Virus record (IMG/VR): IMGVR_UViG_3300045988_152430 | Length of the DNA: 64,000 bases | Origin: a virus | Lineage: Duplodnaviria; Heunggongvirae; Uroviricota; Caudoviricetes | Strand: one strand, 5' to 3' | Shown: piece after piece, positions 1-64,000 of the stretch | How the letters are laid out: every line of letters begins with the position of its first letter | How positions within the stretch are numbered: position 1 is the stretch's first letter | The notes under the pieces: generated by a model | Database searches by the model: none | Told to the model about the DNA's origin: nothing | Seen by the model: the letters and a program-made list of their open reading frames with translations, nothing else | Made by a program: the position numbers and the translations under genes

Positions 1-305
1 CCTATTTCATTAGCAGCCGCCTTGATGGCGGCATAAAAAGCATCTTGCTGATCGTAACGCTGAATCTGTTTTTTCAGTTTTGCCTCCACCAATTTAATTT
101 CATTACGTGCTTTCTGAAGCCGCAGCGCCGCCCGGTTACGTCTGTTCTTGTATAGCGCGTTAATCTCTGATAATTGCTTTAATTTACCAGCCTGACTGCG
201 GATTATCGCCTCTCTGACTTCTGCCGTGCGTCTCATCTGATCTCTTAAGAGTTCACCGTTTTCGATAATTCTTTCAAGGTGTTTGATGTGATCTGCAACT
301 CTCAT
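1..305 (-). CDS. Partial CDS (5' part only; gene runs off the window start), coiled-coil-like hypothetical protein
   Basis: Minus-strand reading frame open from ATG at 305 to the window edge (MRVADHIKHLERIIENGELL...); the ATG overlaps the stop of the upstream gene (ATGA), suggesting translational coupling. Confidence 0.4.
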   Translation of the reverse strand, partial: MRVADHIKHLERIIENGELLRDQMRRTAEVREAIIRSQAGKLKQLSEINALYKNRRNRAALRLQKARNEIKLVEAKLKKQIQRYDQQDAFYAAIKAAANEI

Positions 306-1234
306 ACTTCACCCTCGCTTGTATCGCCAGCATCCACCAGCGGCAATAAAGCCCTGGCCATCTTATGAACCAATAGTGCATCAATAATGCCAAGCGTATG
401 CCCCGGCTTAATGTTTAATGCCGCCTCAAGGTGACACCTTTCCAGGCCACTTTTCTCGGCTTGTTTATGATGATCTGGTGTAATAACGTCGCCCAAAACA
501 CGGCTAATTCTTTCTCGTAATTGCTGGGTGCCAGCACACTTGATCGCTGTATCGTGGAGACGGTTAACCAGTTCGCGATAAACATGCGGCTTAATTCGGA
601 TACGTTCACCGGTGACGCCCTTTCCTGGTGCTGGCACCGAACTATCCGGAATATCCGGATAGTTGCCAGCCTCGTAAGCTACCCGCAGCCAGTGCATGAA
701 TGTTTCAGTGGACACACAACCACAGTCCACATCGATTTTCCCGCGTTGCTGTTCCAGCCATTGCCCAAAATCCAACCTGTAAGTCTTACTTTCAAGTTCA
801 TCACCATTGAACTCGACTTTCTGCGACGCTATGAGAGCTGATTCGTATTGTTCGCGAGTGACAACTGACTGGTATTCATCGCTATCAAGGTCACCAATTG
901 GAAGCTCAATCTCACAACAAAAATTGCGCCCAAAGAAAGTGTCTTTTTTGTGGTCTGAGCCAAAAGCAAAAGTCGCGCATGGTGCCATTAAATTGACACT
1001 GGGTAGGTAACAATAACTCATTCCATCAGGCCACCCGCCGCACTTAGGCAGTTCCTTCACTAACAAGTCGATAAACTTCATTTTTTTATCATCTTTGCAA
1101 GCCGCCAAAGCCATTTGGGCAAGTGCCAATACTTCATCTGCCGTATATCCAGCACCGTGACCATACATTTCGATACGGGAAATAATCTCTGATATACGCT
1201 CTTCAGTGATTCTGGTCATTTCTTTTTGCGCCAT
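302..1234 (-). CDS. Hypothetical phage early-region protein (310 aa)
   Basis: Long ORF in track, co-directional with neighbouring genes; no motif recognised. Confidence 0.6.
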   Translation of the reverse strand: MAQKEMTRITEERISEIISRIEMYGHGAGYTADEVLALAQMALAACKDDKKMKFIDLLVKELPKCGGWPDGMSYCYLPSVNLMAPCATFAFGSDHKKDTFFGRNFCCEIELPIGDLDSDEYQSVVTREQYESALIASQKVEFNGDELESKTYRLDFGQWLEQQRGKIDVDCGCVSTETFMHWLRVAYEAGNYPDIPDSSVPAPGKGVTGERIRIKPHVYRELVNRLHDTAIKCAGTQQLRERISRVLGDVITPDHHKQAEKSGLERCHLEAALNIKPGHTLGIIDALLVHKMARALLPLVDAGDTSEGEV

Positions 1235-1590
1235 TTCTTTTCACATTCCTTAGTCCATTTTTCAATGTTCATTTTGGCAATATCAGTCATTCCATCACCT
1301 AAGAAATACTTTCTCCGGTACGTCTTGCACTTAAACCACACTACAACAGCCACCAGCCAGAAAATAAAAGGCCATACAGCAATACCAACTCCAGCCGCGA
1401 TAAAGCCCAATAGCCATAAATGAAGCTCTCCAACTTCTGTTTGCGGCAATATTCTTAAAGAATTAAGCAGCAGACTGAAGGAATAGTCGTATGCATTGGC
1501 GGTATAAGACATGCAATCCATATAATTAAAGTCATAGCCTGCGGCTGCCGCCCATAATGGGCGGTCAAGAAAATGTTTTAGTGTCATCAT
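1216..1590 (-). CDS. Small membrane protein (124 aa)
   Basis: ORF in track; hydrophobic helix LWLLGFIAAGVGIAVWPFIFWLVAVVVWF and basic C-terminus. Confidence 0.5.
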   Translation of the reverse strand: MMTLKHFLDRPLWAAAAGYDFNYMDCMSYTANAYDYSFSLLLNSLRILPQTEVGELHLWLLGFIAAGVGIAVWPFIFWLVAVVVWFKCKTYRRKYFLGDGMTDIAKMNIEKWTKECEKKWRKKK

Positions 1591-1596
1591 ATAAAT

Positions 1597-1986
1597 TTAA
1601 GGTTCAGACCAGTTATCTTCAATAGCAATGCTTAATCTTTGTAGCCATTCTGCTAATTTCAGCATTGCTTCTCTTTCGCTTAAACCACGAGGAAAATCAT
1701 CAAGCGAAATTGTTGGCTTGAAGCCCCCGTAATTATCTATTTCAACAGTCAGATTTTGCTCCAGCACGGTATTCCTTACGCGGCTATTGTGCCGAAGCAA
1801 ATATACTGAACGTGATTTATTGGTTTTATGGTCAAACTGATATTCGGTAAGTATCATCTGGCTTTTGCCATGACTATTACCTCTCCACATACTTACCTCA
1901 CTTAATAAAACAACTCCATGCGTAGTTGATGATTTTTTCCCACGTAATATAAATCTGCACTCCGGCAGTAAAACCAAAGCCAACAA
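1597..1986 (-). CDS. Hypothetical protein (129 aa)
   Basis: ORF in track, tightly packed in the same operon. Confidence 0.5.
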   Translation of the reverse strand: MLALVLLPECRFILRGKKSSTTHGVVLLSEVSMWRGNSHGKSQMILTEYQFDHKTNKSRSVYLLRHNSRVRNTVLEQNLTVEIDNYGGFKPTISLDDFPRGLSEREAMLKLAEWLQRLSIAIEDNWSEP

Positions 1987-2068
1987 TTGCTGAAAAAATC
2001 AAAACATTTACTTTTGACATTATAAATTTTCTCTCGGTGTCGTAGGTGATAGCACCATAATTGATAAT

Positions 2069-2320
2069 TTAGTGAGTTAGCAGTTCCATTTTTTGGATGA
2101 TTTCCGCATGAGCATCATCGTTATCAACACTTAACTCGTTTAATGCCTCTCGCACTACATCAACTTCTTCTGGTTGGAAGAAGTCATCTCGGTAGTCACC
2201 AAATAGAACCGAAACAAGCCTGCCACCAGCAACATCAAGATTGGCGCTAACAGGTGGCTCTTTGCCATCCTCAAATTCGACTACAAAAGTTATTTTTCCC
2301 ATCGTTACCACCAGCGACAA
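2069..2320 (-). CDS. Hypothetical acidic protein (83 aa)
   Basis: ORF in track; operon context. Confidence 0.45.
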   Translation of the reverse strand: MSLVVTMGKITFVVEFEDGKEPPVSANLDVAGGRLVSVLFGDYRDDFFQPEEVDVVREALNELSVDNDDAHAEIIQKMELLTH

Positions 2321-2384
2321 ATTGAATACAAACCCAGTGCTGCCGCCATCACAATTCCTACCGTGGTGAATGCTTCAGGCCAGC

Positions 2385-3284
2385 TCATTGATTCACCTCC
2401 TGCGGCGGTTCTGGTAGCGGCATCCAGAACAAGGCGTTCCCTAACCACGATAAAGTGCCGTCGCTCAACTCCACGTATTCCCCTTGCACCTGGCCTGCCA
2501 TATACTCGCCGTGCTTTGAATAAATTAAAATCCAATCATCTTGAGCGGGCATTCGCTCACTACAGCTTATCCAACTATCCGGAGTTACCGGAGAGTTGCC
2601 AGCCAGTCTACGCAAAACAGCCTTAACAGCCTCAATACGGTCATCATCGCAATTTTCCAGCGTATCTATGCGGTCGAGCATGATGATGGCGTTATCAATA
2701 TCAGGATTGCCAGTCCACTCATTACCGCGATTGGATTCGGCAGCCTGGTTGCCAGATGCTGGCTGATTGTCGGCTTGGCTATAGCTAACAGCACGGCAGG
2801 CATCCTCTACGTTCTTCACTGCATCTGCGCAGTAGTTATAGCGATTGCATTCCACTAACTTCTGCTTGAGATTTTCAATTGCTTGCGCGACATCATCCTG
2901 TATTTCCGGAACTGGCGGAACGGCTGTCTGCTGCTCTCGAACGTCATTAGTCGCTATCGGTTCTGCTGCCAACTGACTGGCATATTTGTTAATGGTAACG
3001 ATAAGCTCTTGCTCGGCCTCATCCAGACAATCACCGATACCTCGCCTGTCACCGTCAAAATCATCGAAATCGGCACGAATCTTGGCAACCTCCCGGATTG
3101 CGGACAACACTTCACCAGGAATAAGCCGAGAGTTGCCAGATAGTGCATTCTGCTCCAGCGATGCCAGAGCAATTCGTGCCAGTTCTTCCGCTTCTTCTGC
3201 TGGCAGTACAACGTTGCTACCAGGTCCGTATGTTTCGCGCCACTGCCTGATTGTCAGCAGTCGCTCTTTGGTAATAGTGGTCAT
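2385..3284 (-). CDS. Phage protein with C-terminal DUF551-like domain (299 aa)
   Basis: C-terminus WISCSERMPAQDDWILIY...LSWLGNALFWMPLPEPP resembles the DUF551 signature common in enterobacterial prophage early regions (recalled). Confidence 0.6.
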   Translation of the reverse strand: MTTITKERLLTIRQWRETYGPGSNVVLPAEEAEELARIALASLEQNALSGNSRLIPGEVLSAIREVAKIRADFDDFDGDRRGIGDCLDEAEQELIVTINKYASQLAAEPIATNDVREQQTAVPPVPEIQDDVAQAIENLKQKLVECNRYNYCADAVKNVEDACRAVSYSQADNQPASGNQAAESNRGNEWTGNPDIDNAIIMLDRIDTLENCDDDRIEAVKAVLRRLAGNSPVTPDSWISCSERMPAQDDWILIYSKHGEYMAGQVQGEYVELSDGTLSWLGNALFWMPLPEPPQEVNQ

Positions 3285-3294
3285 GTGTTAGTCC

Positions 3295-3600
3295 TTATCC
3301 TGCTGTACTTTCAACTGATGAGGGGAATAAAATCTTTTCATCAAATCCGGCATTCATATCATGAACAGCAACACACCAATCCATTGACGAACGATTATCA
3401 AGAGCCTCCATGATTTCATCCATGCGGCGCAGGTCATACAGGTAAATGCTTTTATCGCCAATGGTGTAAAAACCAATTTTTTTCGGTGATGGGCAGCGAT
3501 CAAGAACGTCCTGTAATTCGCTCAACCATGCTTGTTCTTTTTTTGTCAAAGTTGCCATATCACTCTCCTTTGATGCCAATGCCAGCGGCGCGGGAATCAT
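3295..3600 (-). CDS. Hypothetical protein (101 aa)
   Basis: ORF in track; overlaps start of the next gene by about 40 nt, start may be internal. Confidence 0.45.
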   Translation of the reverse strand: MIPAPLALASKESDMATLTKKEQAWLSELQDVLDRCPSPKKIGFYTIGDKSIYLYDLRRMDEIMEALDNRSSMDWCVAVHDMNAGFDEKILFPSSVESTAG

Positions 3601-4117
3601 CCCATCGCTTTACTTCTTCACGAATTACGTCAATGCATTCTTTCGAATCCATTAGGTAATCTTCATCAAAAAGACGTTCCTGTTCGTTTTCTATCGCAAC
3701 AATGATTGCTTCAACTAACTTTTGTGCCTGAGAACCACTTTCTAACTCTGCTATGCGCTTACTCCCATCAGAGATAACACCTTCGTAATACTCACGCTGC
3801 TCGTTGAGTTTTGATTTTGCTGCTTCCAGCTCAACGCGCAACTTCCCTACCGTTAGTGCAATATCCTCGTTCTCCTGGTCGCGGGATTTGATGTATTGCT
3901 GGTTCCTTTCCCGTTCATCCAGTAGTGCCAAAGCAATCTTTGGATTAAAGGCAGCAATAAATTCAGCGTTGTTTTTCAGAACGTGTTGCGCAATGGCCTG
4001 ACTACTTAGTCGGACCTCATAACCACGTGCGCCACGGTGTGGTTTATATGAGTCCCAGTCTCCCCACGTTGCCTTCTCTGCCGCCTCACGCAGTGCCTGA
4101 TAGTCAATCTTGTTCAT
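3560..4117 (-). CDS. Ead/Ea22-like phage protein (185 aa)
   Basis: N-terminus MNKIDYQALREAAEKATWGDW matches the Ead/Ea22-type N-terminal signature (recalled); central coiled coil. Confidence 0.6.
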   Translation of the reverse strand: MNKIDYQALREAAEKATWGDWDSYKPHRGARGYEVRLSSQAIAQHVLKNNAEFIAAFNPKIALALLDERERNQQYIKSRDQENEDIALTVGKLRVELEAAKSKLNEQREYYEGVISDGSKRIAELESGSQAQKLVEAIIVAIENEQERLFDEDYLMDSKECIDVIREEVKRWDDSRAAGIGIKGE

Positions 4118-4118
4118 G

Positions 4119-4418
4119 TCACATCACCCTGAATCCGTTGCATTTACGTAAGAAATCGCAGATATAGCCCTTCATTTTTTCATGCCAATCTCGATCATTC
4201 CCATTGCACCAACCATCAGGTGGAGTCCAGTTTTCTATCAGAGCAGCCATTTTCTTTGCTTTCGCCGGAGTAGCTGTTGCGGTATCGCAGTAATGACGAG
4301 TGTCAACCAACGCATCCATACCATCGATATCAAGTACGCAAAACCATGTGTGATTCGGAATTCCTACAGGTGGTATTTGTTGCCCACGTCGACGTTTATC
4401 AATAAGATATACACTCAC
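4119..4418 (-). CDS. Hypothetical protein (about 99 aa; GTG start overlapping upstream stop)
   Basis: Track ORF 4119..4451; AGGAGG then GTG about 6 nt downstream, the GTG overlapping the TGA of the upstream gene (GTGA), suggests start near 4418. Confidence 0.45.
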   Translation of the reverse strand: MSVYLIDKRRRGQQIPPVGIPNHTWFCVLDIDGMDALVDTRHYCDTATATPAKAKKMAALIENWTPPDGWCNGNDRDWHEKMKGYICDFLRKCNGFRVM

Positions 4419-5140
4419 TGCTTGCCTCCTTTGCGAATCTGTTCCGCCCATTCTTCAAGGGATTTCTCCGCATATTCACCGGACAGGCCATCAATCGGAT
4501 GCGGTTCATTAGCCAACTCTTCTTTCGCTGACAAAATCATGCGTGTAACGTCGAAAACTTCACGCAAAGATTTATTGATAAATCCGTGATTGAACGCAGC
4601 AGCAAGACGGCTGGCGGTATAGTTAATCCCCTCGTTGCGTGCTTCCGCACGAATTTCAGCCAGAAAAGCATCGGTGGCTGAAATATTTCCTGTTGCCTTC
4701 ATGGCCCCCAAAATAACCAGAACGCCATCTCGCCCAACCTCCTCAGCGATAACCTCGGTGTTGTCGCCAACAACATCGCAGAATGCCTGAACTGCCTTAC
4801 GAGCCAGCTCATTCTCCGCCGCCAGCGCCGCGCACTTGGCCTCAAGAGCGGCAACCACTTCCTGATGGTCTTTGTACTTAACGTATGAGCCGGAGATGTC
4901 ATCACCTTCGGTGTTTAGCCATGCGTCATTGCAATTCACTGCGTAGGTTCTGATGCTCATGTTGATGCTCTCCCCCCCCTGACAGACGCTAGGCCAGTCA
5001 ATAAAGTATCCGCAATGCCTACCCTCAGACGTGCGCGCAGGATAAATGCCGTTATGACCCGGCAAAATATATGCTACCCATTCATCTTGCGTTGCCTGTT
5101 TCGCCGCCTCGCGCAGTTCTTTATAGTTAATTTCGCTCAC
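4415..5140 (-). CDS. Ead/Ea22-like phage protein paralogue (241 aa)
   Basis: N-terminus MSEINYKELREAAKQATQDEW paralogous to the 3560..4117 product; C-terminus QIRKGGKQ echoed by the next gene. Confidence 0.6.
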   Translation of the reverse strand: MSEINYKELREAAKQATQDEWVAYILPGHNGIYPARTSEGRHCGYFIDWPSVCQGGESINMSIRTYAVNCNDAWLNTEGDDISGSYVKYKDHQEVVAALEAKCAALAAENELARKAVQAFCDVVGDNTEVIAEEVGRDGVLVILGAMKATGNISATDAFLAEIRAEARNEGINYTASRLAAAFNHGFINKSLREVFDVTRMILSAKEELANEPHPIDGLSGEYAEKSLEEWAEQIRKGGKQ

Positions 5141-5376
5141 TGGTTGCCTCCTTTACGGATCTGCGCTGCGATGCGCGAAAAAAAAGACTCCCGCGTATGA
5201 CTGTTAAGAGCTGGCGCGAACGCTGCGTTAAGAACAGCAGCATCACAGCCGTCATCAATATAGAGCGCAATTTTTTTCTCCAGGCGCGCTTTGGCTTCCT
5301 GCAACTGCATACCCCGGCACGCACGCGGGATATAATCAGCAATTTGAGCGATAGCCTTTTCGTTCTGTTTAAACAT
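5137..5376 (-). CDS. Small hypothetical protein (79 aa)
   Basis: ORF in track; ends ...AAQIRKGGNQ, same C-terminal motif as the 4415..5140 product; ATGA overlap with downstream gene. Confidence 0.4.
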   Translation of the reverse strand: MFKQNEKAIAQIADYIPRACRGMQLQEAKARLEKKIALYIDDGCDAAVLNAAFAPALNSHTRESFFSRIAAQIRKGGNQ

Positions 5377-5572
5377 GCTTCACCTCGATAGGCTTGATGG
5401 TGTCTAACAGCAGTCGGCGGCGCGTATTTTCTGCAAAATGGCGGCGTCCAGTTTCTTTGTGGTAAAACTCGTTTTTGCCGACGACCCACATCCGCTCTGT
5501 TTGGTGCAGTTTTTTTACCTGCGGACCGTCTTTGGTGATCACGGTGCCGGTATGGGTTTTTACGATTGTCAT
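5369..5572 (-). CDS. Small hypothetical protein (67 aa)
   Basis: ORF in track, operon context only. Confidence 0.35.
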   Translation of the reverse strand: MTIVKTHTGTVITKDGPQVKKLHQTERMWVVGKNEFYHKETGRRHFAENTRRRLLLDTIKPIEVKHV

Positions 5573-5655
5573 GCCACTACCTATTCGAACAGATGAACGA
5601 GACAGGCCGATGCTCGTCCACCTGAAAAACTGACGATTTGATGCATACTCACGGT

Positions 5656-6384
5656 TTATTCCTGAATGCGCTTAAACTCGATTACCCACACCCAGGGATT
5701 AGCGTTCCAGCTTTCTTCACCATAGATGGATTCCCACAGACGCTGGAACGCAACCTTGGCCATTGCGAAATCCCCCTTGGGAGTAAGGAATGTTCCCGGG
5801 TGATCAGGAAGCAAACTTCCAGCAGGCGGAACGCCCTCATCCCTTGCATCGCATTCGCTGATATCGTTCAACCGCTCAACGCGCACGTTGGTAATTTCCA
5901 ACAGGATGCGTGATGCCCATCGCGGCATGTGAATTGATGGACGCCACCCACCATCAAACTTTTCATTCACAGTGTGAGGTTTCCAGTCGGCATCATCGGG
6001 TATCGACCATAAACCGTAATCACCAGGCTTTTGCTCACAACTGGCCCGATAAATCCTTGCTGCGTTCTTCTCATCGCCACGACAAAGGTTGTCGTTCCAG
6101 TCCACACTGCAACCATCTTCATTGCCTAATATCGCCCATGTTTCACGAACCCAAATTCGATCGCCGACGATACCAAAGGGGCAATTGAAAACACTGCTTA
6201 CACCATCAGCCCCGTACCACTGAAAACCTGCACCAATTTCCCTAACCATCACTGGTGCTTCTGGACCAACTTCCGCAGGCTGATTTTTCATTATCCGCCG
6301 CGTCTGCGTTTTCCTTCCTTCGAGGATGGCTCGGACCATCTCATCGTTGAAAATCATGCCGCGCTCTTTCACTTCGCCTTTCAT
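5656..6384 (-). CDS. ASCH-like domain protein (242 aa)
   Basis: N-terminal MIFNDEMVRAILEGRKTQTRR and C-terminal VIEFKRI resemble the ASCH fold signature (GRKT..R ... EFK), recalled from YqfB-type proteins. Confidence 0.5.
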   Translation of the reverse strand: MKGEVKERGMIFNDEMVRAILEGRKTQTRRIMKNQPAEVGPEAPVMVREIGAGFQWYGADGVSSVFNCPFGIVGDRIWVRETWAILGNEDGCSVDWNDNLCRGDEKNAARIYRASCEQKPGDYGLWSIPDDADWKPHTVNEKFDGGWRPSIHMPRWASRILLEITNVRVERLNDISECDARDEGVPPAGSLLPDHPGTFLTPKGDFAMAKVAFQRLWESIYGEESWNANPWVWVIEFKRIQE

Positions 6385-6562
6385 GCATCCCCCTTACCCA
6401 TGCGCGACGATGCCGCCAAAAGTGATAGAGAACAGCCAGAAATAGATCGCGGCCATAATGATTTTGAATGCCGTGTTCATATTTTCAGCTCCTGTGATTG
6501 ATTGGATACATGCCGCGCCTTGCGGCATGTTTTTATTTTCACTTTCTCTGTTTTAAAAATCA

Positions 6563-6579
6563 ATATTTATTAGAGCAAT
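6563..6579 (-). promoter_or_regulatory. C1-repressor-type operator (ATTGCTCTAATAAATAT on minus strand)
   Basis: 16/17 match to the asymmetric P1 C1 operator consensus ATTGCTCTAATAAATTT (recalled); sits between two minus-strand gene blocks. Confidence 0.6.
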
Positions 6580-7085
6580 TATTGTTGGTGGAGAAGCGCG
6601 TTTTCATACTCCCTGACCATTAACGTAAGTACGCCGTGACTCCTGAAAACACGCGCCACTTCAATCTTATCTTCCAGCGCGAACGCAATTTTACTTAGAC
6701 CAATTTTCTTCAGGAGATCAATCTTTGCTGGACCGTCATTTCTGTCATCGGTGGCAGGACGCATAGATAGCAAAGGCTCAGCCCCGTTTGTTACGTACTT
6801 CCGCAGCCAGGCTCGTGTTTTATCCCTTGCGATCTCACAGCGCCCGGTTACAAACCAGACCGTGTAAACGTTAAATAACTGGCGCACCATATCAATAACC
6901 GGAGTGATGGGAGTATCGGTGTCACAGGCGAGATTAAACTCGTTCCAGTCCTTTGTTAATGCACCTTTACCTGGTGGCGGAAGCAAATGCAGTCTGTCTT
7001 CAGTTGCCTCTGATATTGTTCCATCAATATCGACTATGACGATATACGGACGTTCCTGGTGTGCATGTTTATTGAAAATACTCAA
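6579..7085 (-). CDS. HAD-superfamily phosphatase-like protein (168 aa)
   Basis: Motif I IVIVDIDGTIS (DxDGT) near N-terminus; size and layout like phage polynucleotide/nucleotide phosphatases. Confidence 0.55.
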   Translation of the reverse strand: MSIFNKHAHQERPYIVIVDIDGTISEATEDRLHLLPPPGKGALTKDWNEFNLACDTDTPITPVIDMVRQLFNVYTVWFVTGRCEIARDKTRAWLRKYVTNGAEPLLSMRPATDDRNDGPAKIDLLKKIGLSKIAFALEDKIEVARVFRSHGVLTLMVREYENALLHQQ

Positions 7086-7157
7086 ATGCCCTCCTCATTG
7101 GACGAAAAAAATGCTGGTGGGCGCACTCCACCAGCATTAAAAGTGACGCTGTAACTA

Positions 7158-8420
7158 TCAGCGGACGTAAATAGTGCCGCCGTTCTCTTTTTCCCATGCA
7201 TCGCTACGTGCATAGCAAACATCGAGAAGTCTTCTTGCCGCTGTTTCCTCTAAACCCAATTCGACAACCAACTGCTCATGACGGCGGGTAACCACATCAA
7301 ACAGGGTATGCAACCCTTTAGTTGCCAGATCATCAATGAATTCCGGTTCGAACGGCAGCTCTGCATCTGCCAACATAACCTCTTGCGCCCACTCAACTCG
7401 ACGGACCAATTCCGGGCGGCGGCTTTCCATCTCTTTACAGATCAATTCATGGAAGAACTCTACCCAACCTTCCGGCTGGAACTCGCGGAAAATTGCCAAC
7501 GGCTGGAAGTTTGGCATCAACCATTCGTTGATTCGGATATCAATGGCATAGCCCATGTCGCAGCAGAACTGATAAGCAAAGTCCAGCTTAGAAACGATAT
7601 AAGGACGCTCGTTATTGAACTCTTTAGGCGATGAGATCCCATAAGCCAGGAGGCGCGGGAAGAAGGAGATTTGCCCTAACGTCGGATGAAGTTTGCTTGC
7701 AGGGAAACGGCGCTCAGTAATGCCATACATTTCCTTCTTGAGCGTCGCAAATTTGGCATTCTCATTAACCAGCGCGGTAACCTCTGCTTTTTTATTAGCA
7801 AATGCCACGCGCGCTTCGCTTGCATCTTTAATAGTTTTTTTGAGCTGTTGGTTAAGGTCGGCGACCTGCTTACGCAGTTCCTGTCGCTCGCTTTTAGCTT
7901 TGTTATAGCGTTTCTCAAGGTTAAAAGGATCAAGTTTCATGATCTCTTTATATTGAGATTTTAGCGTTGAAATCTGTGAGTTCCGCAGTTCAACCATCGC
8001 GGTCATTTCATTGAGTTTTGTTTCCAGCTCAATGCTTATACGTTCGGCATTATCAGCACGCTGGTTGGCGTCATGCGTCGCATTGTCGATCGCGTCCTGT
8101 TGCTGGCGTTTCAAATGTTCAATTTGTAGCTGAAGCTCTTCAATTTCTTTACCCTTCAGACCGAGATCCAACTGCATATTTTCAGCTGCATCTACCAGGG
8201 AGTTATGGCTATCAGCTTCTGCGTTATAAACATCAATAAGCTGTGCGTGAAGCATCTCCGCTGACTGAACCGCATTATCAAAAAAACGCGCTGTGAGGTC
8301 ATCACAACTAACGCGGCGTTGCGCGGCCCGGATGTTCTGGATAATGGCCGGGATACCGGCATTCAGGACGTCAGGGATAGATACATTTTCGATTGATTGG
8401 TTTTGTGCTGAAGTGATCAT
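7158..8420 (-). CDS. Coiled-coil protein with unknown C-terminal domain (420 aa)
   Basis: Long ORF; central heptad-rich segment (ELQLQIEHLKRQQQDAIDNA...), no catalytic motif recognised. Confidence 0.55.
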   Translation of the reverse strand: MITSAQNQSIENVSIPDVLNAGIPAIIQNIRAAQRRVSCDDLTARFFDNAVQSAEMLHAQLIDVYNAEADSHNSLVDAAENMQLDLGLKGKEIEELQLQIEHLKRQQQDAIDNATHDANQRADNAERISIELETKLNEMTAMVELRNSQISTLKSQYKEIMKLDPFNLEKRYNKAKSERQELRKQVADLNQQLKKTIKDASEARVAFANKKAEVTALVNENAKFATLKKEMYGITERRFPASKLHPTLGQISFFPRLLAYGISSPKEFNNERPYIVSKLDFAYQFCCDMGYAIDIRINEWLMPNFQPLAIFREFQPEGWVEFFHELICKEMESRRPELVRRVEWAQEVMLADAELPFEPEFIDDLATKGLHTLFDVVTRRHEQLVVELGLEETAARRLLDVCYARSDAWEKENGGTIYVR

Positions 8421-8421
8421 T

Positions 8422-8640
8422 TCAAAGTTCCGTATTAGCTTGTGCTTCGGTCATTTTTCCTAAGTATGAAGGAGGAAGGACTACGCAATTTGTATCCAGT
8501 CCCTCACCTATGGCAGCCTGTAAAATTCTGGCTAAGGTGAGTCTCTTGTTGCGATACCTGGTGATGACATGCCTGATACCGCCGGTCGGCGTAACAAAGG
8601 CGATCAGCCAGTAGTGATATTTCCGTCGGAATGGCCACAT
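8422..8640 (-). CDS. Small hypothetical protein (72 aa)
   Basis: ORF in track, ATG at 8640 immediately downstream of the operator/hairpin cluster. Confidence 0.4.
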   Translation of the reverse strand: MWPFRRKYHYWLIAFVTPTGGIRHVITRYRNKRLTLARILQAAIGEGLDTNCVVLPPSYLGKMTEAQANTEL

Positions 8641-8654
8641 AGTGCACCTTGTAG

Positions 8655-8671
8655 ATTGCTCTAATAAAAAA
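8655..8671 (+). promoter_or_regulatory. C1-repressor-type operator (ATTGCTCTAATAAAAAA)
   Basis: 14/17 match to C1 operator consensus; paired with an inverted copy 33 bp away. Confidence 0.5.
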
Positions 8672-8703
8672 CGTGATGAGTGTACATCACGTTTTAAAAA
8701 TAT

Positions 8704-8720
8704 GGAATTATTAGAGCAAT
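8704..8720 (-). promoter_or_regulatory. C1-repressor-type operator (ATTGCTCTAATAATTCC on minus strand)
   Basis: 13/17 match; inverted relative to the 8655..8671 copy, the two flanking a perfect 8-bp-stem palindrome (acgtgatg...catcacgt) plus T-run. Confidence 0.5.
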
Positions 8721-8721
8721 A

Positions 8722-9423
8722 TTATTCTGATTCTCGCTCAAAAAATGAGCTGATAAGGGGGAGCCAATCCTCTGACACTTCGCGAGGTCGCGGTTTGCCG
8801 TGGAAAAAGATTATTCGGCAGTCTTTTGGTAATGCCCCATTCCCCCTGGAGTAACGCGCGCTCGCATATTTTGAACCAGGTTCCACAACATCGGCCTTGT
8901 AACTTACAAACCATCCTGGATACAGATCCTGAAATGCTGGTGTATCATCGCCCATAACCTTTCGTAAGAACCCCTGGTCACCCCAGCACTCAGTAGTGAC
9001 ACAACGAGAAATCCAACCTTCCGGATCTTGCCAGAATGAACTCCAGATATGCGCTTTAACACTATTTGGTATCCACAGGGCACCGCTACCACGATATTGT
9101 GGATGGTAAAAATCCCTAAGCATGGTGAAGCTGGTTGGTGGATGCTCTAGGATTGGGCGTATATCACCGGCAATAACCGTGTCCAAATCCAGATAGAACA
9201 GATCATCGGTTATATCCGGTCGGAACAACTCGATTTTCGCCCACCAGCCACGGCACTTTTGCCACTGGTTGATCAATGGGATAACTTTGACGCCAGGTAC
9301 ATGTAAACACTTCAGGTCTGTCAGGCAAATAATTTCATAGTCTTTTGGCAGTTGATTAACCAGCCACTGCACATCGGAAGCGTTATAGTCACCACCAGAG
9401 CGAAGAACTAAAGCAATCTTCAT
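8722..9423 (-). CDS. Glycosyltransferase-like protein with DxD motif (233 aa)
   Basis: [11 protein letters not shown] resembles the GT-A DxD nucleotide-sugar binding motif; otherwise unassigned. Confidence 0.45.
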
Positions 9424-31891: not shown

Positions 31892-32893
31892 ATGTCAAAG
31901 AAAAACAGACCAACAATTGGGCGAACCCTTAATCCTTCAATATTAAGCGGATTTGATAGTTCTTCAGCCTCTGGCGATCGAGTCGAGCAGGTATTCAAGT
32001 TATCAACTGGTCGCCAGGCCACATTTATTGAAGAGGTAATACCTCCGAACCAGGTAGAAAGCGATACCTTTGTTGATCAGCATAACAACGGGCGTGACCA
32101 GGCATCTCTTACGCCAAAATCATTAAAAAGTATCCGAAGCACTATTAAGCATCAGCAATTTTACCCTGCAATAGGTGTTAGACGGGCTACAGGGAAAATT
32201 GAAATTTTGGATGGTTCCCGGCGTCGAGCTTCTGCCATCTTAGAGAACGTAGGGTTGCGGGTTTTAGTCACGGACCAGGAGATCAGCGTTCAGGAAGCGC
32301 AAAATTTAGCGAAAGACGTTCAGACAGCATTGCAGCACAGCATTCGAGAAATAGGTCTGCGTTTGATGCGAATGAAAAATGATGGGATGAGTCAGAAGGA
32401 TATTGCAGCCAAGGAAGGGCTGTCTCAGGCGAAGGTCACGCGTGCTCTCCAGGCAGCGAGTGCTCCGGAAGAATTAGTCGCCCTTTTCCCTGTGCAGTCG
32501 GAATTAACCTTTTCGGACTACAAAACGCTTTGTGCTGTTGGCGACGAAATGGGGAACAAGAATTTAGAGTTTGATCAGCTTATTCAAAACATATCCCCGG
32601 AAATAAACGACATCTTATCCATTGAAGAAATGGCCGAAGATGAAGTTAAAAATAAAATCCTGCGCTTGATAACAAAGGAAGCCTCACTACTCACGGATAA
32701 AGGTTCTAAAGATAAGTCCGTAGTTACTGAATTATGGAAATTTGAGGACAAGGATCGCTTTGCAAGGAAGCGCGTGAAAGGCCGTGCATTTTCTTATGAG
32801 TTTAATCGACTTTCAAAAGAGCTACAGGAAGAACTCGACAGGATGATTGGGCATATCCTTAGAAAGAGCCTCGATAAAAAGCCGAAGCCTTAA
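31892..32893 (+). CDS. parB: Partition centromere-binding protein ParB
   Basis: 333 aa, immediately downstream of parA and upstream of heptamer/hexamer box centromere; matches recalled P1 ParB length. Confidence 0.9.
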   Translation: MSKKNRPTIGRTLNPSILSGFDSSSASGDRVEQVFKLSTGRQATFIEEVIPPNQVESDTFVDQHNNGRDQASLTPKSLKSIRSTIKHQQFYPAIGVRRATGKIEILDGSRRRASAILENVGLRVLVTDQEISVQEAQNLAKDVQTALQHSIREIGLRLMRMKNDGMSQKDIAAKEGLSQAKVTRALQAASAPEELVALFPVQSELTFSDYKTLCAVGDEMGNKNLEFDQLIQNISPEINDILSIEEMAEDEVKNKILRLITKEASLLTDKGSKDKSVVTELWKFEDKDRFARKRVKGRAFSYEFNRLSKELQEELDRMIGHILRKSLDKKPKP

Positions 32894-32894
32894 A

Positions 32895-32985
32895 CTTTCG
32901 CCATTCAAATTTCACTATTAACCTACTGTTTTTAAAGTAAATCCATCTAAAATTTCAAGGTGAAATCGCCACGATTTCACCTTGG
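32895..32985. other. parS centromere (heptamer A boxes ATTTCAC, hexamer B boxes TCGCCA, AT-rich IHF-type centre)
   Basis: TCGCCA..ATTTCAC at 32898-32915 and palindromic GTGAAATCGCCACGATTTCAC at 32961-32981 separated by an AT-rich spacer. Confidence 0.8.
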
Positions 32986-33046
32986 ATTTTACCTTCCTCC
33001 CCTACTCCCGAAAAAAATAAAAAAATTGCTTGTCACGAGAAAGTCA

Positions 33047-33067
33047 ACAAGTGACTTTCAATAAAAT
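33047..33067 (+). promoter_or_regulatory. Late-promoter-type element (ACAAGTGACT-N5-TAAAAT)
   Basis: Same motif architecture as the other late operons; about 50 nt upstream of the head-gene start. Confidence 0.55.
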
Positions 33068-33118
33068 CTCTTCCGAAAAGGGATTCACACAAGTGCCTTG
33101 TGTTTAAGGAAGAGTAAA

Positions 33119-34825
33119 TTGAGTAACTTACGCGAATACCAGAATCGTATTGCAGATATCGCAAAACGCTCTAAAGCTGTGCTTGGCTGGGCAAGCACTG
33201 CGCAGTTCGGTACTGATAACCAATTCATTAAAGATGATGCCGCGCGTGCCGCATCTATCCTTGAAGCTGCACGTAAAGACCCGGTTTTTGCGGGTATCTC
33301 TGATAATGCCACCGCTCAAATCGCTACAGCGTGGGCAAGTGCACTGGCTGACTACGCCGCAACACATAAATCTATGCCACGTCCGGAAATTCTGGCCTCC
33401 TGCCATCAGACGCTGGAAAACTGCCTGATTGAGTCCACCCGCAATAGCATGGACGCCACCAATAAAGCGATGCTGGAATCAGTCGCGGCAGAGATGATGA
33501 GTGTTTCTGACGGGGTTATGCGTCTGCCTTTATTCTTGGCGATGATCCTGCCTGTTCAGTTGGGGGCAGCTACCGCTGATGCGTGTACATTCATTCCGGT
33601 TACGCGTGACAAGTCCGAAATCTATGAAATCTTTAACGTAGCGGGTTCTTCTTTTGGCTCCTATGCTATTGGTGATGTTCTGGACATGCAATCCGTTGGC
33701 GTGTACAGCCAGTTGCGCCGCCGCTATGTGCTGGTTACAAGCTCCGACGGCACCAGCAAAACTGCAACCTTCAAGATGGAAGATGTCGAAGGTCAGAATG
33801 TCCCGATTCGCAAAGGTCGCACAAACATCTACGTTAACCGTATTAAGTCTGTTGTTGATAACGGCTCCGGTACTCTGCTTCACACATTCAATAACAAAGC
33901 AGGCGAACAAATCACTGTTACTTGCTCTTTGAATTACAACGTTGGTCAGATTGCCCTGTCGTTCTCCAAAGCGCCGGATAAAGGCACTGAGATCGCCATT
34001 GAGGCGGAGATCAATATAGAAGCAGCTCCTGAGCTGATCCCACTTATCAACCACGAAATGAAGAGTTACACCCTGTTCCCAAACCAGTTCGTCATCGCGG
34101 CTGAGCACACGGTACAGGCGGCGTATGAAGCACAGCGTGAATTTGGTCTGGATCTTGGCTCCCTACAGTTCCGCACCCTGAAGGAATACCTGTCCCATGA
34201 GCAAGATATGCTTCGTCTTCGTATCATGATTTGGCGAACTCTTGCGACCGACTCCTTTGATATTGCACTACCAGCTAACCAGACCTTTGATGTGTGGGCA
34301 ACCATCATTCGAGGCAAATTCCAGACGGTATATCGCGGTATTATTGAGCGTGTTAAATCTTCTGGTGCGATGGGGATGTATGCCGGTGCTGATGCGGCAT
34401 CTTTCTTCAAACAATTGCCGAAGGATTTCTTCCAGCCAGCAGAAGATTACATCCAGACCCCATACGTCCACTACATTGGCACTCTGTTCGGCAACGTCAA
34501 AGTGTTCGAAGTACCAGAAGGTATTTGTACGAACCTGACCGCCGACGGTATCCAGTTCAGCCCAATGGATGTGCTGTGCTACGTCCGTGATGAAAATCCG
34601 GGCAAAGCGGGCTTCGTAACTGGTGATGCAGTCCCGGCTGTCCCATTCCAGCATCCGACCACCCCGGCACTAGTCAACCGAACCACTCTGTGGGGTTCGG
34701 CTATCAACGATATGCATCCACGCAACGGTGCTGACTACTTCACCCGTGTAACTCTGACTATGGCAAAAAATGGCGGAATTAACTTCCTGACCGGTAACAC
34801 GATTGATGCTGGTGACTCTGAGTAA
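33119..34825 (+). CDS. Major head (capsid) protein precursor candidate
   Basis: Track ORF 33098..34825 starts on TTG; the TTG at 33119 has a strong AAGGAAG SD 6 nt upstream; Ala-rich helical N-terminal region like a capsid delta domain; first gene of a late operon next to parS. Confidence 0.55.
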   Translation: MSNLREYQNRIADIAKRSKAVLGWASTAQFGTDNQFIKDDAARAASILEAARKDPVFAGISDNATAQIATAWASALADYAATHKSMPRPEILASCHQTLENCLIESTRNSMDATNKAMLESVAAEMMSVSDGVMRLPLFLAMILPVQLGAATADACTFIPVTRDKSEIYEIFNVAGSSFGSYAIGDVLDMQSVGVYSQLRRRYVLVTSSDGTSKTATFKMEDVEGQNVPIRKGRTNIYVNRIKSVVDNGSGTLLHTFNNKAGEQITVTCSLNYNVGQIALSFSKAPDKGTEIAIEAEINIEAAPELIPLINHEMKSYTLFPNQFVIAAEHTVQAAYEAQREFGLDLGSLQFRTLKEYLSHEQDMLRLRIMIWRTLATDSFDIALPANQTFDVWATIIRGKFQTVYRGIIERVKSSGAMGMYAGADAASFFKQLPKDFFQPAEDYIQTPYVHYIGTLFGNVKVFEVPEGICTNLTADGIQFSPMDVLCYVRDENPGKAGFVTGDAVPAVPFQHPTTPALVNRTTLWGSAINDMHPRNGADYFTRVTLTMAKNGGINFLTGNTIDAGDSE

Positions 34826-34885
34826 TCAGGGGAAGCTCTCCGTTTAACATAGCGCCCCCGCGCGGGGCGCATAACAGGGAAAGTT

Positions 34886-36475
34886 ATGTCTCAATATTCA
34901 ATTCAACAGTCATTAGGTAATGCATCCGGCGTCGCGGTTAGCCCGATCAATGCCGATGCGACGTTATCTACCGGTGTTGCATTAAATAGCAGCTTGTGGG
35001 CTGGTATTGGCGTATTTGTGCGTGGCAAGCCGTTTACTGTTCTTGCGGTTACTGAGTCCAATTACGAAGATGTTCTTGGCGAACCGCTGAAGCCGTCTTC
35101 CGGCTCACAGTTTGAACCAATTCGCCATGTGTACGAAGCTATTCAGCAAACGTCTGGTTATGTTGTCCGTGCTGTTCCGGATGATGCGAAGTTCCCGATT
35201 ATTATGTTCGATGAATCAGGCGAACCGGCTAACAGTGCGTTGCCATACGGTTCTGAAATTGAACTTGATAGCGGCGAAGCCTTTGCTATCTACGTTGATG
35301 ATGGTGATCCGTGTATTTCACCTACCCGTGAGTTAACCATCGAAACGGCAACAGCGGACAGCGCGGGTAATGAACGCTTCCTCTTAAAACTGACCCAGAC
35401 GACTTCGCTCGGCGTGGTAACGACCCTGGAGACACACACTGTGTCTTTGGCGGAAGAAGCGAAAGATGACATGGGCCGCTTGTGTTATCTGCCTACGGCT
35501 CTGGAAGCCCGTTCTAAATATCTGCGCGCGGTTGTTAATGAAGAGCTAATTTCGACGGCGAAAGTAACAAATAAAAAATCGCTGGCGTTCACTGGTGGTA
35601 CCAACGGTGATCAGTCGAAAATCTCAACCGCTGCGTACCTGCGTGCGGTGAAAGTGCTGAACAATGCGCCGTACATGTACACCGCTGTTCTTGGCCTGGG
35701 CTGCTATGACAATGCGGCTATCACCGCATTAGGTAAAATCTGTGCAGATCGCCTGATTGATGGCTTCTTTGATGTCAAACCGACATTAACGTACGCAGAA
35801 GCACTACCAGCTGTAGAGGATACCGGTTTACTTGGTACCGATTATGTAAGCTGTTCTGTCTATCACTACCCGTTCTCCTGCAAAGACAAATGGACCCAAT
35901 CCCGTGTGGTCTTTGGTCTGTCTGGCGCGGCGTATGTGGCGAAAGCTCGTGGCGTCAAGAAAAACTCTGATGTCGGCGGTTGGCATTACTCACCGGCTGG
36001 TGAAGAACGTGCCGTCATTGCTCGTGCGTCAATTCAACCGCTGTATCCGGAAGATACCCCGGACGAAGAAGCAATGGTCAAGGGCCGTCTCAATAAAGTA
36101 TCTGTTGGCACCTCTGGCCAGATGATCATCGACGATGCTTTAACTTGCTGCACGCAGGATAACTATCTGCACTTCCAGCACGTCCCATCCCTGATGAATG
36201 CAATCAGTCGTTTCTTTGTCCAGTTAGCCCGACAGATGAAGCATAGCCCGGACGGTATTACTGCGGCTGGCCTGACTAAAGGGATGACCAAACTTTTAGA
36301 TCGCTTTGTCGCCTCCGGCGCTCTGGTGGCTCCTCGTGATCCCGATGCTGACGGTACAGAACCGTATGTGCTGAAAGTTACGCAGGCGGAATTCGATAAA
36401 TGGGAAGTAGTCTGGGCCTGCTGCCCGACTGGCGTAGCCCGTCGTATCCAGGGCGTACCGCTGCTTATTAAGTAA
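34886..36475 (+). CDS. Contractile tail sheath protein candidate (529 aa)
   Basis: Size and position after the head gene; N-terminal GVFVRGKPFTVLAVTE and C-terminal region resemble sheath family patterns (weak, by eye). Confidence 0.5.
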   Translation: MSQYSIQQSLGNASGVAVSPINADATLSTGVALNSSLWAGIGVFVRGKPFTVLAVTESNYEDVLGEPLKPSSGSQFEPIRHVYEAIQQTSGYVVRAVPDDAKFPIIMFDESGEPANSALPYGSEIELDSGEAFAIYVDDGDPCISPTRELTIETATADSAGNERFLLKLTQTTSLGVVTTLETHTVSLAEEAKDDMGRLCYLPTALEARSKYLRAVVNEELISTAKVTNKKSLAFTGGTNGDQSKISTAAYLRAVKVLNNAPYMYTAVLGLGCYDNAAITALGKICADRLIDGFFDVKPTLTYAEALPAVEDTGLLGTDYVSCSVYHYPFSCKDKWTQSRVVFGLSGAAYVAKARGVKKNSDVGGWHYSPAGEERAVIARASIQPLYPEDTPDEEAMVKGRLNKVSVGTSGQMIIDDALTCCTQDNYLHFQHVPSLMNAISRFFVQLARQMKHSPDGITAAGLTKGMTKLLDRFVASGALVAPRDPDADGTEPYVLKVTQAEFDKWEVVWACCPTGVARRIQGVPLLIK

Positions 36476-36484
36476 GGGAATACA

Positions 36485-37300
36485 ATGAGCAAAAACTTTT
36501 TTCAATCCGGGGCATTTTTGGGGAATGGACTGTCCCGTTTCGCTTTGAACTCTGATCCTGTGCAGCTGATGGAGTCTGCCCGAGCAAGCGCCGAACCGCC
36601 AACAGATCCGGTTATTAATAATAATCCGGAACCGGCGGCACAGACTAACGATAACGTTCCATCTGCCCCGGCTCCAGAGCAAATCCTGGAAGGGAAAGAC
36701 GGTAAAGAATGGACCGTCGAACAGGCGCACCAGATGATTCTGGAAGCTGCAAATCGAAGTGCTATGCAGAATGCGTTGAGTGATGCGGCCGACGCCGTTT
36801 TCTCCTGGGCTGATAGCGGTGATCTGACTTTCGACTCCCTTGATGGTTTCGTTCAGGCTATCGCTGGTATCTCTGATGACGACGACTCCGAAGTTACAGA
36901 AGAACAGGACGATGCCTATAACGAAGCATGGGCAAATGTTGCTGACTTCCTCGCAGCATGCGGTGTAGATGATGACCTGATCGAAGCACTGGCTGACGAT
37001 GAAGACGACGACGCTGCTGCTGATGTTGGTGCCTCTATCGCTGGTTTAGATAGCGACGACCGCGACGAACTGGAAGCGGCGTTTGTTGTTGCTGGCACTT
37101 CTGATGAAATGCTGACTGAAGCATTTAAGAAGGTTGTTCGTAACGGTGAGATCAAACTCATCCGTAAACGCCTGCGTAAAAAACGTCTGACTGCGGCTCA
37201 AAAATCGGCGCTGAAAAAAGCGCGTCGAAAAGCCCAGACCGGCGCGGCAAAACTTGCCCGCAAAAAGTCAATGAAACTGCGCCGTAAGCGCCTTGGCTAA
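36485..37300 (+). CDS. Acidic protein with strongly basic C-terminal tail (271 aa)
   Basis: Asp/Glu-rich core then KRLRKKRLTAAQKSALKKARRKAQ...; tail-operon context. Confidence 0.5.
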   Translation: MSKNFFQSGAFLGNGLSRFALNSDPVQLMESARASAEPPTDPVINNNPEPAAQTNDNVPSAPAPEQILEGKDGKEWTVEQAHQMILEAANRSAMQNALSDAADAVFSWADSGDLTFDSLDGFVQAIAGISDDDDSEVTEEQDDAYNEAWANVADFLAACGVDDDLIEALADDEDDDAAADVGASIAGLDSDDRDELEAAFVVAGTSDEMLTEAFKKVVRNGEIKLIRKRLRKKRLTAAQKSALKKARRKAQTGAAKLARKKSMKLRRKRLG

Positions 37301-37303
37301 AGG

Positions 37304-37332
37304 AGGAGGCCGGAGAACTCCGGCCTTTAACT
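37304..37332 (+). terminator. Intergenic GC hairpin (weak terminator/attenuator or translational-control stem)
   Basis: ggccggag-aa-ctccggcc followed by TTT; stem overlaps the AGGAGGAGG upstream of the 37336 ATG. Confidence 0.35.
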
Positions 37333-37335
37333 TGA

Positions 37336-37917
37336 ATGGCACCTATACCTTATGGGGTTTACAGCCAGGCTGACGGTGTATCGCCATTTCTGAAAGTTAC
37401 TTTAACGAACTCTCAGTACCAGGTTACCGGATATATCAGCCAGGGAGCGGCAATGAACATGGCCCAGAATTGGGAAGCGCCGTTTACCGGTATGTCCATG
37501 GGATCTGTTTCTGGTGCTCTGGGTGGTTTTGTGCAAGTAGGTACTGAAACAACGTCGGTTGCCCGTTGGAATAGCTTAATGGTTTGGGAAGGGGGGACTC
37601 CGCCGACGTTCACGCTGCCTGTAACTTTCATTGCTTTGAACAATCCATTCATTGAAGTTTCAGGCGCTATCGCCGCGTTGACAGCCATGATTAGCCCGGA
37701 ACTAAAAGCGGCCAATGTTGGTGGTCGAATCCCGGAGCGCGTGACGCTAAACATTGGTCGCCGGATCAACATCACCGATGTCGCCATCCAGGACTTAAGT
37801 TTTGATCTCGATGCGCCAAGGGACAGTAATGGATATTTCCTGAAAAACACCGTCAACCTCCAGTTGACCGGTTCTTCGATATATAACAGCTCCGATATTG
37901 TTCGGGCGTTCCAGTAA
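37336..37917 (+). CDS. Tail/baseplate structural protein candidate (193 aa)
   Basis: ORF in track, late operon context. Confidence 0.5.
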   Translation: MAPIPYGVYSQADGVSPFLKVTLTNSQYQVTGYISQGAAMNMAQNWEAPFTGMSMGSVSGALGGFVQVGTETTSVARWNSLMVWEGGTPPTFTLPVTFIALNNPFIEVSGAIAALTAMISPELKAANVGGRIPERVTLNIGRRINITDVAIQDLSFDLDAPRDSNGYFLKNTVNLQLTGSSIYNSSDIVRAFQ

Positions 37918-37928
37918 AAGGATTTTAT

Positions 37929-38438
37929 ATGGGGCACAATAACACTAAGGGAAACCGTAAATTTATTAAGGGCCGCTATACTGCCAACGCGGCCAAAGGC
38001 GAACGACTGGTATCTTCTGAATTCCAGCTCACTTTTGCAGGCCATGAAGATATCAGCGTACTGGTTCGCACGTCGCAAATCCCTGAAATGACACGCGAGG
38101 ATGTGGAGGACTATGGTCCGAATGGTGTGAAGTTCAACCAGCACGGACCAATTCGAAACTCTGGGGAAATCCAGGTCCAGTGCGTGGAGACTATCGAAGG
38201 CGATATTCTTCAGTTCATCAAGGATCGCATTGCGGCGAAGGACTATGTTGATATCACGATGGCTGCTACCCCTGAATCCAAATCTTCCGGGGTTAACGCT
38301 GTGACAAAAGCTGCTACAACAATTGAAATGTTGGACTGCAAAATCTACAGTGATGCAATCGACTTTAGTACCGAAGATGTGACTGCCGCTGTGCGCCCGT
38401 CACTTCGTATCGTCTACAACTGGATTGAGTGGGATTAA
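37929..38438 (+). CDS. Tail tube-like protein candidate (169 aa)
   Basis: Tube-sized ORF ending the operon just before a strong terminator; assignment tentative. Confidence 0.4.
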   Translation: MGHNNTKGNRKFIKGRYTANAAKGERLVSSEFQLTFAGHEDISVLVRTSQIPEMTREDVEDYGPNGVKFNQHGPIRNSGEIQVQCVETIEGDILQFIKDRIAAKDYVDITMAATPESKSSGVNAVTKAATTIEMLDCKIYSDAIDFSTEDVTAAVRPSLRIVYNWIEWD

Positions 38439-38455
38439 GAGTCATCCCTTGTATT

Positions 38456-38482
38456 TTAAAGCTCCTTCGGGAGCTTTTTTTA
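38456..38482 (+). terminator. Rho-independent terminator
   Basis: aagctcc-ttcg-ggagctt followed by a run of six or more T. Confidence 0.7.
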
Positions 38483-38609
38483 TAACTATTTTATATAAGA
38501 ATGCATCGATAACATTGTCTTGAGTTTTATGTTAGATTATTAATGTTCTAATAAACTACAATTATTGAGGTAGATGTTTGTGCCTGTACTGTTAAAGGGG
38601 GACTCTAAA

Positions 38610-39206
38610 ATGGCTGTGATTCCAATGTCGTACTCCCCGGGTACTGTCGCTCGTCGATTTTCGATCCTGGACGGAGTTACCATCCAGGGTGTGCTTTACC
38701 AGGTTATATGGGATTCCAAAACCCCATTTGCAGCTGTAATAGAGGCTGCGCCTTCTGTTATCGATGGTGATATGCGCCATAAGGTTGTCGCTACTCTTGA
38801 ACTTCAACGTCGCCCGCAGCTTGAAGGCGTACTGGTAAGGAAGTTCTGGGAGGATAGCGATGTTGCCCAGATTGAAGGTATCGTGGTTGATGGAACCGTC
38901 CGGGATGTCGGTTTAGCTACTTTTGTTTACGAAACCGTAGCCTCAAAAGCTGGTGTTGTTTTGCTCAGTGATAATGAGCAATACGAAGGTGGAAAAGCTC
39001 TTTGGCAACACATCGCCCGTCGCTCTTCCGAGCTAAAAGTGTTTATCCTCGACACCGATGCCGCTCAGTATTACCCGTTTGACGGCGAACGTGTTTGCTA
39101 TGACGGGGTAAGTATTCCTGAATCCGAGATATGGAGTGAACACCCAGATCGAAGTAAGCATGGGGTTGTTCTGGTCGCTGAATCCATAATTGGAAAGGCG
39201 GCATAG
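38610..39206 (+). CDS. Hypothetical protein (198 aa from ATG at 38610)
   Basis: Track ORF 38574..39206; the ATG at 38610 has an AAGGGGGA SD; isolated between a terminator and the repL region. Confidence 0.5.
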   Translation: MAVIPMSYSPGTVARRFSILDGVTIQGVLYQVIWDSKTPFAAVIEAAPSVIDGDMRHKVVATLELQRRPQLEGVLVRKFWEDSDVAQIEGIVVDGTVRDVGLATFVYETVASKAGVVLLSDNEQYEGGKALWQHIARRSSELKVFILDTDAAQYYPFDGERVCYDGVSIPESEIWSEHPDRSKHGVVLVAESIIGKAA

Positions 39207-39388
39207 CAGTAAAAAATTCCTTGCTCCTAAAAAGGGGAGAGGGCTAATCTACGTATGCTAAGCATAGATATGGCCTCAGATTAATGTTAAGCGTCTTGCA
39301 GGACGCGTAATGTTATCTGGGGCTTTCTTCTATCTGCTTGTCGGGTAATGCCTGAAGCAGATAGCCTCAAGCACCCGCAGCGATTGTA

Positions 39389-39634
39389 TCAATGTCTGGC
39401 TTTTTTTCTATAGAAATCACCTGGAAGGGTGAATATCCACATCAGAAGAAATGTTGCAGCAAACATGATCCCTAATGGCCAGACCGCGCCAAAGAAAATC
39501 CATACTAAGATCTCCTCTGCTCGTTCTTTGCGGTCGATATCGACAAGCATTTTTCGGCTGATCATGTATACACAGAAGCCAATACAAACATATCCTGCAA
39601 AAGCGATCGCTAACTGTAAAAAATCAGATTGCAT
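39389..39634 (-). CDS. Small membrane protein downstream of repL (about 81 aa from internal ATG)
   Basis: Track ORF 39389..39715; ATG at 39634 has a GAGGTCGGAG SD; two hydrophobic helices. Confidence 0.35.
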   Translation of the reverse strand: MQSDFLQLAIAFAGYVCIGFCVYMISRKMLVDIDRKERAEEILVWIFFGAVWPLGIMFAATFLLMWIFTLPGDFYRKKARH

Positions 39635-39684
39635 CTCCGACCTCAAACTGAAAACGCCAGGTGACTCCAGATTAGAGCAATCTA

Positions 39685-40530
39685 TCACCCTCTGAATCCT
39701 GCCGGTATACCCCATTTTTCGTTATCTTTATTTTTGGCTAAAACCGCATTAAGAGCTTCGTTTACCGTCATGCAATGCGGCAAATTATCGAAGTTTGATA
39801 CCCCGCCAATATCAGGAGAACGCTTGTTCTTCAGGTAAGCATATTTCCGCGCTGCCGCCTCTACTTTCTGCTTGAACTCATGTTTTTGTGCGCGTTTTTT
39901 GGATAACCGCAGATTGTCAGCCTTTGCTTTTGTCTCAGCGATCCATGAAGTCAATTTTTTGAGTCTGCTCGTTCCGGCACCGCCGGAAACTGATCTTTTT
40001 GTTTTTTTAACTTGTGACTTCTTATTCTTTATTGCCACGTCATCCTGACAGGGGGAGGGGGTATCATTTTGACATGGGGGTGTGGATAAAAAATTAAATA
40101 AAGCCAATGTCTTAGCGAGAACAGCTTTAACCTTGGTTGCCGCTGAAGAGATCTTTAATTTGCTTTCAATCAGCGCATTTTTGGCTTGTTGTGCGAAGGC
40201 CAAAAAGGATGGTGTAAACCGGTACAGGTTAGCGCGACGTTCACGGTGATCGCCGATAACAATCTCTACAGACAGGATTCCTTTGTTTACAGCTTCACGG
40301 AATGCACGAACGACGGTTGATTGGCTATAACCAGTTTCTGCCGCGATCAGGCGGTGAGGCTTGTGAATGAAGTATTCACTGGTTGTTGCCGCGAGATTTG
40401 CACATTGCGACAGGATATGCCCGGCGCTACGGGATAGACCGGAGTGTGTTACAAAGCAGGCCAATTCATAGCCAGAAAAAGTAAAATCGCTCATCGTTAT
40501 ACAGCTCAGGAAAGTGACTTTAGCCAGCAT
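39685..40530 (-). CDS. repL: Lytic replication initiator RepL
   Basis: 281-aa ORF directly downstream of kilA in the C1-operator-controlled unit; composition and length match recalled P1 RepL. Confidence 0.75.
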   Translation of the reverse strand: MLAKVTFLSCITMSDFTFSGYELACFVTHSGLSRSAGHILSQCANLAATTSEYFIHKPHRLIAAETGYSQSTVVRAFREAVNKGILSVEIVIGDHRERRANLYRFTPSFLAFAQQAKNALIESKLKISSAATKVKAVLAKTLALFNFLSTPPCQNDTPSPCQDDVAIKNKKSQVKKTKRSVSGGAGTSRLKKLTSWIAETKAKADNLRLSKKRAQKHEFKQKVEAAARKYAYLKNKRSPDIGGVSNFDNLPHCMTVNEALNAVLAKNKDNEKWGIPAGFRG

Positions 40531-40559
40531 TACAATGCTGGTGGTTCTTACTACGTCTG

Positions 40560-41360
40560 TTAGCGCGTTGCCGCGACAGGTACCAGCACACCAGCATCAA
40601 GCAATCGCTTCATCAGCCACTGCTGACCTTTGCCGGTTATACGAGTCGTGAAAGAAATCCTGCTTCCATTGCTTGTATCGATCACGGTTTCTTTAAGGGT
40701 GAAATACCCACGGGATATGTATTCTTGTTTGGGGACGTTCCTGCGTTCACCGGTTGCGATCAGAATTCCGTTATCACGCAACCAGGTGAAGAGATAGTTT
40801 TGGCCCAGGCCGAGCACTTTGGCATAGTTGCCGATTAGAACCCCGCTGGCGGTAGCAACGCGTTCAGCGAATTCGACTTTAGGTGCATCCATAAGCATTT
40901 TTTGCTCCAGCCGTTGCTTTTGCTCTGCCAGGTCGGCAGCCAAACGGAGAGCTTCAGGGAGACTCTGCGGAATAGCAGGTTGTAATCTTCCGGTTCGATA
41001 GTCGATAAATGTCTGGTTTACCTTCAGCCGAAACGCGGGAGAAATCCAGCCTGCGTACTCCACAGCGAGCAATTCATGGGCAAAAGTGCCGCCGCCACGG
41101 CCTTCGAACGAAACTATGCAATTCTGCATAGTTTCTTTTTCAAGCTCTTCGATGAGCTGTTTAGCTGACAGCGTTCTTAGCCATTGAGCTGGCGCTTTAT
41201 GGGCACCGAGTCCGCTCGCTCTGTGTAGAGCATTAAGGTTGTAACGGCCAGCGCGGTCGGTCGTAATTTCAACACCACAAATAACGGGCAGAGTGGTTGA
41301 AGGATCGACATTTTGATGAAGGTTTGATATATTCATATCCGCATTGAATGTTTGTTGCAT
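40560..41360 (-). CDS. kilA: KilA (KilA-N domain plus C-terminal antirepressor-type domain)
   Basis: 266 aa; C-terminal 130 aa paralogous to the Ant C-terminus; operator about 70 bp upstream. Confidence 0.8.
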   Translation of the reverse strand: MQQTFNADMNISNLHQNVDPSTTLPVICGVEITTDRAGRYNLNALHRASGLGAHKAPAQWLRTLSAKQLIEELEKETMQNCIVSFEGRGGGTFAHELLAVEYAGWISPAFRLKVNQTFIDYRTGRLQPAIPQSLPEALRLAADLAEQKQRLEQKMLMDAPKVEFAERVATASGVLIGNYAKVLGLGQNYLFTWLRDNGILIATGERRNVPKQEYISRGYFTLKETVIDTSNGSRISFTTRITGKGQQWLMKRLLDAGVLVPVAATR

Positions 41361-41429
41361 TTTTTCTCCAAATTTGCATCAACCTTCAATCACCAGCTCG
41401 AAATGGTGATTCTTTGCACTTAGAAAACG

Positions 41430-41446
41430 AAATTTATTAGAGCAAA
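41430..41446 (-). promoter_or_regulatory. C1-repressor-type operator upstream of kilA-repL (TTTGCTCTAATAAATTT on minus strand)
   Basis: 16/17 match to consensus, correctly placed for the promoter of the lytic replicon. Confidence 0.65.
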
Positions 41447-41524
41447 TTTTTCTGGCTCGATCCAGATCGGGTTGGACGATCTGCTCAGAAACCTGCCAGT
41501 TTGCTGGCAGGTTTTTTTCTTTTG

Positions 41525-42934
41525 TTAACCTATTGCTACTGGTTTTAACAAACCAGCATCAAGTAGCTTGCGAGTTAACCACTGCTGGCCTTTACCCGTT
41601 AATTGGGGCGTCAGCCGTATCTGGTAGCCATTTTCATCATCCAGCACCACTTCTTTCACCGTGAAATACCCGGCGTTAATGTACTGCTGGCGCGGTACGT
41701 TTTTGCGCGCACCAAAAGCCATGAGAATGCCGTTCTGGCGCAACCATGAGAAAAGGGCGTTTTGCTTAAGTCCAACGACCTTTGCAAAGTTCCCGATCAG
41801 GATTCCATTAGCCGCTGATACCCGGTCGGCAAAATCGACTTTAGGGGCTGCGGCCACCAGCTGTTGATTTAGCTGGTGGGTTTTCTGTTCCAGTAGCTGC
41901 TTTTGTTCAGCCAGCTCGGCAGCCAGGCGCAGAGCTTCGGGAAGCGTCTGGGGGATTGCGACCGGTTGCTGTTCTTTTTGCCGGAAGTAGCTGTCTTCCA
42001 GTTTTTCAAAGAATGCCCACGCTTGCTCTGTGTCTACGATCTTAGACATGCGTGCCGCTCCGCGTTCGGTCCAGAGTATTAAGGATCTGGTCTTGGGGGA
42101 AATTTGCAACTCGCTAAAAGATAGTCGCAAACTTTTTATCTCATCTCCTTTGATTTTAAAGAAGTGTTTACCCTCTACAAATCGTTCTTCATTGCGATTG
42201 TAGTTCTGCTGAATACGAGTAGGTGTAGTGCCATACCCTCTAGCAAGAGTCTCGGTTGTCACGACGCGTACTCCCTGCCATTCCAGAACGGGAATTTCAT
42301 CAGGATGATTTTCAACATTTATAGGTTCCAATGCCTGAATCATGGTATGTAGCGAACGGCGGACCGCTTTTGACTCGCGCGCGGCAACTCGCAGGGCTTG
42401 TTTGTAGGTCATGGTTATGACAACCATAGGCGTACCGCCACCTGGCGGCACGGTTGCACTTTTTGTGTAACCGTCCTCACCTTCTAATTCGTCGAGTATT
42501 TTTTCGATGAATTTGTTGTTCCGAACCTCTGGTTCCCCACATAACTTACGCGCTTCATTGACCATCTTTAACAGTGTCTGGCTGTCGATTGTGTCTCCAG
42601 TGTTGGAGATAACATTCACAGCTGGTGATGGCGTAGCTGAAGCAACAGGTGCTGTTTTTTCAACATTTAAATTATTACCGGTCATTCTATGTGCCTCCTT
42701 TCTCATTTCTGCTGCCACTGTTGCGTAACGTAGACGTCCTTGTTCAATCAAATAATCCCTGATCTCGGCTATCAGTAGCCTGTTGATCACAGCCTTATCT
42801 GTTCGGGTATAAAAACGTCTGGTTATCATGAAATAGTTAGCAATTGCGCCGGGGATCTCCCGTGTCGGCATACAGGCAGTATGCAAGGCGATCGCTTCGG
42901 CTATTTCATTACGGGTGACGAGAGGTGTTTTCAT
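41525..42934 (-). CDS. ant1: Antirepressor Ant (Bro-N-like region plus KilA-C/Ant C-terminal domain)
   Basis: 469-aa ORF whose ATG overlaps the stop of the small upstream icd-like ORF (ATGA); C-terminal domain paralogous to KilA. Confidence 0.75.
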   Translation of the reverse strand: MKTPLVTRNEIAEAIALHTACMPTREIPGAIANYFMITRRFYTRTDKAVINRLLIAEIRDYLIEQGRLRYATVAAEMRKEAHRMTGNNLNVEKTAPVASATPSPAVNVISNTGDTIDSQTLLKMVNEARKLCGEPEVRNNKFIEKILDELEGEDGYTKSATVPPGGGTPMVVITMTYKQALRVAARESKAVRRSLHTMIQALEPINVENHPDEIPVLEWQGVRVVTTETLARGYGTTPTRIQQNYNRNEERFVEGKHFFKIKGDEIKSLRLSFSELQISPKTRSLILWTERGAARMSKIVDTEQAWAFFEKLEDSYFRQKEQQPVAIPQTLPEALRLAAELAEQKQLLEQKTHQLNQQLVAAAPKVDFADRVSAANGILIGNFAKVVGLKQNALFSWLRQNGILMAFGARKNVPRQQYINAGYFTVKEVVLDDENGYQIRLTPQLTGKGQQWLTRKLLDAGLLKPVAIG

Positions 42935-43152
42935 AAACCCCCCTGAACGTCGGCAGAGAAGGGGAGGCTCCAGTAACTAAGTGAATTGCGCGAGTTAGTT
43001 GAAAAACGGGCAGTAAAAATGCAGGGGCCATCAGGCAATTGAGAGCGTGCTTCGTCTTCTGTTGCTGCGATAACGAAGTGATAGTGGTGTTTTTGGCAGG
43101 AGTAAAAGCGCCAGATAAATTCAGGATGAGTAGGGGTAGGGATAGTAGCCAC
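42931..43152 (-). CDS. icd: Icd-like small protein (73 aa) translationally coupled to ant
   Basis: 73-codon ORF ending in ATGA overlap with ant, as recalled for P1 icd. Confidence 0.55.
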   Translation of the reverse strand: MATIPTPTHPEFIWRFYSCQKHHYHFVIAATEDEARSQLPDGPCIFTARFSTNSRNSLSYWSLPFSADVQGGL

Positions 43153-43184
43153 AATGGCAGCCTCCTTTTGCTAATTTAAGGAGC

Positions 43185-43300
43185 TACCGCGTGAGGTTCC
43201 AATCTCAATGGCGGTAGCACTGACTGGGTTGGAACTACCGGCGCAAAAGGGAACCGGCCTGCCTTTCGGCAGCCCAGCCAGCACTACCATTGATCTCGGA
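43185..43300 (-). ncRNA. c4: Probable c4-type antisense repressor RNA region (approximate)
   Basis: ORF-free leader between the upstream operator and icd with several perfect stems (gctaccgc..gcggtagc, cggtag..ctaccg, ctgcc-tttc-ggcag); placement from P1 immI organisation; exact ends not determined. Confidence 0.3.
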
Positions 43301-43486
43301 GCTATGTGCTACGTATGGTTGTGCGATGGCATGACACAAAAAAAGACGCTTTTGGCGTCTATGTCGCCTTTTGCATTATCCGGGGTTCCAATCCCGGCAT
43401 CCGTTTTACTAAGATGCCTGTTTAGGATAAACCGAAAATGCATTAGCACGCAAGCAAGTTAATGTAGCATATGAAGCTAAAAAAAT

Positions 43487-43503
43487 AAAATAATTAGAGC
43501 AAC
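43487..43503 (-). promoter_or_regulatory. Weak C1-repressor-type operator upstream of the c4-icd-ant unit
   Basis: 14/17 match (GTTGCTCTAATTATTTT on minus strand). Confidence 0.4.
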
Positions 43504-43571
43504 TTGCAACCATGTAAATTATTTCTCTGGTAACTAAAATGTATGAGTTTAATTGATATGGGTCAAAGATT

Positions 43572-43600
43572 TTGACCATTGCATGGTGAAACTTTATGCT
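43572..43600 (+). promoter_or_regulatory. Sigma70-like promoter of the AT-rich cassette (TTGACC-17-TATGCT)
   Basis: Consensus -35, 17-bp spacer and 4/6 -10, about 50 nt upstream of the 43650 start. Confidence 0.5.
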
Positions 43601-43649
43601 ACAAAATGTTATTTTAAGGCGTTTTATCTGTGGCAGGAGATAGTTAATC

Positions 43650-44000
43650 ATGTCATCTGAACATGTTCGTAAAGGTGTAACAAATGCGAAATTCAATGAA
43701 GAGCAATCTAATATTCTCTTTATTGAAATAGGAATTCTGTCAATACTGATAGGTTTAATGTCTAAATCATGGTGGGCCTTTGGCGGTTCTTTTCTTGGAC
43801 TGATTTTTAGTTTAAGAATAAAATTTCTAGCAATACCATTGATGATTGTATTTAGCTTAGTATGGGGAGCTATTGGCTATAGTATTGGTACTTTGTTTGA
43901 ATCAACAGCAGCAAGTATTGTTTTGGGGGTAATTGCTTTCCTGAGTGGTTTGGGTACTCATTTTGCTGCCGTGCAATGGGCAAATGATATTGCAGAATAA
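43650..44000 (+). CDS. Small integral membrane protein (116 aa, three predicted TM helices)
   Basis: AT-rich ORF; hydrophobic segments ILFIEIGILSILIGLM, LGLIFSLRIKFLAIPLMIVFSLVWGAIGYSIG, ASIVLGVIAFLSGL. Confidence 0.55.
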   Translation: MSSEHVRKGVTNAKFNEEQSNILFIEIGILSILIGLMSKSWWAFGGSFLGLIFSLRIKFLAIPLMIVFSLVWGAIGYSIGTLFESTAASIVLGVIAFLSGLGTHFAAVQWANDIAE

Positions 44001-44022
44001 TTACAGATAAGAAGCGAAAAGA

Positions 44023-44499
44023 ATGAATATGAGATGGTTTTTATTATTTGTATCGTTAGTTTCAGCAGGAACATTTGCAAAAATTGATCCTCTACAATGG
44101 AATGTAATTGAAGAGAGAGGGGGGAGAGAATATACAATCCATAATCATAATGGTGATAAGATAAGTTTTTTATGTGATATGGGATTCATGTATGGTTCAC
44201 CAGATAGTGCAGGTAGTTTAGGCTTGTTGCTAAGTTCGTCGAATAATAAAAAAGAGTATAATGCTGACAAGAATAAAATAGTATTAACTATAGATGGTGA
44301 TCAATATCCTTTTAGCAATCTTGGATCAATGGTTGGAGATTCTTGGTGGTATGCCTTTTGGCAAGATGCAGCAGATTCAAATGCTAATATGATTGATGCT
44401 TATGTTGATAATGAAAAAATTGCTACATTCCCTCTTTCTGGGCTAAGTAAGTTGTATCAACAAGCCAAAATGGATGGATGTATTAAACGAGGCAAATGA
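44023..44499 (+). CDS. Secreted/periplasmic protein (158 aa) with cleavable signal peptide
   Basis: MNMRWFLLFVSLVSAGTFA then a polar mature domain with Trp cluster (DSWWYAFWQD); AT-rich. Confidence 0.6.
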   Translation: MNMRWFLLFVSLVSAGTFAKIDPLQWNVIEERGGREYTIHNHNGDKISFLCDMGFMYGSPDSAGSLGLLLSSSNNKKEYNADKNKIVLTIDGDQYPFSNLGSMVGDSWWYAFWQDAADSNANMIDAYVDNEKIATFPLSGLSKLYQQAKMDGCIKRGK

Positions 44500-44573
44500 T
44501 CTTTCTGTGTTAAAGATTAACGCAATCAATAAAACATTGGTTGCGTAATATTCTATTATAGAAATGGAATAAT

Positions 44574-45608
44574 ATGACAAAAATTACTAATTCTAATGAG
44601 TTGAAGTTGCTGTATAAACAGTCAGTGCTCATTCCATCATACAAAGATCACGTAGCGATCTTGCAAAAACAATTAGGAATAGAAAAACATTCTTTTCAAA
44701 ATATGCCAAGATTGAATAGACAAGCTGTAATTAGTAACTCTCTTCGAAAACAATTGGCTAGTATACCGAACTTGGCTGGAATAGGCAGCAAGTATCGTGA
44801 ACATATCGCGATTTTACAGAAACAGACTCAGGCTCTTTTCCCTCATGATGCAAATAGATATATTCAAATGCTAAGGAAACAGGCCGAAATAGCTATGCCA
44901 TTACGAAAACAGCTTGAGGTGCTTAATAAGCAAGCTGGTTTAAATAACATGCAAGCGATACTTAAAGAATTACAACAAAGTGCAAGTTATAAAATAGATG
45001 TAAGCCAAGACATAAAGAAAGTACTAGATCACTATGCTAGAACAAGAAATGCTTCATTACATCAAATAATAGAGCAGGGGATTTCATCTATTGCGCAGGC
45101 TTATGCTGAAGGTGCTACTGAAACATCACACACCAAAAGTAATGTTCAAAATAAAGGATTAAATAAACCTAGCTCAAAGTTTGTTGATTCATTTAAAGAG
45201 CTTCCTTATCCACTGCAATGGTTACTAATGGTTATATTTTCTCAAGTTGTGTTTGGTGCTTTTATTGATTACGGAAAAGAGAAAACCTTGCTGGGAATAC
45301 ACAAGGCAGAATCATATTTTATATCTCTGTTTGAGGATAAACCAATATCAAAACAACAATTAATTAAAGAAAACAAAGAAATTAGTTGGGAAGATCTCAA
45401 TGGTTTTCGTTTTATAACTGGTGAGAACGTAAGATTACACGTCAGTCCTTCTATAAATAGTGAGGTGATTGAATGCATTGGCAAAAATACTATAGTGGCT
45501 GTTTTAGATAAAAAAGATCGCCAATGGCTTTTCGTGCAGGTTAAATCAGGGGACGAGTTTATTACTGGATGGATTACACGAACATACACAAAGCCTCTTA
45601 AGGCTTGA
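44574..45608 (+). CDS. Repeat-containing membrane-anchored protein with C-terminal SH3b-like domain (344 aa)
   Basis: N-terminal degenerate tandem repeats (HVAILQKQLG / HIAILQKQTQ / YIQMLRKQAE / PLRKQLEVLNKQ), one TM helix (LQWLLMVIFSQVVFGAFIDYG), C-terminal RFITGENVRLHVSPS...GWITRTYTKP resembling bacterial SH3. Confidence 0.6.
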   Translation: MTKITNSNELKLLYKQSVLIPSYKDHVAILQKQLGIEKHSFQNMPRLNRQAVISNSLRKQLASIPNLAGIGSKYREHIAILQKQTQALFPHDANRYIQMLRKQAEIAMPLRKQLEVLNKQAGLNNMQAILKELQQSASYKIDVSQDIKKVLDHYARTRNASLHQIIEQGISSIAQAYAEGATETSHTKSNVQNKGLNKPSSKFVDSFKELPYPLQWLLMVIFSQVVFGAFIDYGKEKTLLGIHKAESYFISLFEDKPISKQQLIKENKEISWEDLNGFRFITGENVRLHVSPSINSEVIECIGKNTIVAVLDKKDRQWLFVQVKSGDEFITGWITRTYTKPLKA

Positions 45609-45709
45609 ATTTTATCACCGTATCTTGGGGCTGGGTGTTGATGACGATGTGCTACTTGAAGTACTTGGGTTTTTTAACGCAGCATCTGAAATGTGTAGAC
45701 TGACCGGTA

Positions 45710-45730
45710 ACAAATGACAACTCGTAGAAT
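45710..45730 (+). promoter_or_regulatory. Late-promoter-type element (ACAAATGACA-N5-TAGAAT)
   Basis: Motif and spacing as in the other late operons; followed by an 11-bp inverted repeat (ctcgtagaatc / gattctacgag) and the 45762 start. Confidence 0.55.
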
Positions 45731-45737
45731 CGGGTAA

Positions 45738-46328
<591 letters not shown>

Positions 46329-46338
46329 GGGGGCTGAT

Positions 46339-46950
46339 ATGGGGCTTAATGTTGCTTCAGTAAAGTCTTATGTATCTTCGGCATTAACGACGACATTATT
46401 TGGCTCCGGCGTTGGTGAGCGGGAAGTTGGTAAGCTGACGTCAATCATCATGAACAAAATGCTGTTCGCGCAAGGATGGCAGTTCTCTGTCGAAGTTGAT
46501 GGTCTGGAGGGGGCAGACTTCTTTGCTAAAGACATTACCTACCACGATTACAGCATCGAATATGAAACGATTAAAATCGGCGGAGGGAATATCCTTCAGC
46601 CAACGGAGCGTTCGCCTGGGCAGATAACAATGATGGTCAGGGATACCGTTGATGGCCTCGTTTTGGACTGGTTTAAGACGGCAAAAAGTCGGGTGATCAA
46701 TCCGGACGGTACCGGGAATATACCGTCTAAATATTTGCTCAATGTGCGTATTTATCGGTTGCTGTCCTCCGGTTTAACCAAACTGGAAAATGAGATGACG
46801 GTATTCCCGGTCACTACCGGCGATGTCACCTATGCGCGGGATCAGGTTACGGAATTTAAGTCATTCCCAATGACCTTCGCATTGCACAGCACGTTTAACC
46901 AATCCTCAAGTTCTTTAGCTTCCCTTCTGGGCTTTAGTTTTTCGCTTTAA
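46339..46950 (+). CDS. Late-operon structural protein (203 aa)
   Basis: ORF in track with SD. Confidence 0.55.
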   Translation: MGLNVASVKSYVSSALTTTLFGSGVGEREVGKLTSIIMNKMLFAQGWQFSVEVDGLEGADFFAKDITYHDYSIEYETIKIGGGNILQPTERSPGQITMMVRDTVDGLVLDWFKTAKSRVINPDGTGNIPSKYLLNVRIYRLLSSGLTKLENEMTVFPVTTGDVTYARDQVTEFKSFPMTFALHSTFNQSSSSLASLLGFSFSL

Positions 46951-46964
46951 ATTAAGGAGCAAGG

Positions 46965-47846
46965 ATGCTTTTACCTCTTTTCCCGCTACCATCGCGGCCA
47001 ACTGAATTGATCCAGTTCCGTCAGCCAAATATTGCTGATGCGATGCGTTTCAACTCGATAACACCGGAGGAACAAGAACAACAGACAACGGCGTATTTAA
47101 AAGCCTTGCTGGCTGAACCCGCGAAATATGATCCCCTGACATGGACGGCGCAGGACCGGATTACCGCGTTATGGTGGATATTTACTGGCTCCCGCGAAAC
47201 ACCGATCGAGACATTTACCTACACCTGTAAACATTGCGGTAAAGAGCATTATTACGATTGCGATATGAATGCTCTGGCTGAAGATATCCAGGTCCTGGAA
47301 GTGGAACCGTTCATTGACGATATTGAGGTGTCTGTAGAGGGCGTGCCTTATCAATGGCGTATCGTGCCGCTTGATGGTTGGGCAATGGAAATGCTGGAGA
47401 TGCGCCGAGCAGCATTGCCACCTGAAGACGACGCGGAATTCAAAGAAGCGATCGTTGATTTGCGTTTTTGGGAATTCGCTTATCAGTGTGAACTTTATAA
47501 CGATGTTAGCGGTACTCGTGAAGAGCAGGCTGAGCGTCGTTATGAAACGATCAAACGGATGGCCATTGATACTGAATTTATGAAGCTGGCGGCACACATC
47601 CGGCTGGCTCATGAAAAGCTCGAACATGGTTTACCGTGCTACATCGATAAAGGCGAAATGCGTCTTCGTCTCCCGCCGCACAAATGCCCAAACCAGGATA
47701 CAAAGGAGTCCACAGAGGGTGCGTATACCCGTCTGTGGGTGCCCTTTCGGGCTACTGACTTCATTCCACAGGTGGGGATTGAAAAGCTATCAGACCTTAG
47801 TGTCCAACCTGGTTTTGTATGGGGGTATACCGATTCAGGACGCTGA
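46965..47846 (+). CDS. Late-operon protein (293 aa) with Cys/His cluster
   Basis: ORF in track; YTCKHCGKEHYYDCDMN suggests a metal-binding site. Confidence 0.55.
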   Translation: MLLPLFPLPSRPTELIQFRQPNIADAMRFNSITPEEQEQQTTAYLKALLAEPAKYDPLTWTAQDRITALWWIFTGSRETPIETFTYTCKHCGKEHYYDCDMNALAEDIQVLEVEPFIDDIEVSVEGVPYQWRIVPLDGWAMEMLEMRRAALPPEDDAEFKEAIVDLRFWEFAYQCELYNDVSGTREEQAERRYETIKRMAIDTEFMKLAAHIRLAHEKLEHGLPCYIDKGEMRLRLPPHKCPNQDTKESTEGAYTRLWVPFRATDFIPQVGIEKLSDLSVQPGFVWGYTDSGR

Positions 47847-47927
47847 AAGGCTTACTGAATCCTATGCGTTTTTCCTGTTGGAGAAACTGGAAGAAAAACT
47901 TAAACCGAAACGGTAGGCGATAAGATC

Positions 47928-50900
47928 ATGGAAAGAAAAAACGCCAATATTGACGATGTTATAAGGACAGTTGAAACCGCCAGCGCGAAAGAGCTGGAAG
48001 AGCTTGCAGGTATTCGGGAAGCTGTTGAAGATTTGAAAGGGGAACGAGTTGCAACTGTTGATCCTGTCTCTCGCAGTGTGTCGGCATTAAATCGAACAAT
48101 CGAAAATTCCCGGCCAGACTTTGTGGCCAATGCGCCATCAGTAGACCCTATTGTTGACGCAATGAAACGGCTTAATTTAGGGGACGTTTCTCGTGTAGTT
48201 CAGGAGGGCATTGCTCAAGAGGAACAGCAGGCCAAATCAACTACACCAAAGGGTAAAAAAAGACGCAGGAAGGCTATATCAGAGGATATAAAGGCACAAC
48301 GGACCGAAGCAGCCGAACACGCTCGCGAAATGTTCGATCAAAAAGGCGGTGCGCAAAAAAGCCAAAACCAACGCGATGCGCGTGGTCGTTTTATTGGAAA
48401 GTCAGGGAGTAAGGCCGCAGCGGAAGATGCCCGTGCTGAACGTGCTGAAAAGGCCAGGCGCAAAGAGGATGATGAGCGTCTAAATGCTGAATCAGGTTTA
48501 TTAAAAAAACTGTCAAAAGTAGCTGAAGGCATAGGTAACCCTTCAGAGACTCGTGCCGTCGATGCGTTAGGTTATGCCGTTGCTGGTCCATTGTGGGCAG
48601 CAGGGAAGGAGCTTGGCGGGATATCAAAAGAAGTTGGTGGATCGCTTAATGGTGCCAGAAAGTCTATTGCCGATGTGATTCGTGGCAATGACGATAACAG
48701 CCGTAGAAAAGGTTTTTTTAGGCGTAAATCGCAAAATAGTGCCGATGTCGTTCAGGTTAACACCCAAAAACGGACGGTTCAGGAACTTCAGGAGCAGACC
48801 AGCGAAATTAAAGAGGGCAATGACAAGATTCTCAGCGCCCTTGATCAGATAGCCAAAAACACCGGGAAAAAGAAGGGCGGCTTGCTGTCCAAACTATTTA
48901 GCCTGTTAGGGAAGGGGGCCGGTGGCGTCGCGTCGTTGTTAATGGGGCGTGGCATGCTGAAAAAAGCTGGAGCACTCGCTTTTGGCGCTCTGGGGGCAAA
49001 GAAACTTGTAGGAATGCTACGCGGTGGTGGCAAGAAGACTATCGCCCATGAAGGTGGAGATTTGGCTGCCCGGGCAGCAGGTAAATTTGGATTAAAGGCA
49101 GTTGGTAAAGGGGCGTTACGCGCAATTCCCTTAGTCGGCACAGTGGCTGGAGGTATTTATGATGCGGTAACCGGTTGGAATGATACAGAAGCGCAACGTC
49201 GAGCGTTTGGGCTTAAATCAGGACAAGAGCCATCATTCCAGCAAAAAGCCGCTTATACGTTAGCCAATGTTCTTGATATGGGGGGACTGGTATCTGGTAT
49301 TAGCAGCGCCATTGGTGAGGTTCTCAAATCACTTGGATTTGAGGATATCGGCAATATGTTGCAATCATTTTCGACGGAAAGTATTGCCCAGGCCATTGAT
49401 AGTGGGATTACCAACTTAGAAACATATATTTCTAACCTTGGCGACACCATTTCTACCAAGTTCGAAGATTACACAGCAAAGATTGGTGATGCTGTTTCAG
49501 CATGGTTTAGCGATACATCTAATAAGCTGCTTGAAAAGCTGGATGCCATCAAAGACTTCTTTACTGTTGATAACCTGAAACAGGTTTTCAGTGATGCAAT
49601 TGATAGTGCAATTGATTTCATTAAGAACCCAGGGAAACACATTAAAGAGGCGGCTGGTAATATTTGGGATGGGGTTAAAAATTTACCCGGTAAAGCATTA
49701 GATGCAGCGGTTGATGCCGTTAAAAATACCCCTGCGGCAATGATTGTATCAAAAATACCCAATCCGATCGGCGAGGCTAATGCAAAAGAAATCACTCCAG
49801 AGTTAAAAGCTCCGGTTAATAGCCACCAGGAGACATCTGATTCTAAAACTGAATCCGATGCTAAACAGACTAATATTGCTACCCGCGTGATAAATGCGGC
49901 ACTGGACACGGCGAAAGATAGCAATAAAACAGTTAAAGAAACTGCCAATCAGATTATCAATGCAAATGCCGTAGAAATGGGCAATAGCGCGGTGCGGAAA
50001 ATTGATTCAGCTATTGGACAAAATAGCTCGTCATCATCGTCGCGTAATACCACCGGCACTGGGAATGACATTCAGAAAGCTGCTGATACCTACAATAATG
50101 GCAACTTAGATGTAAAAGTCGGAAGCCTTGGCGCTGAAGGTAAGGCAAATCTCGATAAGTTAGCTCCGTATTTTGCTGAACTAGAGAATAAATATGGTCT
50201 TCCTGAAGGCACTCTTTACGCGATTGCTGCAACTGAATCAGGAGGGGATCCTAACGCAAAGTCTCCGCTTACAAGATCACCAGATGGAAAGTTAAGTGGT
50301 GGCGCACTCGGGATGTTCCAGTTCACGAGTATTGCTCGTAAAGAGACAGGGATATCGGAACCGGATGCATTTGATCCTGTGAAATCGGCAGAAGCTGCGG
50401 CTCTTCTCATGAGCAAGTATCTGAAGCAAGCCAATGGAGACTTAAACGAGGCCATCACTGCATATAACGCTGGGTTTGGCACTATTAATAGGTGGAAAAA
50501 AGGCACAGGTGACTTATCGAAAGAAAACCGTGAGTACGCGATCAAGGTCAATACTCATCGTGCTCGCTATTTAGGTGGTGAAATCTATACACCTGGGGCA
50601 GGAGCACAGGGTGGGGCGCAATATGGAGTGAGGGGACCACTGCCTGATAACGCTGTTATCGATCAGTCTACTGGCCTGGCGTTTACCCCTGGTGATAGCC
50701 CGTTTGAGAAAGGCGGTCTGGTAGACAAAATTGGCAATGCTGTTGGCGTTAACGATCTGGTCAACAAATTCATGAATGGCCGGGGTATGCGTCGGGAAGT
50801 CGTTCAGGGAACGCTCGAAGAACGTGCACGAGGGAAGGGGACCGCAACAGCAGCTGGCAATGTGTATGTTGATACCCCGATGCCAGTTGAAGAGGCGCGT

Positions 50901-51350
50901 CCGGTGGCCAACAACTCAAGTTACTTTGACCAGCTCGGCGCACAAATGGGGATTGATGGACTATTCGATAAACTCCGCAACTCGCCGGGGATGCGGAAAA
51001 ATAATGCGCCTGAACCAGCCTCCACGTCCCAGGTGACGACTGCCGCCAACGATTTGCAGCAACCAACCGGTCGTATGCAGATAGACGGACAGGTTATTAG
51101 TGACCTTGGCGGCTCCGGTGCCAAGCCGACAATGCAGTTGGCTGATAATACCGTTTCACTTGATGGTGAAACGAAGCGGCTGTTTGCGCAGATGACCTCA
51201 TTGCTTGCCAGGATTGAAGAGCACACCAAAGACTCGGCGAAAGGCCAGGGAACTGTCGTAAAGGTCAGCACGCCTCAGCCGGGCGTTATGCGCACGGTAC
51301 CACTGTCAATTGATGATCCGTTGATGAATGACTACGCGAGAGTTGATTGA
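47928..51350 (+). CDS. sit: Tail internal/tape-measure-like protein with lytic transglycosylase (SLT) domain (P1 Sit type)
   Basis: 1140 aa; Gly/Ala/Lys-rich repeats; SLT motif AIAATESGGDPNA...GALGMFQF...AITAYNAGFG; length matches recalled P1 Sit. Confidence 0.85.
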   Translation: MERKNANIDDVIRTVETASAKELEELAGIREAVEDLKGERVATVDPVSRSVSALNRTIENSRPDFVANAPSVDPIVDAMKRLNLGDVSRVVQEGIAQEEQQAKSTTPKGKKRRRKAISEDIKAQRTEAAEHAREMFDQKGGAQKSQNQRDARGRFIGKSGSKAAAEDARAERAEKARRKEDDERLNAESGLLKKLSKVAEGIGNPSETRAVDALGYAVAGPLWAAGKELGGISKEVGGSLNGARKSIADVIRGNDDNSRRKGFFRRKSQNSADVVQVNTQKRTVQELQEQTSEIKEGNDKILSALDQIAKNTGKKKGGLLSKLFSLLGKGAGGVASLLMGRGMLKKAGALAFGALGAKKLVGMLRGGGKKTIAHEGGDLAARAAGKFGLKAVGKGALRAIPLVGTVAGGIYDAVTGWNDTEAQRRAFGLKSGQEPSFQQKAAYTLANVLDMGGLVSGISSAIGEVLKSLGFEDIGNMLQSFSTESIAQAIDSGITNLETYISNLGDTISTKFEDYTAKIGDAVSAWFSDTSNKLLEKLDAIKDFFTVDNLKQVFSDAIDSAIDFIKNPGKHIKEAAGNIWDGVKNLPGKALDAAVDAVKNTPAAMIVSKIPNPIGEANAKEITPELKAPVNSHQETSDSKTESDAKQTNIATRVINAALDTAKDSNKTVKETANQIINANAVEMGNSAVRKIDSAIGQNSSSSSSRNTTGTGNDIQKAADTYNNGNLDVKVGSLGAEGKANLDKLAPYFAELENKYGLPEGTLYAIAATESGGDPNAKSPLTRSPDGKLSGGALGMFQFTSIARKETGISEPDAFDPVKSAEAAALLMSKYLKQANGDLNEAITAYNAGFGTINRWKKGTGDLSKENREYAIKVNTHRARYLGGEIYTPGAGAQGGAQYGVRGPLPDNAVIDQSTGLAFTPGDSPFEKGGLVDKIGNAVGVNDLVNKFMNGRGMRREVVQGTLEERARGKGTATAAGNVYVDTPMPVEEARPVANNSSYFDQLGAQMGIDGLFDKLRNSPGMRKNNAPEPASTSQVTTAANDLQQPTGRMQIDGQVISDLGGSGAKPTMQLADNTVSLDGETKRLFAQMTSLLARIEEHTKDSAKGQGTVVKVSTPQPGVMRTVPLSIDDPLMNDYARVD

Positions 51351-51706
51351 TGGCCAACAATAACGAAATTGATCCTTTGCTGACGCTGGAGTTATCCGGC
51401 GTAAAAACGTATGAGTCCCAGGAGGAGGCCTGGGGCGCTCGTTTATATGAGTGGCTAAACACTTATCAGGGTGAGGTATACGGGGATCCGTCATGGGGCA
51501 ATGTTTTACCGCAGTTTAAACACGAACCGACCAACTTGTCGCATGTTCAAATTGCGGTTGAGGCAATGCTGTTGCAAAAACTGACGGTAGATTTACCTGA
51601 CATACCGATTTCTGGCTTGTCAGTAGCCGAGGGAGATGCTTTTGATAAGTTGAAAATATCCATTCGTATCAGGGATATAACTATCACACAGGACGTGGTG
51701 CTATGA
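51347..51706 (+). CDS. Baseplate wedge protein candidate (gpW/gp25-like, 119 aa)
   Basis: Size and position before a J-like baseplate gene; overlapping stop/start. Confidence 0.45.
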   Translation: MMANNNEIDPLLTLELSGVKTYESQEEAWGARLYEWLNTYQGEVYGDPSWGNVLPQFKHEPTNLSHVQIAVEAMLLQKLTVDLPDIPISGLSVAEGDAFDKLKISIRIRDITITQDVVL

Positions 51707-53136
51707 GTAAAACAACACCGACTAAAGACAGTATTCGTGCAGAGTTTGAAGAGCTTGTCGAGAAAGATTCATTCTGGTCGAAGTTTGTCGGCTCTCAATT
51801 TGTCTCGATGCTGACATTGTTTATTACCCAGATTGTCTACAGGTGCTTTCAGTATGCCGATGCGGCGCTGGCTGAAGGCTTTATATCGACCGCGACGCGG
51901 CGTTCCTCTATCCTGGCAGCGGCAGAAACGAATAGTTACGTTGGTACCAAGCCAACACCGTCATCGGGGATGATTGAGATCACCGCCACAAGTGAAGATG
52001 CCCCAGCGGTAATTCCCAAAAACATGCCTTTAATATCTGACGACCAGTACCCTTACATGACTATGGATGTATGCAGGTTGGTTGACGGCACCGGTACGGT
52101 AGAAGTGGCACAGTTGGAAATCCAGGAGGTGACATATACCGTTACGGCTGCCAAAGAATTTCTGGAAGTCGTGTTATCAAAGGCTCTCACTGCTGTCTGC
52201 TATAAGCTGGAAGTATTCGTGACGACCGATGGTAAGACCACGCAGTGGTCTTCCAGCACAATGTTCCGGTTAGCTGGTAGTAAAAGCCAGGTCTACGTTG
52301 AGTTTTATAAACCATCCGAACAGTTGGGTGTCCGATTCGGCGATGGGCTAATTGGGCAAATACCGCCAGAAGGCTCGACAATTACGCTTAAGGTATGGTG
52401 CACCAACGGCGATATAACCCTGGTTGCTGGCCAAAACCTGACGCCTGTCGATTCTGCGGCTAATTTAGCTAATTTGATTTCAGTTAAGACAACGACACCT
52501 ATAACCGCAGGTACCGATGCTGAAACAACGGAGATCACACGTAACCGTGCACAATATTACCTTGCCTATGATGATCAGGTCGTATGGGGCGGGGACTATA
52601 CGTATTTTCTGGTTCGTAACATCCCGGGGCTGTCCTGGGTAAAGGCATGGGGCGAAGGCCAGCAAGAGAAATTAGATGGTGCTTATAATGTTCAGAATAT
52701 CAATAAGATATTTATTTCAGGATGGCATCCAAATAAAAGCCAGTCAGAGCTTGAAGAAATGATCCTGACTGCCTTTAAGAAGGTACCGAATGAACTGAAC
52801 AAGAAATTCTCTTATAAAGAGGTCAGAAAACTACCATTTAAGATAACCATCACCGGACGGATATCGGCAAGCCTGACCATTGAGAATGTGACCGATGAGC
52901 TGAAGTCGGCACTGGAAACAAAATTTGGGCGCGACTCAACTTTCTTTGATCCGAGCCGCGTCGGAAAGTACATCCTGATTAAGAAAAAAGACGTTTGGGC
53001 GTTTATCGAAACGCTGGGTTATTTCCGCGACTTTTATCTTGAATTTGTCGAGTGGAATGAGTCCAACGGCTTTTACGATTTCGTTTATCTGGATACAGAA
53101 AGCTCCACCTTTAATATTTCGTATGAGGAGGAGTGA
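51703..53136 (+). CDS. Baseplate J-like protein candidate (477 aa)
   Basis: Size and order (W-like, J-like, I-like, then fibre) typical of myovirus baseplate modules. Confidence 0.5.
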   Translation: MSKTTPTKDSIRAEFEELVEKDSFWSKFVGSQFVSMLTLFITQIVYRCFQYADAALAEGFISTATRRSSILAAAETNSYVGTKPTPSSGMIEITATSEDAPAVIPKNMPLISDDQYPYMTMDVCRLVDGTGTVEVAQLEIQEVTYTVTAAKEFLEVVLSKALTAVCYKLEVFVTTDGKTTQWSSSTMFRLAGSKSQVYVEFYKPSEQLGVRFGDGLIGQIPPEGSTITLKVWCTNGDITLVAGQNLTPVDSAANLANLISVKTTTPITAGTDAETTEITRNRAQYYLAYDDQVVWGGDYTYFLVRNIPGLSWVKAWGEGQQEKLDGAYNVQNINKIFISGWHPNKSQSELEEMILTAFKKVPNELNKKFSYKEVRKLPFKITITGRISASLTIENVTDELKSALETKFGRDSTFFDPSRVGKYILIKKKDVWAFIETLGYFRDFYLEFVEWNESNGFYDFVYLDTESSTFNISYEEE

Positions 53137-53972
53137 TGCAGCGTTCCTGGTTTAATAACCGGCTTACATCAGCTAAGCAAAAGTCATTGCTCTATAAATC
53201 ATTGGCTGATTTGGTTCAGTCAATGATGGACACCTTTGTTGACCCATGGTTGGAGCGAATTACCAACCGGAAGTCTATTTTCTCCATGAGCAAGGAGGAT
53301 CTGGAGACCAGGACAAATGAACTTGGCCAGTTCTTTACTATCAGAACCTCGAACTCATCTTCCGTTCCGATGTTGTTACAACAGCGGCTTGATGAGATCC
53401 ACTTTAAGGGAACTGAACGTCCTATAAACCAGACAATTTACCGCGAATTTAACGGTATTTCTGTTTTATGGGATCCGATATATGCACCGGTGGACCTTGA
53501 GCGTCATCCCTATGGCACAGTTCTAATACCAGAAAGCACACTGGAGACTACCGGCGGCACATTCGGCGAGATGTTTCTGACTTCCAGAGGGATGATCAGT
53601 ATTCCCATAAACGACCTGGCCAGGACAATGGGTATTACTGGCACGATAGATCAGTCCGCAATTACAGAAGAAATTCTCAGAAAGTTTAATCAGTTCGTAA
53701 AGCCTCTACTGCCACTGCATATAGTGTTTGATGGGCTTACGCTCTATTTGTCGGTTGTTGTAAATGAACAGGCCGACATGATCACTTTGAACGAGATTTC
53801 TGATACCGAAAAAGCATTCTGCTGGTTTGAAACTTCGGATACAACTTCGCTTACTGGAGTTACGTCGATTAGCGCCCCGATCACCGCAACGCCTGGTGGC
53901 ACTATTGTGAAAGCGACACCTACGTTTGATCGCACACGCGCAGATGATTTGTTGCTGGATAGCGACGCCTGA
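53133..53972 (+). CDS. Baseplate/tail-fibre attachment protein candidate (279 aa)
   Basis: ORF in track; overlapping stop/start with the J-like gene. Confidence 0.5.
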   Translation: MMQRSWFNNRLTSAKQKSLLYKSLADLVQSMMDTFVDPWLERITNRKSIFSMSKEDLETRTNELGQFFTIRTSNSSSVPMLLQQRLDEIHFKGTERPINQTIYREFNGISVLWDPIYAPVDLERHPYGTVLIPESTLETTGGTFGEMFLTSRGMISIPINDLARTMGITGTIDQSAITEEILRKFNQFVKPLLPLHIVFDGLTLYLSVVVNEQADMITLNEISDTEKAFCWFETSDTTSLTGVTSISAPITATPGGTIVKATPTFDRTRADDLLLDSDA

Positions 53973-53999
53973 CAATCACCCCGTCCGTAGGGCGGGGTG

Positions 54000-54020
54000 A
54001 CAAGTTACTTCTCTTACAAT
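54000..54020 (+). promoter_or_regulatory. Late-promoter-type element (ACAAGTTACT-N5-TACAAT)
   Basis: Motif directly after a GC hairpin (caccccg..cggggtg) and 30 nt upstream of the 54051 start. Confidence 0.55.
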
Positions 54021-54050
54021 GAGGCTTCACAACATTGATTAGGGAAAATC

Positions 54051-54485
54051 ATGTCTGACGTCTCAACAAACCTCTATAAGAGTCAGTTGTTGGACTATTA
54101 CTATCAGCGGCGCGCTGAATCGTCCATTAACAAAGGCTCTCGATTTTTAATCAGCAAGGCCGTTTTCGGTACCAGTTCACTGGTTACCAAAAATGAAGAT
54201 GGTACTTATGACATTGGAGAACTGCCAAAGGCTTTCGAGTTGGCAGAACTGACCAGTCAATTTTGCACCATAAACCTCGTCCCAACCTACTCTGGTGGGA
54301 TAATTACTGTCCGAATGGACCTTGATCAAAGCCAGTTGCAGGAAGGGAGAAACTACCCATTCAACACTCTGGTTGTTCTAGATAACGAGAACAAGCCAAT
54401 CGCCATTATTTGTGTCCAGGAAGACTCGCTGTATGTGGGCAAAACATATACCGCAGTTATGGCCATAAACACGACTACAGCATAA
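54051..54485 (+). CDS. Tail-fibre operon first gene (144 aa), possibly fibre-associated structural protein
   Basis: ORF in track with SD; precedes the tail-fibre gene. Confidence 0.5.
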
Positions 54486-54496
54486 GGATATGCTTG

Positions 54497-57400
54497 ATGA
54501 ATGACGTTACAGTTGTTACATCAGTTACTTACCCATCGCCTGAGTCACTGGCTCTGGTGGCTGATGTGCAATACCACGAACCATATCTGTCAGCCGCGCT
54601 AAACCGAAAATTCAGGGGAATTGTTGACCCTGGATTTTATGCTGGTTTCCTGCCGAAGCCTGGTGGTGGGATGAACCTGTTAATCACCTCAGTGGATGGT
54701 GATAAAACTGCTGGCGCTGCGTCAGTGGATATTGGTGAATTCTACCAGGTAACTATTCAGCACCGTAAGGATATTTCTCTTGCACTTAGTGCAGGCAAGA
54801 AATATGCAATTGTGCTGAAGGGAAGATACCTCCTTGGAGAGGATACCTATCAGGTTAATACCGCGTCACATATTCATGCGGCTGAATTTGTTGCCAGAAC
54901 CTATACCGATTCATATCAGTTAGGAGATGGGGAGCTGCTTGTTTGTACGGTGAATATCCCTGCTGGCGTATCAGCCATTACCCAGGAGATGATTGATACA
55001 TCCGAGCGTATTAACCGCACGATCGGCATTGATATTTCAGACTCTGTAACCAGTAGCAGAAGTGATGTTGCTGCAAGTTCGCTGGCAGTTAAAAAAGCCT
55101 ACGATCTGGCGAAAAGCAAGTATACGGCGCAGGATGCAAGCACAACGCAAAAGGGATTAGTTCAGCTCAGTAGCGAAACTAACAGCGACAGCGAAACAAT
55201 GGCGGCTACCCCTAAAGCCATTAAGTCTGTAAAAGATCTTGCTGATACCAAAGCGCCAATAGAAAGCCCGAGTCTGACAGGAACGCCAACCGCGCCGACG
55301 GCAGCGCAAGGTACAAATAGCACGCAGATCGCAAATACAGCCTTTGTTAAGGCAGCTATAACGGCACTTATCAACGGTGCACCTGGCACACTGGATACGC
55401 TTAAAGAAATAGCTGCTGCGATCAATAACGACCCGAATTTCAGCACAACTATCAACAATGCTCTGGCTCTTAAAGCTCCTTTAGCAAGTCCTGCATTAAC
55501 GGGAATACCTACTGCGCCAACCGCTGCACAGGGTACGAATAACACGCAGATTGCTACGACCGCTTATGTAAGAGCTGCCATATCCGCATTGGTTGGTTCA
55601 TCACCAGAAGCTCTTGATACCCTGAATGAGCTTGCCGCAGCACTTGGTAATGACCCGAACTTTGCGACAACAATGACAAATGCGCTGGCAGGCAAACAGC
55701 CTCTGGATGCAACTTTAACCGCGCTTGCGGGTCTTGCTACAGGCGCAAATAAATTGCCGTACTTTACCGGTACAGACACTGTTTCTCAGACTGACTTAAC
55801 GTCAGTCGGTCGCGATATTCTGGCCAAAACAAGCGTCCTTGCTGTTATCCAATACCTTGGTTTAAGAGAACTCGGCACAAGCGGTGAAAAGATCCCCCTG
55901 TTGAGCACGGCTAACACATGGAGTGCACGCCAGACTTTTAACGGCGGGATCACCGGGGCGCTGACAGGGAACGCCGATACCGCGACGAAGTTGAAAACAG
56001 CACGGAAGATTAACAACGTTTCATTTGATGGTTCGGCAGACATAACGCTGACACCTGAGAACCTTGGCGTCACCAGTCTGACGTTTGAGAAAAACAACGG
56101 TGAAATGCCTATTGATGCTGACCTAAATACTTTCGGTCCCGTTGAGGCTTATCTTGGTGTCTGGTCCAAAGCAACATCCACCAACGCAACACTGGAGAAA
56201 AATTTCCCGGAAGATAATGCTGTCGGTGTGCTTGAGGTATTTGCTGCCGGAAATTTTGCAGGTACGCAACGCTTTACCACGAGAGACGGCAATGTATACA
56301 TACGCAGACTCGCCAATAAGTGGAATGGCTCTGATGGTCCGTGGGGCATATGGCGTCACACTCAATCAGCTACCCGCCCTTTGAGTACGACTATAGACCT
56401 GAATACGCTTGGAGCCGCCGAACATCTTGGTTTATGGCGTAACAGTAGCTCGGCTATAGCTTCATATGAACGCAATTATCCAGAGGAAGGCGGCTTTGCT
56501 CAGGGGATGCTTGAGATCCTCGAAGGCGGGAATTATGGAAGAACGCAACGTTATACCACTCGCCGCGGAAATATGTATGTCCGCTGCCTTGCGGCAAGCT
56601 GGGATGCATCAAATCCGCAGTGGGAACCGTGGTTAAAAGTCGGTCATCAGTCAGAGAGTCGTTATTACGACGGGGATTTGAATGATGTGACTTCACCAGG
56701 TATTTACAGCGTTACAGGTAAAGCGACCAACGGTCCAATACTGGACGGAAACGGCGTGACAGTCCTCGGTATTCTGGAGGTGTTGAGGCGCTTTGATGGT
56801 GTTAACGTATGGCAGCGTTATACAACTGCCGGAACAGGTGCAACCCTTAAAGGTCGCACGTTTGAGCGCGTCTATACCGGTAGCTCGTGGAGCGAATGGC
56901 GGGAAGTCTACACCTCGTATTCACTTCCCCTGAATCTGGGTATCGGCGGTGCTGTGGCAAAGCTCACCAGCCTGGACTGGCAGACCTACGACTTTGTTCC
57001 GGGCAGTCTGATAACCGTTCGGCTTGATAATATGACCAATATTCCCGACGGTATGGACTGGGGCGTTATTGATGGCAACCTGATAAACATCGCTGTTGGC
57101 CCAAGTGATGATACCGGTACGGGACGCTCAATGCATGTATGGCGCAGCACTGTAAGTAAAGCCAACTACCGCTTTTTTATGGTGCGTATTTCAGGAAATC
57201 CGGGAAGCCGCACGATCACAGCAAGACGTGTGCCAATTATCGACGAAGCTCAGACATGGGGCGCGAAACAGACATTCAGTGCTGGCCTTTCTGGTGAACT
57301 GTCCGGCAATGCTGCGACAGCAACAAAGCTGAAAACAGCCCGTAAAATTAATAACGTTTCGTTTGATGGTTCCGGGGATATTGAGGTCCTTCCTGTTGGT

Positions 57401-58042
57401 GTTCCGCTGCCGTGGCCATCAGATACTGTGCCGTCTGGTTACGCCCTGATGCAGGGACAGACTTTTGACAAATCTGCATACCCGAAACTTGCAGCCGCTT
57501 ATCCGTCAGGCGTGATCCCGGATATGCGTGGCTGGACAATCAAGGGCAAACCCGCCAGTGGTCGGGACGTATTGTCTCTGGAACAGGATGGCATTAAATC
57601 GCACACCCACAGCGCCAGCGCATCCAATACGGATTTGGGTACGAAAACCACATCTTCGTTTGATTACGGTACTAAATCAACGAATAACACAGGTGCACAT
57701 ACCCACAATGTATCTGGTACTGCAAATAGTGCTGGCGCACATACTCATACCGTGCCATTAAGGAGACCAAACAGTGGCGGTATGAATTTCGACTGGCTGG
57801 ATGGTGCATCAAGTGGCACGGTGGTGGGGAATGGAACTGTGCCTTCTTCTGGCGCACATACCCACTCAGTATCAGGCACCGCTACAAGTGCTGGGGCACA
57901 TGCACACACTGTTGGTATTGGCGCTCATACGCACTCTGTTGCGATTGGTTCACATGGACATACCATCACCGTTAACGCTGCTGGCAACGCGGAAAACACC
58001 GTTAAAAACATCGCATTTAATTATATTGTGAGGCTTGCATAA
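54497..58042 (+). CDS. Long tail fibre protein (1181 aa from ATG at 54497)
   Basis: Repeated SP(S/A)LTG(T/I)[11 protein letters not shown](S/N)TQIA units, Ser/Thr/Gly-rich shaft, C-terminal tandem His-x-His array (AHTHSV...[15 protein letters not shown]) like T-even distal fibre tips; AAGGA SD before 54497. Confidence 0.8.
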
Positions 58043-58659
58043 TGGCATTCAGAATGAGTGAACAATCACGTACTGTAAAAATTTATAACCTGCTGGCCGG
58101 AACTAATGAGTTTATTGGTGAAGGTGACGCATATATTCCACCTCATACAGGGCTGCCAGCTAATTCTACAGATATCGCCCCACCGGAAATTCCTGCTGGC
58201 TTTGTGGCAGTTTTTAACAGTGAAAATGAATCGTGGAATATTGTTGAAGACCATCGTGGTAAAACGGTCTATGACGTGGCATCGGGGGACGCGTTGTTTA
58301 TTTCTGAACCCGGACCGCTACCAGAGAATGTCACCTGGTTGTCGCCAGCAGGGGAATATCAGAAGTGGGACGGCGTATCCTGGGTGAAGGATGAGGAAGC
58401 AGAAAAACTGTTTCGGATACGGGAAGCGGAAGAGAAAAAGGCAAGGTTGATCCAGGAGGCAACAGATAACATCGCAATTCTGCAGGATGCAGTTAATCTT
58501 GAAATAGCAACAAACGAGGAAAATTCACAACTGGATTCCTGGAGAAAATACAGAGTATTAGTGAGTAGAATTGACACCAGTACAGCTCCGGATATCGTAT
58601 GGCCAGAGCTGATGAATCAGGGTTATGTACGGGAGGACGAGCAGATAACTTCAGACTGA
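58042..58659 (+). CDS. Tail fibre assembly chaperone (Tfa/U family)
   Basis: TAATG stop/start coupling with the fibre gene; [14 protein letters not shown] and C-terminal VWPELMNQ resemble Tfa family patterns. Confidence 0.7.
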
Positions 58660-59186
58660 AATTTAGTGATGAATGTTGAATCATCAGGAATATCATGCAA
58701 TACCAATGCATGAGCACCTATTGTGACATTGTTTCCTATACGCACTTTGCCACCAAGAATGGTGGCATTACAACCAATGGTCACATTATGTCCTATAACA
58801 ATATCCATATCATTAAAATCACCACGTAGCCCAATAGTTACCCCTGGTTTTATTGAACAATTTTCACCGATTGTTACTTTGTGACCGATAACAACACTGT
58901 TGAGATAAGAAATATCAAAGCCTTTCCCTATATTTACAGTTAAAGGGACTGTTACATTATATTTATCAAGAATTAAACGTTCTATTTTCCCCGCAATCTT
59001 CCGACAGTATCCGCCTTTATCAAAAAGGTATTTGGCCATGCGCCACCAAAATAAATAACGAACTCTTCTATGTTTTATTGCGCGAACAATTGCCTTTCGC
59101 CAGGAGAAAGGACGCTCGCTACCGATTACTTCATAGTGAATACAGTCTTTAAGTTCATTAATATTCATGTCTCTATTATTCAGCAT
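58623..59186 (-). CDS. Hexapeptide-repeat (left-handed beta-helix) acetyltransferase
   Basis: Tandem hexapeptides [21 protein letters not shown]...[34 protein letters not shown]; convergent with and overlapping the 3' end of the Tfa gene; AT-rich own upstream region. Confidence 0.7.
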
Positions 59187-59189
59187 AAT

Positions 59190-60180
59190 ATAATAATGTG
59201 CCCAATTATTATAATGATTTTAATGGGTTATTTCTACTGATTATCCAGTGTGTCTGGCGGTTTTCGGTATTATCTGCCGGAACCATGCCTCATCCAGCGG
59301 GTATTTGCTGCCTGGGTTATCCGGTTTTACGGTCACTCCCTCAGGCCTCCGATTCTGGTCACGGCGGGTTTGTTATTTTCCAATGCGTCGGATGACCACT
59401 GCCGCAACTTCTGCACCATTTTTTGGGAGCGGGATTCCACTCCTACGCAACCTGCGCTTTTTGTGCAGCCTGTTTTGCGTGCTGTCCCGGATTTTTGAGT
59501 TTCATTCTGCCTCCATGAGCCTATCAGAGACGACACCAATCCACTTAAGCACGATGCCAAGACCATCAAGGAGCTGCGTCAGAGGCCCAGCACAATGTTC
59601 TGCTTGATCGGCATAGGGGGGGAGCACAAGGCTGCGCCCCTGCCACACCACCCGGCATGCAGGTCCGTACCGGGCTTCCCCGGCTTCTGACGCAATGTTC
59701 TGTCAAGAGTCATATCTTTTGGCTTTCCTTCTCGTTCGGCCCTTCGTCGGAGTCCTGACTACTACGGCCTCTGCTGACTTCTCGCTCCGTCTTACGACGT
59801 TGCCCTTTCAGGCATGAGGCGAGAACTCCCCAGGTAAGAACGCGATCCTTCCCCGCACAACCGTCGGATCTACGCGACTTTGTCACGAAAGCTTCGCAGT
59901 GATGTGCCTGCTCGCCTTGCTCCATCGCGCCTCATATCCGATTCTTGTTCATCGGCTCACGGGTTCATTCCGTGCTTCCTCCCCACGCCCGGTCGCCCTC
60001 ACGCAGTTGCACTTCCTTTCGCTCGCTGTGGTCAGCTCGCGGGAGGGCTTTCACCTCCAAGATCGCGCCCATGCTGGGCGCACACATCCTCCACGCTCTA
60101 AAGGACGTGGAGGATGTCAAGTAACATGACCGGTTGAGAAGTTACTTTGCATACCATTACCTCCTGACAACGTAGGAGGG
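59190..60180. other. About 1 kb ORF-poor, GC-rich, hairpin-dense segment of unknown nature (candidate structured RNA or decayed element)
   Basis: No ORF over 120 aa in any frame; runs of G/C, a perfect 11-bp stem (catcctccacg..cgtggaggatg at about 60086-60117) and other stems; sits between the acetyltransferase and the holin operon. Confidence 0.4.
60137..60157 (+). promoter_or_regulatory. Late-promoter-type element (AGAAGTTACT-N5-TACCAT)
   Basis: Motif and spacing as in the other late operons, about 30 nt upstream of the holin-like gene. Confidence 0.45.
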
Positions 60181-60185
60181 AACTT

Positions 60186-60515
60186 GTGCTTGACACACAG
60201 GAATTAGCTCCAGTTGCTATTGCGCTCCTGCTTTCAGTAATTGGTGGGATAGGCACGTTCCTGATGGATGTCCGAGACGGTCGCCAGTCTGGCAATTTGT
60301 TGGGATTGGTTACGGAGATCTTTGTTGCAGTGACAGCTGGCGCGGTGGCGTACCTATTGGGGCAACACAAGGGCTGGGAGTTATCAATTACGTACTTAAT
60401 GGTAACGATAGCCAGCAATAACGGTCATGAGGTGATTTCAGGGATGAAACGAGTGAATATCGATAGCATTCTGAATGTTCTTACAAGTTTGGTGAAAAAG
60501 GGAGGCGGGAAATGA
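60186..60515 (+). CDS. lydA: Holin-like membrane protein (LydA-like)
   Basis: 109 aa, GTG start with GGAGGG SD; TM helices (PVAIALLLSVIGGIGTFLM, IFVAVTAGAVAYLLG); first gene of the operon that continues into the DarA-like gene, as recalled for P1. Confidence 0.55.
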   Translation: MLDTQELAPVAIALLLSVIGGIGTFLMDVRDGRQSGNLLGLVTEIFVAVTAGAVAYLLGQHKGWELSITYLMVTIASNNGHEVISGMKRVNIDSILNVLTSLVKKGGGK

Positions 60516-60955
60516 TTGGCTGGGGTGTATGCGTTCTTGCGTTAGCCTTAGCCGATCGCTATTTGCTAAAACGCAAGGACATCACGCATTTAGAACTTGG
60601 TGATGTGGAAATTAAACCGGGTTTCATCCGGGTGCCGTTCAAATACCGGTCTAAATTCCCGTTTTTGCGCGGCGCAACGGTCAGATATTGGATCCGCGAT
60701 GTTCAGAAGCCGACGACAGTGATTGAAGGCGAACAACGTTGTCTGACGTCGGCTGAACAGGGCGAAAACAGTGAATGGTTGTACATACCCACTGAATATA
60801 TGGGTAAAGGAGAACGGCTGTGGCATTTCAACGTCATGGTTACGCATGGCGACTCGTTCATTAACCCGTTGTATCGGATTTTCCCTGTTACTCAGCAAAT
60901 CCGCAGAAGTTACGTAATAAATCTCGCACAGGATGTGTCAGATGACGAAAAATAA
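60512..60955 (+). CDS. lydB: Holin antagonist candidate (LydB-like, 147 aa)
   Basis: Overlapping start/stop with the holin gene; N-terminal hydrophobic segment; assignment by operon position. Confidence 0.5.
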   Translation: MIGWGVCVLALALADRYLLKRKDITHLELGDVEIKPGFIRVPFKYRSKFPFLRGATVRYWIRDVQKPTTVIEGEQRCLTSAEQGENSEWLYIPTEYMGKGERLWHFNVMVTHGDSFINPLYRIFPVTQQIRRSYVINLAQDVSDDEK

Positions 60956-61544
60956 GTATGCAACGGTCGATTTTGACCAGGTTAATGAAAAGGGGCTGAA
61001 ATCCCTTATCGCGGCGATCAATAAAACCAGTGTTACGGTAATTGAGGTTGACTCCAGCAACCGCGCAACAACGAAAGATGGCGTTAAAGTTAAAACCGCA
61101 AAGCTGGTTCTTAACGACGGACAAATTCTTGCCATACAGGTAAACGATACTGGCGATATATCGTCTGTGAGGCTGAATGGAAAAGCTATTCCTAACGCTC
61201 AATCGCCGGATATCAAGACGCTTGGTACCGTCATGGGACAGGCGGCCCGTAAAAACTCCGCAAAATTCCAGAAATCACTGATCGCCAAAGCGAAGCGTGT
61301 TGCCAATCCGGTAGACAAGAAACCGGCAGTTAAATCCAACTTTCAGCGCCTGCAAGAAGCAAAACAGCGGAATGCTCAGGTGGTTGCCGCTTATAAGTCC
61401 GCGCAGAATTCGGTGTCTTTCAATCAACAGCAGATCACTGATTTGCGGGCGAAGCTGGATAAGGAGACGGGCCGACTCAATAACGAAAAGGCACGGAATG
61501 GCGAACTCAAACGTCGTCTTAAGCAACTGAAAGCAGGAAATTAA
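60942..61544 (+). CDS. Lys/Ala-rich coiled-coil protein preceding the DarA-like gene (possibly Hdf)
   Basis: Track ORF 60933..61544; second ATG at 60942 follows AGGA; position matches the recalled hdf slot. Confidence 0.5.
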   Translation: MTKNKYATVDFDQVNEKGLKSLIAAINKTSVTVIEVDSSNRATTKDGVKVKTAKLVLNDGQILAIQVNDTGDISSVRLNGKAIPNAQSPDIKTLGTVMGQAARKNSAKFQKSLIAKAKRVANPVDKKPAVKSNFQRLQEAKQRNAQVVAAYKSAQNSVSFNQQQITDLRAKLDKETGRLNNEKARNGELKRRLKQLKAGN

Positions 61545-61545
61545 C

Positions 61546-63465
61546 ATGGAACAGTTCAATATCAATAAAGGGGTGACGATCAAGCCTGGGCTTGACGTGC
61601 TTCCCCCGCCAGTGACTGATGATGAATATCGCGCATTAATGGCCGGTGAGGACCGCTATCTGATGACGGAATCCAACACCCTGGAGGAAATCGAGGCTAC
61701 GTTCTTCTATGACACGCCGATCCACTGGTGTGCTACGGATTTACTGGAGGCGATTAGTTCTACTCGTTTGCAGTTACACAGGACCATGCAGGCATTTGTC
61801 CGGGCATTGAACCAGAAGCTGAATGGTACCGGAATCTCTGCGGGGAGTGATAAAACGGGGGATGTGGCCCAGAGCGGCGCGCGCGCGATCGGCGGCGCTG
61901 AAATTGGCCGGGCACGTAACGTTAACGGGCTGCCGGTCTTGCCAGCCATTATTCCGCTCAGTGATGGTCAGACTATCAGCATTCTGTTTCATAGCCCGAC
62001 AGCGGAAAACCGGATCACCAATAGCGATACGCTGGTTGCTTTCCAGTTCTTACTGAATAAAAAAGACGTTACTCACACCGTTGCTCCGATGAGTGGACGT
62101 GATATGACGTTGGCGCAGGTCACCATGAAACTTGCCAACCTTGCAGAGAAAAACTCGGCAAAATTCCAGCGTGCGCAGAAGAAGAAAAAAGCCCTTGTTG
62201 ATGAAATAACCCAACTACAGGCTGACAGTGACCAGAAAGAGGATGCCATGAGCGACCTCGCGGATCAGGTGGCAGCGGTAGAAGGGCAGAAGGCAGATCT
62301 GGAGCAGAAAATTAACGCTGTTGCATCGGAAGCGGATTCTCTTTATGAAGAGAATGAGCGTTTGCAGACGGAGATTGATCAGCTCAATCGCACTGGTGGG
62401 CGCGATACCATTGCTCCAGCGGGGATGACTGGTGGGCACTCTCGCGCGCTGACGGATCGCCTTGCCAGTATCAAAAATCGTATGCATATGGACGGGGAAG
62501 TGACGCTCAGTAATGGTGCATCAATGAAGCAATTCATTGAGGACGGCGAAGGGTATATCCAGTTAAGCGATTCGGATGGCAGCGTGTACATGATCAAGGC
62601 TAAATCCATACAGGGTGTGGACATGGCAGATGCGATCGGCAAGCTGTTTAAAGCCTATAAAGCGGGTAATGTATCGGAATACCTGGTCCAACCAGAAGAA
62701 CATAAACCGGAAAACGTCGAACCTGAACCAGCGGAGGATACCGGTAGCTTTTCGCCTGAACCAGAAGTCTCTGTAGGTGCATATCGATATGCCCTGCAAA
62801 TGCGTCCGGCGGCCCCTGGCGCAATACCTGAAGGTAACAAAGCAATTCTGCCGCGCCCTGATGAAGGTGACCCGTATTATGAATATGCACGCTACGGCAT
62901 TGCTACTTACGATACCCCGCTTTCTGATCAGCAAATGAGTGAGTACGACCTGAAGTTATTGCCTCGCGAGGATTCTTTCGACTTCCTGGCGAAGACACTT
63001 ACTAATGGTCCGTTTGGCAAATATGCACAAAAAGCTCTGGAGCTGGCCACCAGCTCACCAGACGAGTTCCGCGTAATGCTGAAAACTCAGTTTCAAAAAA
63101 CTTTCCCCAATATTGCGTTTCCGGGGGGCGCTGGCACCGAGAAAATGGTGCAGAGCATGATCAATGCATTGCAGGCCGAAGTCGGTGAGATTACTCAGCC
63201 AGAACCTGCCTCGGCACAGCCTGATGAAACGGTTAGCGAAGCAGATGCAGCGGCTAATAAAGCCATTGAATATCTCAATAACGTGATGGATATGCAAAGC
63301 ACTGACATGGCGGAGATCCGTAACGCCCGGGGCAATGTCCGGGAAGCGATTGCAGCCCTTCAGGCTGCCGGACGTTTTGAGGAAAACGAAGAGCTGGTTA
63401 ACGGCGCAGCTCGCCACCTGGCTGATCTGTTGGTAGCAATCCAGAAAGCGGGGGTAGCGGCATGA
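61546..63465 (+). CDS. darA: DarA-like capsid-packaged antirestriction protein candidate (639 aa)
   Basis: Large ORF after holin/antiholin and a small gene, the operon order recalled for P1 lydA-lydB-hdf-darA; acidic C-terminal third; no catalytic motif seen. Confidence 0.55.
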   Translation: MEQFNINKGVTIKPGLDVLPPPVTDDEYRALMAGEDRYLMTESNTLEEIEATFFYDTPIHWCATDLLEAISSTRLQLHRTMQAFVRALNQKLNGTGISAGSDKTGDVAQSGARAIGGAEIGRARNVNGLPVLPAIIPLSDGQTISILFHSPTAENRITNSDTLVAFQFLLNKKDVTHTVAPMSGRDMTLAQVTMKLANLAEKNSAKFQRAQKKKKALVDEITQLQADSDQKEDAMSDLADQVAAVEGQKADLEQKINAVASEADSLYEENERLQTEIDQLNRTGGRDTIAPAGMTGGHSRALTDRLASIKNRMHMDGEVTLSNGASMKQFIEDGEGYIQLSDSDGSVYMIKAKSIQGVDMADAIGKLFKAYKAGNVSEYLVQPEEHKPENVEPEPAEDTGSFSPEPEVSVGAYRYALQMRPAAPGAIPEGNKAILPRPDEGDPYYEYARYGIATYDTPLSDQQMSEYDLKLLPREDSFDFLAKTLTNGPFGKYAQKALELATSSPDEFRVMLKTQFQKTFPNIAFPGGAGTEKMVQSMINALQAEVGEITQPEPASAQPDETVSEADAAANKAIEYLNNVMDMQSTDMAEIRNARGNVREAIAALQAAGRFEENEELVNGAARHLADLLVAIQKAGVAA

Positions 63466-63827
63466 CACTATCAGCTATTGAGTTAATGGATCTCAGCGAT
63501 AAGTTGGATGCTCTGATGTCCAAAGCGGCGACCGCGAGTGGCATGGAGTTGCTGGATATCAGCGATGAAATTGACCAGATCATGCAACAGATGGGGTACG
63601 GCGCGTCCGGCGGTGGTAGTGGCGAGGAAAAACAACCTTCGGAACATGATGGTGTGCCAAAACTGGTTGCTGATTTCCTGGCTGATAAATTCGTCGATCA
63701 GAGCACCGATGCATTTATCGGTACCTTGCAGGATTTGAGTCAATATGTTGGCACATACATCGACCTGGACCAGGTTAAACAGCACACGGCGGCATGGATA
63801 GCCGCCAACATTAAAGAGGCAGCGTGA
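63462..63827 (+). CDS. Small acidic protein downstream of the DarA-like gene (possibly DdrA)
   Basis: 121 aa, overlapping start/stop with the preceding gene. Confidence 0.5.
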   Translation: MTLSAIELMDLSDKLDALMSKAATASGMELLDISDEIDQIMQQMGYGASGGGSGEEKQPSEHDGVPKLVADFLADKFVDQSTDAFIGTLQDLSQYVGTYIDLDQVKQHTAAWIAANIKEAA

Positions 63828-64000
63828 CATCCTCCACGCCCTTCGGGGTGTGGATTCCTGCTATGTTCAGGCTGTCGCCTGAATCATTTCGGAGGGTTCC
63901 TGCTTCAACGGGCGGTCTGACTGCACCATCCCTCCACAGGCAAGCACGGCGTGCCCCGCCGCTAAAATGTTACGAGCGCCGTTTACATCGGCGTTCGCTG

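Follow-up and report, generated by a model that had tools for sequence, protein, structure and literature searches.

A probable terminator and C1-controlled restart promoter at the Op86a/Op86b site of a P1-type phage-plasmid

Described C1-controlled sites and the identity of the locus

In P1 immunity, the C1 repressor binds to asymmetric sites as a monomer. The closest described counterparts of the site discussed here are in the GenBank records of the phage-plasmids P1 and P7. The P1 record (AF234172, also NC_005856) annotates a 'monovalent C1-controlled operator OpmgRb; former Op86b' together with OpmgRa, former Op86a, which 'controls expression of pmgR and pmgS', and places a 'predicted sigma 70 promoter PpmgR' in the same gap. 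The P7 record (AF503408) lists the same two sites as Op(sht[a]) and Op(sht[b]), with C1 binding, and states that they 'regulate expression of sht operon'.

Two other arrangements in P1 are related to this one. In Olpa-Plpa (former Op94/P94), the promoter of the late activator gene lpa, one asymmetric operator overlaps a sigma-70 −35 element; it differs from the present site in having a single operator and neither a nested hairpin nor a T-run. The bivalent operator Oc1ab (former Op99a/b) is similar in that two inverted C1 sites act on one promoter region. However, in bivalent operators, which include Oc1ab and a pair at 22751-22778 in our sequence, the 17-mers overlap, offset by 11 bp, and form one imperfect palindrome, whereas here a predicted terminator hairpin and promoter separate the sites, whose centres lie 49 bp from each other.

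The sequence analysed, referred to below as the window, is a 64,000-nucleotide stretch of the IMG/VR record IMGVR_UViG_3300045988_152430. As judged by its sequence, it is a P1/P7-type phage-plasmid (Punavirus). Over positions 6400-9600 it is 99.8% identical to vB_EcoM-813R1, 98.9% to P7 and 98.7% to P1, and the same region is present in about 690 plasmid records, mostly from Escherichia and Salmonella. Features of P1 were mapped to the window by adding 3399 to the coordinate in the P1 locus (L001). This puts OpmgRb at exactly 8655-8671, and the coordinates of OpmgRa coincide with 8704-8720. The 81-bp gap between pmgQ and pmgR is identical in P1 at 81 of 81 positions, and the 66-bp unit that runs from operator to operator has the same sequence in P1, in P7 and in well over 100 further loci that were fetched. 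The flanking genes (pmgQ, pmgR, pmgS and pap), their orientation and the spacing are also those of P1; P7 departs from this solely in its gene names, with shtA/shtB and hdmD for pmgR/pmgS and pmgQ. It is concluded from these matches that the site is Op86a/Op86b of P1, base for base, and not a mere relative of it. The site is thus already known, and has been catalogued in the P1 and P7 records since the genomes were annotated.

The 'former Op86a/b' names imply earlier work, which reportedly came from the Schuster laboratory. A literature search on Op86 and on a terminator at pmgQ found nothing. The hairpin described below has no terminator label in the P1 or P7 records; this is a weak absence, given that the 16.6 kb of the P1 record examined contain no terminator features of any kind. 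A tblastn search of the window with P1 C1 gave no match, which is expected because collinearity with P1 places c1 just beyond the left end of the window.

The operators and the genes on either side

Operators were searched for using the asymmetric 17-bp C1 consensus ATTGCTCTAATAAATTT with up to 3 mismatches. The window contains nine such sites compared to 0.28 expected, and none of 100 shuffled sequences reached nine. The operators relevant to this locus are:

8655-8671, plus strand: Op86b (OpmgRb; Op(sht[b])), ATTGCTCTAATAAAAAA, 3 mismatches, predicted C1 site
8704-8720, minus strand: Op86a (OpmgRa; Op(sht[a])), ATTGCTCTAATAATTCC, 3 mismatches, predicted C1 site
6563-6579, minus strand: Op88 (OpmgT), C1 operator with 1 mismatch, start of the next unit
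11421-11437, plus strand: Oppp (former Op83), 4 mismatches, located from the P1 feature at L001 8022-8038 by adding 3399

An initial annotation of the window, made from the sequence alone, had proposed two C1-type operators in opposite orientation at 8655-8671 and 8704-8720, and a further one at 6563-6579. All three are real matches to the consensus in the positions proposed. Op86a and Op86b each match 14 of its 17 positions; they are identical to it in bases 1-13, and the differences all lie in the last four. The operator arms, 8655-8667 and 8708-8720, form an inverted repeat of 13 nt with 100% complementarity. At its 3′ end Op86b reads AAAAAA where the consensus has AAATTT. This A6 is the T6 of the opposite strand, so that the departure of Op86b from the consensus gives the gene strand exactly its U-run.

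An alignment (A3) was made of 21 distinct sequences, which belong to four lineages. Beyond the P1/P7 group, the gene order is kept in a lineage consisting of the Cronobacter phage JK004 (71% DNA identity) grouped with the IMG/VR contig L089, in a Salmonella group of plasmids and contigs (L005, L006 and L090-L092), and in the contig L093. Between lineages, PmgS is 68-75% identical. The core of Op86a is constant across the 21 distinct sequences except for one C-to-T change in L089, and columns 50-65 of the alignment, which cover Op86b, are invariant. Of the 13 'pairs' that the two operator arms could form, 11 never vary. This constancy amounts to conservation of sequence, and is therefore uninformative on structure.

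The length of the unit is equally constant. Counted with both operators included, it is exactly 66 bp in all four lineages. In pattern scans of IMG/VR and of metagenomes, every one among the matches listed was 64 or 65 nt, and the operator cores were 40 nt apart among the matches listed, or 41 nt in rare T7 or A5 variants. These scans showed no fifth lineage, and a scan of contigs for further lineages gave two near-identical loci only.

The genes and signals around the unit are as follows:

8722-9423, minus strand: pmgQ (hdmD), last gene of the pmgN-pmgO-pmgP-ppp-pmgQ unit, with 1 nt between its stop and Op86a
8645-8650, minus strand: Shine-Dalgarno sequence AAGGTG, 4 nt 5′ of the pmgR ATG
8422-8640, minus strand: pmgR (shtA), 72 aa, first gene of the unit thought to be restarted
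7158-8420, minus strand: pmgS (shtB), 420 aa, second gene of that unit
7110-7138, minus strand: strong predicted terminator after pmgS, with an 11-bp stem containing 6 GC pairs followed by T7; likely end of the unit
6579-7085, minus strand: pap (phosphatase/kinase-like), behind the pmgS terminator; its stop overlaps Op88

The locus is indeed a gap between two blocks of minus-strand genes, as first described, although it measures 81 bp from the pmgQ stop to the pmgR ATG and not 70 bp. Reading along the minus strand, the pmgQ TAA (8724-8722) is followed by one base, Op86a, ATATTTT and the hairpin, and then by the rest of Op86b in reverse, CTAC, the Shine-Dalgarno AAGGTG, CACT and the ATG of pmgR. 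A plus-strand open reading frame (8642-8854, 70 aa) begins with GTG inside an operator and runs antisense to pmgQ; it was treated as spurious.

The hairpin as a putative terminator

Between the two operators, the repeat search and folding identified the following features:

8668-8695, minus strand: hairpin with a perfect 11-bp stem and a 6-nt loop
8671-8666, minus strand: T6 run directly 3′ of the stem, constant across the lineages

The arms of this inner palindrome (8668-8678 and 8685-8695, 11 nt each) are 100% complementary. Its core is a 7-bp stem, CGTGATG/CATCACG (8691-8685 with 8678-8672), which is extended to 11 bp by four A-U pairs, and the loop at 8684-8679 is TACACT. On the minus strand the hairpin reads TAAAACGTGATG-TACACT-CATCACGTTTT, where the last T's are part of T6, and it begins 26 nt past the pmgQ stop. 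The palindrome had originally been described as a perfect one with an 8-bp stem. It is perfect, but the 8 bp are part of the longer stem; the T-run noted on the minus strand is the T6 directly behind it.

The minus-strand segment 8655-8700 (46 nt) folds with a predicted energy of −13.4 kcal/mol (z = −5.3), which was not equalled by any of 200 shuffled sequences. The hairpin was scored as a terminator using the discriminant of d'Aubenton Carafa et al. 1990, with energies from ViennaRNA; the values are approximate. The approximate score is +10.7 on the gene strand, compared to −20.7 on the plus strand. In the other lineages it ranges from +11.6 to +13.6 on the gene strand and from −18.2 to −75.4 on the plus strand, and for comparison the terminator after pmgS scores +12.6. 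A terminator acting on the plus strand was considered and rejected, since the T-run in that direction is only 4 in P1 and is missing in JK004, and the score is negative.

The promoter and terminator scan of the window did not include this hairpin in its list of terminators. It was missed because the stem was extended through the four A-U pairs, which left fewer than 5 T in the tail. A search of Rfam matched a plant miRNA hairpin only, at 19.6 bits compared to a gathering score of 211, and the match was attributed to chance. Taken together, the features of the hairpin support its assignment as a moderate intrinsic terminator for pmgQ transcripts, predicted to act in one direction only.

We considered whether the hairpin could have a different function, as a stabilizer of the RNA 3′ end or a processing site of the pmgQ message, or simply as a palindromic spacer, with the operators being real in either case. 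A short and rather AT-rich stem, whose core has an energy of only −8.5 kcal/mol, is in keeping with such a function; so is the finding that the whole 66-nt unit can fold as one long hairpin of −26.9 kcal/mol, which in read-through RNA would be a possible RNase III-type substrate. On the other hand, T6 is constant and Op86b deviates from the consensus exactly so as to create it, and the terminator score is positive on the gene strand only, in all lineages. The stem has also been retained through compensatory and wobble changes, as described next. Expression data that bear on the same question are presented in the following section; with these included, we regard a function other than termination as improbable.

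The inner helix varies much more than the operators. In two of its pairs both partners are replaced (G-C by A-U and A-U by G-C), and six vary on one side only with pairing kept; overall, 97.4% of cells in the alignment are paired. The compensatory changes represent only two events, on one branch. We also looked at which strand the single changes favour. A transition in a single arm keeps a G·U pair on one strand and produces an A·C mismatch on the other, and so can distinguish the two. The gene strand has 14 G·U-compatible cells compared to 3 for the other strand. Counted as event types, there are 10 for the gene strand and 3 for the other (one-sided p = 0.046, from four lineages), and adding the metagenome variants gave a hand count of 11 to 4 (p about 0.06). 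In JK004 and L089, for example, a C·A mismatch in the DNA palindrome, read on the plus strand, is a U·G pair in RNA of the gene strand. The compensatory and wobble changes thus support the suggestion that the hairpin is kept as an RNA structure of the gene strand.

The same data bear on the suggestion that the inner palindrome is a site for a dimeric DNA-binding protein, of phage or host, whose half-sites co-evolve. A symmetric site of this kind would change in both arms together, as two of the pairs do, and would fit with the fixed spacing of the unit. However, half-sites do not predict that single-arm changes should be common and biased towards gene-strand G·U (10 vs 3). In addition, the C·A mismatch in the DNA of JK004 and L089 is a U·G pair in gene-strand RNA, and neither the P1 nor the P7 record annotates a site of this kind. 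We consider this explanation very improbable. The fixed spacing can be put down instead to the overlapping limits on length set by promoter spacer, stem and T-run. Looping between the operators mediated by C1 may also occur, although the fixed 66 bp can be explained without it.

The proposed restart promoter and expression of pmgR and pmgS

Published data on transcription across the junction are available in the supplement of a study of P1vir infection by RNA-seq (PMC8201110), which gives log fold changes per gene in wild-type (WT) and dksA hosts. The values for the genes of interest at 10 and 30 min, in the order of transcription, are:

pmgO: WT 7.39 (10 min), 11.77 (30 min); dksA 6.63 (10 min), 11.03 (30 min)
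pmgP: WT 6.99 (10 min), 11.32 (30 min); dksA 6.52 (10 min), 11.19 (30 min)
ppp: WT 6.95 (10 min), 11.49 (30 min); dksA 6.09 (10 min), 11.01 (30 min)
pmgQ: WT 7.05 (10 min), 11.66 (30 min); dksA 6.23 (10 min), 11.23 (30 min)
pmgR: WT 9.02 (10 min), 10.81 (30 min); dksA 9.00 (10 min), 10.44 (30 min)
pmgS: WT 9.99 (10 min), 11.70 (30 min); dksA 9.09 (10 min), 10.59 (30 min)
pap: WT 8.45 (10 min), 11.23 (30 min); dksA 7.78 (10 min), 10.75 (30 min)
pmgT: WT 9.72 (10 min), 11.66 (30 min); dksA 9.05 (10 min), 10.70 (30 min)

At 10 min there is a rise of about 2.0-2.8 log units from pmgQ to pmgR in both hosts (PMC8201110), although the values are fold changes for each gene against its uninfected baseline, so that comparison between genes is approximate. 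This early step fits what a separate early promoter in the gap predicts. It places pmgR and pmgS in the early class with ref, kilA, dmt and pmgT. The first three of these are presumably preceded by C1 operators in P1.

At 30 min, with the same caution on comparing genes, pmgR is lower than pmgQ by about 0.8 log units in either host (PMC8201110). This drop fits with partial termination at the hairpin, and argues against the view that the hairpin only stabilizes or processes the message. That view draws some support from pmgS, which at 30 min in WT is as abundant as pmgQ (11.70 and 11.66; PMC8201110). From the equality of pmgS and pmgQ we conclude that termination is at most partial.

Further downstream, the predicted terminator after pmgS sits 20 bases past the pmgS stop, and the window scan found no promoter-like site between it and the start of pap. 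At 10 min, pap is 1.3-1.5 log units lower than pmgS, and expression is higher again for pmgT, which follows Op88 (PMC8201110). Given the terminator and the fall in expression before pap, the restarted unit is pmgR-pmgS, as the P1 record states, and pap is therefore taken to be expressed by read-through. The initial annotation had assigned all genes from 8640 down to about 6580 to one separately controlled unit. This is supported as far as pmgR and pmgS are concerned, but the block is not uniform down to 6580, as the terminator at 7110-7138 splits off pap. Its description of these genes as separately repressible also needs qualification: the upstream pmgN-pmgQ genes are themselves behind a C1 operator, Oppp, so that pmgR-pmgS is a second repressed unit and not the sole one. 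In P1, pmgR is essential, and its deletion leads to unjoined heads and tails (PMC9024508).

Two candidates for the restart promoter overlap one another:

8691-8719, minus strand: PpmgR, predicted in the P1 record; −35 TTGCTC (8719-8714), 17-bp spacer, −10 TAAAAC (8696-8691)
8679-8707, minus strand: alternative candidate, put forward here by inference only; −35-like TTCCAT (8707-8702), 17-bp spacer, −10 TACACT (8684-8679)

PpmgR matches the consensus at 7 of 12 positions. Its −35 lies inside Op86a, and transcription from it would begin in the hairpin loop, near 8684. The alternative matches 6 of 12 positions here and 7-8 of 12 in the other lineages. Its −10 is the loop hexamer itself, which would place the start where the stem ends on its 3′ side, near G8672, so that Op86b would span about +2 to +18. 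Neither candidate was flagged by the window scan, which had a threshold of 9/12. A late promoter dependent on Lpa was also considered, and was rejected because the '−22' boxes of P1, AAGTTACTT and TAGTCATTT, have no counterpart in the gap.

The second candidate is best seen as a refinement more than a rival: the junction would be controlled by C1 in the same way, with Op86a over the −35 region (TTCCAT, 8707-8702), and only the −10 would be different. In a sigma-70 −10 element, the best conserved bases are T−12, A−11 and T−7. The P1 group has TACACT as its loop hexamer; TATCAT is shared by JK004, L093 and the Salmonella lineage, L089 has TATTAT, and TACGCT occurs as a further variant among the 21 distinct sequences. 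Positions 1, 2 and 6 (T, A and T) are constant in 21 of 21, while positions 3-5 vary, which is the conservation pattern of a −10, and TATCAT and TATTAT each match TATAAT at 5 of 6 positions. By contrast, the annotated TAAAAC lacks the final T, its last base being C in every lineage. It is TAAAGC in L006 and L089 and TGAAGC in JK004, with position 2 changed from A to G in JK004 and L032. These changes are all G·U-compatible with the U-run, suggesting that the columns evolve as a stem, unlike a −10. The P1 promoter Plpa provides a further parallel: its −35 begins at operator position 15, and the alternative −35 here begins at position 14, so that the two registers agree within 1 bp. Plpa carries no 'predicted' label in the P1 record.

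Other points speak against the loop hexamer. The −35 candidates that would go with it are poor, matching 2-3 of 6 positions (TTCCAT, TTTTAA and TTTCAT). The conservation argument comes from four lineages only, and conservation of exactly these 3 of 6 positions would be expected about 1 time in 20 by chance. In addition, the window has five operators that point towards a downstream gene on the operator's own strand. Four of them (6563, 8704, 26284 and 41430) have TA exactly 17 bp past TTGCTC, while the fifth (43487) has TT; this favours the annotated PpmgR. On balance, we regard the loop hexamer as a credible but somewhat less probable choice of −10.

Whichever −10 is used, RNA started locally would not contain the 5′ arm of the hairpin, and so could not terminate itself. 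This leads to a model for the junction as a whole. Minus-strand transcripts arriving from pmgN-pmgQ would copy the entire hairpin (8695-8668) and U6, and a part of them would terminate. Within that DNA, a weak sigma-70 promoter would restart transcription into pmgR-pmgS, from a site inside the hairpin or at its 3′ foot, and the new RNA, lacking the 5′ arm, would escape termination. Op86a would cover the −35 region and Op86b the first stretch past the start site. With a C1 monomer on each operator, pmgR-pmgS would be silent in a lysogen, and after infection or induction the nested promoter would fire early. For this site, we infer that C1 is bound, where exactly transcription begins and how efficient the terminator is.

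That the junction combines a terminator with a repressor-controlled restart was the reading of the initial annotation, and it is supported by the annotation of P1 and P7, the covariation in the stem, the strand-specific terminator score and the step in expression. We therefore consider it likely that pmgQ and pmgR are separated by a terminator and a C1-controlled restart promoter, both contained within 66 bp. A stronger version is that the two form one interlocked device, in which the −10 is the hairpin loop and the −10 of PpmgR in GenBank is misassigned. The same 28 bp would then serve as a stop signal for an incoming polymerase and as −10 and start site for an initiating polymerase, with one C1 monomer on each side; the length of this arrangement is the same to the base in four diverged P1-like lineages. 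We put this version forward tentatively, as rather less likely to be right than wrong.

The finding is real but ordinary. The present analysis adds to the existing annotation the comparative evidence for a conserved hairpin in the gene-strand RNA, and a published step in expression that is compatible with a restart promoter in the gap. It has little significance beyond showing that C1 operators and a terminator can be recognized from sequence alone. The only point that is possibly new is which hexamer serves as the −10, and an answer to this could help in the engineering of P1 or in the use of C1-controlled promoters as parts.

Arrangement of the gene-facing operators

Five of the C1 operators identified by consensus match face the downstream gene on their own strand, and all of these are on the minus strand (at 6563, 8704, 26284, 41430 and 43487). 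In four of the five, a TA is found exactly 17 bp past the operator TTGCTC, within the hexamers TAAAAC, TAAAAC, TATGTC and TAAGTG. The exception is the operator at 43487, which has TTAGCT at that position and the TA one base further on. Op86a (8704-8720), which lies between pmgQ and pmgR, and Op88 (6563-6579), which follows pap, have the longer string ATTTTTAAAAC in common. The arrangement TTGCTC-17 bp-TA may, to judge from its sequence, be a promoter module shared among C1 operators.

Hairpins on either side of pap

Two hairpins were predicted:
7110-7138, minus strand, strong intrinsic terminator with an 11-bp stem (6 GC pairs) followed by T7
6508-6530, GC-rich hairpin of 10 bp, terminator-like on the plus strand only, T-run TTTTATTTT

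The first comes after the pmgS stop codon and before pap begins. No promoter-like site was found between this terminator and the start of pap, and expression of pap therefore looks dependent on read-through. In published RNA-seq of P1vir (PMC8201110), early expression of pap is 1.3-1.5 log units lower than that of pmgS.

The second hairpin lies a short way downstream of the promoter region at Op88. The genes around it are on the minus strand, whereas the terminator-like signal is on the plus strand only. It may act as a block to antisense transcription, or it may form a structure in the leader of the transcript from Op88.

Further operators in the window

Four other sites were assigned, the first two by consensus match and the last two by position:
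22751-22767, plus strand, predicted C1 operator, 2 mismatches to consensus
22762-22778, minus strand, predicted C1 operator, 0 mismatches to consensus
11421-11437, plus strand, counterpart of P1 Oppp (former Op83), agreeing with the consensus at only 13/17 positions
12328-12344, plus strand, counterpart of P1 O26 (former Op82)

The first two are inverted with a 6-bp overlap, and form a predicted 'bivalent' operator adjoining the methyltransferase gene dmt/dam. Two C1 sites are annotated at the matching position in the P7 record. The operator search, made at up to 3 mismatches, missed Oppp, and this threshold thus overlooks some catalogued operators.

Variation among relatives

Among the P1-like plasmids (hits H55-H59, and locus L004, NZ_CP117591.1), some have a match that stops at window position 8899 or 8608, and in one Escherichia albertii plasmid an IS911-family transposase is close to the Op86a/Op86b site. 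Together, these match ends and the nearby transposase suggest that some members of the P1-like plasmid population have been rearranged within pmgQ or close to it.

In the region behind Op88 (window 5000-6560), the P1 and P7 records differ. Downstream of Op88, the P1 record contains pmgT-pmgU-pmgV, while the P7 record contains the upf86.8-upf88.3 genes. Given this difference, the cargo behind Op88 is variable within the family.

What the first reader, a model, noticed from the sequence alone, without database searches (positions are those of the whole stretch)
43440..45620. AT-rich three-gene envelope cassette beside the c4-icd-ant immunity region
Base composition drops sharply to AT-rich between about 43.45 and 45.62 kb while both flanks are about 50% GC. 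The block has three plus-strand genes, opposite in direction to the immunity operon, with their own sigma70-like promoter (TTGACC-17-TATGCT): a 116-aa three-helix membrane protein, a 158-aa protein with a textbook cleavable signal peptide, and a 344-aa protein with degenerate N-terminal tandem repeats, one TM helix and an SH3b-like C-terminus. None resembles a phage structural or regulatory protein I can name. As I recall, P1 carries its sim superinfection-exclusion genes next to c4, so this may be a replacement exclusion or abortive-infection module acting at the envelope. I consider it the strongest candidate for an undescribed system in the window.
Basis: partly seen in the sequence, partly recalled or inferred. 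Interest (0 to 1): 0.8.

Follow-up and report, generated by a model that had tools for sequence, protein, structure and literature searches.

The report
Swappable envelope-protein cargo at P1 sim locus
In this P1-like phage-plasmid, the slot where phage P1 keeps its superinfection-exclusion (sim) genes holds three unrelated, uncharacterised membrane or periplasmic proteins made of at least two separately exchangeable modules; they probably act at the cell envelope against incoming phages, but this is untested.

Summary
GC falls to 0.31-0.36 (GC3 0.22-0.27) over about 43.44-45.62 kb, against about 0.47 in the flanks. Three plus-strand ORFs have the stated features.

The block fills the interval between the C1 operator of c4 (43487-43503) and late promoter LPsit (45712-45730). 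P1 carries simABC there and P7 carries upf50.5/upf50.0, and the literature already lists it as a low-GC variable region.

It is not one fixed cassette:
- A+B also occurs with a reverse DUF4760 gene instead of C.
- C-like genes occur behind a long SimA plus a B-like gene, and alone in a Citrobacter element.
- B belongs to a rare secreted family that sat in the icd-pmgC interval in all 42 viral loci found with it.

Low dN/dS (0.07 for A, 0.22 for B) indicates working genes. No protein matches a known defence, exclusion, immunity or lysis family, and B's confident model has no convincing solved relative.

Every gene product seen at this locus is envelope-targeted, and SimC is the only characterised one, so prophage-expressed entry exclusion is the best guess (about 0.45). 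One relative carries a colicin and its immunity gene here, so a wider role as conflict cargo stays open. Function is untested.

The parts
43339..43417 (-). isrK-like RNA element in the c4 leader. It replaces the a1/b1 C4-target element of P1 and P7 and travels with A+B-carrying alleles.
   Evidence: Rfam RF01394 at 58.3 bits (gathering score 50) in the window and in allele 4 locus L001. P1, P7 and alleles 5 and 6 have RF03163 c4-a1b1 instead.
43487..43503 (-). C1 operator-like site, equivalent to Op(c4)/Op51. It marks the left edge of the variable segment.
   Evidence: GTTGCTCTAATTATTTT has 3 mismatches to the operator consensus. There are 9 such sites in the window against 0.28 expected. The position corresponds to Op(c4) in P1 and P7.
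43561..43577 (.). Palindrome GGTCAAA-GAT-TTTGACC overlapping the putative -35 element. It is a possible regulator site.
   Evidence: Read directly from the sequence. The region scan lists TTGACC hexamers on both strands here. Function untested.
43572..43600 (+). Putative sigma-70 promoter TTGACC-17-TATGCT upstream of gene A.
   Evidence: It matches 9 of 12 consensus positions, but such sites are not enriched (7 found, 10.4 expected). The -10 element is TGTGCT in allele 4. This is a prediction only.
43650..44000 (+). Gene A: a 116-aa small inner-membrane protein with 3-4 transmembrane segments and a glycine-zipper-like WGxIGxxIG motif. It belongs to PHROG 15014.
   Evidence: ORF and hydropathy. 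PHROG hit at E 1e-75. The family has 13 clusters, including Salmonella, Vibrio and metagenomes. Invariant residues are R7, E26, W41, W72, G76, G80, G100, G102, H104 and D113. dN/dS is 0.07. An AGGAG ribosome-binding site lies upstream.
44023..44499 (+). Gene B: a 158-aa secreted (periplasmic) protein, mostly beta-strand with two helices. It belongs to PHROG 3429 and carries the precomputed tag PF27224. It is the recurrent resident of this locus.
   Evidence: Signal peptide plus conserved C51 and C153. AlphaFold2 model with pLDDT 85 and pTM 0.78. No convincing solved relative. About 17 true relatives among 1.84 billion representative proteins. 185 PLSDB records carry a family member. In all 42 IMG/VR loci the gene lies between icd and pmgC. 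dN/dS is 0.22.
44520..44546 (+). Stable hairpin with an 11-bp stem in the B-C intergenic region, at the junction between modules. It could act as a terminator, attenuator or RNA-stability element.
   Evidence: Found by the terminator-like scan. RNA fold gives -19.4 kcal/mol with z = -5.2 and 0 of 200 shuffles as stable. Homology of A+B to allele 4 ends at 44493.
44574..45608 (+). Gene C: a 344-aa single-pass membrane protein with a variable Q/K-rich helical repeat region at the N-terminus (about 1-205), one transmembrane helix (213-231), a conserved linker and a C-terminal SH3b domain (about 279-341). It belongs to PHROG 7086.
   Evidence: The family has 48 clusters, all in Enterobacteriaceae or Yersinia, mostly on contigs of about 90-100 kb. 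64 PLSDB records carry it. It stands alone in a Citrobacter element. The whole-protein AlphaFold2 model is poor (pLDDT 42).
45609..45708 (+). 3' tail of the C module, about 100 nt with normal GC.
   Evidence: It is shared with the region downstream of the C-like gene in allele 5 and is absent from alleles 6, P1 and P7. It is not more structured than chance.
45712..45730 (+). LPsit late promoter (AAATGACAA-N4-TAGAAT). It marks the right edge of the variable segment.
   Evidence: It has 1 mismatch to the P1 LPsit sequence. Homology to P1, P7 and all alleles resumes here. No late-promoter match lies inside the cassette.

Best explanation
The block is horizontally acquired accessory cargo. It occupies the hypervariable sim slot of a P1-like phage-plasmid, between the C1-controlled c4 operator and the late promoter of the tail-tube/sit operon.

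It is a composite of at least two modules that exchange independently. One is A+B, which travels with an isrK-type c4 leader. The other is C with its own 3' tail.

Proposed mechanism (inferred, not shown):
- The genes are transcribed outward from the immunity region in the lysogen, as sim is in P1.
- A inserts into the inner membrane.
- B is exported by Sec, loses its signal peptide and folds as a disulfide-bonded periplasmic protein.
- C sits in the inner membrane with its SH3b domain in the periplasm, bound to peptidoglycan, and its variable repeat region in the cytoplasm.
- Each product interferes with a post-adsorption step of genome delivery by incoming phages. That step would be passage of the tail-tip/tape-measure (Sit) apparatus and DNA through peptidoglycan and the inner membrane.

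Functionally this parallels SimC of P1, Imm plus Sp of T4, or SieA of P22.

Shown here: location, foreign composition, modularity, purifying selection, envelope targeting, and lack of homology to known families.

Inferred: expression in the lysogen, the topology of A and C, peptidoglycan binding, and the exclusion function itself.
For: Position:
- The same interval holds simABC in P1 and upf50.5/50.0 in P7.
- SimC is the genetically defined superimmunity/exclusion determinant (P1 record annotation; my own knowledge of Kliem and Dreiseikelmann 1989 and Maillou and Dreiseikelmann 1990).
- sim genes are dispensable for plaque formation (PMC10695390).

Compartment:
- SimB, SimC, long SimA, B, B5, B6 and Upf50.0 start with a signal peptide. 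Upf50.5 starts with a lipobox. A, C and DUF4760 have transmembrane helices.
- P7 Upf50.5 weakly resembles the surface-exclusion lipoprotein TraT (E 7e-5, below the cutoff).
- The long SimA of alleles 5 and 6 carries a 47-aa stretch 49% identical to Sit residues 937-979 (pairwise E 6e-9). It also hits the Sit PHROG at E 8e-8. This suggests interference with the injection machinery at this locus.

Real genes:
- dN/dS is 0.07 for A and 0.22 for B, with dS 0.11-0.20 against 0.007 for flanking pmgC.
- The exact proteins are seen on 634 to more than 1000 contigs.

Expression timing: there is no late promoter inside the block, and LPsit lies downstream of it.

Range: B relatives occur almost only in P1-like elements and in a few lytic jumbo phages.

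Analogy: a peptidoglycan-anchored periplasmic effector that blocks DNA entry has a recent precedent in HxsA (PMC13128918).
Against: - There is no experimental evidence.
- There is no sequence or fold similarity to any known exclusion or defence protein. PADLOC and NCBIfam gave nothing, PHROG hits are all 'unknown function', and blastp against SimB, SimC and Upf50.x gave E > 1.
- The slot can carry a pore-forming colicin with its immunity gene, so position alone does not imply phage exclusion.
- A homologues occur in non-phage contexts.
- A B-like gene sits beside T6SS genes in an Enterobacter chromosome.
- The promoter is only a motif.
- AT-rich DNA in E. coli is often silenced by H-NS (my own knowledge).
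- The topology of C cannot be settled from charge bias.
Confidence: 0.45

Rival explanations
1. The genes are inter-bacterial conflict cargo rather than phage exclusion. On this view A and/or B are orphan immunity proteins that protect the lysogen from envelope-acting toxins, such as pore-forming or peptidoglycan-targeting bacteriocins or periplasmic T6SS effectors. C would be an unrelated envelope factor.
For: - A Pseudocitrobacter P1-like element has, in this interval, DUF4431, an A-like gene (58% identity) and a B-like gene (31%). They are followed by a pore-forming colicin (Pfam Colicin, E 8e-15) and a colicin immunity gene (E 4e-8).
- A B-like gene preceded by a 116-aa membrane protein lies next to Hcp, ClpV-like and OmpA-like ORFs in an Enterobacter chromosome. 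I identified those three by eye from their translations.
- Small multi-pass membrane proteins and small secreted proteins are the usual shapes of immunity proteins (my own knowledge).
- A homologues are scattered over Vibrio, Moraxella plasmids and metagenomes.
Against: - A, B and C match no immunity family in Pfam or NCBIfam.
- The colicin in L070 has its own cognate immunity gene.
- No toxin gene accompanies the cassette in the window.
- The B family is almost confined to P1-like phages and some lytic jumbo phages. That fits a phage-related role better.
Confidence: 0.2
2. The genes, B in particular, serve the phage's own life cycle. Possible roles are helping tail or tape-measure function, injection, lysis timing or release. 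On this view they are not prophage-expressed protective genes.
For: - The B family, paired with long SimA, lies directly upstream of pmgC-tub-pmgB-sit and in the same orientation. This holds even in divergent P1-like elements with pmgC 75-77% identical, and in Cronobacter phage JK004.
- Weak B homologues exist in lytic jumbo phages of about 275 kb.
- A small multi-pass membrane protein plus a membrane protein carrying a peptidoglycan-binding domain could in principle relate to lysis.
Against: - P1 and P7 lack A, B and C and are fully functional phages.
- The genes occupying this slot in P1 are non-essential (PMC10695390).
- There is no late promoter inside the block.
- The third-gene slot swaps between C and DUF4760 or is empty.
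- There are no hits to holin, spanin or endolysin families. The only lysis-category hit was the SH3 region of C against an amidase PHROG at E 0.009.
Confidence: 0.12
3. A, B and C form one obligate three-component system. An example would be an envelope sensor-effector abortive-infection machine that needs all three parts.
For: - The three genes are co-oriented, closely spaced and equally AT-rich.
- The full trio is conserved at 99% identity or more in 21 PLSDB plasmids and is present in full in 37 of 5426 complete E. coli genomes.
- A-like and B-like genes are adjacent again in a distant element.
Against: - A+B occurs with DUF4760 instead of C, in two A+B lineages at 94% and 98% identity.
- C-like genes occur with long SimA plus B5 and no A, and alone in Citrobacter.
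- B-like genes occur with long SimA only, in the majority of loci.
- A occurs without B in several genomes.
- A stable hairpin separates B from C.
Confidence: 0.08
4. The block is decaying or silenced AT-rich junk with no current function.
For: The GC content is low, which is typical of H-NS-silenced foreign DNA. No functional annotation exists anywhere.
Against: - All three ORFs are intact.
- Purifying selection is strong (dN/dS 0.07 and 0.22).
- The families are conserved across genera, with invariant residues.
- The B model is confident.
- The exact sequences recur on hundreds of contigs.
Confidence: 0.03

Closest known systems
P1 sim (simA-simB-simC) superimmunity/superinfection-exclusion locus
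   Same: - It occupies the identical genomic slot, between Op(c4) and LPsit.
- It points the same way, outward from immI.
- It has low GC (PMC9603915).
- It is non-essential (PMC10695390).
- Its products carry signal peptides.
   Different: There is no detectable sequence similarity between A, B or C and SimB or SimC. Gene number and architectures differ. P1 simA is only the truncated 5' remnant of the long SimA gene found in other alleles. No exclusion phenotype has been shown for A, B or C.
T4 Imm (membrane) plus Sp/Spackle (periplasmic inhibitor of the gp5 lysozyme)
   Same: The pairing is similar: a small multi-pass inner-membrane protein with a small Sec-exported periplasmic protein. In T4 the pair jointly blocks DNA injection and peptidoglycan penetration (PMC11436027). 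P1's injected Sit protein carries a transglycosylase domain that a B-like inhibitor could target (annotation; my own knowledge).
   Different: There is no sequence similarity: at E <= 0.1, A, B and C hit no PHROG annotated as superinfection exclusion, and their strong hits are all families of unknown function. Spackle is all-helical (my own knowledge), whereas the B model is mostly beta-strand. A and B are not always together. The resemblance is an analogy only.
P22 SieA and HK97 gp15 type inner-membrane blockers of DNA entry
   Same: These are prophage-expressed inner-membrane proteins that stop genome delivery after adsorption (PMC10883804 abstract; PMC11436027; HK97 gp15 from my own knowledge). 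A and C could act the same way.
   Different: There is no homology. C has a peptidoglycan-binding SH3b domain and a long variable repeat region, which those proteins do not have.
HxsA of the HXS system (a peptidoglycan-anchored periplasmic effector with repeats that blocks DNA entry)
   Same: Both combine a peptidoglycan-binding domain with a short-repeat array and act in the envelope (PMC13128918).
   Different: HxsA is secreted and matured by radical-SAM enzymes, and its repeats are periplasmic. In C the repeats and the SH3b domain lie on opposite sides of a transmembrane helix. The net charge of the repeat region is not conserved, ranging from +16 to -6. No maturation genes are present. P1 escapes HXS.
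Bacterial SH3 (SH3b, Pfam SH3_3) cell-wall-binding domains
   Same: The C-terminal 60 residues or so of C and of all 26 homologues match SH3_3. The model shows an all-beta C-terminus.
   Different: The window protein scores 26.0 bits, just below the 27-bit cutoff. No solved relative is detectable by sequence. The domain is attached to a membrane anchor and repeats rather than to a lytic enzyme.

Membership tests
P1 Sim proteins (SimB/SimC) | Sequence homology to SimB or SimC | tested here: not met
   blastp of A, B and C against SimB and SimC gave a best E of 4.2. They also fall in different PHROGs: 14329 and 14355 for SimB and SimC, against 15014, 3429 and 7086 for A, B and C.
P1 Sim proteins (SimB/SimC) | Location between the c4 operator and LPsit, pointing away from immI | tested here: met
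   Alignments to P1 and P7 and motif searches.
P1 Sim proteins (SimB/SimC) | Confers exclusion of superinfecting P1 after adsorption | not testable with these tools
   This needs plating, transduction and DNA-entry assays.
Known anti-phage defence systems (PADLOC-DB v2) | A match to any component HMM | tested here: not met
   A, B, C and the alternative DUF4760 gene hit 0 families at E <= 1.
Annotated superinfection-exclusion, lysis or immunity families in PHROGs, Pfam and NCBIfam | A significant profile match | tested here: not met
   - PHROGs: the strong hits are all to families of unknown function.
- Pfam: the only meaningful hit is SH3_3 for C.
- NCBIfam: nothing.
SH3b (Pfam PF08239 SH3_3) | Profile match over the domain | tested here: met
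   All 26 family members match, best E 2.3e-9. The window protein matches at E 1.1e-5 and 26.0 bits against a 27-bit cutoff, over residues 285-338. Homologues also carry the precomputed PF08239 tag.
SH3b (Pfam PF08239 SH3_3) | Binds peptidoglycan, and the domain is located in the periplasm | not testable with these tools
   Topology is inferred from the absence of a signal peptide and the single transmembrane helix. Charge bias is uninformative.
B family (PHROG 3429 / precomputed PF27224) | Secreted protein of about 150-166 aa with conserved C51, W109 and C153, and full-length homology | tested here: met
   B is 37% identical to allele 6 B (E 1e-38) and 29% to allele 5 B (E 2e-22). The name and description of PF27224 could not be retrieved, because the local Pfam copy lacks it.
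IalB / invasion-associated locus B fold | Structural similarity at a convincing level | tested here: inconclusive
Pore-forming colicin immunity proteins (Pfam Colicin_im and similar) | Profile match for A | tested here: not met
   A has no Pfam hit at E <= 1. The genuine Colicin_im protein in L070 is a different gene.

The most novel reading that the evidence does not exclude
The interval from Op(c4) to LPsit in P1-like phage-plasmids is a dedicated 'entry-warfare' slot. Its resident B family would be a new class of periplasmic inhibitor of the incoming phage's injected tape-measure/transglycosylase protein (Sit). That would make B a functional analogue of T4 Spackle with an unrelated fold.

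On this reading B works beside interchangeable partners:
- A would be an Imm-like membrane block.
- Long SimA would be a Sit-mimicking decoy.
- C would be a peptidoglycan-anchored inner-membrane gate whose rapidly evolving repeats reflect an arms race.
Probability: 0.15. Interest if true: 0.7.

Novelty: new variant of a known kind. Interest (0 to 1): 0.45.

Why it matters
P1-like phage-plasmids are common in E. coli and its relatives and carry resistance genes. What decides which of them, and which other phages, can enter a cell already carrying one affects transduction, phage therapy and plasmid epidemiology.

This locus offers at least seven natural 'alleles' of small envelope proteins in an otherwise nearly identical genetic background. 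Only SimC among them has ever been studied. The alleles can be swapped and tested directly.

If B, A or C block genome delivery, they would add new protein families to the short list of mechanistically understood injection blockers. The long SimA/Sit similarity would point to a concrete target. If they protect against bacteriocins or T6SS effectors instead, the slot would be a general conflict-cargo site on a phage, which is also useful to know.

Tried and rejected
- **Phage DNA searches.** Megablast matched only the flanks, and distant blastn with the cassette alone found nothing.
- **Family libraries.** PADLOC, NCBIfam and Pfam gave nothing for A and B.
- **Structure of C.** AlphaFold2 with a 26-sequence alignment gave pLDDT 42, which is unusable, so I did no fold search on it.
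- **Sequence searches against PDB.** The C family profile, the SH3 region of C and the B profile gave only spurious helical-repeat or chance hits.
- **False positives in the 1.84-billion-protein search.** Three repeat proteins (P0072, P0077, P0083) were inspected and discarded.
- **Similarity to other window proteins.** tblastn of A, B and C against the whole window, testing for mimicry of virion proteins, found none. Only long SimA from other alleles matches Sit.
- **Transposon-like boundaries.** No flanking direct or inverted repeats were found, so the exchange probably happens by recombination in the conserved flanks.
- **Late promoter inside the block.** None was found.
- **B against the DUF4431 neighbour of an A homologue.** No similarity.
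- **Charge-bias topology for C.** Uninformative.
- **Literature.** Searches for DUF4760, DUF4431, PF27224, and sim or phage-plasmid hotspots found no functional study of these proteins. Lobocka et al. 2004 is not held in the library.
- **Genome-collection scan.** The 14-sequence B alignment was too divergent to seed the search. A 5-sequence alignment found only 2 loci.


Full report
**1. The observation**

Sliding-window GC drops from 0.45-0.54 to 0.31-0.36 between about 43.35 and 45.6 kb. Third-position GC of the three ORFs is 0.22-0.27, against 0.47-0.53 in neighbouring P1 genes.

- A has three or four hydrophobic segments.
- B has a canonical Sec signal peptide.
- C has an internally duplicated Q/K-rich N-terminal region, one hydrophobic helix and a C-terminal bacterial SH3 domain.

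The TTGACC-17-TATGCT motif exists at 43572-43600. Promoter-like motifs are no more frequent here than in shuffled sequence (7 against 10.4), and the -10 element reads TGTGCT in the closest sister allele. A 17-nt palindrome overlaps the -35 element.

**2. Where it sits**

The window is a P1-like phage-plasmid.
- The flanks are 97-98% identical to P1 and P7. The block itself matches no phage record, even with sensitive blastn.
- C4 RNA lies at 43207-43294 on the minus strand.
- A C1 operator-like site lies at 43487-43503.
- The LPsit late promoter lies at 45712-45730, where homology to all relatives resumes.

The variable segment therefore runs from about 43504 to 45711. In P1 this interval holds simA, simB and simC. 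In P7 it holds upf50.5 (a lipoprotein) and upf50.0 (DUF5384).

Wang et al. 2022 already list simABC as one of eight highly variable, low-GC regions of P1-like phage-plasmids (PMC9603915). The locus behaviour is therefore known, but the content found here has not been described. Every database name is 'hypothetical' or 'SH3 domain-containing'.

**3. It is modular, not one cassette**

I found these arrangements in the interval:
1. P1: simA-simB-simC.
2. P7: upf50.5-upf50.0.
3. This window: A-B-C.
4. A-B followed by a reverse-strand DUF4760 gene. This occurs with A+B either 94% or 98% identical to the window's.
5. Long SimA (172 aa), a B-like gene (29% identical, E 2e-22) and a C-like gene of 389 aa.
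6. Long SimA (215 aa) and a B-like gene (37% identical).
7. A B5-type gene, a C-like gene and DUF4760 (L054).

Beyond these:
- A Pseudocitrobacter element has DUF4431, an A-like gene and a reverse-strand B-like gene, followed by a pore-forming colicin and its immunity gene.
- A C-like gene stands alone in a different Citrobacter phage-plasmid.
- P1's 52-aa simA is the truncated 5' end of long SimA.

Homology between alleles 3 and 4 stops at 44493, just before a very stable hairpin at 44520-44546 (z = -5.2). The window's C lacks the first 45 or so residues of its 389-394-aa relatives. Nucleotide homology to allele 5 begins near 44629 and continues through a 100-nt 3' tail.

The A+B alleles also share an isrK-type c4 leader in place of the a1/b1 element of P1 and P7. 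No transposon-like repeats flank the block.

**4. Prevalence**

- In PLSDB, 669 plasmid records matched the 3.5-kb query spanning the interval and its flanks.
- 27 records carry the full block, 21 of them at 99% identity or more.
- 185 carry a B-family gene, 64 a C-family gene and 68 an A-family gene. Fifteen of the A hits are weak matches in Moraxella plasmids.
- Among 5426 complete E. coli genomes, 37 have the full block and 113 have part of it. All but one of these places are on plasmids.
- In IMG/VR, all 42 loci with a B-family gene have it between icd and pmgC. At least 27 show long SimA plus B6, and the partial loci are consistent with the same arrangement. This includes elements whose icd and pmgC are only 69-77% identical.
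- Cronobacter phage JK004 has the same pair upstream of its tail-tube/sit genes.

The B family is thus an old resident of this slot. A, C and DUF4760 are add-ons or replacements.

**5. The proteins**

*A.* The family is well conserved, about 58-72% identical across Salmonella, Vibrio and metagenomes. It has a conserved cytoplasmic N-terminus (VRKGxTNAKFNEEQS), an invariant glutamate in the first hydrophobic segment, a WGxIGxxIG motif and an invariant histidine. Its neighbours elsewhere vary:
- an AAA ATPase;
- DUF4431, seen in two separate contexts;
- an integrase;
- metabolic genes;
- plasmid stability genes.

*B.* A HMMER scan of 1.84 billion representative proteins found only about 17 true relatives. 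All are 147-166 aa with signal peptides, and C51, W109 and C153 are conserved. The AlphaFold2 model is confident (pLDDT 85, pTM 0.78) and mostly beta-strand with two helices. It has no convincing solved relative. The only good predicted-structure matches are unannotated jumbo-phage homologues.

*C.* The 48 clusters are confined to Enterobacteriaceae and Yersinia, mostly on contigs of about 90-100 kb. The SH3b domain and the preceding linker are nearly invariant. The repeat region varies in sequence, period and copy number, giving proteins of 318-481 aa.

*Selection.* dN/dS is 0.07 for A and 0.22 for B between alleles 3 and 4. Their dS values are 0.11-0.20, against 0.007 for the flanking pmgC. 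The genes are functional, and the alleles are far older than their current backbone.

**6. What it most likely does**

No homology assigns a function. The inference rests on four regularities.
1. The slot's only characterised occupant, SimC, mediates superimmunity/exclusion (annotation; my own knowledge of the 1989-1990 sim papers). The sim genes are dispensable for lytic growth (PMC10695390).
2. Every product I examined at this slot is exported, lipidated or membrane-embedded.
3. Two other alleles point to entry-related targets. P7 Upf50.5 weakly resembles TraT. Long SimA carries a Sit-like segment.
4. The block lacks a late promoter and lies upstream of LPsit.

I therefore favour prophage-expressed interference with genome delivery at the envelope, at a confidence of about 0.45. 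It would act through independently working modules rather than a three-part machine.

The main rival, at about 0.2, is immunity or other cargo for bacterial conflict. The colicin module in one relative and a T6SS-adjacent B-like gene keep it alive. A role in the phage's own cycle is less likely (about 0.12), because P1 and P7 do without these genes.

**7. Novelty and verdict**

This is a real feature that was correctly located. Its composition and position were correctly read.

The interpretation as a sim replacement acting at the envelope is reasonable but unproven, and the 'three-gene cassette with its own promoter' framing is too simple. The locus variability is published. The protein families are uncharacterised and unrelated to known exclusion proteins.

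I rate it a new variant of a known kind, namely prophage accessory envelope genes at an exclusion hotspot, with moderate interest (0.45).

Noticed in passing
window 43339-43417 (-); L001 3400-3478: An isrK Hfq-binding sRNA family hit (58 bits, gathering score 50) sits in the c4 leader between the C1 operator and C4 RNA. P1, P7 and alleles 5 and 6 have the c4-a1b1 target element (RF03163) at that place instead. The immunity-region leader therefore comes in two forms, and the isrK form travels with A+B alleles.
   Followed up: partly
L010 979-1626 and L009 1154-1672 (other alleles), compared with window 47928-51350 (Sit), residues 937-979: The secreted 'long SimA' protein has a 47-aa segment 49% identical to a C-terminal segment of the injected tape-measure/transglycosylase protein Sit (GMRxxxVQGTLEERARGxGT). 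The pairwise E-value is 6e-9, and it also hits the Sit PHROG at E 8e-8. This may be a molecular mimic or decoy. The motif is not kept in Cronobacter phage JK004.
   Followed up: partly
L002 2153-2311 (P1 simA): P1 simA (52 aa) is the truncated 5' remnant of a gene of 172-215 aa that is intact in many P1-like plasmids. The P1 reference arrangement is therefore a derived state of the locus.
   Followed up: yes
L003 2366-2887 (P7 upf50.5): RefSeq and PHROG label this lipoprotein, which has a signal peptide and an LLSGC lipobox, as 'DNA methyltransferase'. That is almost certainly a propagated mis-annotation. It weakly resembles the surface-exclusion lipoprotein TraT (Pfam E 7e-5, below the cutoff).
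   Followed up: partly
L070 3259-6764 (Pseudocitrobacter P1-like element): The same interval carries DUF4431, an A-like gene and a reverse-strand B-like gene. They are followed by a pore-forming colicin (Pfam Colicin, E 8e-15) and, on the opposite strand, a colicin immunity gene (E 4e-8). This is a bacteriocin module on a phage-plasmid.
   Followed up: partly
L006 439-1608, L007, L070 3259-4348: A DUF4431 protein sits immediately upstream of an A-family gene in two separate contexts: a metagenome contig and the Pseudocitrobacter element. This may be a conserved gene pair of unknown function.
   Followed up: no
L012 4581-5444 (Enterobacter chromosome): A B-family gene is preceded by an unrelated 116-aa two-transmembrane protein. 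The pair lies close to ORFs that look like Hcp, ClpV and an OmpA-type protein (T6SS) and next to a LuxR-type regulator and a giant adhesin. All of these neighbours were identified by eye from the translations.
   Followed up: no
window 41525-42934 (-): The Ant1 homologue is 469 aa, against 347 aa in P1, so it carries an N-terminal extension or rearrangement. In some relatives the gene is split into pseudogenes (L017).
   Followed up: no
window 43561-43577: A perfect 7-3-7 palindrome, GGTCAAAGATTTTGACC, overlaps the putative -35 element of the A/B promoter and creates divergent TTGACC hexamers. It may be an operator for an unknown regulator.
   Followed up: no
L015 2974-3417 and related jumbo phages: Weak B-family homologues (about 26% identity, E 1e-4; Foldseek TM 0.72 to a Serratia phage protein) occur in lytic Serratia and Pectobacterium jumbo phages of about 275 kb. 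They sit among hypothetical genes.
   Followed up: partly

What the first reader, a model, noticed from the sequence alone, without database searches (positions are those of the whole stretch)
44574..45608. Repeat-rich SH3b protein with an unusual membrane-anchored architecture
The 344-aa product has at least four degenerate copies of a roughly 12-residue motif built around ILQKQ/LRKQ in its N-terminal half, a single central TM helix, and a C-terminal segment resembling a bacterial SH3 (peptidoglycan or protein binding) domain. That combination is not typical of known phage lysis or exclusion proteins and could be a sensor or adaptor.
Basis: seen in the sequence. Interest (0 to 1): 0.5.

Follow-up and report, generated by a model that had tools for sequence, protein, structure and literature searches.

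The report
Repeat-bearing, membrane-anchored SH3b prophage cargo protein
A P1-like plasmid prophage carries, in the slot where phage P1 keeps its superinfection-exclusion genes, an uncharacterised inner-membrane protein with a fast-changing repeat array facing the cytoplasm and a conserved cell-wall-binding SH3 domain facing the periplasm; it is a reasonable but untested candidate for a new envelope-level anti-phage gene.

Summary
ORF 44574-45608 (+) encodes 344 aa with four parts.
- Eight degenerate L-x-[K/R]-Q repeat units lie in aa 9-135, against 0.64 expected by shuffling.
- There is one hydrophobic helix, aa 213-231.
- A helical stalk follows.

The window is a P1-like phage-plasmid. The gene lies in a 34% GC island that fills the simABC slot of P1, between c4/icd/ant and the late promoter LPsit. 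It is absent from all 50,697 deposited phage genomes searched, so it is cargo rather than a virion gene.

It belongs to an unnamed family found on mobile elements. The TM-stalk-SH3b module is conserved (dN/dS about 0.1). The N-terminal part is a tandem-repeat array that differs completely between lineages, is swapped by intragenic recombination, and varies in copy number within species. Relatives sit next to Septu, PD-Lambda-5, gop-beta-cII and restriction-modification genes.

The best reading is a peptidoglycan-tethered bitopic protein, N-terminus in the cytoplasm, acting in phage exclusion or defence. The architecture is well supported. The function is inferred from position and neighbours only. 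No known defence family, Sim protein or literature report matches it.

The parts
44574..45608 (+). CDS, 344 aa plus stop: repeat-TM-SH3b protein. PHROG 7086; identical plasmid records annotate the CDS at this position as WP_023352812, 'SH3 domain-containing protein'.
44598..44978 (+). aa 9-135: cytoplasmic array of 8 degenerate helical repeat units with core L-x-[K/R]-Q. Includes H[VI]AILQKQ twice.
   Evidence: the region is helical in the low-confidence full-length model
44979..45188 (+). aa 136-205: non-repeat helical 'neck' between the repeats and the membrane. Conserved within the close family.
45192..45206 (+). aa 207-211: FKELP, the juxtamembrane F-[KR]-x-L-P motif conserved across the wider family.
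45210..45266 (+). aa 213-231: the single transmembrane helix.
45267..45404 (+). aa 232-277: predicted periplasmic stalk. The TM helix continues to aa 253, followed by two short helices.
45405..45596 (+). aa 278-341: SH3b (SH3_3) beta-barrel, the putative peptidoglycan-binding anchor. R279, W318, G332 and W333 are invariant.
44023..44499 (+). Upstream neighbour: 158-aa secreted protein (signal peptide seen by eye). PHROG 3429; one RefSeq record names one of the two upstream CDSs 'YfjT/YkfB family', which I take to be this one. A 29%-identical homologue precedes the divergent SH3 alleles too.
43650..44000 (+). First gene of the island: 116-aa protein with 3-4 hydrophobic segments (by eye). PHROG 15014.
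43572..43600 (+). Sigma-70-like promoter candidate (TTGACC-17-TATGCT) upstream of the three-gene island. Consensus match only.
43487..43503 (-). C1-operator-like site (3 mismatches) at the position of Oc4 of P1. Marks the left, conserved border of the slot.
44520..44546 (+). 11-bp-stem hairpin between gene 2 and the SH3 gene. A possible attenuator or terminator; function not shown.
45711..45730 (+). Late promoter LPsit, placed by 98% identity to the annotated P7 sequence. Marks the right border of the slot. The SH3 gene lies upstream of it and so outside the late tail operon.

Best explanation
The gene is accessory cargo (a 'moron') of a P1-like plasmid prophage. It sits in the variable, low-GC slot where P1 carries its superimmunity genes simABC.

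Its product is a bitopic inner-membrane protein with the N-terminus in the cytoplasm. The parts are:
- about 205 cytoplasmic residues: eight degenerate short helical repeats plus a helical neck;
- one TM helix;
- a periplasmic helical stalk of about 45 residues;
- a C-terminal SH3b domain of the type that tethers peptidoglycan hydrolases to the cell wall.

I infer that the SH3b domain fixes the protein to peptidoglycan, or to another periplasmic ligand. I infer that the repeat array is a multivalent and rapidly exchangeable interaction module.

The most likely job is to protect the lysogen against other phages at or near the envelope. That could be superinfection exclusion or a single-gene defence that senses or blocks events at the cell wall and inner membrane.

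Shown here: the anatomy, the SH3b fold, the slot, the cargo status, the family-wide architecture, the module swapping and the copy-number polymorphism.

Inferred: the topology (positive-inside counts, cold-shock-domain fusions), peptidoglycan binding, expression in the lysogen, and the anti-phage function.
For: Anatomy: see the observation check.

Slot:
- The window is 100% identical to P1-like plasmids such as pSBF22b.
- The three + strand genes at 43650-45608 have 32-37% GC against about 47% in the flanks.
- They lie between c4/icd/ant and LPsit-pmgC, exactly where P1 has simA-simB-simC and P7 has upf50.5/upf50.0.
- simABC is a published variable, low-GC region of P1-like phage-plasmids (PMC9603915).

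Cargo status:
- There is no tblastn hit in 50,697 phage records.
- 64 PLSDB plasmids carry an allele.
- A sister plasmid holds a DUF4760 gene in its place.

All three island products are envelope proteins: a polytopic membrane protein, a secreted protein and this bitopic protein.

Topology:
- There is no N-terminal hydrophobic segment.
- The N-flank carries more K/R than the C-flank in 26 relatives, against 5 with the reverse.
- Relatives P0218 and P0219 carry a cytoplasmic cold-shock domain in place of the repeats.

Selection:
- dN/dS is 0.35-0.6 in the N-terminal half and 0.08-0.2 in SH3.
- Alleles L011 and L012 are DNA-identical over the last 139 codons but have dS = 0.84 in the N-terminal half, which indicates intragenic recombination.

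Family:
- About 40 distant relatives keep TM-stalk-SH3b at the C-terminus, each with a different N-terminal tandem repeat.
- Copy number is polymorphic within species: Pectobacterium atrosepticum has 10, 9, 5 or 3 copies of a 24-aa unit, and Klebsiella pneumoniae has 7, 5, 4 or 2 copies of a 29-aa unit.

Neighbourhoods:
- The K. pneumoniae homologue lies about 2 kb from Septu PtuA/PtuB (1e-152, 7e-33) and about 5.5 kb from PD-Lambda-5_A (1e-249).
- A metagenomic homologue shares its contig with gop-beta-cII.
- Other homologues lie next to Fic plus a type III restriction-modification system, umuDC plus a methyltransferase plus a PLD nuclease, and recombinases and IS elements.
Against: - There is no functional data of any kind.
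- There is no match to any PADLOC model and no similarity to SimC.
- The protein has no recognisable effector, enzymatic or pore-forming domain.
- The defence-island association rests on about eleven neighbourhoods inspected by eye, not on a statistical enrichment. Two of them look like ordinary chromosomal contexts: two-component genes and glycoside hydrolases.
- Expression in the lysogen is assumed from position. The promoter is only a consensus match, and such matches were fewer than in shuffles.
- The full-length structure model is poor (pLDDT 43), so the fold of the repeat half is unknown.
- SH3b domains can bind ligands other than peptidoglycan.
- Whether a 45-residue stalk can reach the sacculus is untested.
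Confidence: 0.4

Rival explanations
1. Peptidoglycan-anchored scaffold or landmark protein, working like HubP/FimV or the SPOR proteins DamX and FtsN. The SH3b domain pins the protein to the wall, possibly at poles or septa. The cytoplasmic repeat array recruits host or prophage proteins, for example for plasmid-prophage positioning or for modulating division or morphology. There would be no direct anti-phage role.
For: The logic matches the architecture: a wall-binding domain, one TM helix and a cytoplasmic array of variable repeats. The host element is a plasmid prophage that must be partitioned, and it encodes the division inhibitor Icd next door. Some relatives lie in ordinary chromosomal contexts.
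Against: The gene is absent from P1, P7 and most P1-like plasmids, which are stably maintained without it. The repeat sequences are unrelated between lineages, which is hard to reconcile with a conserved client protein. The gene is mostly found in mobile or defence islands. No LysM, SPOR or FimV domain was found.
Confidence: 0.2
2. Transmembrane damage sensor with abortive infection. The SH3b domain monitors the wall, and local peptidoglycan cleavage by an incoming phage transglycosylase (such as P1 Sit) or by an endolysin releases or re-orients it. The cytoplasmic amphipathic repeats then act as the effector, for example by perturbing the membrane, or as a signal to a host factor. This is a mechanistic variant of the defence idea and is closest to the first reader's 'sensor'.
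For: The same context evidence as the main explanation applies. The wall-binding domain and the cytoplasmic module are joined by one long continuous helix, aa 212-253. The N-terminal half is mildly more amphipathic than shuffles (z = 2.3).
Against: There is no effector domain and no partner gene conserved across lineages. Single-TM proteins transmit conformational signals poorly unless they oligomerise, and oligomerisation was not tested. The amphipathicity signal is weak.
Confidence: 0.15
3. Phage lysis, lysis-timing or virion-assembly accessory, because the gene sits directly upstream of the tail genes pmgC, tub, pmgB and sit.
For: The gene is adjacent to the late tail operon, and SH3b domains are common in endolysins.
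Against: It lies upstream of the late promoter LPsit and so outside that operon. It has a foreign GC content. It is absent from every sequenced phage in the collection, including P1, P7 and D6. It has no catalytic domain. Homologues occur in non-phage islands.
Confidence: 0.05
4. Decaying or non-functional ORF whose 'repeats' are compositional noise.
For: Fixed-period repetition is not significant in this particular allele (z = 1.6). The Pfam score is just under the cut-off.
Against: Purifying selection acts on both halves: dN/dS is 0.35-0.6 in the N-terminal half and 0.08-0.2 in SH3. Intact alleles occur in 64 plasmids. The motif is enriched with P < 5e-5. The SH3b model is confident.
Confidence: 0.03

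Closest known systems
Bacterial SH3b / SH3_3 (PF08239) cell-wall-binding domains of NlpC/P60 peptidases and endolysins (e.g. PDB 3pvq, 3h41, 4krt)
   Different: There is no hydrolase domain. The SH3b domain is held on an inner-membrane anchor behind a cytoplasmic repeat array. Ligand specificity is unknown.
P1 SimA/SimB/SimC superimmunity (superinfection exclusion) locus
   Same: Same genomic slot and orientation between Oc4/c4 and LPsit-pmgC. Both are low-GC cargo and both encode envelope-directed products.
   Different: There is no sequence similarity to SimC. By my own knowledge, SimC is a signal-peptide-processed periplasmic protein, whereas this protein has no signal peptide and is membrane-anchored.
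HubP / FimV polar hub proteins (from my own knowledge; not compared by sequence here)
   Same: Same design logic: a peptidoglycan-binding domain in the periplasm, one TM helix, and a cytoplasmic array of imperfect repeats whose number and sequence vary between species.
   Different: The order is reversed (here repeats are N-terminal and the wall domain C-terminal). The wall domain is SH3b rather than LysM. No FimV C-terminal domain is present. This protein is much smaller and is carried on mobile elements. No homology was detected.
SPOR-domain bitopic division proteins DamX and FtsN (from my own knowledge)
   Same: Same topology: N-terminal cytoplasmic region, one TM helix, a periplasmic linker and a C-terminal peptidoglycan-binding domain.
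   Different: The wall domain is SH3b rather than SPOR. This is a non-core, mobile gene with repeat arrays. No SPOR hit was found.
E. coli YgiM (SH3_4/DUF1202 family)
   Same: It has a bacterial SH3 domain. From my own knowledge it also has a single membrane anchor. Some short metagenomic relatives are labelled YgiM-like by JGI.
   Different: From my own knowledge, YgiM has a signal peptide, an N-terminal SH3 domain and a C-terminal anchor, which is the opposite order, and it has no repeat array.
PHROG 7086 and PHROG 23259 (prophage protein families of unknown function)
   Same: Full-length match to PHROG 7086 (E = 4.7e-184). The TM-SH3b module also matches PHROG 23259 (E = 1.1e-9).
   Different: Neither family has a described function, so membership adds no mechanism.

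Membership tests
Pfam SH3_3 (PF08239), bacterial SH3 domain | HMM match at or above the gathering score (27.0 bits) | tested here: inconclusive
   The window protein scores 26.0 bits with E = 1.1e-5, 1 bit under the cut-off. The identical database protein P0001 carries a precomputed PF08239.18 hit. All 45 relatives scanned hit SH3_3 at E up to 0.01, with a best E of 6.3e-13.
Pfam SH3_3 (PF08239), bacterial SH3 domain | SH3-like five-to-seven-stranded beta-barrel fold | tested here: met
Pfam SH3_3 (PF08239), bacterial SH3 domain | Binding to peptidoglycan or a cell-wall ligand | not testable with these tools
   This needs a sacculus or muropeptide binding assay with purified aa 255-344.
P1 Sim (SimC) superimmunity proteins | Sequence homology to SimC | tested here: not met
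   BLASTP best E = 2.2 over 19 residues.
P1 Sim (SimC) superimmunity proteins | Location between Oc4/c4 and LPsit-pmgC, transcribed towards pmgC | tested here: met
P1 Sim (SimC) superimmunity proteins | Blocks superinfecting P1 after adsorption | not testable with these tools
   This needs plating, adsorption and DNA-entry assays.
Known anti-phage defence systems (PADLOC-DB 2.0) | Match to any defence protein model | tested here: not met
   No family matched at E <= 1 for this protein or for its two upstream neighbours.
HubP/FimV polar hubs | Periplasmic LysM domain and FimV C-terminal domain | tested here: not met
   The Pfam scan of the protein and of 45 relatives finds only SH3 families in common.
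SPOR-domain bitopic proteins (DamX, FtsN) | C-terminal SPOR domain | tested here: not met
   No SPOR hit was found; the C-terminal domain is SH3b.
PHROG 7086 | Full-length profile match | tested here: met
   E = 4.7e-184; aa 20-344 align to profile positions 32-355 of 355.
Proposed 'repeat-TM-SH3b' architecture family (unnamed) | F-[KR]-x-L-P motif, single TM helix, stalk of about 45-50 aa and an SH3b domain ending the protein, preceded by a variable N-terminal region that is usually tandem repeats | tested here: met
   phmmer with aa 196-344 finds 365 proteins at E <= 1e-3. About 40 of the best 150 cover the whole module at their C-terminus. A TM helix lies 104-128 aa from the C-terminus in 36 of 45. 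Tandem repeats with z > 4 occur in 35 of 65.

The most novel reading that the evidence does not exclude
The 'repeat-TM-SH3b' proteins are a new class of single-gene, peptidoglycan-tethered anti-phage or exclusion factors carried by prophages, phage-plasmids and defence islands of Enterobacterales and other Proteobacteria. In this reading the conserved periplasmic SH3b anchor is constant. The cytoplasmic tandem-repeat array is the specificity module, a multivalent bait or decoy for phage proteins. It diversifies by unit turnover, copy-number change and intragenic recombination, analogous to variable-repeat recognition modules in other immune systems.
Probability: 0.15. Interest if true: 0.75.

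Novelty: new variant of a known kind. Interest (0 to 1): 0.5.

Why it matters
The sim slot of P1-like phage-plasmids is a recognised hotspot for lysogenic-conversion cargo, and these elements are common in clinical E. coli. An unannotated envelope protein there is a direct candidate for shaping phage susceptibility, for example in phage therapy or transduction.

The family also shows an unusual evolutionary pattern. A strongly conserved wall anchor is joined to a cytoplasmic repeat array that is replaced between lineages and varies in copy number between strains. That pattern is typical of molecules in a conflict or under contingency selection.

If the anti-phage role is confirmed, it would add a single-gene, envelope-based system that current defence finders do not detect. 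If it is not, the family is still an uncharacterised type of peptidoglycan-tethered inner-membrane scaffold.

Tried and rejected
- **Full-length AF2 with the 26-sequence family alignment:** pLDDT 43, unusable beyond secondary structure. I re-ran only the C-terminal module.
- **Foldseek against afdb50:** the library was not available.
- **Sequence searches of solved structures:** the module profile and the N-terminal half both gave no hits.
- **PADLOC and NCBIfam on the three island proteins:** nothing.
- **Low-scoring Pfam hits in the N-terminal half** (COG3_C, Baculo_gp41, RHH_1, PHROG Arc-like): all are far below their cut-offs and lie in Q/K-rich helices, so I rejected them as noise.
- **SimC homology:** rejected.
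- **P7 upf50.5/upf50.0 as homologues of the upstream genes of the divergent alleles:** rejected.
- **Profile search of the 5.8-billion-protein set with the module alignment:** it returned only short proteins (<= 263 aa) and few names. Taxonomy came from cluster look-ups instead.
- **Literature searches** for the accessions, PHROG numbers and 'SH3 + transmembrane + anti-phage': nothing relevant. Phage-plasmid papers only document the variable sim region.
- **Positive selection on the repeat half:** not supported overall, since pairwise dN/dS is 0.35-0.6. The pattern is relaxed constraint plus recombination. Site-level tests were not run.
- **Obligate partnership with the upstream YfjT-like gene:** rejected. 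The Citrobacter, Salmonella, Yersinia, Klebsiella and Pectobacterium homologues lack it, and the YfjT-like gene occurs without the SH3 gene.

Full report
**1. The observation**

ORF 44574..45608 on the + strand encodes 344 aa, and the complementary strand is closed in that frame.

(i) Repeats.
- The core [LIM]-x-[KR]-Q occurs eight times in aa 1-205, at aa 13, 30, 47, 57, 81, 100, 110 and 117.
- The mean over 20,000 shuffles was 0.64, the maximum was 5, and no shuffle reached 8.
- Aligned on the core, the units read phi-x-phi-L-x-[KR]-Q-phi-x-phi.
- The best off-diagonal self-alignment scores 95, against a shuffle mean of 40.5 and maximum of 65.
- The octapeptide H[VI]AILQKQ recurs at aa 26-33 and 77-84.
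- Spacing is irregular (7-24 aa), so a fixed period is not significant in this allele (z = 1.6).

(ii) TM helix. There is one Kyte-Doolittle peak, aa 213-231, with a mean of 1.81.

(iii) SH3 domain.
- Pfam SH3_3 gives E = 1.1e-5 and 26.0 bits, one bit below the cut-off.
- An AF2 model of aa 195-344, built on a 36-sequence alignment, has pLDDT 87. It shows a continuous helix at aa 212-253 and a beta-barrel at aa 278-341.
- Foldseek against PDB and against viral models also ranks SH3b domains of wall hydrolases first.

**2. Where the gene is**

- The neighbours are Ant (ORF6N + KilAC), Icd, PmgC, the tail tube protein, PmgB and a Sit-like transglycosylase/tape-measure protein.
- The region is 100% identical to P1-like plasmid prophages of E. 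coli such as pSBF22b.
- The window holds nine C1-operator-like sites against 0.28 expected.
- Genes 43650-44000, 44023-44499 and 44574-45608 form an island of 32-37% GC in a backbone of about 47%.
- The annotated P1 and P7 genomes show that this slot lies between the C1 operator Oc4/c4-icd-ant on one side and the late promoter LPsit-pmgC on the other. It holds simA-simB-simC in P1 and upf50.5/upf50.0 in P7.
- simABC is one of eight published variable, low-GC regions of P1-like phage-plasmids (PMC9603915).

The slot is modular:
- One sister plasmid keeps the first two genes but has a DUF4760 gene on the other strand in place of the SH3 gene.
- Alleles 67% and 62% identical to the window protein sit in the same slot behind different genes.
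- One of those upstream genes is a 29%-identical homologue of the window's 158-aa secreted protein, which I take to be the YfjT/YkfB-like one.

The SH3 protein has no tblastn match in 50,697 phage records but occurs in 64 PLSDB plasmids. It is therefore dispensable cargo and not part of the virion or lysis machinery. It lies upstream of LPsit, outside the late operon.

**3. The family**

A word-indexed search found 48 clusters, all from Enterobacterales (mostly Enterobacteriaceae, plus Yersinia) and mostly on contigs of about 95 kb. Protein lengths range from 325 to 481 aa.

In their alignment, the last 135 residues or so are highly conserved. This stretch covers the F-K-x-L-P motif, the TM helix, the stalk and SH3. 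The N-terminal half differs in length and sequence and consists of lineage-specific tandem repeats.

An exhaustive phmmer search with aa 196-344 found 365 proteins at E <= 1e-3. About 40 of the best 150 retain the complete module at their extreme C-terminus. Each has a different N-terminal array with a period of 12-56 aa.

The only Pfam families these proteins share are SH3 families: SH3_3 in 45 of 45, plus SH3_4 and SH3_16 in some. Two relatives replace the repeats with a cold-shock domain.

Members occur on chromosomes of Klebsiella, Pectobacterium, Serratia, Proteus, Enterobacter and Brenneria. All are named only 'SH3 domain-containing protein'.

**4. Topology (inferred)**

- There is no signal peptide or other hydrophobic segment.
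- The N-flank of the TM helix carries more K/R than the C-flank in 26 relatives, against 5 with the reverse.
- The N-terminal half of this allele has a net charge of +14.
- The cold-shock-domain fusions argue that the N-terminus is cytoplasmic.

The SH3b domain is therefore predicted to be periplasmic, about 45 residues from the membrane.

**5. Evolution**

Pairwise Nei-Gojobori estimates among six P1-like alleles give dN/dS of 0.35-0.6 for the N-terminal half and 0.08-0.2 for SH3. Both halves are under purifying selection, so the ORF is functional, but constraint differs several-fold.

Alleles L011 and L012 are identical in DNA over the last 139 codons while their N-terminal halves differ with dS = 0.84. 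This is a clear intragenic recombination signature: N-terminal modules are swapped onto a common anchor.

Within single 90%-identity clusters, complete proteins with identical ends differ only in unit number:
- P. atrosepticum has 10, 9, 5 or 3 copies of a 24-aa unit.
- K. pneumoniae has 7, 5, 4 or 2 copies of a 29-aa unit.

**6. Neighbourhoods of relatives**

- Citrobacter and Salmonella phage-plasmids: a lone + strand gene among - strand genes, near a DarB-like giant protein.
- Yersinia: between umuDC and a methyltransferase, with a PLD-family nuclease nearby.
- K. pneumoniae: an island with Septu PtuA/PtuB (1e-152, 7e-33), PD-Lambda-5_A (1e-249), a Dam-like methylase and AcaB.
- P. atrosepticum: between a serine recombinase, an IS110 element and another transposase.
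- Metagenomic contigs with mobile or defence content: Fic plus a type III restriction-modification system, gop-beta-cII, a Y1 transposase and a DNA methylase.
- Metagenomic contigs that look like ordinary chromosome: two-component signalling genes and glycoside hydrolases.

This is suggestive guilt by association, not a statistical test.

**7. Interpretation**

Shown:
- a bitopic architecture with a conserved SH3b anchor and a hypervariable repeat half;
- cargo status in the P1 sim slot;
- a wider mobile family with the same design.

Inferred:
- SH3b binds peptidoglycan, because its nearest structural relatives are wall-binding domains;
- the repeat array is a multivalent cytoplasmic interaction module;
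- the protein protects the lysogen from other phages.

I favour an exclusion or defence role (confidence 0.4) for four reasons:
- the slot is the superimmunity slot;
- all three island products are envelope proteins;
- the evolutionary pattern fits a conflict interface;
- relatives keep company with defence systems.

The rivals are:
- a HubP/FimV- or DamX-like wall-anchored scaffold (0.2);
- a lysis or assembly accessory (0.05);
- a decaying ORF (0.03), which is contradicted.

**8. Comparison with known systems**

At the domain level the protein is a member of SH3_3/SH3b: the fold criterion is met and the HMM score is borderline.

It is not a member of:
- the Sim family (no homology);
- any PADLOC defence family;
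- the LysM/FimV or SPOR families.

It is a member of PHROG 7086, which has no known function. No paper in the searchable library mentions the protein, its accessions or this architecture in an anti-phage context.

**9. Verdict**

The protein is an uncharacterised architectural variant of peptidoglycan-tethered membrane proteins. Its genomic position and evolutionary behaviour make it a good experimental candidate for a prophage-encoded envelope defence, but the function is unproven. Interest 0.5; novelty: new variant of a known kind.

Noticed in passing
L022/L023 (P. atrosepticum) and L020/L021 (K. pneumoniae); proteins P0062, P0236, P0238, P0240 and P0249, P0241, P0253, P0243: Within one species and one 90%-identity cluster, complete homologues differ only in the number of N-terminal repeat units. 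Pectobacterium has 10, 9, 5 or 3 copies of a 24-aa unit. Klebsiella has 7, 5, 4 or 2 copies of a 29-aa unit. This is VNTR-like polymorphism in a coding cytoplasmic domain.
   Followed up: partly
L020 13176-18213: The K. pneumoniae homologue lies in an island with a Septu system (PtuA 1e-152, PtuB 7e-33), PD-Lambda-5_A (1e-249), a Dam-like methyltransferase and an AcaB-like regulator.
   Followed up: partly
L002 6351-7244 (NZ_CP023961), equivalent to window 44574-45608: In a sister P1-like plasmid the same slot position holds a DUF4760 gene on the opposite strand, while the two upstream genes are retained. It has no PADLOC match.
   Followed up: partly
window 44023-44499 and L011 2816-3322: The 158-aa secreted protein just upstream has a 29%-identical homologue (E = 2e-21) in the same position before the divergent SH3 alleles. 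I take it to be the CDS that one RefSeq record names YfjT/YkfB family. It is a possible but non-obligate periplasmic partner.
   Followed up: partly
window 41525-42934 (-): The Ant antirepressor ORF here is 469 aa with ORF6N and KilAC domains, longer than P1/P7 Ant1 (about 347 aa). The annotation of the plasmid that is identical over the queried island (window 43200-45760) calls only a 268-aa CDS and leaves about 600 bp before icd unannotated.
   Followed up: no
window, nine sites including 6563, 22762, 26284, 41430 and 43487: There are nine matches to the P1 C1 operator consensus ATTGCTCTAATAAATTT with up to 3 mismatches, against 0.28 expected. This fits a complete P1-type immunity circuit. 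The site at 43487-43503 corresponds to Oc4.
   Followed up: partly
proteins P0218 and P0219 (metagenomic): These variants of the same TM-stalk-SH3b module carry an N-terminal cold-shock (CspA-like, PF00313) domain instead of repeats. That would be a nucleic-acid-binding domain tethered to the membrane and wall.
   Followed up: no
window 45591-45606: A perfect 6-bp-stem palindrome (AAGCCT CTTA AGGCTT) overlaps the last codons and the stop codon of the SH3 gene. It was reported as terminator-like on both strands.
   Followed up: no
window 44574-45608 versus PHROG 23259: A second PHROG of unknown function (23259) matches only the TM-stalk-SH3b part (aa 200-342, E = 1.1e-9). This indicates that other prophage families share the anchor.
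   Followed up: no

Follow-up and report, generated by a model that had tools for sequence, protein, structure and literature searches.

An accessory-gene replacement at the cin locus of a P1-like element: a tail-fibre tip, its chaperone and a convergent acetyltransferase-like gene in a block of apparent P2-like origin

Introduction

The closest described counterpart of the locus reported here is the cin/C-segment switch of P1 (P1 31.2-36.5 kb), which occupies the same slot, between the constant part of the tail-fibre gene S and the LPdar promoter with lydA. The stretch from lydC through cin to the C segment is a hyper-variable region of P1-like elements, designated 'region 3' (PMC9603915) or 'RD-3' (PMC6906374). 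At this locus, JL22 and vB_EcoM-Ro157c2YLVW have the same layout as the element studied here, namely a fibre gene, tfa, a convergent 'serine acetyltransferase' and lydA, and for the JL22 gene, named 'sacF' and found with tfa, the reason for its presence was stated to be unknown (PMC9603915). The P1-like plasmid pRHB17-C14_2 also has a homologue at this locus (40-42% identity), but with U' before it, between the homologue and tfa, and a lydC-like ORF after it. The acetyltransferases of these three elements share 33-42% identity with the protein described here and keep the catalytic histidine, and the elements themselves still have either a remnant of U' or a lydC-like gene, without the intron fragment described below. 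Full-text literature searches brought up, for this family, the sacF remark and a figure legend concerning Streptococcus thermophilus phages, and no functional study.

Related settings are known from other prophages. In P2, the lysogenic-conversion gene Z/fun follows the tfa gene G and blocks phage T5, but its protein is unrelated to the acetyltransferase-like protein considered here. NeuO of prophage CUS-3 is a polysialic acid O-acetyltransferase encoded beside the tailspike gene, and it modifies the glycan that the phage recognises. The polysaccharide O-acetyltransferases of the WcaB/EpsC type are similar in size to the present protein (~160-190 aa) and likewise have a helical N-terminus followed by a beta-helix. 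We describe here a 64-kb window (the whole stretch of 64,000 nucleotides that was analysed) in which an acetyltransferase-like gene lies in the slot of the P1 switch.

Results

With NC_005856 as the P1 reference for blastn, the window is collinear with P1 over 46338-56043, from the tail genes through R to the constant part of S, and again over 60126-63823, which starts with the LPdar promoter and lydA (98.4% identity). P1 homology ends at 56043 and restarts at 60126, with the following features in and around the interval.

54497..58042, plus strand: tail-fibre gene S, a chimera of 518 P1 Sc-like N-terminal residues and a foreign distal part
55848-55867, no strand assigned: orphan cixR inside S, 20/20 identity to P1 cixR
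56064..59256, no strand assigned: mobile 3.2-kb block with the distal fibre, tfa, the acetyltransferase gene and the 70 bp preceding it (blastn)
58042..58659, plus strand: tail-fibre assembly chaperone gene tfa (Pfam Caudo_TAP, E=1.6e-39)
58623..59186, minus strand: acetyltransferase-like gene, longest ORF, 187 aa, hexapeptide-repeat class with a predicted serine-acetyltransferase fold
59208..59236, minus strand: candidate sigma-70-like promoter, TAGAAA-17-TATAAT (consensus scan, 10/12 matches)
59257..60125, minus strand: group II intron fragment (5' part), ~870 bp (Rfam group II intron models)
60126..60515, plus strand: restart of P1 homology with the LPdar late promoter (box at 60139) and lydA (blastn; Pfam LydA holin)

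The ~5.05 kb that comprise lydC, cin, cixL and the C segment in P1 are missing, and 4.08 kb (56044-60125) are present instead. This comparison of synteny, which the preliminary description of the window had proposed, bears out its statement that P1 carries an invertible C segment here, as lydC-cin-cixL-C segment is annotated in P1 at this very slot. The same description had noted neither a serine invertase nor alternative fibre genes, and both observations hold: P1 Cin has no match in the 64-kb window (tblastn, best E=3.3), and tblastn with P1 U', Sv' and U revealed no second fibre/chaperone set in it. Its further statement that cix-like inverted repeats are absent stands for an inverted pair and has to be amended for single sites, since one perfect cixR lies ~180 bp before the left joint, the next best match in the window having 5 mismatches. 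With no invertase, a single cix site and no Sv'/U', the locus is not an invertible segment of the Cin/Gin/Pin type. The perfect orphan cixR inside S nevertheless indicates that the ancestor had the inversion system, and the replacement of the switch with this site left behind means one fixed fibre rather than a switchable pair. Like P1, the window keeps the constant part of S (residues 1-518 of P1 S match 54497-56050 at 96.5% identity by tblastn, and the start of S is also called by PGAP in the near-identical plasmid LR890336), cixR and ~180 bp of the former C segment; unlike P1, it is devoid of Cin, cixL, Sv'/U' and lydC, has one fixed tip with a chaperone of the lambda Stf/Tfa (stfR/tfaR) type, and gains the acetyltransferase-like gene and the intron fragment. 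An imported block, together with the intron fragment, replaced lydC, cin and the entire C segment in a minority P1-like lineage; one end of the exchange is in S at a recurring fibre motif and the other just upstream of the LPdar promoter.

The whole of 56064-59256 gives a single ungapped 3193-bp blastn match (94.3% identity) to pSCU-204-5, a 47-kb phage-plasmid, and to phage vB_EcoM-613R2, both of which have baseplate and tail genes of the P2 type. Many chromosomal copies match the acetyltransferase part (58660-59256) at ~97% identity. Among these, the prophage context was examined for one, that of E. coli O121 RM8352, which sits in a P2-like prophage between a G-like tfa and the sheath/tube operon, a position that we take to be the Z/fun conversion-gene slot of P2; there too, the gene that follows the tfa is AT-rich and in the opposite orientation. 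Judged by these matches, the incoming block is of P2-like origin. The motif at the left joint of the block recurs within the fibre gene, which has one copy close to 56000 and another close to 57340, and a sister group of P1-like plasmids differs from the window exactly between the two copies (56037-57410), which argues that recombination uses the motif as a handle. At 84-89% identity, stfR/tfaR and tfaQ-type genes match the fibre tip and tfa as far as 58439, about two thirds of the chaperone gene. Of the 5426 complete E. coli genomes, 3927 match at least a portion of the query 57400-59256, but the match extends into the present tfa 3' end and the acetyltransferase gene in only ~205 of them.

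Between the block and LPdar lies the intron fragment, which scores 103 bits with the Rfam model group-II-D1D4-3 (cut-off 32) and 47 bits with D1D4-1 (cut-off 35). Read on the minus strand, it has a hairpin at 60113-60088, then GTGCG from 60083, and is cut off at 59257. Its GC content is 57-59%, and it holds no reverse-transcriptase ORF, stops being present in all three frames. The fragment occurs at full length in 35 plasmid records, and the full-length matches listed (9/9) are all plasmids with the cassette as well; no complete copy of the intron was found in PLSDB, where plasmids outside the cassette group gave partial matches only (80-95%).

The acetyltransferase-like gene had been picked out as a minus-strand hexapeptide-repeat ORF at 58623-59186, and this ORF is genuine. 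Pfam PF00132 (Hexapep) matches two stretches of the product at 47.5 bits against a cut-off of 27; furthermore, the pairwise dN/dS of 0.08-0.10 among alleles that differ by up to 8%, together with a mean pLDDT of 89.6 for the AlphaFold model, argues against a chance ORF. By this measure of selection, the gene is functional and under strong purifying selection. Its homologues, as well as the PGAP annotation in near-identical plasmids (a 546-nt CDS), start at Met7 of the longest ORF, so the coding sequence is probably 58623..59168 (181 aa). The tfa and acetyltransferase ORFs are convergent and, counted with their stop codons, share 58623-58659, which is exactly 37 nt where an overlap of about 37 nt had been reported; the shared stretch comprises the final 12 codons and the stop codon of tfa, on the strand opposite to the acetyltransferase gene. 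In relatives, the acetyltransferase C-terminus reads ...SEI(I/F)PKK..., from which the window copy differs, and the part of Tfa that follows its 'WPE' motif is encoded antisense to the acetyltransferase gene. The altered end of the one protein and the antisense-derived tail of the other give the overlap the appearance of a recombination joint, at which both frames look to have been extended to the next available stop codon. In one clade at ~90% identity, the overlap is only ~14 nt.

The GC content of the gene is 0.34-0.36, as compared with ~0.50 in the flanking genes, and its orientation is opposite to that of the late fibre operon. The candidate promoter lies in the 70 bp that the block carries upstream of the gene. 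The P1 late-promoter box, AAGTTACTT, was not found upstream of the gene and occurs only at 54002 (LPs) and 60139 (LPdar). The putative -10 element of the gene's own and the missing late box fit its independent expression. The term 'moron', by which the gene had been introduced, is thus apt, given the opposite strand, the own -10 TATAAT, the missing late box, a GC content of 35% and a patchy presence (~37 of ~476 P1-like plasmids).

The protein belongs to phrog_2154 of PHROGs, annotated as of unknown function (E=2.3e-78, residues 5-186 against profile positions 2-184 of 185). In the AlphaFold model, four N-terminal helices are followed by short repeated strands that form a beta-helix, and the best Foldseek matches are serine acetyltransferases (probability 1.0, TM ~0.7). 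The protein is predicted to be a cytoplasmic left-handed beta-helix acyltransferase-like protein with the serine-acetyltransferase fold. A classification by homology had been called for, and it ends at the hexapeptide-repeat class and phrog_2154, as every curated family cut-off is missed. The best curated NCBIfam models are EpsC (78.8 bits vs a cut-off of 150), CysE (TIGR01172, 69.4 vs 210.65; PRK11132, 42.9 vs 397) and WcaB (62.5 vs 196, and 60.3 vs 194.65), all far below their cut-offs. The xenobiotic acetyltransferases Vat and CatB reach 22-28 bits against cut-offs of 300-475, and with LacA, Maa and WbbJ they match less well than the three families above. LacA, Maa, WbbJ and NeuD were rejected as identities on the same ground, their scores being far below the curated cut-offs. 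No family of the PADLOC-DB v2 defence profiles matched at E<=0.01.

The alignment to PRK11132 (CysE) pairs residues 47-172 with positions 113-236 of the 273-position model. The protein has no Pfam match to the N-terminal SAT domain and, with 181-187 aa as compared with ~273 for CysE, is ~90 residues shorter; the serine-binding GDRHP loop (GGDRHPKIG in serine acetyltransferases) is replaced by DFNDMD. With the general base His158 of E. coli CysE, in the DHATG motif, taken as the reference, both HMMER and MAFFT alignments place Tyr94 at the position of the catalytic histidine. The histidine is kept in 98 of the 119 sequences of the family alignment, and tyrosine is found in 16 of them, all at or above ~52% identity and including that of Hafnia phage yong2. 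Among IMG/VR copies, tyrosine is present in 38/38 close ones and histidine in 39/39 divergent ones, so that the His-to-Tyr replacement is, in these alignments, confined to this clade. The strong selection implies that the Tyr form works, although the presence of tyrosine where relatives have the catalytic histidine makes the chemistry uncertain.

Close relatives are few and enterobacterial, and beyond them identity does not exceed 43%. Three non-mobile relatives (30-39% identity) all come from loci for polysaccharide biosynthesis, together with genes for NeuB, CMP-sugar synthetases, glycosyltransferases and a flippase, which supports an ancestry among sugar acetyltransferases. The enterobacterial members on mobile elements have in common the N-terminal signature LKEC..EVIG..FSW..FLFWWR. 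In a neighbourhood survey of 80 IMG/VR loci, 40 of the 41 close copies are tail-to-tail with tfa, and among the divergent copies (35-49% identity) at least 25 of 37 are tail-to-tail, within ~55 nt, with tfa (18 loci) or a fibre gene (7 loci). Homologues convergent to tfa are also found in Hafnia phage yong2 (52% identity), in Citrobacter phiNP (38%), where the gene is placed after hicAB, and in Ro157c2YLVW/JL22 (33-37%). The protein can therefore be described, from sequence comparison, as a member of an enterobacterial mobile-element subfamily that is usually tail-to-tail with tfa or fibre genes, of which three lineages appear to have landed at the P1 cin locus. Other homologues stand elsewhere. 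P2-like ESSI2 phages carry one after int, with an abortive-infection gene alongside in ESSI2_ev040; conjugative IncK2/Z and IncF plasmids carry one adjoining a ProQ/FinO-family gene and, on an IncK2/Z plasmid, also beside the toxin-antitoxin pair yacAB. In total, homologues occur in 375 plasmid records, 180 of them conjugative. In virulent S. thermophilus phages of the 987 group, a gene of the same fold (31% identity) directly follows the receptor-binding genes in the same orientation. The chromosome of Enterobacteriaceae bacterium BIT-l23 has three tandem paralogues, one per subclade. As for the closest chromosomal relatives, one (P0014) adjoins a transposase fragment and another (P0015) is one of three tandem paralogues, contexts that offer no functional clue.

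P1 itself and most P1-like elements are devoid of the acetyltransferase gene. In PLSDB, the P1 lydAB-hdf marker is present in 476 plasmid records and cin matches occur in 464, of which 219 are nearly full-length; the complete arrangement of 57500-60600 is found in 37. With the cassette in ~37 of ~476 P1-like plasmids, the gene is accessory, and the possibility that it is a conserved backbone gene of the lineage, raised in the preliminary description, is set aside. So is the possibility that the locus is invariant among relatives, since it falls in a published variable region (PMC9603915, PMC6906374) and most P1-like plasmids match cin. Among 5426 complete E. coli genomes, 184 have the gene, in 158 chromosomal and 58 plasmid places, and one copy (H82) is disrupted by IS1. 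The carriers include strains labelled O121 and O166 as well as ETEC from several hosts, and this diversity makes a single O-antigen an improbable target.

Discussion

On present evidence this is an ordinary accessory-gene replacement, though a well-documented one. We tentatively favour the explanation that a P2-like block was imported and that its acetyltransferase, expressed in the lysogen, acts on a glycan precursor and thereby alters phage adsorption, an explanation that as a whole is somewhat more apt to be wrong than right. In this scheme, the gene would be transcribed in the lysogen from its own sigma-70 promoter and not with the late genes, and the protein, drawing on acetyl-CoA, would modify a sugar of a nucleotide-linked or undecaprenyl-linked precursor in the cytoplasm. 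The modified precursor could then feed a surface glycan common to many Enterobacterales, and the altered surface may affect phages with the same type of fibre, leading either to their exclusion or to progeny that are not lost on lysogens. The 37-nt interlock with tfa implies that fibre specificity and the accessory function would be inherited together. Surface-glycan acetylation by this protein is plausible, and its strongest support comes from the kinship with polysaccharide loci and from the recurrent coupling to receptor-binding modules. Like the WcaB/EpsC-type enzymes, which are among its best NCBIfam matches, the protein has its 30-39% relatives in polysaccharide loci; unlike them, it scores far below the cut-offs and has an N-terminal signature of its own, EVIG..FSW..FWWR, and tyrosine for histidine. 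A resemblance to NeuO of CUS-3 can also be put forward, in that both would be prophage-borne cytoplasmic acetyltransferases of the same fold encoded near a receptor-binding gene. However, the window gene lacks the phase-variable 5' tandem repeats of neuO (Tandem Repeats Finder detected none of this kind in 58000-60300), and its carriers are of several serotype labels. The strongest counter-arguments to the glycan reading are Tyr94, the range of carrier strain types and the plasmid homologues far from fibre genes, which together leave room for a role in defence or as a pseudoenzyme. The type of fibre tip also counts against it: stfR/tfaR-type relatives are thought to use OmpC or the LPS core, where no glycan is obviously open to cytoplasmic acetylation. 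Moreover, the homologues away from fibre genes could indicate that the link to tfa only reflects a favoured insertion site for accessory genes.

It can also be hypothesised that the protein serves competition or defence without acting on surface glycans, as a general mobile-element weapon that would acetylate, for example, some small molecule or nucleotide, or else a protein of a phage or plasmid entering the cell. The accessory and defence neighbourhoods, with the abortive-infection gene of ESSI2_ev040, hicAB of phiNP, and yacAB and ProQ/FinO of IncK2/Z, are in line with such a role, as are the many plasmid records with homologues and the conjugative nature of 180 of the 375; we nonetheless consider it unlikely, as the PADLOC-DB profiles were empty at the threshold used, the nearest non-mobile relatives all lie in polysaccharide loci, and no partner gene is conserved beside the acetyltransferase gene. 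A different proposition is that the His-to-Tyr change ended classical acetyl transfer and that the protein acts by binding, in which case it might bind up a glycan intermediate or join the trimers of a host acyltransferase of the same fold. The position of Tyr94 at the DHATG histidine of serine acetyltransferases, the fixation of tyrosine in the clade down to 52% identity as against histidine in 98/119 relatives and in all 39 divergent viral copies, and the purifying selection, which shows the Tyr form to be functional, are consistent with this proposition. On the other hand, the remainder of the acetyl-CoA-binding beta-helix is well conserved, and some hexapeptide-fold acyltransferases function without a catalytic base; a change of mechanism of this kind is, if anything, a shade less probable than a defence role.

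A morphogenetic role, with the fibre, Tfa or some other part of the virion as the target of modification, could account for the tight linkage to tfa and fibre genes in most phage contexts, and the S. thermophilus 987-group gene, co-oriented directly after the receptor-binding genes, lends it some colour. It is made very improbable by the orientation against the late operon without a P1 late-promoter box, by the patchy distribution, with P1 and most P1-like elements lacking the gene, and by the copies outside this setting, on conjugative plasmids, after int and, at least once, interrupted by IS1. An identity as a genuine serine O-acetyltransferase (CysE), serving cysteine synthesis or O-acetylserine signalling, is what the public annotation of the protein as 'serine acetyltransferase' and its best structural matches would suggest. 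Yet this identity is scarcely credible in view of scores of 69 vs 211 bits (TIGR01172) and 43 vs 397 (PRK11132), a length of 181-187 aa vs ~273 with the full N-terminal domain missing, the tyrosine in place of the catalytic histidine, and a GDRHPKIG loop whose Arg-His is not kept.

To return to the glycan reading, a broader form of it would make the PHROG 2154 subfamily a group of unrecognised fibre-linked surface-masking enzymes, with a Tyr-based or non-catalytic mechanism in the present clade; we hold this extension to be doubtful. If it were correct, a tip, its chaperone and an enzyme blocking or altering the corresponding receptor would be passed on as one interlocked unit among phages and phage-plasmids that are unrelated, and perhaps among conjugative plasmids as well. 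Were a surface glycan truly altered, the gene, found in ~3% of complete E. coli genomes under the mistaken label of an enzyme of cysteine biosynthesis, would encode a factor for exclusion or serotype modification with a wide distribution, and host-range and exclusion functions would be exchanged jointly as one block. Whatever the function, the locus records the loss of the Cin switch in P1-like elements through import of a P2-type fibre module, which bears on host-range prediction for phage-plasmids.

Part of this was already known: hundreds of public records contain the annotated sequence, the variability of the locus has been published, and JL22 has been described with a paralogous replacement by 'tfa plus serine acetyltransferase' (PMC9603915). 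What the present analysis adds are the exact breakpoints with the cixR left without a partner, the donor block of P2-like type and the remnant of an intron, along with a mobile-element subfamily that appears systematically linked to fibre genes and a His-to-Tyr change that appears specific to one clade. Many P1-like plasmids also carry the gene, and in at least one of them (the KX518745 record) the annotation includes a resistance-related name.

Occupants of the cin locus

The cin slot of P1-like elements has three independent acetyltransferase occupants: the window and two other P1-like loci (L020 and L004) carry different lineages of the family at this position:

L020 5132-8049, pRHB17-C14_2: P1-like arrangement with a different acetyltransferase lineage at the cin locus (40-42% identity)
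L004 6201-8120, Ro157c2YLVW: P1-like arrangement with a different acetyltransferase lineage at the cin locus (33-37% identity)

A U' remnant is kept in one of these two arrangements, and a lydC-like gene is present in the other. In the window (54410-54496), the longest open reading frame of the fibre gene S, which opens with TTG at position 54410, overlaps gene R. Its real start is at 54497, as judged by similarity to P1 S and by the PGAP annotation. A perfect copy of the P1 cixR site lies within S (55848-55867); it is an orphan, Cin and cixL being absent from the window, and the action of a host invertase of the Pin/Gin type on this site is still conceivable in principle. An 18-residue motif (not shown) occurs twice in the fibre gene, at about 55990-56050, where the joint between P1 and foreign sequence is located, and at about 57295-57390. 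Recombination seems to use this motif as a handle, because the sister plasmid lineage L011 diverges precisely between its two copies (56037-57410). The slot also holds the remains of an intron:

59257-60125, minus strand: group II intron relic, 870 bp

On this strand, a terminator-like hairpin (60113-60088) precedes the 5' end of the intron, which reads GTGCG from 60083; class C group II introns typically insert directly behind a hairpin. The relic is cut off at 59257 and contains no reverse-transcriptase reading frame.

Homologues in plasmids, chromosomes and other phages

The acetyltransferase family, or at least its fold, is also found in the following settings:

L018 5935-6522 and L019 5875-6462, IncK2/Z and IncF conjugative plasmids: acetyltransferase homologue (35-39% identity)
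L012 8001-9697, Enterobacteriaceae bacterium BIT-l23 chromosome (CP138199): three acetyltransferase paralogues in tandem
L101 5010-5489, Streptococcus phage 9874: 'serine acetyltransferase' of the same fold

The IncK2/Z and IncF homologues are accompanied by a ProQ/FinO-family gene, yagA and the yacAB toxin-antitoxin pair; by tblastn, 375 plasmid records carry homologues, 180 of them conjugative. Each BIT-l23 paralogue represents a different mobile-element subclade, with no obvious prophage or polysaccharide locus around the tandem, and the three might form mixed trimers or have different substrates. In E. coli, an IS1 insertion splits the copy in the E8 chromosome (H82) and truncated copies are present in other records, so that the gene is dispensable in some hosts. 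In the E. coli EC16 record labelled as chromosome (CM169485, L010), a P1-like stretch of at least 12.6 kb at 5.10-5.11 Mb runs from the baseplate gene through the darA operon and includes the cassette (99.4% identity over window 54000-61000). It could reflect either integration of a phage-plasmid or an artefact of assembly. In virulent S. thermophilus phages of the 987 group, the same-fold gene follows the receptor-binding genes and precedes the holin, in the same orientation; phage 9874 has an AcrIIA6 gene about 3.5 kb further downstream.

What the first reader, a model, noticed from the sequence alone, without database searches (positions are those of the whole stretch)
59190..60180. About 1 kb of GC-rich, hairpin-dense DNA with no credible ORF
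Between the acetyltransferase and the holin promoter there is about 1 kb in which no frame has an ORF over 120 aa and the short ORFs have no coding character, yet the sequence is GC-rich and full of stable stems (for example a perfect 11-bp stem at about 60086-60117, and G7/C5 runs near 59615-59640). Phage genomes rarely keep 1 kb of non-coding DNA. It could be a structured non-coding RNA, a decayed recombinase/invertible-segment remnant, or a recombination hotspot.
Basis: seen in the sequence. Interest (0 to 1): 0.6.

Follow-up and report, generated by a model that had tools for sequence, protein, structure and literature searches.

The report
Decayed ORF-less group II intron
The "non-coding, hairpin-rich" kilobase in this P1-like phage-plasmid is debris from mobile elements: a 477-base group II intron that has lost its reverse-transcriptase gene, sitting next to a transposon-end hairpin and a broken fragment of a tail tape-measure gene. 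It is not a new RNA gene or an invertase remnant.

Summary
Window 59190-60180 has no ORF over 119 aa, is 54.5% GC against 47.6% for the window, and contains a perfect 12-bp hairpin.

On the minus strand it is a mosaic of five parts:
- The P1 late promoter LPdar and lydA leader (60126-60180).
- A palindromic hairpin homologous to the right-end hairpin of IS200/IS605 (TnpB) elements (60084-60120).
- A 477-nt class C (IIC) group II intron (60083 to 59607, GUGCG...GAU). Its reverse-transcriptase ORF, about 1.35 kb, was deleted across a GCCCGG microhomology.
- A frameshifted internal fragment of a P2-like tape-measure gene (59606 to about 59245).
- The AT-rich promoter region of an acetyltransferase gene.

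A sister plasmid carries the exact empty site. Full-length relatives 96-97% identical, with an intact ltrA, sit after IS right-end hairpins in E. coli.

The deletion removed the base of domain 5. All ORF-less copies break three D5 pairs that 58 relatives keep, and the window copy also lost a conserved 7-nt D1 motif. No Cin remnant exists.

This is most likely an inert, vertically inherited fossil, present in about 35 P1-like plasmids. The by-product is more interesting: this IIC sublineage appears to home specifically into IS200/IS605 right ends.

The parts
60126..60180 (+). P1-homologous late promoter LPdar and lydA leader. This is the backbone, not part of the insert.
   Evidence: It is 100% identical to P1 31189-31243, which is annotated as LPdar -22/-10. 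lydA starts at 60186.
60084..60120 (-). Solitary palindromic hairpin (TTGACATCCTCCACG-loop-CGTGGAGGATGT) homologous to the right-end (RE) hairpin of IS200/IS605-family (tnpA/tnpB) elements. It serves as the 5' exon and DNA target of the intron. Its last 5 nt, GATGT, are IBS1.
   Evidence: The stem is a perfect 12 bp, z -6.4. The loop and 3' arm match the RE hairpins that follow tnpB in L008/L009/L003 and at window 63824-63860. In the empty-site plasmid L005 the palindrome has 21 bp per arm, dG -24.3, z -10.8.
59607..60083 (-). ORF-less (deltaORF) class C / IIC group II intron, 477 nt, 5' GUGCG ... GAU 3'.
   Evidence: Boundaries come from the exact empty site in L005 and from relatives. Fold z is -2.9.
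59838..60002 (-). Intron domain 1 core (Rfam group-II-D1D4-3). It includes the EBS1 loop ACAUC at 59905-59901, and the site of a 7-nt deletion at about 59882/59883.
   Evidence: One search gives 103.3 bits, E 2e-21. EBS1-IBS1 covariation across 36 relatives is. The deleted GTCAAGT lies in a GGUCAAG motif whose CAA columns are >=98% conserved in 64 relatives.
59739..59820 (-). A further 5'-half ribozyme segment matching Rfam group-II-D1D4-1. By its position downstream of D1 it is probably D2-D3, which is inferred.
   Evidence: One search gives 46.8 bits against a gathering score of 35. The intact L008 scores the same.
59671..59713 (-). Remnant of the intron-encoded protein: ATG at 59713 plus about 14 codons (MTLDRTLRQKPGKPG). 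It ends at the deletion junction, the GCCCGG microhomology at 59675-59670.
   Evidence: It aligns to the first residues of L008 LtrA. The 5' and 3' blastn pieces overlap by 6 nt.
59647..59678 (-). Domain 5, damaged. The first two bases of the helix, including the first base of the CGC catalytic triad, were replaced by AA at the deletion junction. The upper helix has a G-to-A change (A.C mismatch) and, in this copy only, a C-to-U change (G.U pair).
   Evidence: The D5 structure is established by covariation on alignment A1. Pairs 14-43, 15-42 and 23-32 are broken only in the two deltaORF rows, out of 60 sequences.
59610..59644 (-). Domain 6 with the bulged branch-point A at 59614, 8 nt from the 3' end. 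This copy has extra Cs in the C run and one mismatch in the distal stem.
   Evidence: pair 49-84 covaries, GC:33 / CG:25.
59245..59606 (-). 3' exon: a frameshifted internal fragment of a P2-like phage tail tape-measure gene, corresponding to aa about 713-849 of a 1022-aa protein.
   Evidence: It is 73-74% nucleotide identical to tape-measure genes of E. coli prophages. tblastn gives E 7e-15, split over two frames with stops. It is collinear with the tail-fibre homology at 56184-57369.
59190..59244 (-). AT-rich (22% GC) upstream region of the acetyltransferase gene, with a sigma-70-like promoter match at 59236-59208.
   Evidence: TAGAAA-17-TATAAT, 10 of 12 matches; GC.
58623..59186 (-). Hexapeptide-repeat acetyltransferase gene. 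This is context: cargo of the same imported cassette.
   Evidence: Pfam Hexapep E 1e-12. It is annotated as serine acetyltransferase in identical plasmids.

Best explanation
The stretch is not a phage-encoded function. It is a stack of three mobile-DNA relics, read on the minus strand.

1. Shown: a subgroup of P1-like phage-plasmids lacks the cin / invertible C-segment / lydC block of P1. In that slot it carries a fixed tail-fibre cassette (distal S, a different U, an acetyltransferase).

2. Inferred from collinearity: the cassette came from a P2-like prophage and dragged along a piece of the neighbouring tape-measure gene. That piece has since decayed by frameshifts.

3. Shown by homology: at the junction lies a solitary palindromic hairpin derived from the right end of an IS200/IS605-family element.

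4. Shown by an exact empty-site allele, GUGCG/AU ends and a 5-bp EBS1-IBS1 match: a class C (IIC) group II intron retrohomed immediately 3' of that hairpin. Its lineage recognises a DNA stem-loop plus the last few exon bases.

5. Shown: a single later deletion between two GCCCGG repeats removed about 1.35 kb. This took all but 14 codons of the reverse transcriptase/maturase and the first two bases of catalytic domain 5.

6. Inferred: the resulting 477-nt ORF-less intron can no longer move and is probably crippled as a ribozyme. It has been inherited vertically with the plasmid and continues to decay (extra D1 and D6 lesions in this copy).

The GC richness and the dense stems are simply the residual ribozyme fold.
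For: Identity
- Rfam group II D1-D4 models match at 103 and 47 bits on the minus strand.
- Window 60084-59670 aligns to the 5' part of full-length introns. Window 59675-59604 aligns to the 70 nt right after the ltrA stop codon.
- The closest full-length copies (L008, L009) are 96-97% identical, 1,831-1,832 nt long and carry ltrA. ltrA is intact in L008.

Class C
- The L008 protein has RVT_1 and GIIM domains and no endonuclease domain.
- Its best solved relative is the GsI-IIC RT, E 8e-129. The IIB and IIA reverse transcriptases score E-42 and E-38.
- Of about 60 relatives, most lie directly after GC hairpin plus T-run terminators.

Insertion event
- Plasmid L005 has hairpin-GGATGT|CAAGCAG with no intron, in the same context.
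- The EBS1 loop ACAUC complements the exon end GAUGU. Across 36 relatives the loop tracks the exon end: 4.0 consecutive pairs against 1.05 +/- 0.23 when shuffled.

Decay
- D5 and D6 are defined by covariation, with 99.2% of cells paired. Only the ORF-less rows break pairs 14-43, 15-42 and 23-32.
- A 7-nt loss hits a motif conserved in 64 relatives. There are further indels in D6, and the copies differ from one another by indels.

No mobility
- All 35 plasmid copies and 34 E. coli genome copies are at this one site with the same deletion.
- A right-end site with the matching exon end (GATGT|C) at 63824-63860 is unoccupied. So is a second one at 30532-30546, which has a mismatched last exon base.
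- There is no intron-encoded protein in the window.
- Only 2 of 5,426 E. coli genomes hold a full-length relative.

Tape-measure fragment.

No Cin remnant.
Against: - Loss of function is inferred, not measured. The triad change CGC to AGC recreates the consensus triad of most group II introns, and A.G or A.C mismatches can be tolerated in some ribozymes, so residual splicing is possible.
- Most copies (the L011 type) still keep the GGUCAAG motif.
- Divergence among copies is similar in the intron (96.7-96.9%) and the flanking pseudogene (97.4%). This fits neutrality but cannot prove it with so few differences.
- Transcription of the minus strand is unknown. No sigma-70-like site was found upstream of the intron.
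- The origin of the long perfect palindrome at the empty site is not explained.
- The order of events (IS insertion in the tape-measure gene, import into P1, intron homing) is reconstructed from few genomes.
Confidence: 0.8

Rival explanations
1. The ORF-less intron is still a working splicing element, and possibly a mobile one, served in trans by the maturase/RT of a related full-length intron in the host. This is what has been proposed for most bacterial ORF-less introns.
For: All six domains are still recognisable. The 5' GUGCG, 3' AU, EBS1-IBS1 pairing and branch-point A are intact. The fold is more stable than all shuffles. Full-length relatives 96-97% identical exist in E. coli. The review literature says that bacterial ORF-less introns nearly always co-reside with related introns (PMC4424553).
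Against: Three D5 pairs that are invariant in 58 relatives are broken, including the first triad base. This copy also lacks a conserved D1 motif. Every copy found is at the same site. The matching target at 63824-63860 in the same plasmid is empty. Only 2 of 5,426 complete E. coli genomes carry a full-length relative, and the median is one copy per positive genome.
Confidence: 0.13
2. The structured RNA or DNA has been co-opted by the phage-plasmid. It could act as an insulator or terminator between the divergent late lysis operon and the acetyltransferase gene, as a long structured 5' leader, or as a replication or recombination signal.
For: The same arrangement persists in about 35 plasmids from several continents and hosts. 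The hairpin is very stable. Phage genomes usually purge useless DNA.
Against: A sister lineage lacks the intron with the same flanking genes. The acetyltransferase has its own promoter-like site downstream of the whole stretch. The hairpin has no T run on either strand. Copies differ by indels inside conserved ribozyme motifs. P1-like plasmids tolerate many IS and cargo insertions, and two more IS right ends lie in this window.
Confidence: 0.04
3. Hairpin plus intron arrived together by ordinary recombination from an IS-intron composite rather than by retrohoming in situ. On this reading the intron-less plasmid L005 is a secondary precise loss.
For: The same hairpin 3' arm directly precedes the intron in IS contexts elsewhere. 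Phage-plasmids recombine freely with plasmids.
Against: L005 shares both outer junctions (P1/hairpin and hairpin/tape-measure) and differs only by the exact absence of GUGCG...GAU. It is also the more diverged lineage, 92% in the flank, as expected for an older, never-invaded allele. Precise DNA loss of a group II intron is rare (established knowledge). The 5' arm of the P1-type hairpin differs from the IS-context arm.
Confidence: 0.08
4. This is a decayed serine invertase or invertible C-segment remnant.
For: In P1 this slot holds U', Sv', cin and lydC.
Against: tblastn of Cin, LydC, U' and Sv' against the region gives nothing better than E about 1-3. There is no Cin hit anywhere in the window at E<=1e-3. 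Every base of the region is accounted for by other homologies.
Confidence: 0.01

Closest known systems
Bacterial class C (IIC) group II introns, e.g. B.h.I1, GsI-IIC, O. iheyensis intron
   Same: The ribozyme is small, about 480 nt without the ORF, with GUGCG/AU ends. Intact relatives have a CGC catalytic triad. The IEP has RT and X/maturase domains and no endonuclease domain, and its best solved relative is the GsI-IIC RT. The intron is inserted directly 3' of a DNA stem-loop with a short IBS1.
   Different: The window copy has no IEP and a damaged D5. Its target hairpin is not an intrinsic terminator (no T run) but a transposon-end-like palindrome. Rfam's D5/D6 model (RF00029) does not detect this lineage even when it is intact.
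IIC-attC introns (e.g. S.ma.I2), the IIC sublineage that homes into integron attC hairpins
   Same: This is also a IIC sublineage that has switched from terminators to the single-strand hairpin of another mobile element. EBS1 is retuned to the new exon end: ACAUC here, against A-rich loops in the terminator-homing relatives.
   Different: The target is the right-end hairpin of IS200/IS605 (tnpA/tnpB) elements, cut 3 nt before the element's end (...GGATGT|CAA), not attC. No integron is present. The 2015 review lists only homing sites, terminators and attC as known targets (PMC4424553).
Bacterial ORF-less group II introns (Simon et al. 2008 as summarised in PMC4424553; phage examples in Merk et al. 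2025, PMC12350094)
   Same: The ribozyme has no IEP and is derived from an IEP-encoding ancestor. Closely related full-length copies exist in the same species.
   Different: Here the deletion endpoints are known to the base and cut into D5. Related IEPs are rare in hosts: 2 of 5,426 E. coli genomes. No copy of this intron is present in 50,697 GenBank phage records. It is seen only in P1-like elements deposited as plasmids.
IStrons (group I intron fused to IS605/IS607 transposons)
   Same: The full-length relatives are self-splicing-type introns living inside IS200/IS605-family elements next to the TnpB guide-RNA region.
   Different: The ribozyme is group II, not group I. The intron is a separate retroelement inserted at the right end, not a fusion that supplies the transposon's ends. 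In the window only the right-end hairpin remains, with no tnpA or tnpB.

Membership tests
Group II intron (ribozyme) | Conserved termini 5' GUGYG and 3' AY, defined against an intron-less allele | tested here: met
   The intron runs GUGCG...GAU. The exact empty site in L005 reads GGATGT|CAAGCAG.
Group II intron (ribozyme) | D1-D4 sequence and structure match to curated covariance models | tested here: met
   RF02001 scores 103.3 bits (gathering score 32) and RF01998 scores 46.8 bits (gathering score 35), both on the minus strand.
Group II intron (ribozyme) | Domain 5: helix with catalytic triad (AGC/CGC, G.U wobble) and a 2-nt bulge | tested here: inconclusive
   The lineage has it: 13 pairs, 99% of cells paired, compensatory changes at pair 19-38 and an invariant G.U. 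In the window copy 3 of the 13 pairs are broken and the triad reads AGC with an unpaired A. RF00029 gives no hit, even for the intact L008.
Group II intron (ribozyme) | Domain 6 with a bulged branch-point A 7-8 nt from the 3' splice site | tested here: met
   The structure is GGCA-GGGG...CCCC-UA-UGCC-GAU. Pair 49-84 covaries (GC 33 / CG 25). The bulged A is at 59614. The distal stem carries an insertion and a mismatch.
Group II intron (ribozyme) | EBS1-IBS1 pairing between a D1 loop and the end of the 5' exon | tested here: met
   ACAUC (59905-59901) pairs with GAUGU. Across 36 relatives there are 4.0 consecutive pairs against 1.05 +/- 0.23 for shuffled loops.
Group II intron (ribozyme) | Self-splicing or lariat formation | not testable with these tools
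   This needs in vitro splicing or RNA-seq/RT-PCR.
Class C / IIC | Insertion immediately 3' of a DNA stem-loop (terminator or attC-type motif) | tested here: met
   The 12-bp hairpin ends at the splice site. Relatives sit after terminators or right-end hairpins.
Class C / IIC | IEP of class C: RT plus X domains, no En domain, clusters with IIC RTs | tested here: met
   This was tested on the full-length relative L008: RVT_1 plus GIIM, 456 aa, with GsI-IIC RT as the best PDB match at E 8e-129. The window copy itself keeps only 14 codons.
Class C / IIC | No EBS2-IBS2; 3' exon read by EBS3-IBS3 | not tested
   The first 3' exon base is C in all right-end-homing copies. EBS3 was not located.
ORF-less group II intron served in trans | No IEP within the intron | tested here: met
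   About 1.35 kb is missing relative to L008. tblastn of the IEP finds only the N-terminal remnant.
ORF-less group II intron served in trans | A related IEP-encoding intron in the same genome | tested here: not met
   There is none in the 64-kb window. Among 5,426 E. coli genomes, 34 have the ORF-less copy, only 2 have a full-length relative, and the median is one place per positive genome. The chromosome of this element's own host is not available.
IIC-attC introns | Target is an integron attC site | tested here: not met
   The hairpin is homologous to IS200/IS605 right-end hairpins downstream of tnpB. No integron context is present.
IS200/IS605 right end | Subterminal hairpin followed by a conserved end, next to tnpB/tnpA | tested here: inconclusive
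   The loop, 3' arm and TCAA end match right ends in L008/L009 and at window 63824-63860. At 60084-60120 there is no tnpA or tnpB and the 5' arm differs, so this is a solitary relic.
Cin/Gin-type invertase or C-segment remnant | Detectable homology to Cin, cix sites, U' or Sv' | tested here: not met
   There is no hit at E<=1 in the region and no Cin in the window. P1 DNA homology stops at 60126.

The most novel reading that the evidence does not exclude
The fossil in this window marks a previously undescribed target specificity of class C group II introns. This sublineage spans E. coli, Methylotenera, Nitrospirota, Verrucomicrobia and Burkholderiales (IEP identity 79-86% to the E. coli copy). 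It homes into the right-end hairpin of IS200/IS605 (TnpB) transposons, 3 nt before the element's end. That site lies between the omega-RNA scaffold and its guide, so in intact elements intron splicing would be needed to make a functional TnpB guide RNA. This would be a group II counterpart of the IStron/guide-RNA conflict. It would add a third hairpin target class for IIC introns, besides terminators and attC.
Probability: 0.45. Interest if true: 0.65.

Novelty: new member of a known kind. Interest (0 to 1): 0.4.

Why it matters
For the phage-plasmid itself it matters little. The kilobase is inherited junk that marks where the invertible host-range switch of P1 was swapped for a fixed tail-fibre cassette.

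It is useful in three other ways.

1. It is a cleanly dated, base-resolved example of how a bacterial group II intron loses its ORF. The cause was a microhomology deletion that also clipped D5. The intron then decays, which supports the view that non-mobile derivatives do not last long in bacteria (PMC4424553).

2. It shows a blind spot in survey pipelines. Rfam's D5/D6 model misses this whole lineage, and P1-like elements filed as plasmids escape phage surveys. Group II introns in temperate phage-plasmids are therefore under-counted relative to Merk et al. 2025.

3. Tracing its relatives exposes an apparent IIC sublineage specialised on IS200/IS605 right ends. If confirmed, this would link two single-strand-DNA-dependent mobile elements and the TnpB guide RNA.

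Tried and rejected
- Rfam at E<=10 on 59560-59760 for D5/D6 returned only chance miRNA hits. The intact relative is also missed, so D5/D6 had to be established by covariation instead.
- tblastn of a distant LtrA (L004) against the region found nothing meaningful. This is because the ORF is deleted, not decayed.
- Megablast and blastn against 50,697 phage records found only the 55-nt LPdar match, and nothing for the intron or the flank.
- ON470608, an 'intergenic' phage intron in Merk et al., looked like a possible P1 relative. It is a 46-kb siphovirus and is unrelated.
- A sigma-70/terminator scan found no convincing promoter upstream of the intron on the minus strand and no canonical terminator at the hairpin.
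- Literature searches for group II introns at IS605/TnpB ends or in P1-like phage-plasmids returned only unrelated mentions.
- Three primary papers on IIC targeting and ORF-less introns are not in the held library.
- The Cin/U'/Sv'/LydC remnant hypothesis was tested and rejected.
- I first misread the 70-nt match to Sinorhizobium and Ralstonia replicons as a possible coding N-terminus. It is D5-D6.
Full report
**Observation.** The window is a P1-like phage-plasmid. It carries S (54410-58042), a tail-fibre assembly gene (58042-58659), a hexapeptide acetyltransferase on the minus strand (58623-59186), then about 1 kb, then lydA (60186), lydB, hdf and darA.
- In 59190-60180 the longest ORF in any frame is 119 aa.
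- GC is 54.5% for the finding and 60.4% for 59607-60083, against 47.6% for the window.
- The + strand is C- and T-rich.
- The hairpin is a perfect 12-bp stem, 60084-60095 with 60106-60117, z -6.4.

The description is confirmed.

**What replaced what.** In P1 the slot between U and the late promoter LPdar holds U', Sv', cin and lydC.
- Here P1 homology stops at 60126; only the 55-nt LPdar/lydA leader matches.
- tblastn with Cin, LydC, U' and Sv' finds nothing in the region and no Cin in the whole window.
- The identical 991 nt occur in 35 of 553 matching PLSDB plasmids, nearly all E. coli P1-like replicons, at 97-100% identity.
- They occur in 34 of 5,426 complete E. coli genomes.
- They occur in none of 50,697 phage records.

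**The core is a group II intron on the minus strand.** Rfam gives group-II-D1D4-3 at 59838-60002 (103.3 bits, E 2e-21) and group-II-D1D4-1 at 59739-59820 (46.8 bits).
- blastn against full-length introns on an Enterobacter plasmid (L004) and an E. coli plasmid (L003) splits the window into two pieces.
- Window 60084 to 59670 matches the intron's 5' part.
- Window 59675 to 59604 matches the 70 nt that follow the ltrA stop codon.
- The two pieces overlap by GCCCGG.
- The ORF is therefore deleted, not decayed. Only ATG plus about 14 codons remain at 59713-59671.
- The closest full-length copies are chromosomal in E. coli (L008, L009). They are 96-97% identical and 1,831-1,832 nt long. ltrA is intact in L008 and split in L009.

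**Boundaries and empty site.** Plasmid NZ_CP033848.1 (L005) has the same genes on both sides but reads ...CGTGGAGGATGT|CAAGCAGAAC... with nothing in between.
- The window reads ...GGATGT|GTGCGCCC...CTATGCCGAT|CAAGCAG.
- The intron is therefore 60083 to 59607, 477 nt, GUGCG...GAU.
- L005 is the more diverged allele, 92% in the flank. This fits a never-invaded lineage.

**Class.** The L008 protein has RVT_1 and GIIM domains and no endonuclease domain.
- Its best solved relative by far is the GsI-IIC RT, E 8e-129. The IIB and IIA enzymes score E-42 and E-38.
- Of 80 loci encoding relatives (60-86% identity), I could place 5' ends for 62. Most lie directly after a GC hairpin plus T run, which is the class C hallmark (PMC4424553).
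- The D1 loop GC-ACAUCA-CUGC (59905-59901) complements the last five exon bases, GAUGU.
- Across 36 relatives this loop tracks the exon end (for example AAAAA with T runs, UGAAA with UUUCA). The mean is 4.0 consecutive pairs against 1.05 +/- 0.23 for shuffled loops.

**D5 and D6.** Rfam's D5/D6 model finds nothing here, and nothing in the intact L008 either. I therefore aligned 60 3' ends (A1) and counted pairs for a hand-drawn D5/D6 structure.
- 99.2% of cells are paired, against 41-55% when the partners are slid.
- Compensatory changes occur at D5 pair 19-38 (CG 49, UA 8, GC 2) and D6 pair 49-84 (GC 33, CG 25).
- The triad G.U is invariant.
- Intact D5 reads A-CCGCCCGG-UGCG-GACC-CGCA-UG-CCGGGUGG-U, with a CGC triad.

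**Damage.** The deletion junction replaced the first two D5 bases, CC, by AA.
- This unpairs 14-43 and 15-42; position 15 is the first triad base.
- All ORF-less copies also carry G to A at pair 23-32.
- These three pairs are broken in the two ORF-less rows and in none of the 58 other sequences.
- The window copy additionally has a G.U in the upper helix, extra Cs and a mismatch in D6, and a 7-nt loss (GTCAAGT, at about 59882/59883).
- That loss lies inside a GGUCAAG motif whose CAA columns are >=98% conserved in 64 relatives.
- Other copies differ by different indels at the same places: 476-483 nt.

This pattern looks like relaxed constraint.

**The hairpin.** In L008, L009 and L003 the intron lies directly after the hairpin that follows tnpB (insQ; Pfam HTH_OrfB_IS605 plus Cas12f1-like_TNB) of an IS200/IS605 element. 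The junction reads ...CGTGGAGGATGT|intron|CAA, and flanks diverge after CAA.
- The window's solitary hairpin shares the loop, 3' arm and TCAA end.
- The same IS right end, unoccupied, lies at 63824-63860 (minus strand, CGTGGAGGATGT|CAC), with tnpB running off the window.
- Another right end lies at 30440-30546 (GGATGC|CAA).
- The closest non-E. coli relatives (L016, L018, L019, L022, L023, L028, L029) also sit at ...GAGGATGT. All but L022, where a tandem intron copy follows, are followed by CAA. L017 sits at a variant site, ...GGTGAGTGTT|...|CAC, with a matching EBS1.
- TnpB domains are found upstream in L019, L023 and L017, with only a weak, sub-threshold OrfB_IS605 trace in L029.

The intron therefore landed here because the junction carried a right-end hairpin that this sublineage targets.

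**The rest of the kilobase.** Window 59606 to about 59245 is 73-74% identical to an internal part of tape-measure genes of P2-like E. coli prophages.
- tblastn aligns aa 713-849 over two frames with stops.
- The same prophage (L006) matches the distal S gene (56184-57369, 81%) in collinear order and orientation.
- The fibre cassette was therefore probably imported from such a prophage, and the tape-measure piece is a scar. This is inferred.
- The last 55 nt are the AT-rich upstream region of the acetyltransferase, with a promoter-like site at 59236-59208.

**Function.** I conclude that the region is an inert mosaic.
- Arguments for inertness: the D5/D1/D6 lesions; one site only in all carriers; an empty matching target nearby; no IEP in the window; only 2 of 5,426 E. 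coli genomes with a full-length relative.
- What I cannot exclude: residual splicing, since the triad AGC is the common consensus elsewhere; and unknown minus-strand transcription.

**Novelty.** ORF-less bacterial group II introns are known but rare (PMC4424553). Phage group II introns were catalogued only recently, and six of twenty were ORF-less (PMC12350094). This is a new member of that kind, in P1-like phage-plasmids. The targeting of IS200/IS605 right ends was not found in the held literature, which lists only homing sites, terminators and attC.

Noticed in passing
L008:3455-5340, L009, L003, L016-L019, L022, L023, L028, L029 (and window 60084-60120): A sublineage of class C group II introns sits at ...G(G/T)GAGGATGT|intron|CAA. 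This is 3 nt inside the right end of IS200/IS605 (tnpB) elements, in E. coli and in distant phyla. Its slightly more distant relatives sit after ordinary terminators and have A-rich EBS1 loops. The insertion point lies between the TnpB omega-RNA scaffold (weak RAGATH-18-like hit at L008 3387-3430) and the guide. No description was found in the held literature.
   Followed up: partly
window 63824-64000 (minus strand): This is the right end of an IS200/IS605-family element whose tnpB (annotated insQ in the identical plasmid) runs off the window end. Its hairpin ends CGTGGAGGATGT|CAC, the same exon end (GATGT|C) as the occupied site, yet it is unoccupied.
   Followed up: partly
window 29261-30546 (+): A second IS200/IS605-like right end lies at 30440-30546 (...ACGTGGAGGATGC|CAA), preceded by two adjacent ORFs (29261-30121 and 30122-30448) that may be a split tnpB. 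The ORFs were not checked against Pfam.
   Followed up: no
L005:3462-3512 (empty site), window 60084-60120: In the intron-less plasmid the target is a near-perfect palindrome of 21 bp per arm (TGCTTGACATCCTCCACGTCC/GGGCGTGGAGGATGTCAAGCA, dG -24.3 kcal/mol, z -10.8). This is far longer than the 6-9 bp stems of the IS right ends it resembles. Its 5' arm overlaps the last P1-like bases (GTTGCTT). How it arose is unexplained; snap-back synthesis or microhomology joining are possibilities.
   Followed up: partly
window 54410-59186: The Cin-invertible host-range switch of P1 is absent: there is no cin, U' or Sv' in the window. The distal part of S (56184-57369) is 81% identical to a tail-fibre gene of a P2-like prophage. 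A hexapeptide acetyltransferase gene converges on the fibre-assembly gene and overlaps it by 37 nt.
   Followed up: partly
L004:5334-, L022:2657-, L092: Some relatives are followed immediately by a second intron copy, with the 3' exon starting GTGCGCCCAG or GCGTGCGCC. These are tandem arrays of IIC introns.
   Followed up: no
window 59607-59690 and L008:5250-5340: Rfam RF00029 (group II D5/D6) gives no hit at E<=10 for this lineage, even for intact copies. Surveys that require a D5/D6 hit would therefore miss it.
   Followed up: yes
window 19867-22093, 39202-39376, 43207-43417: Other Rfam gathering-level hits are three tRNA genes, a sok antitoxin RNA, the C4 antisense RNA and an isrK-like RNA. 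These are ordinary features of P1-type elements.
   Followed up: no
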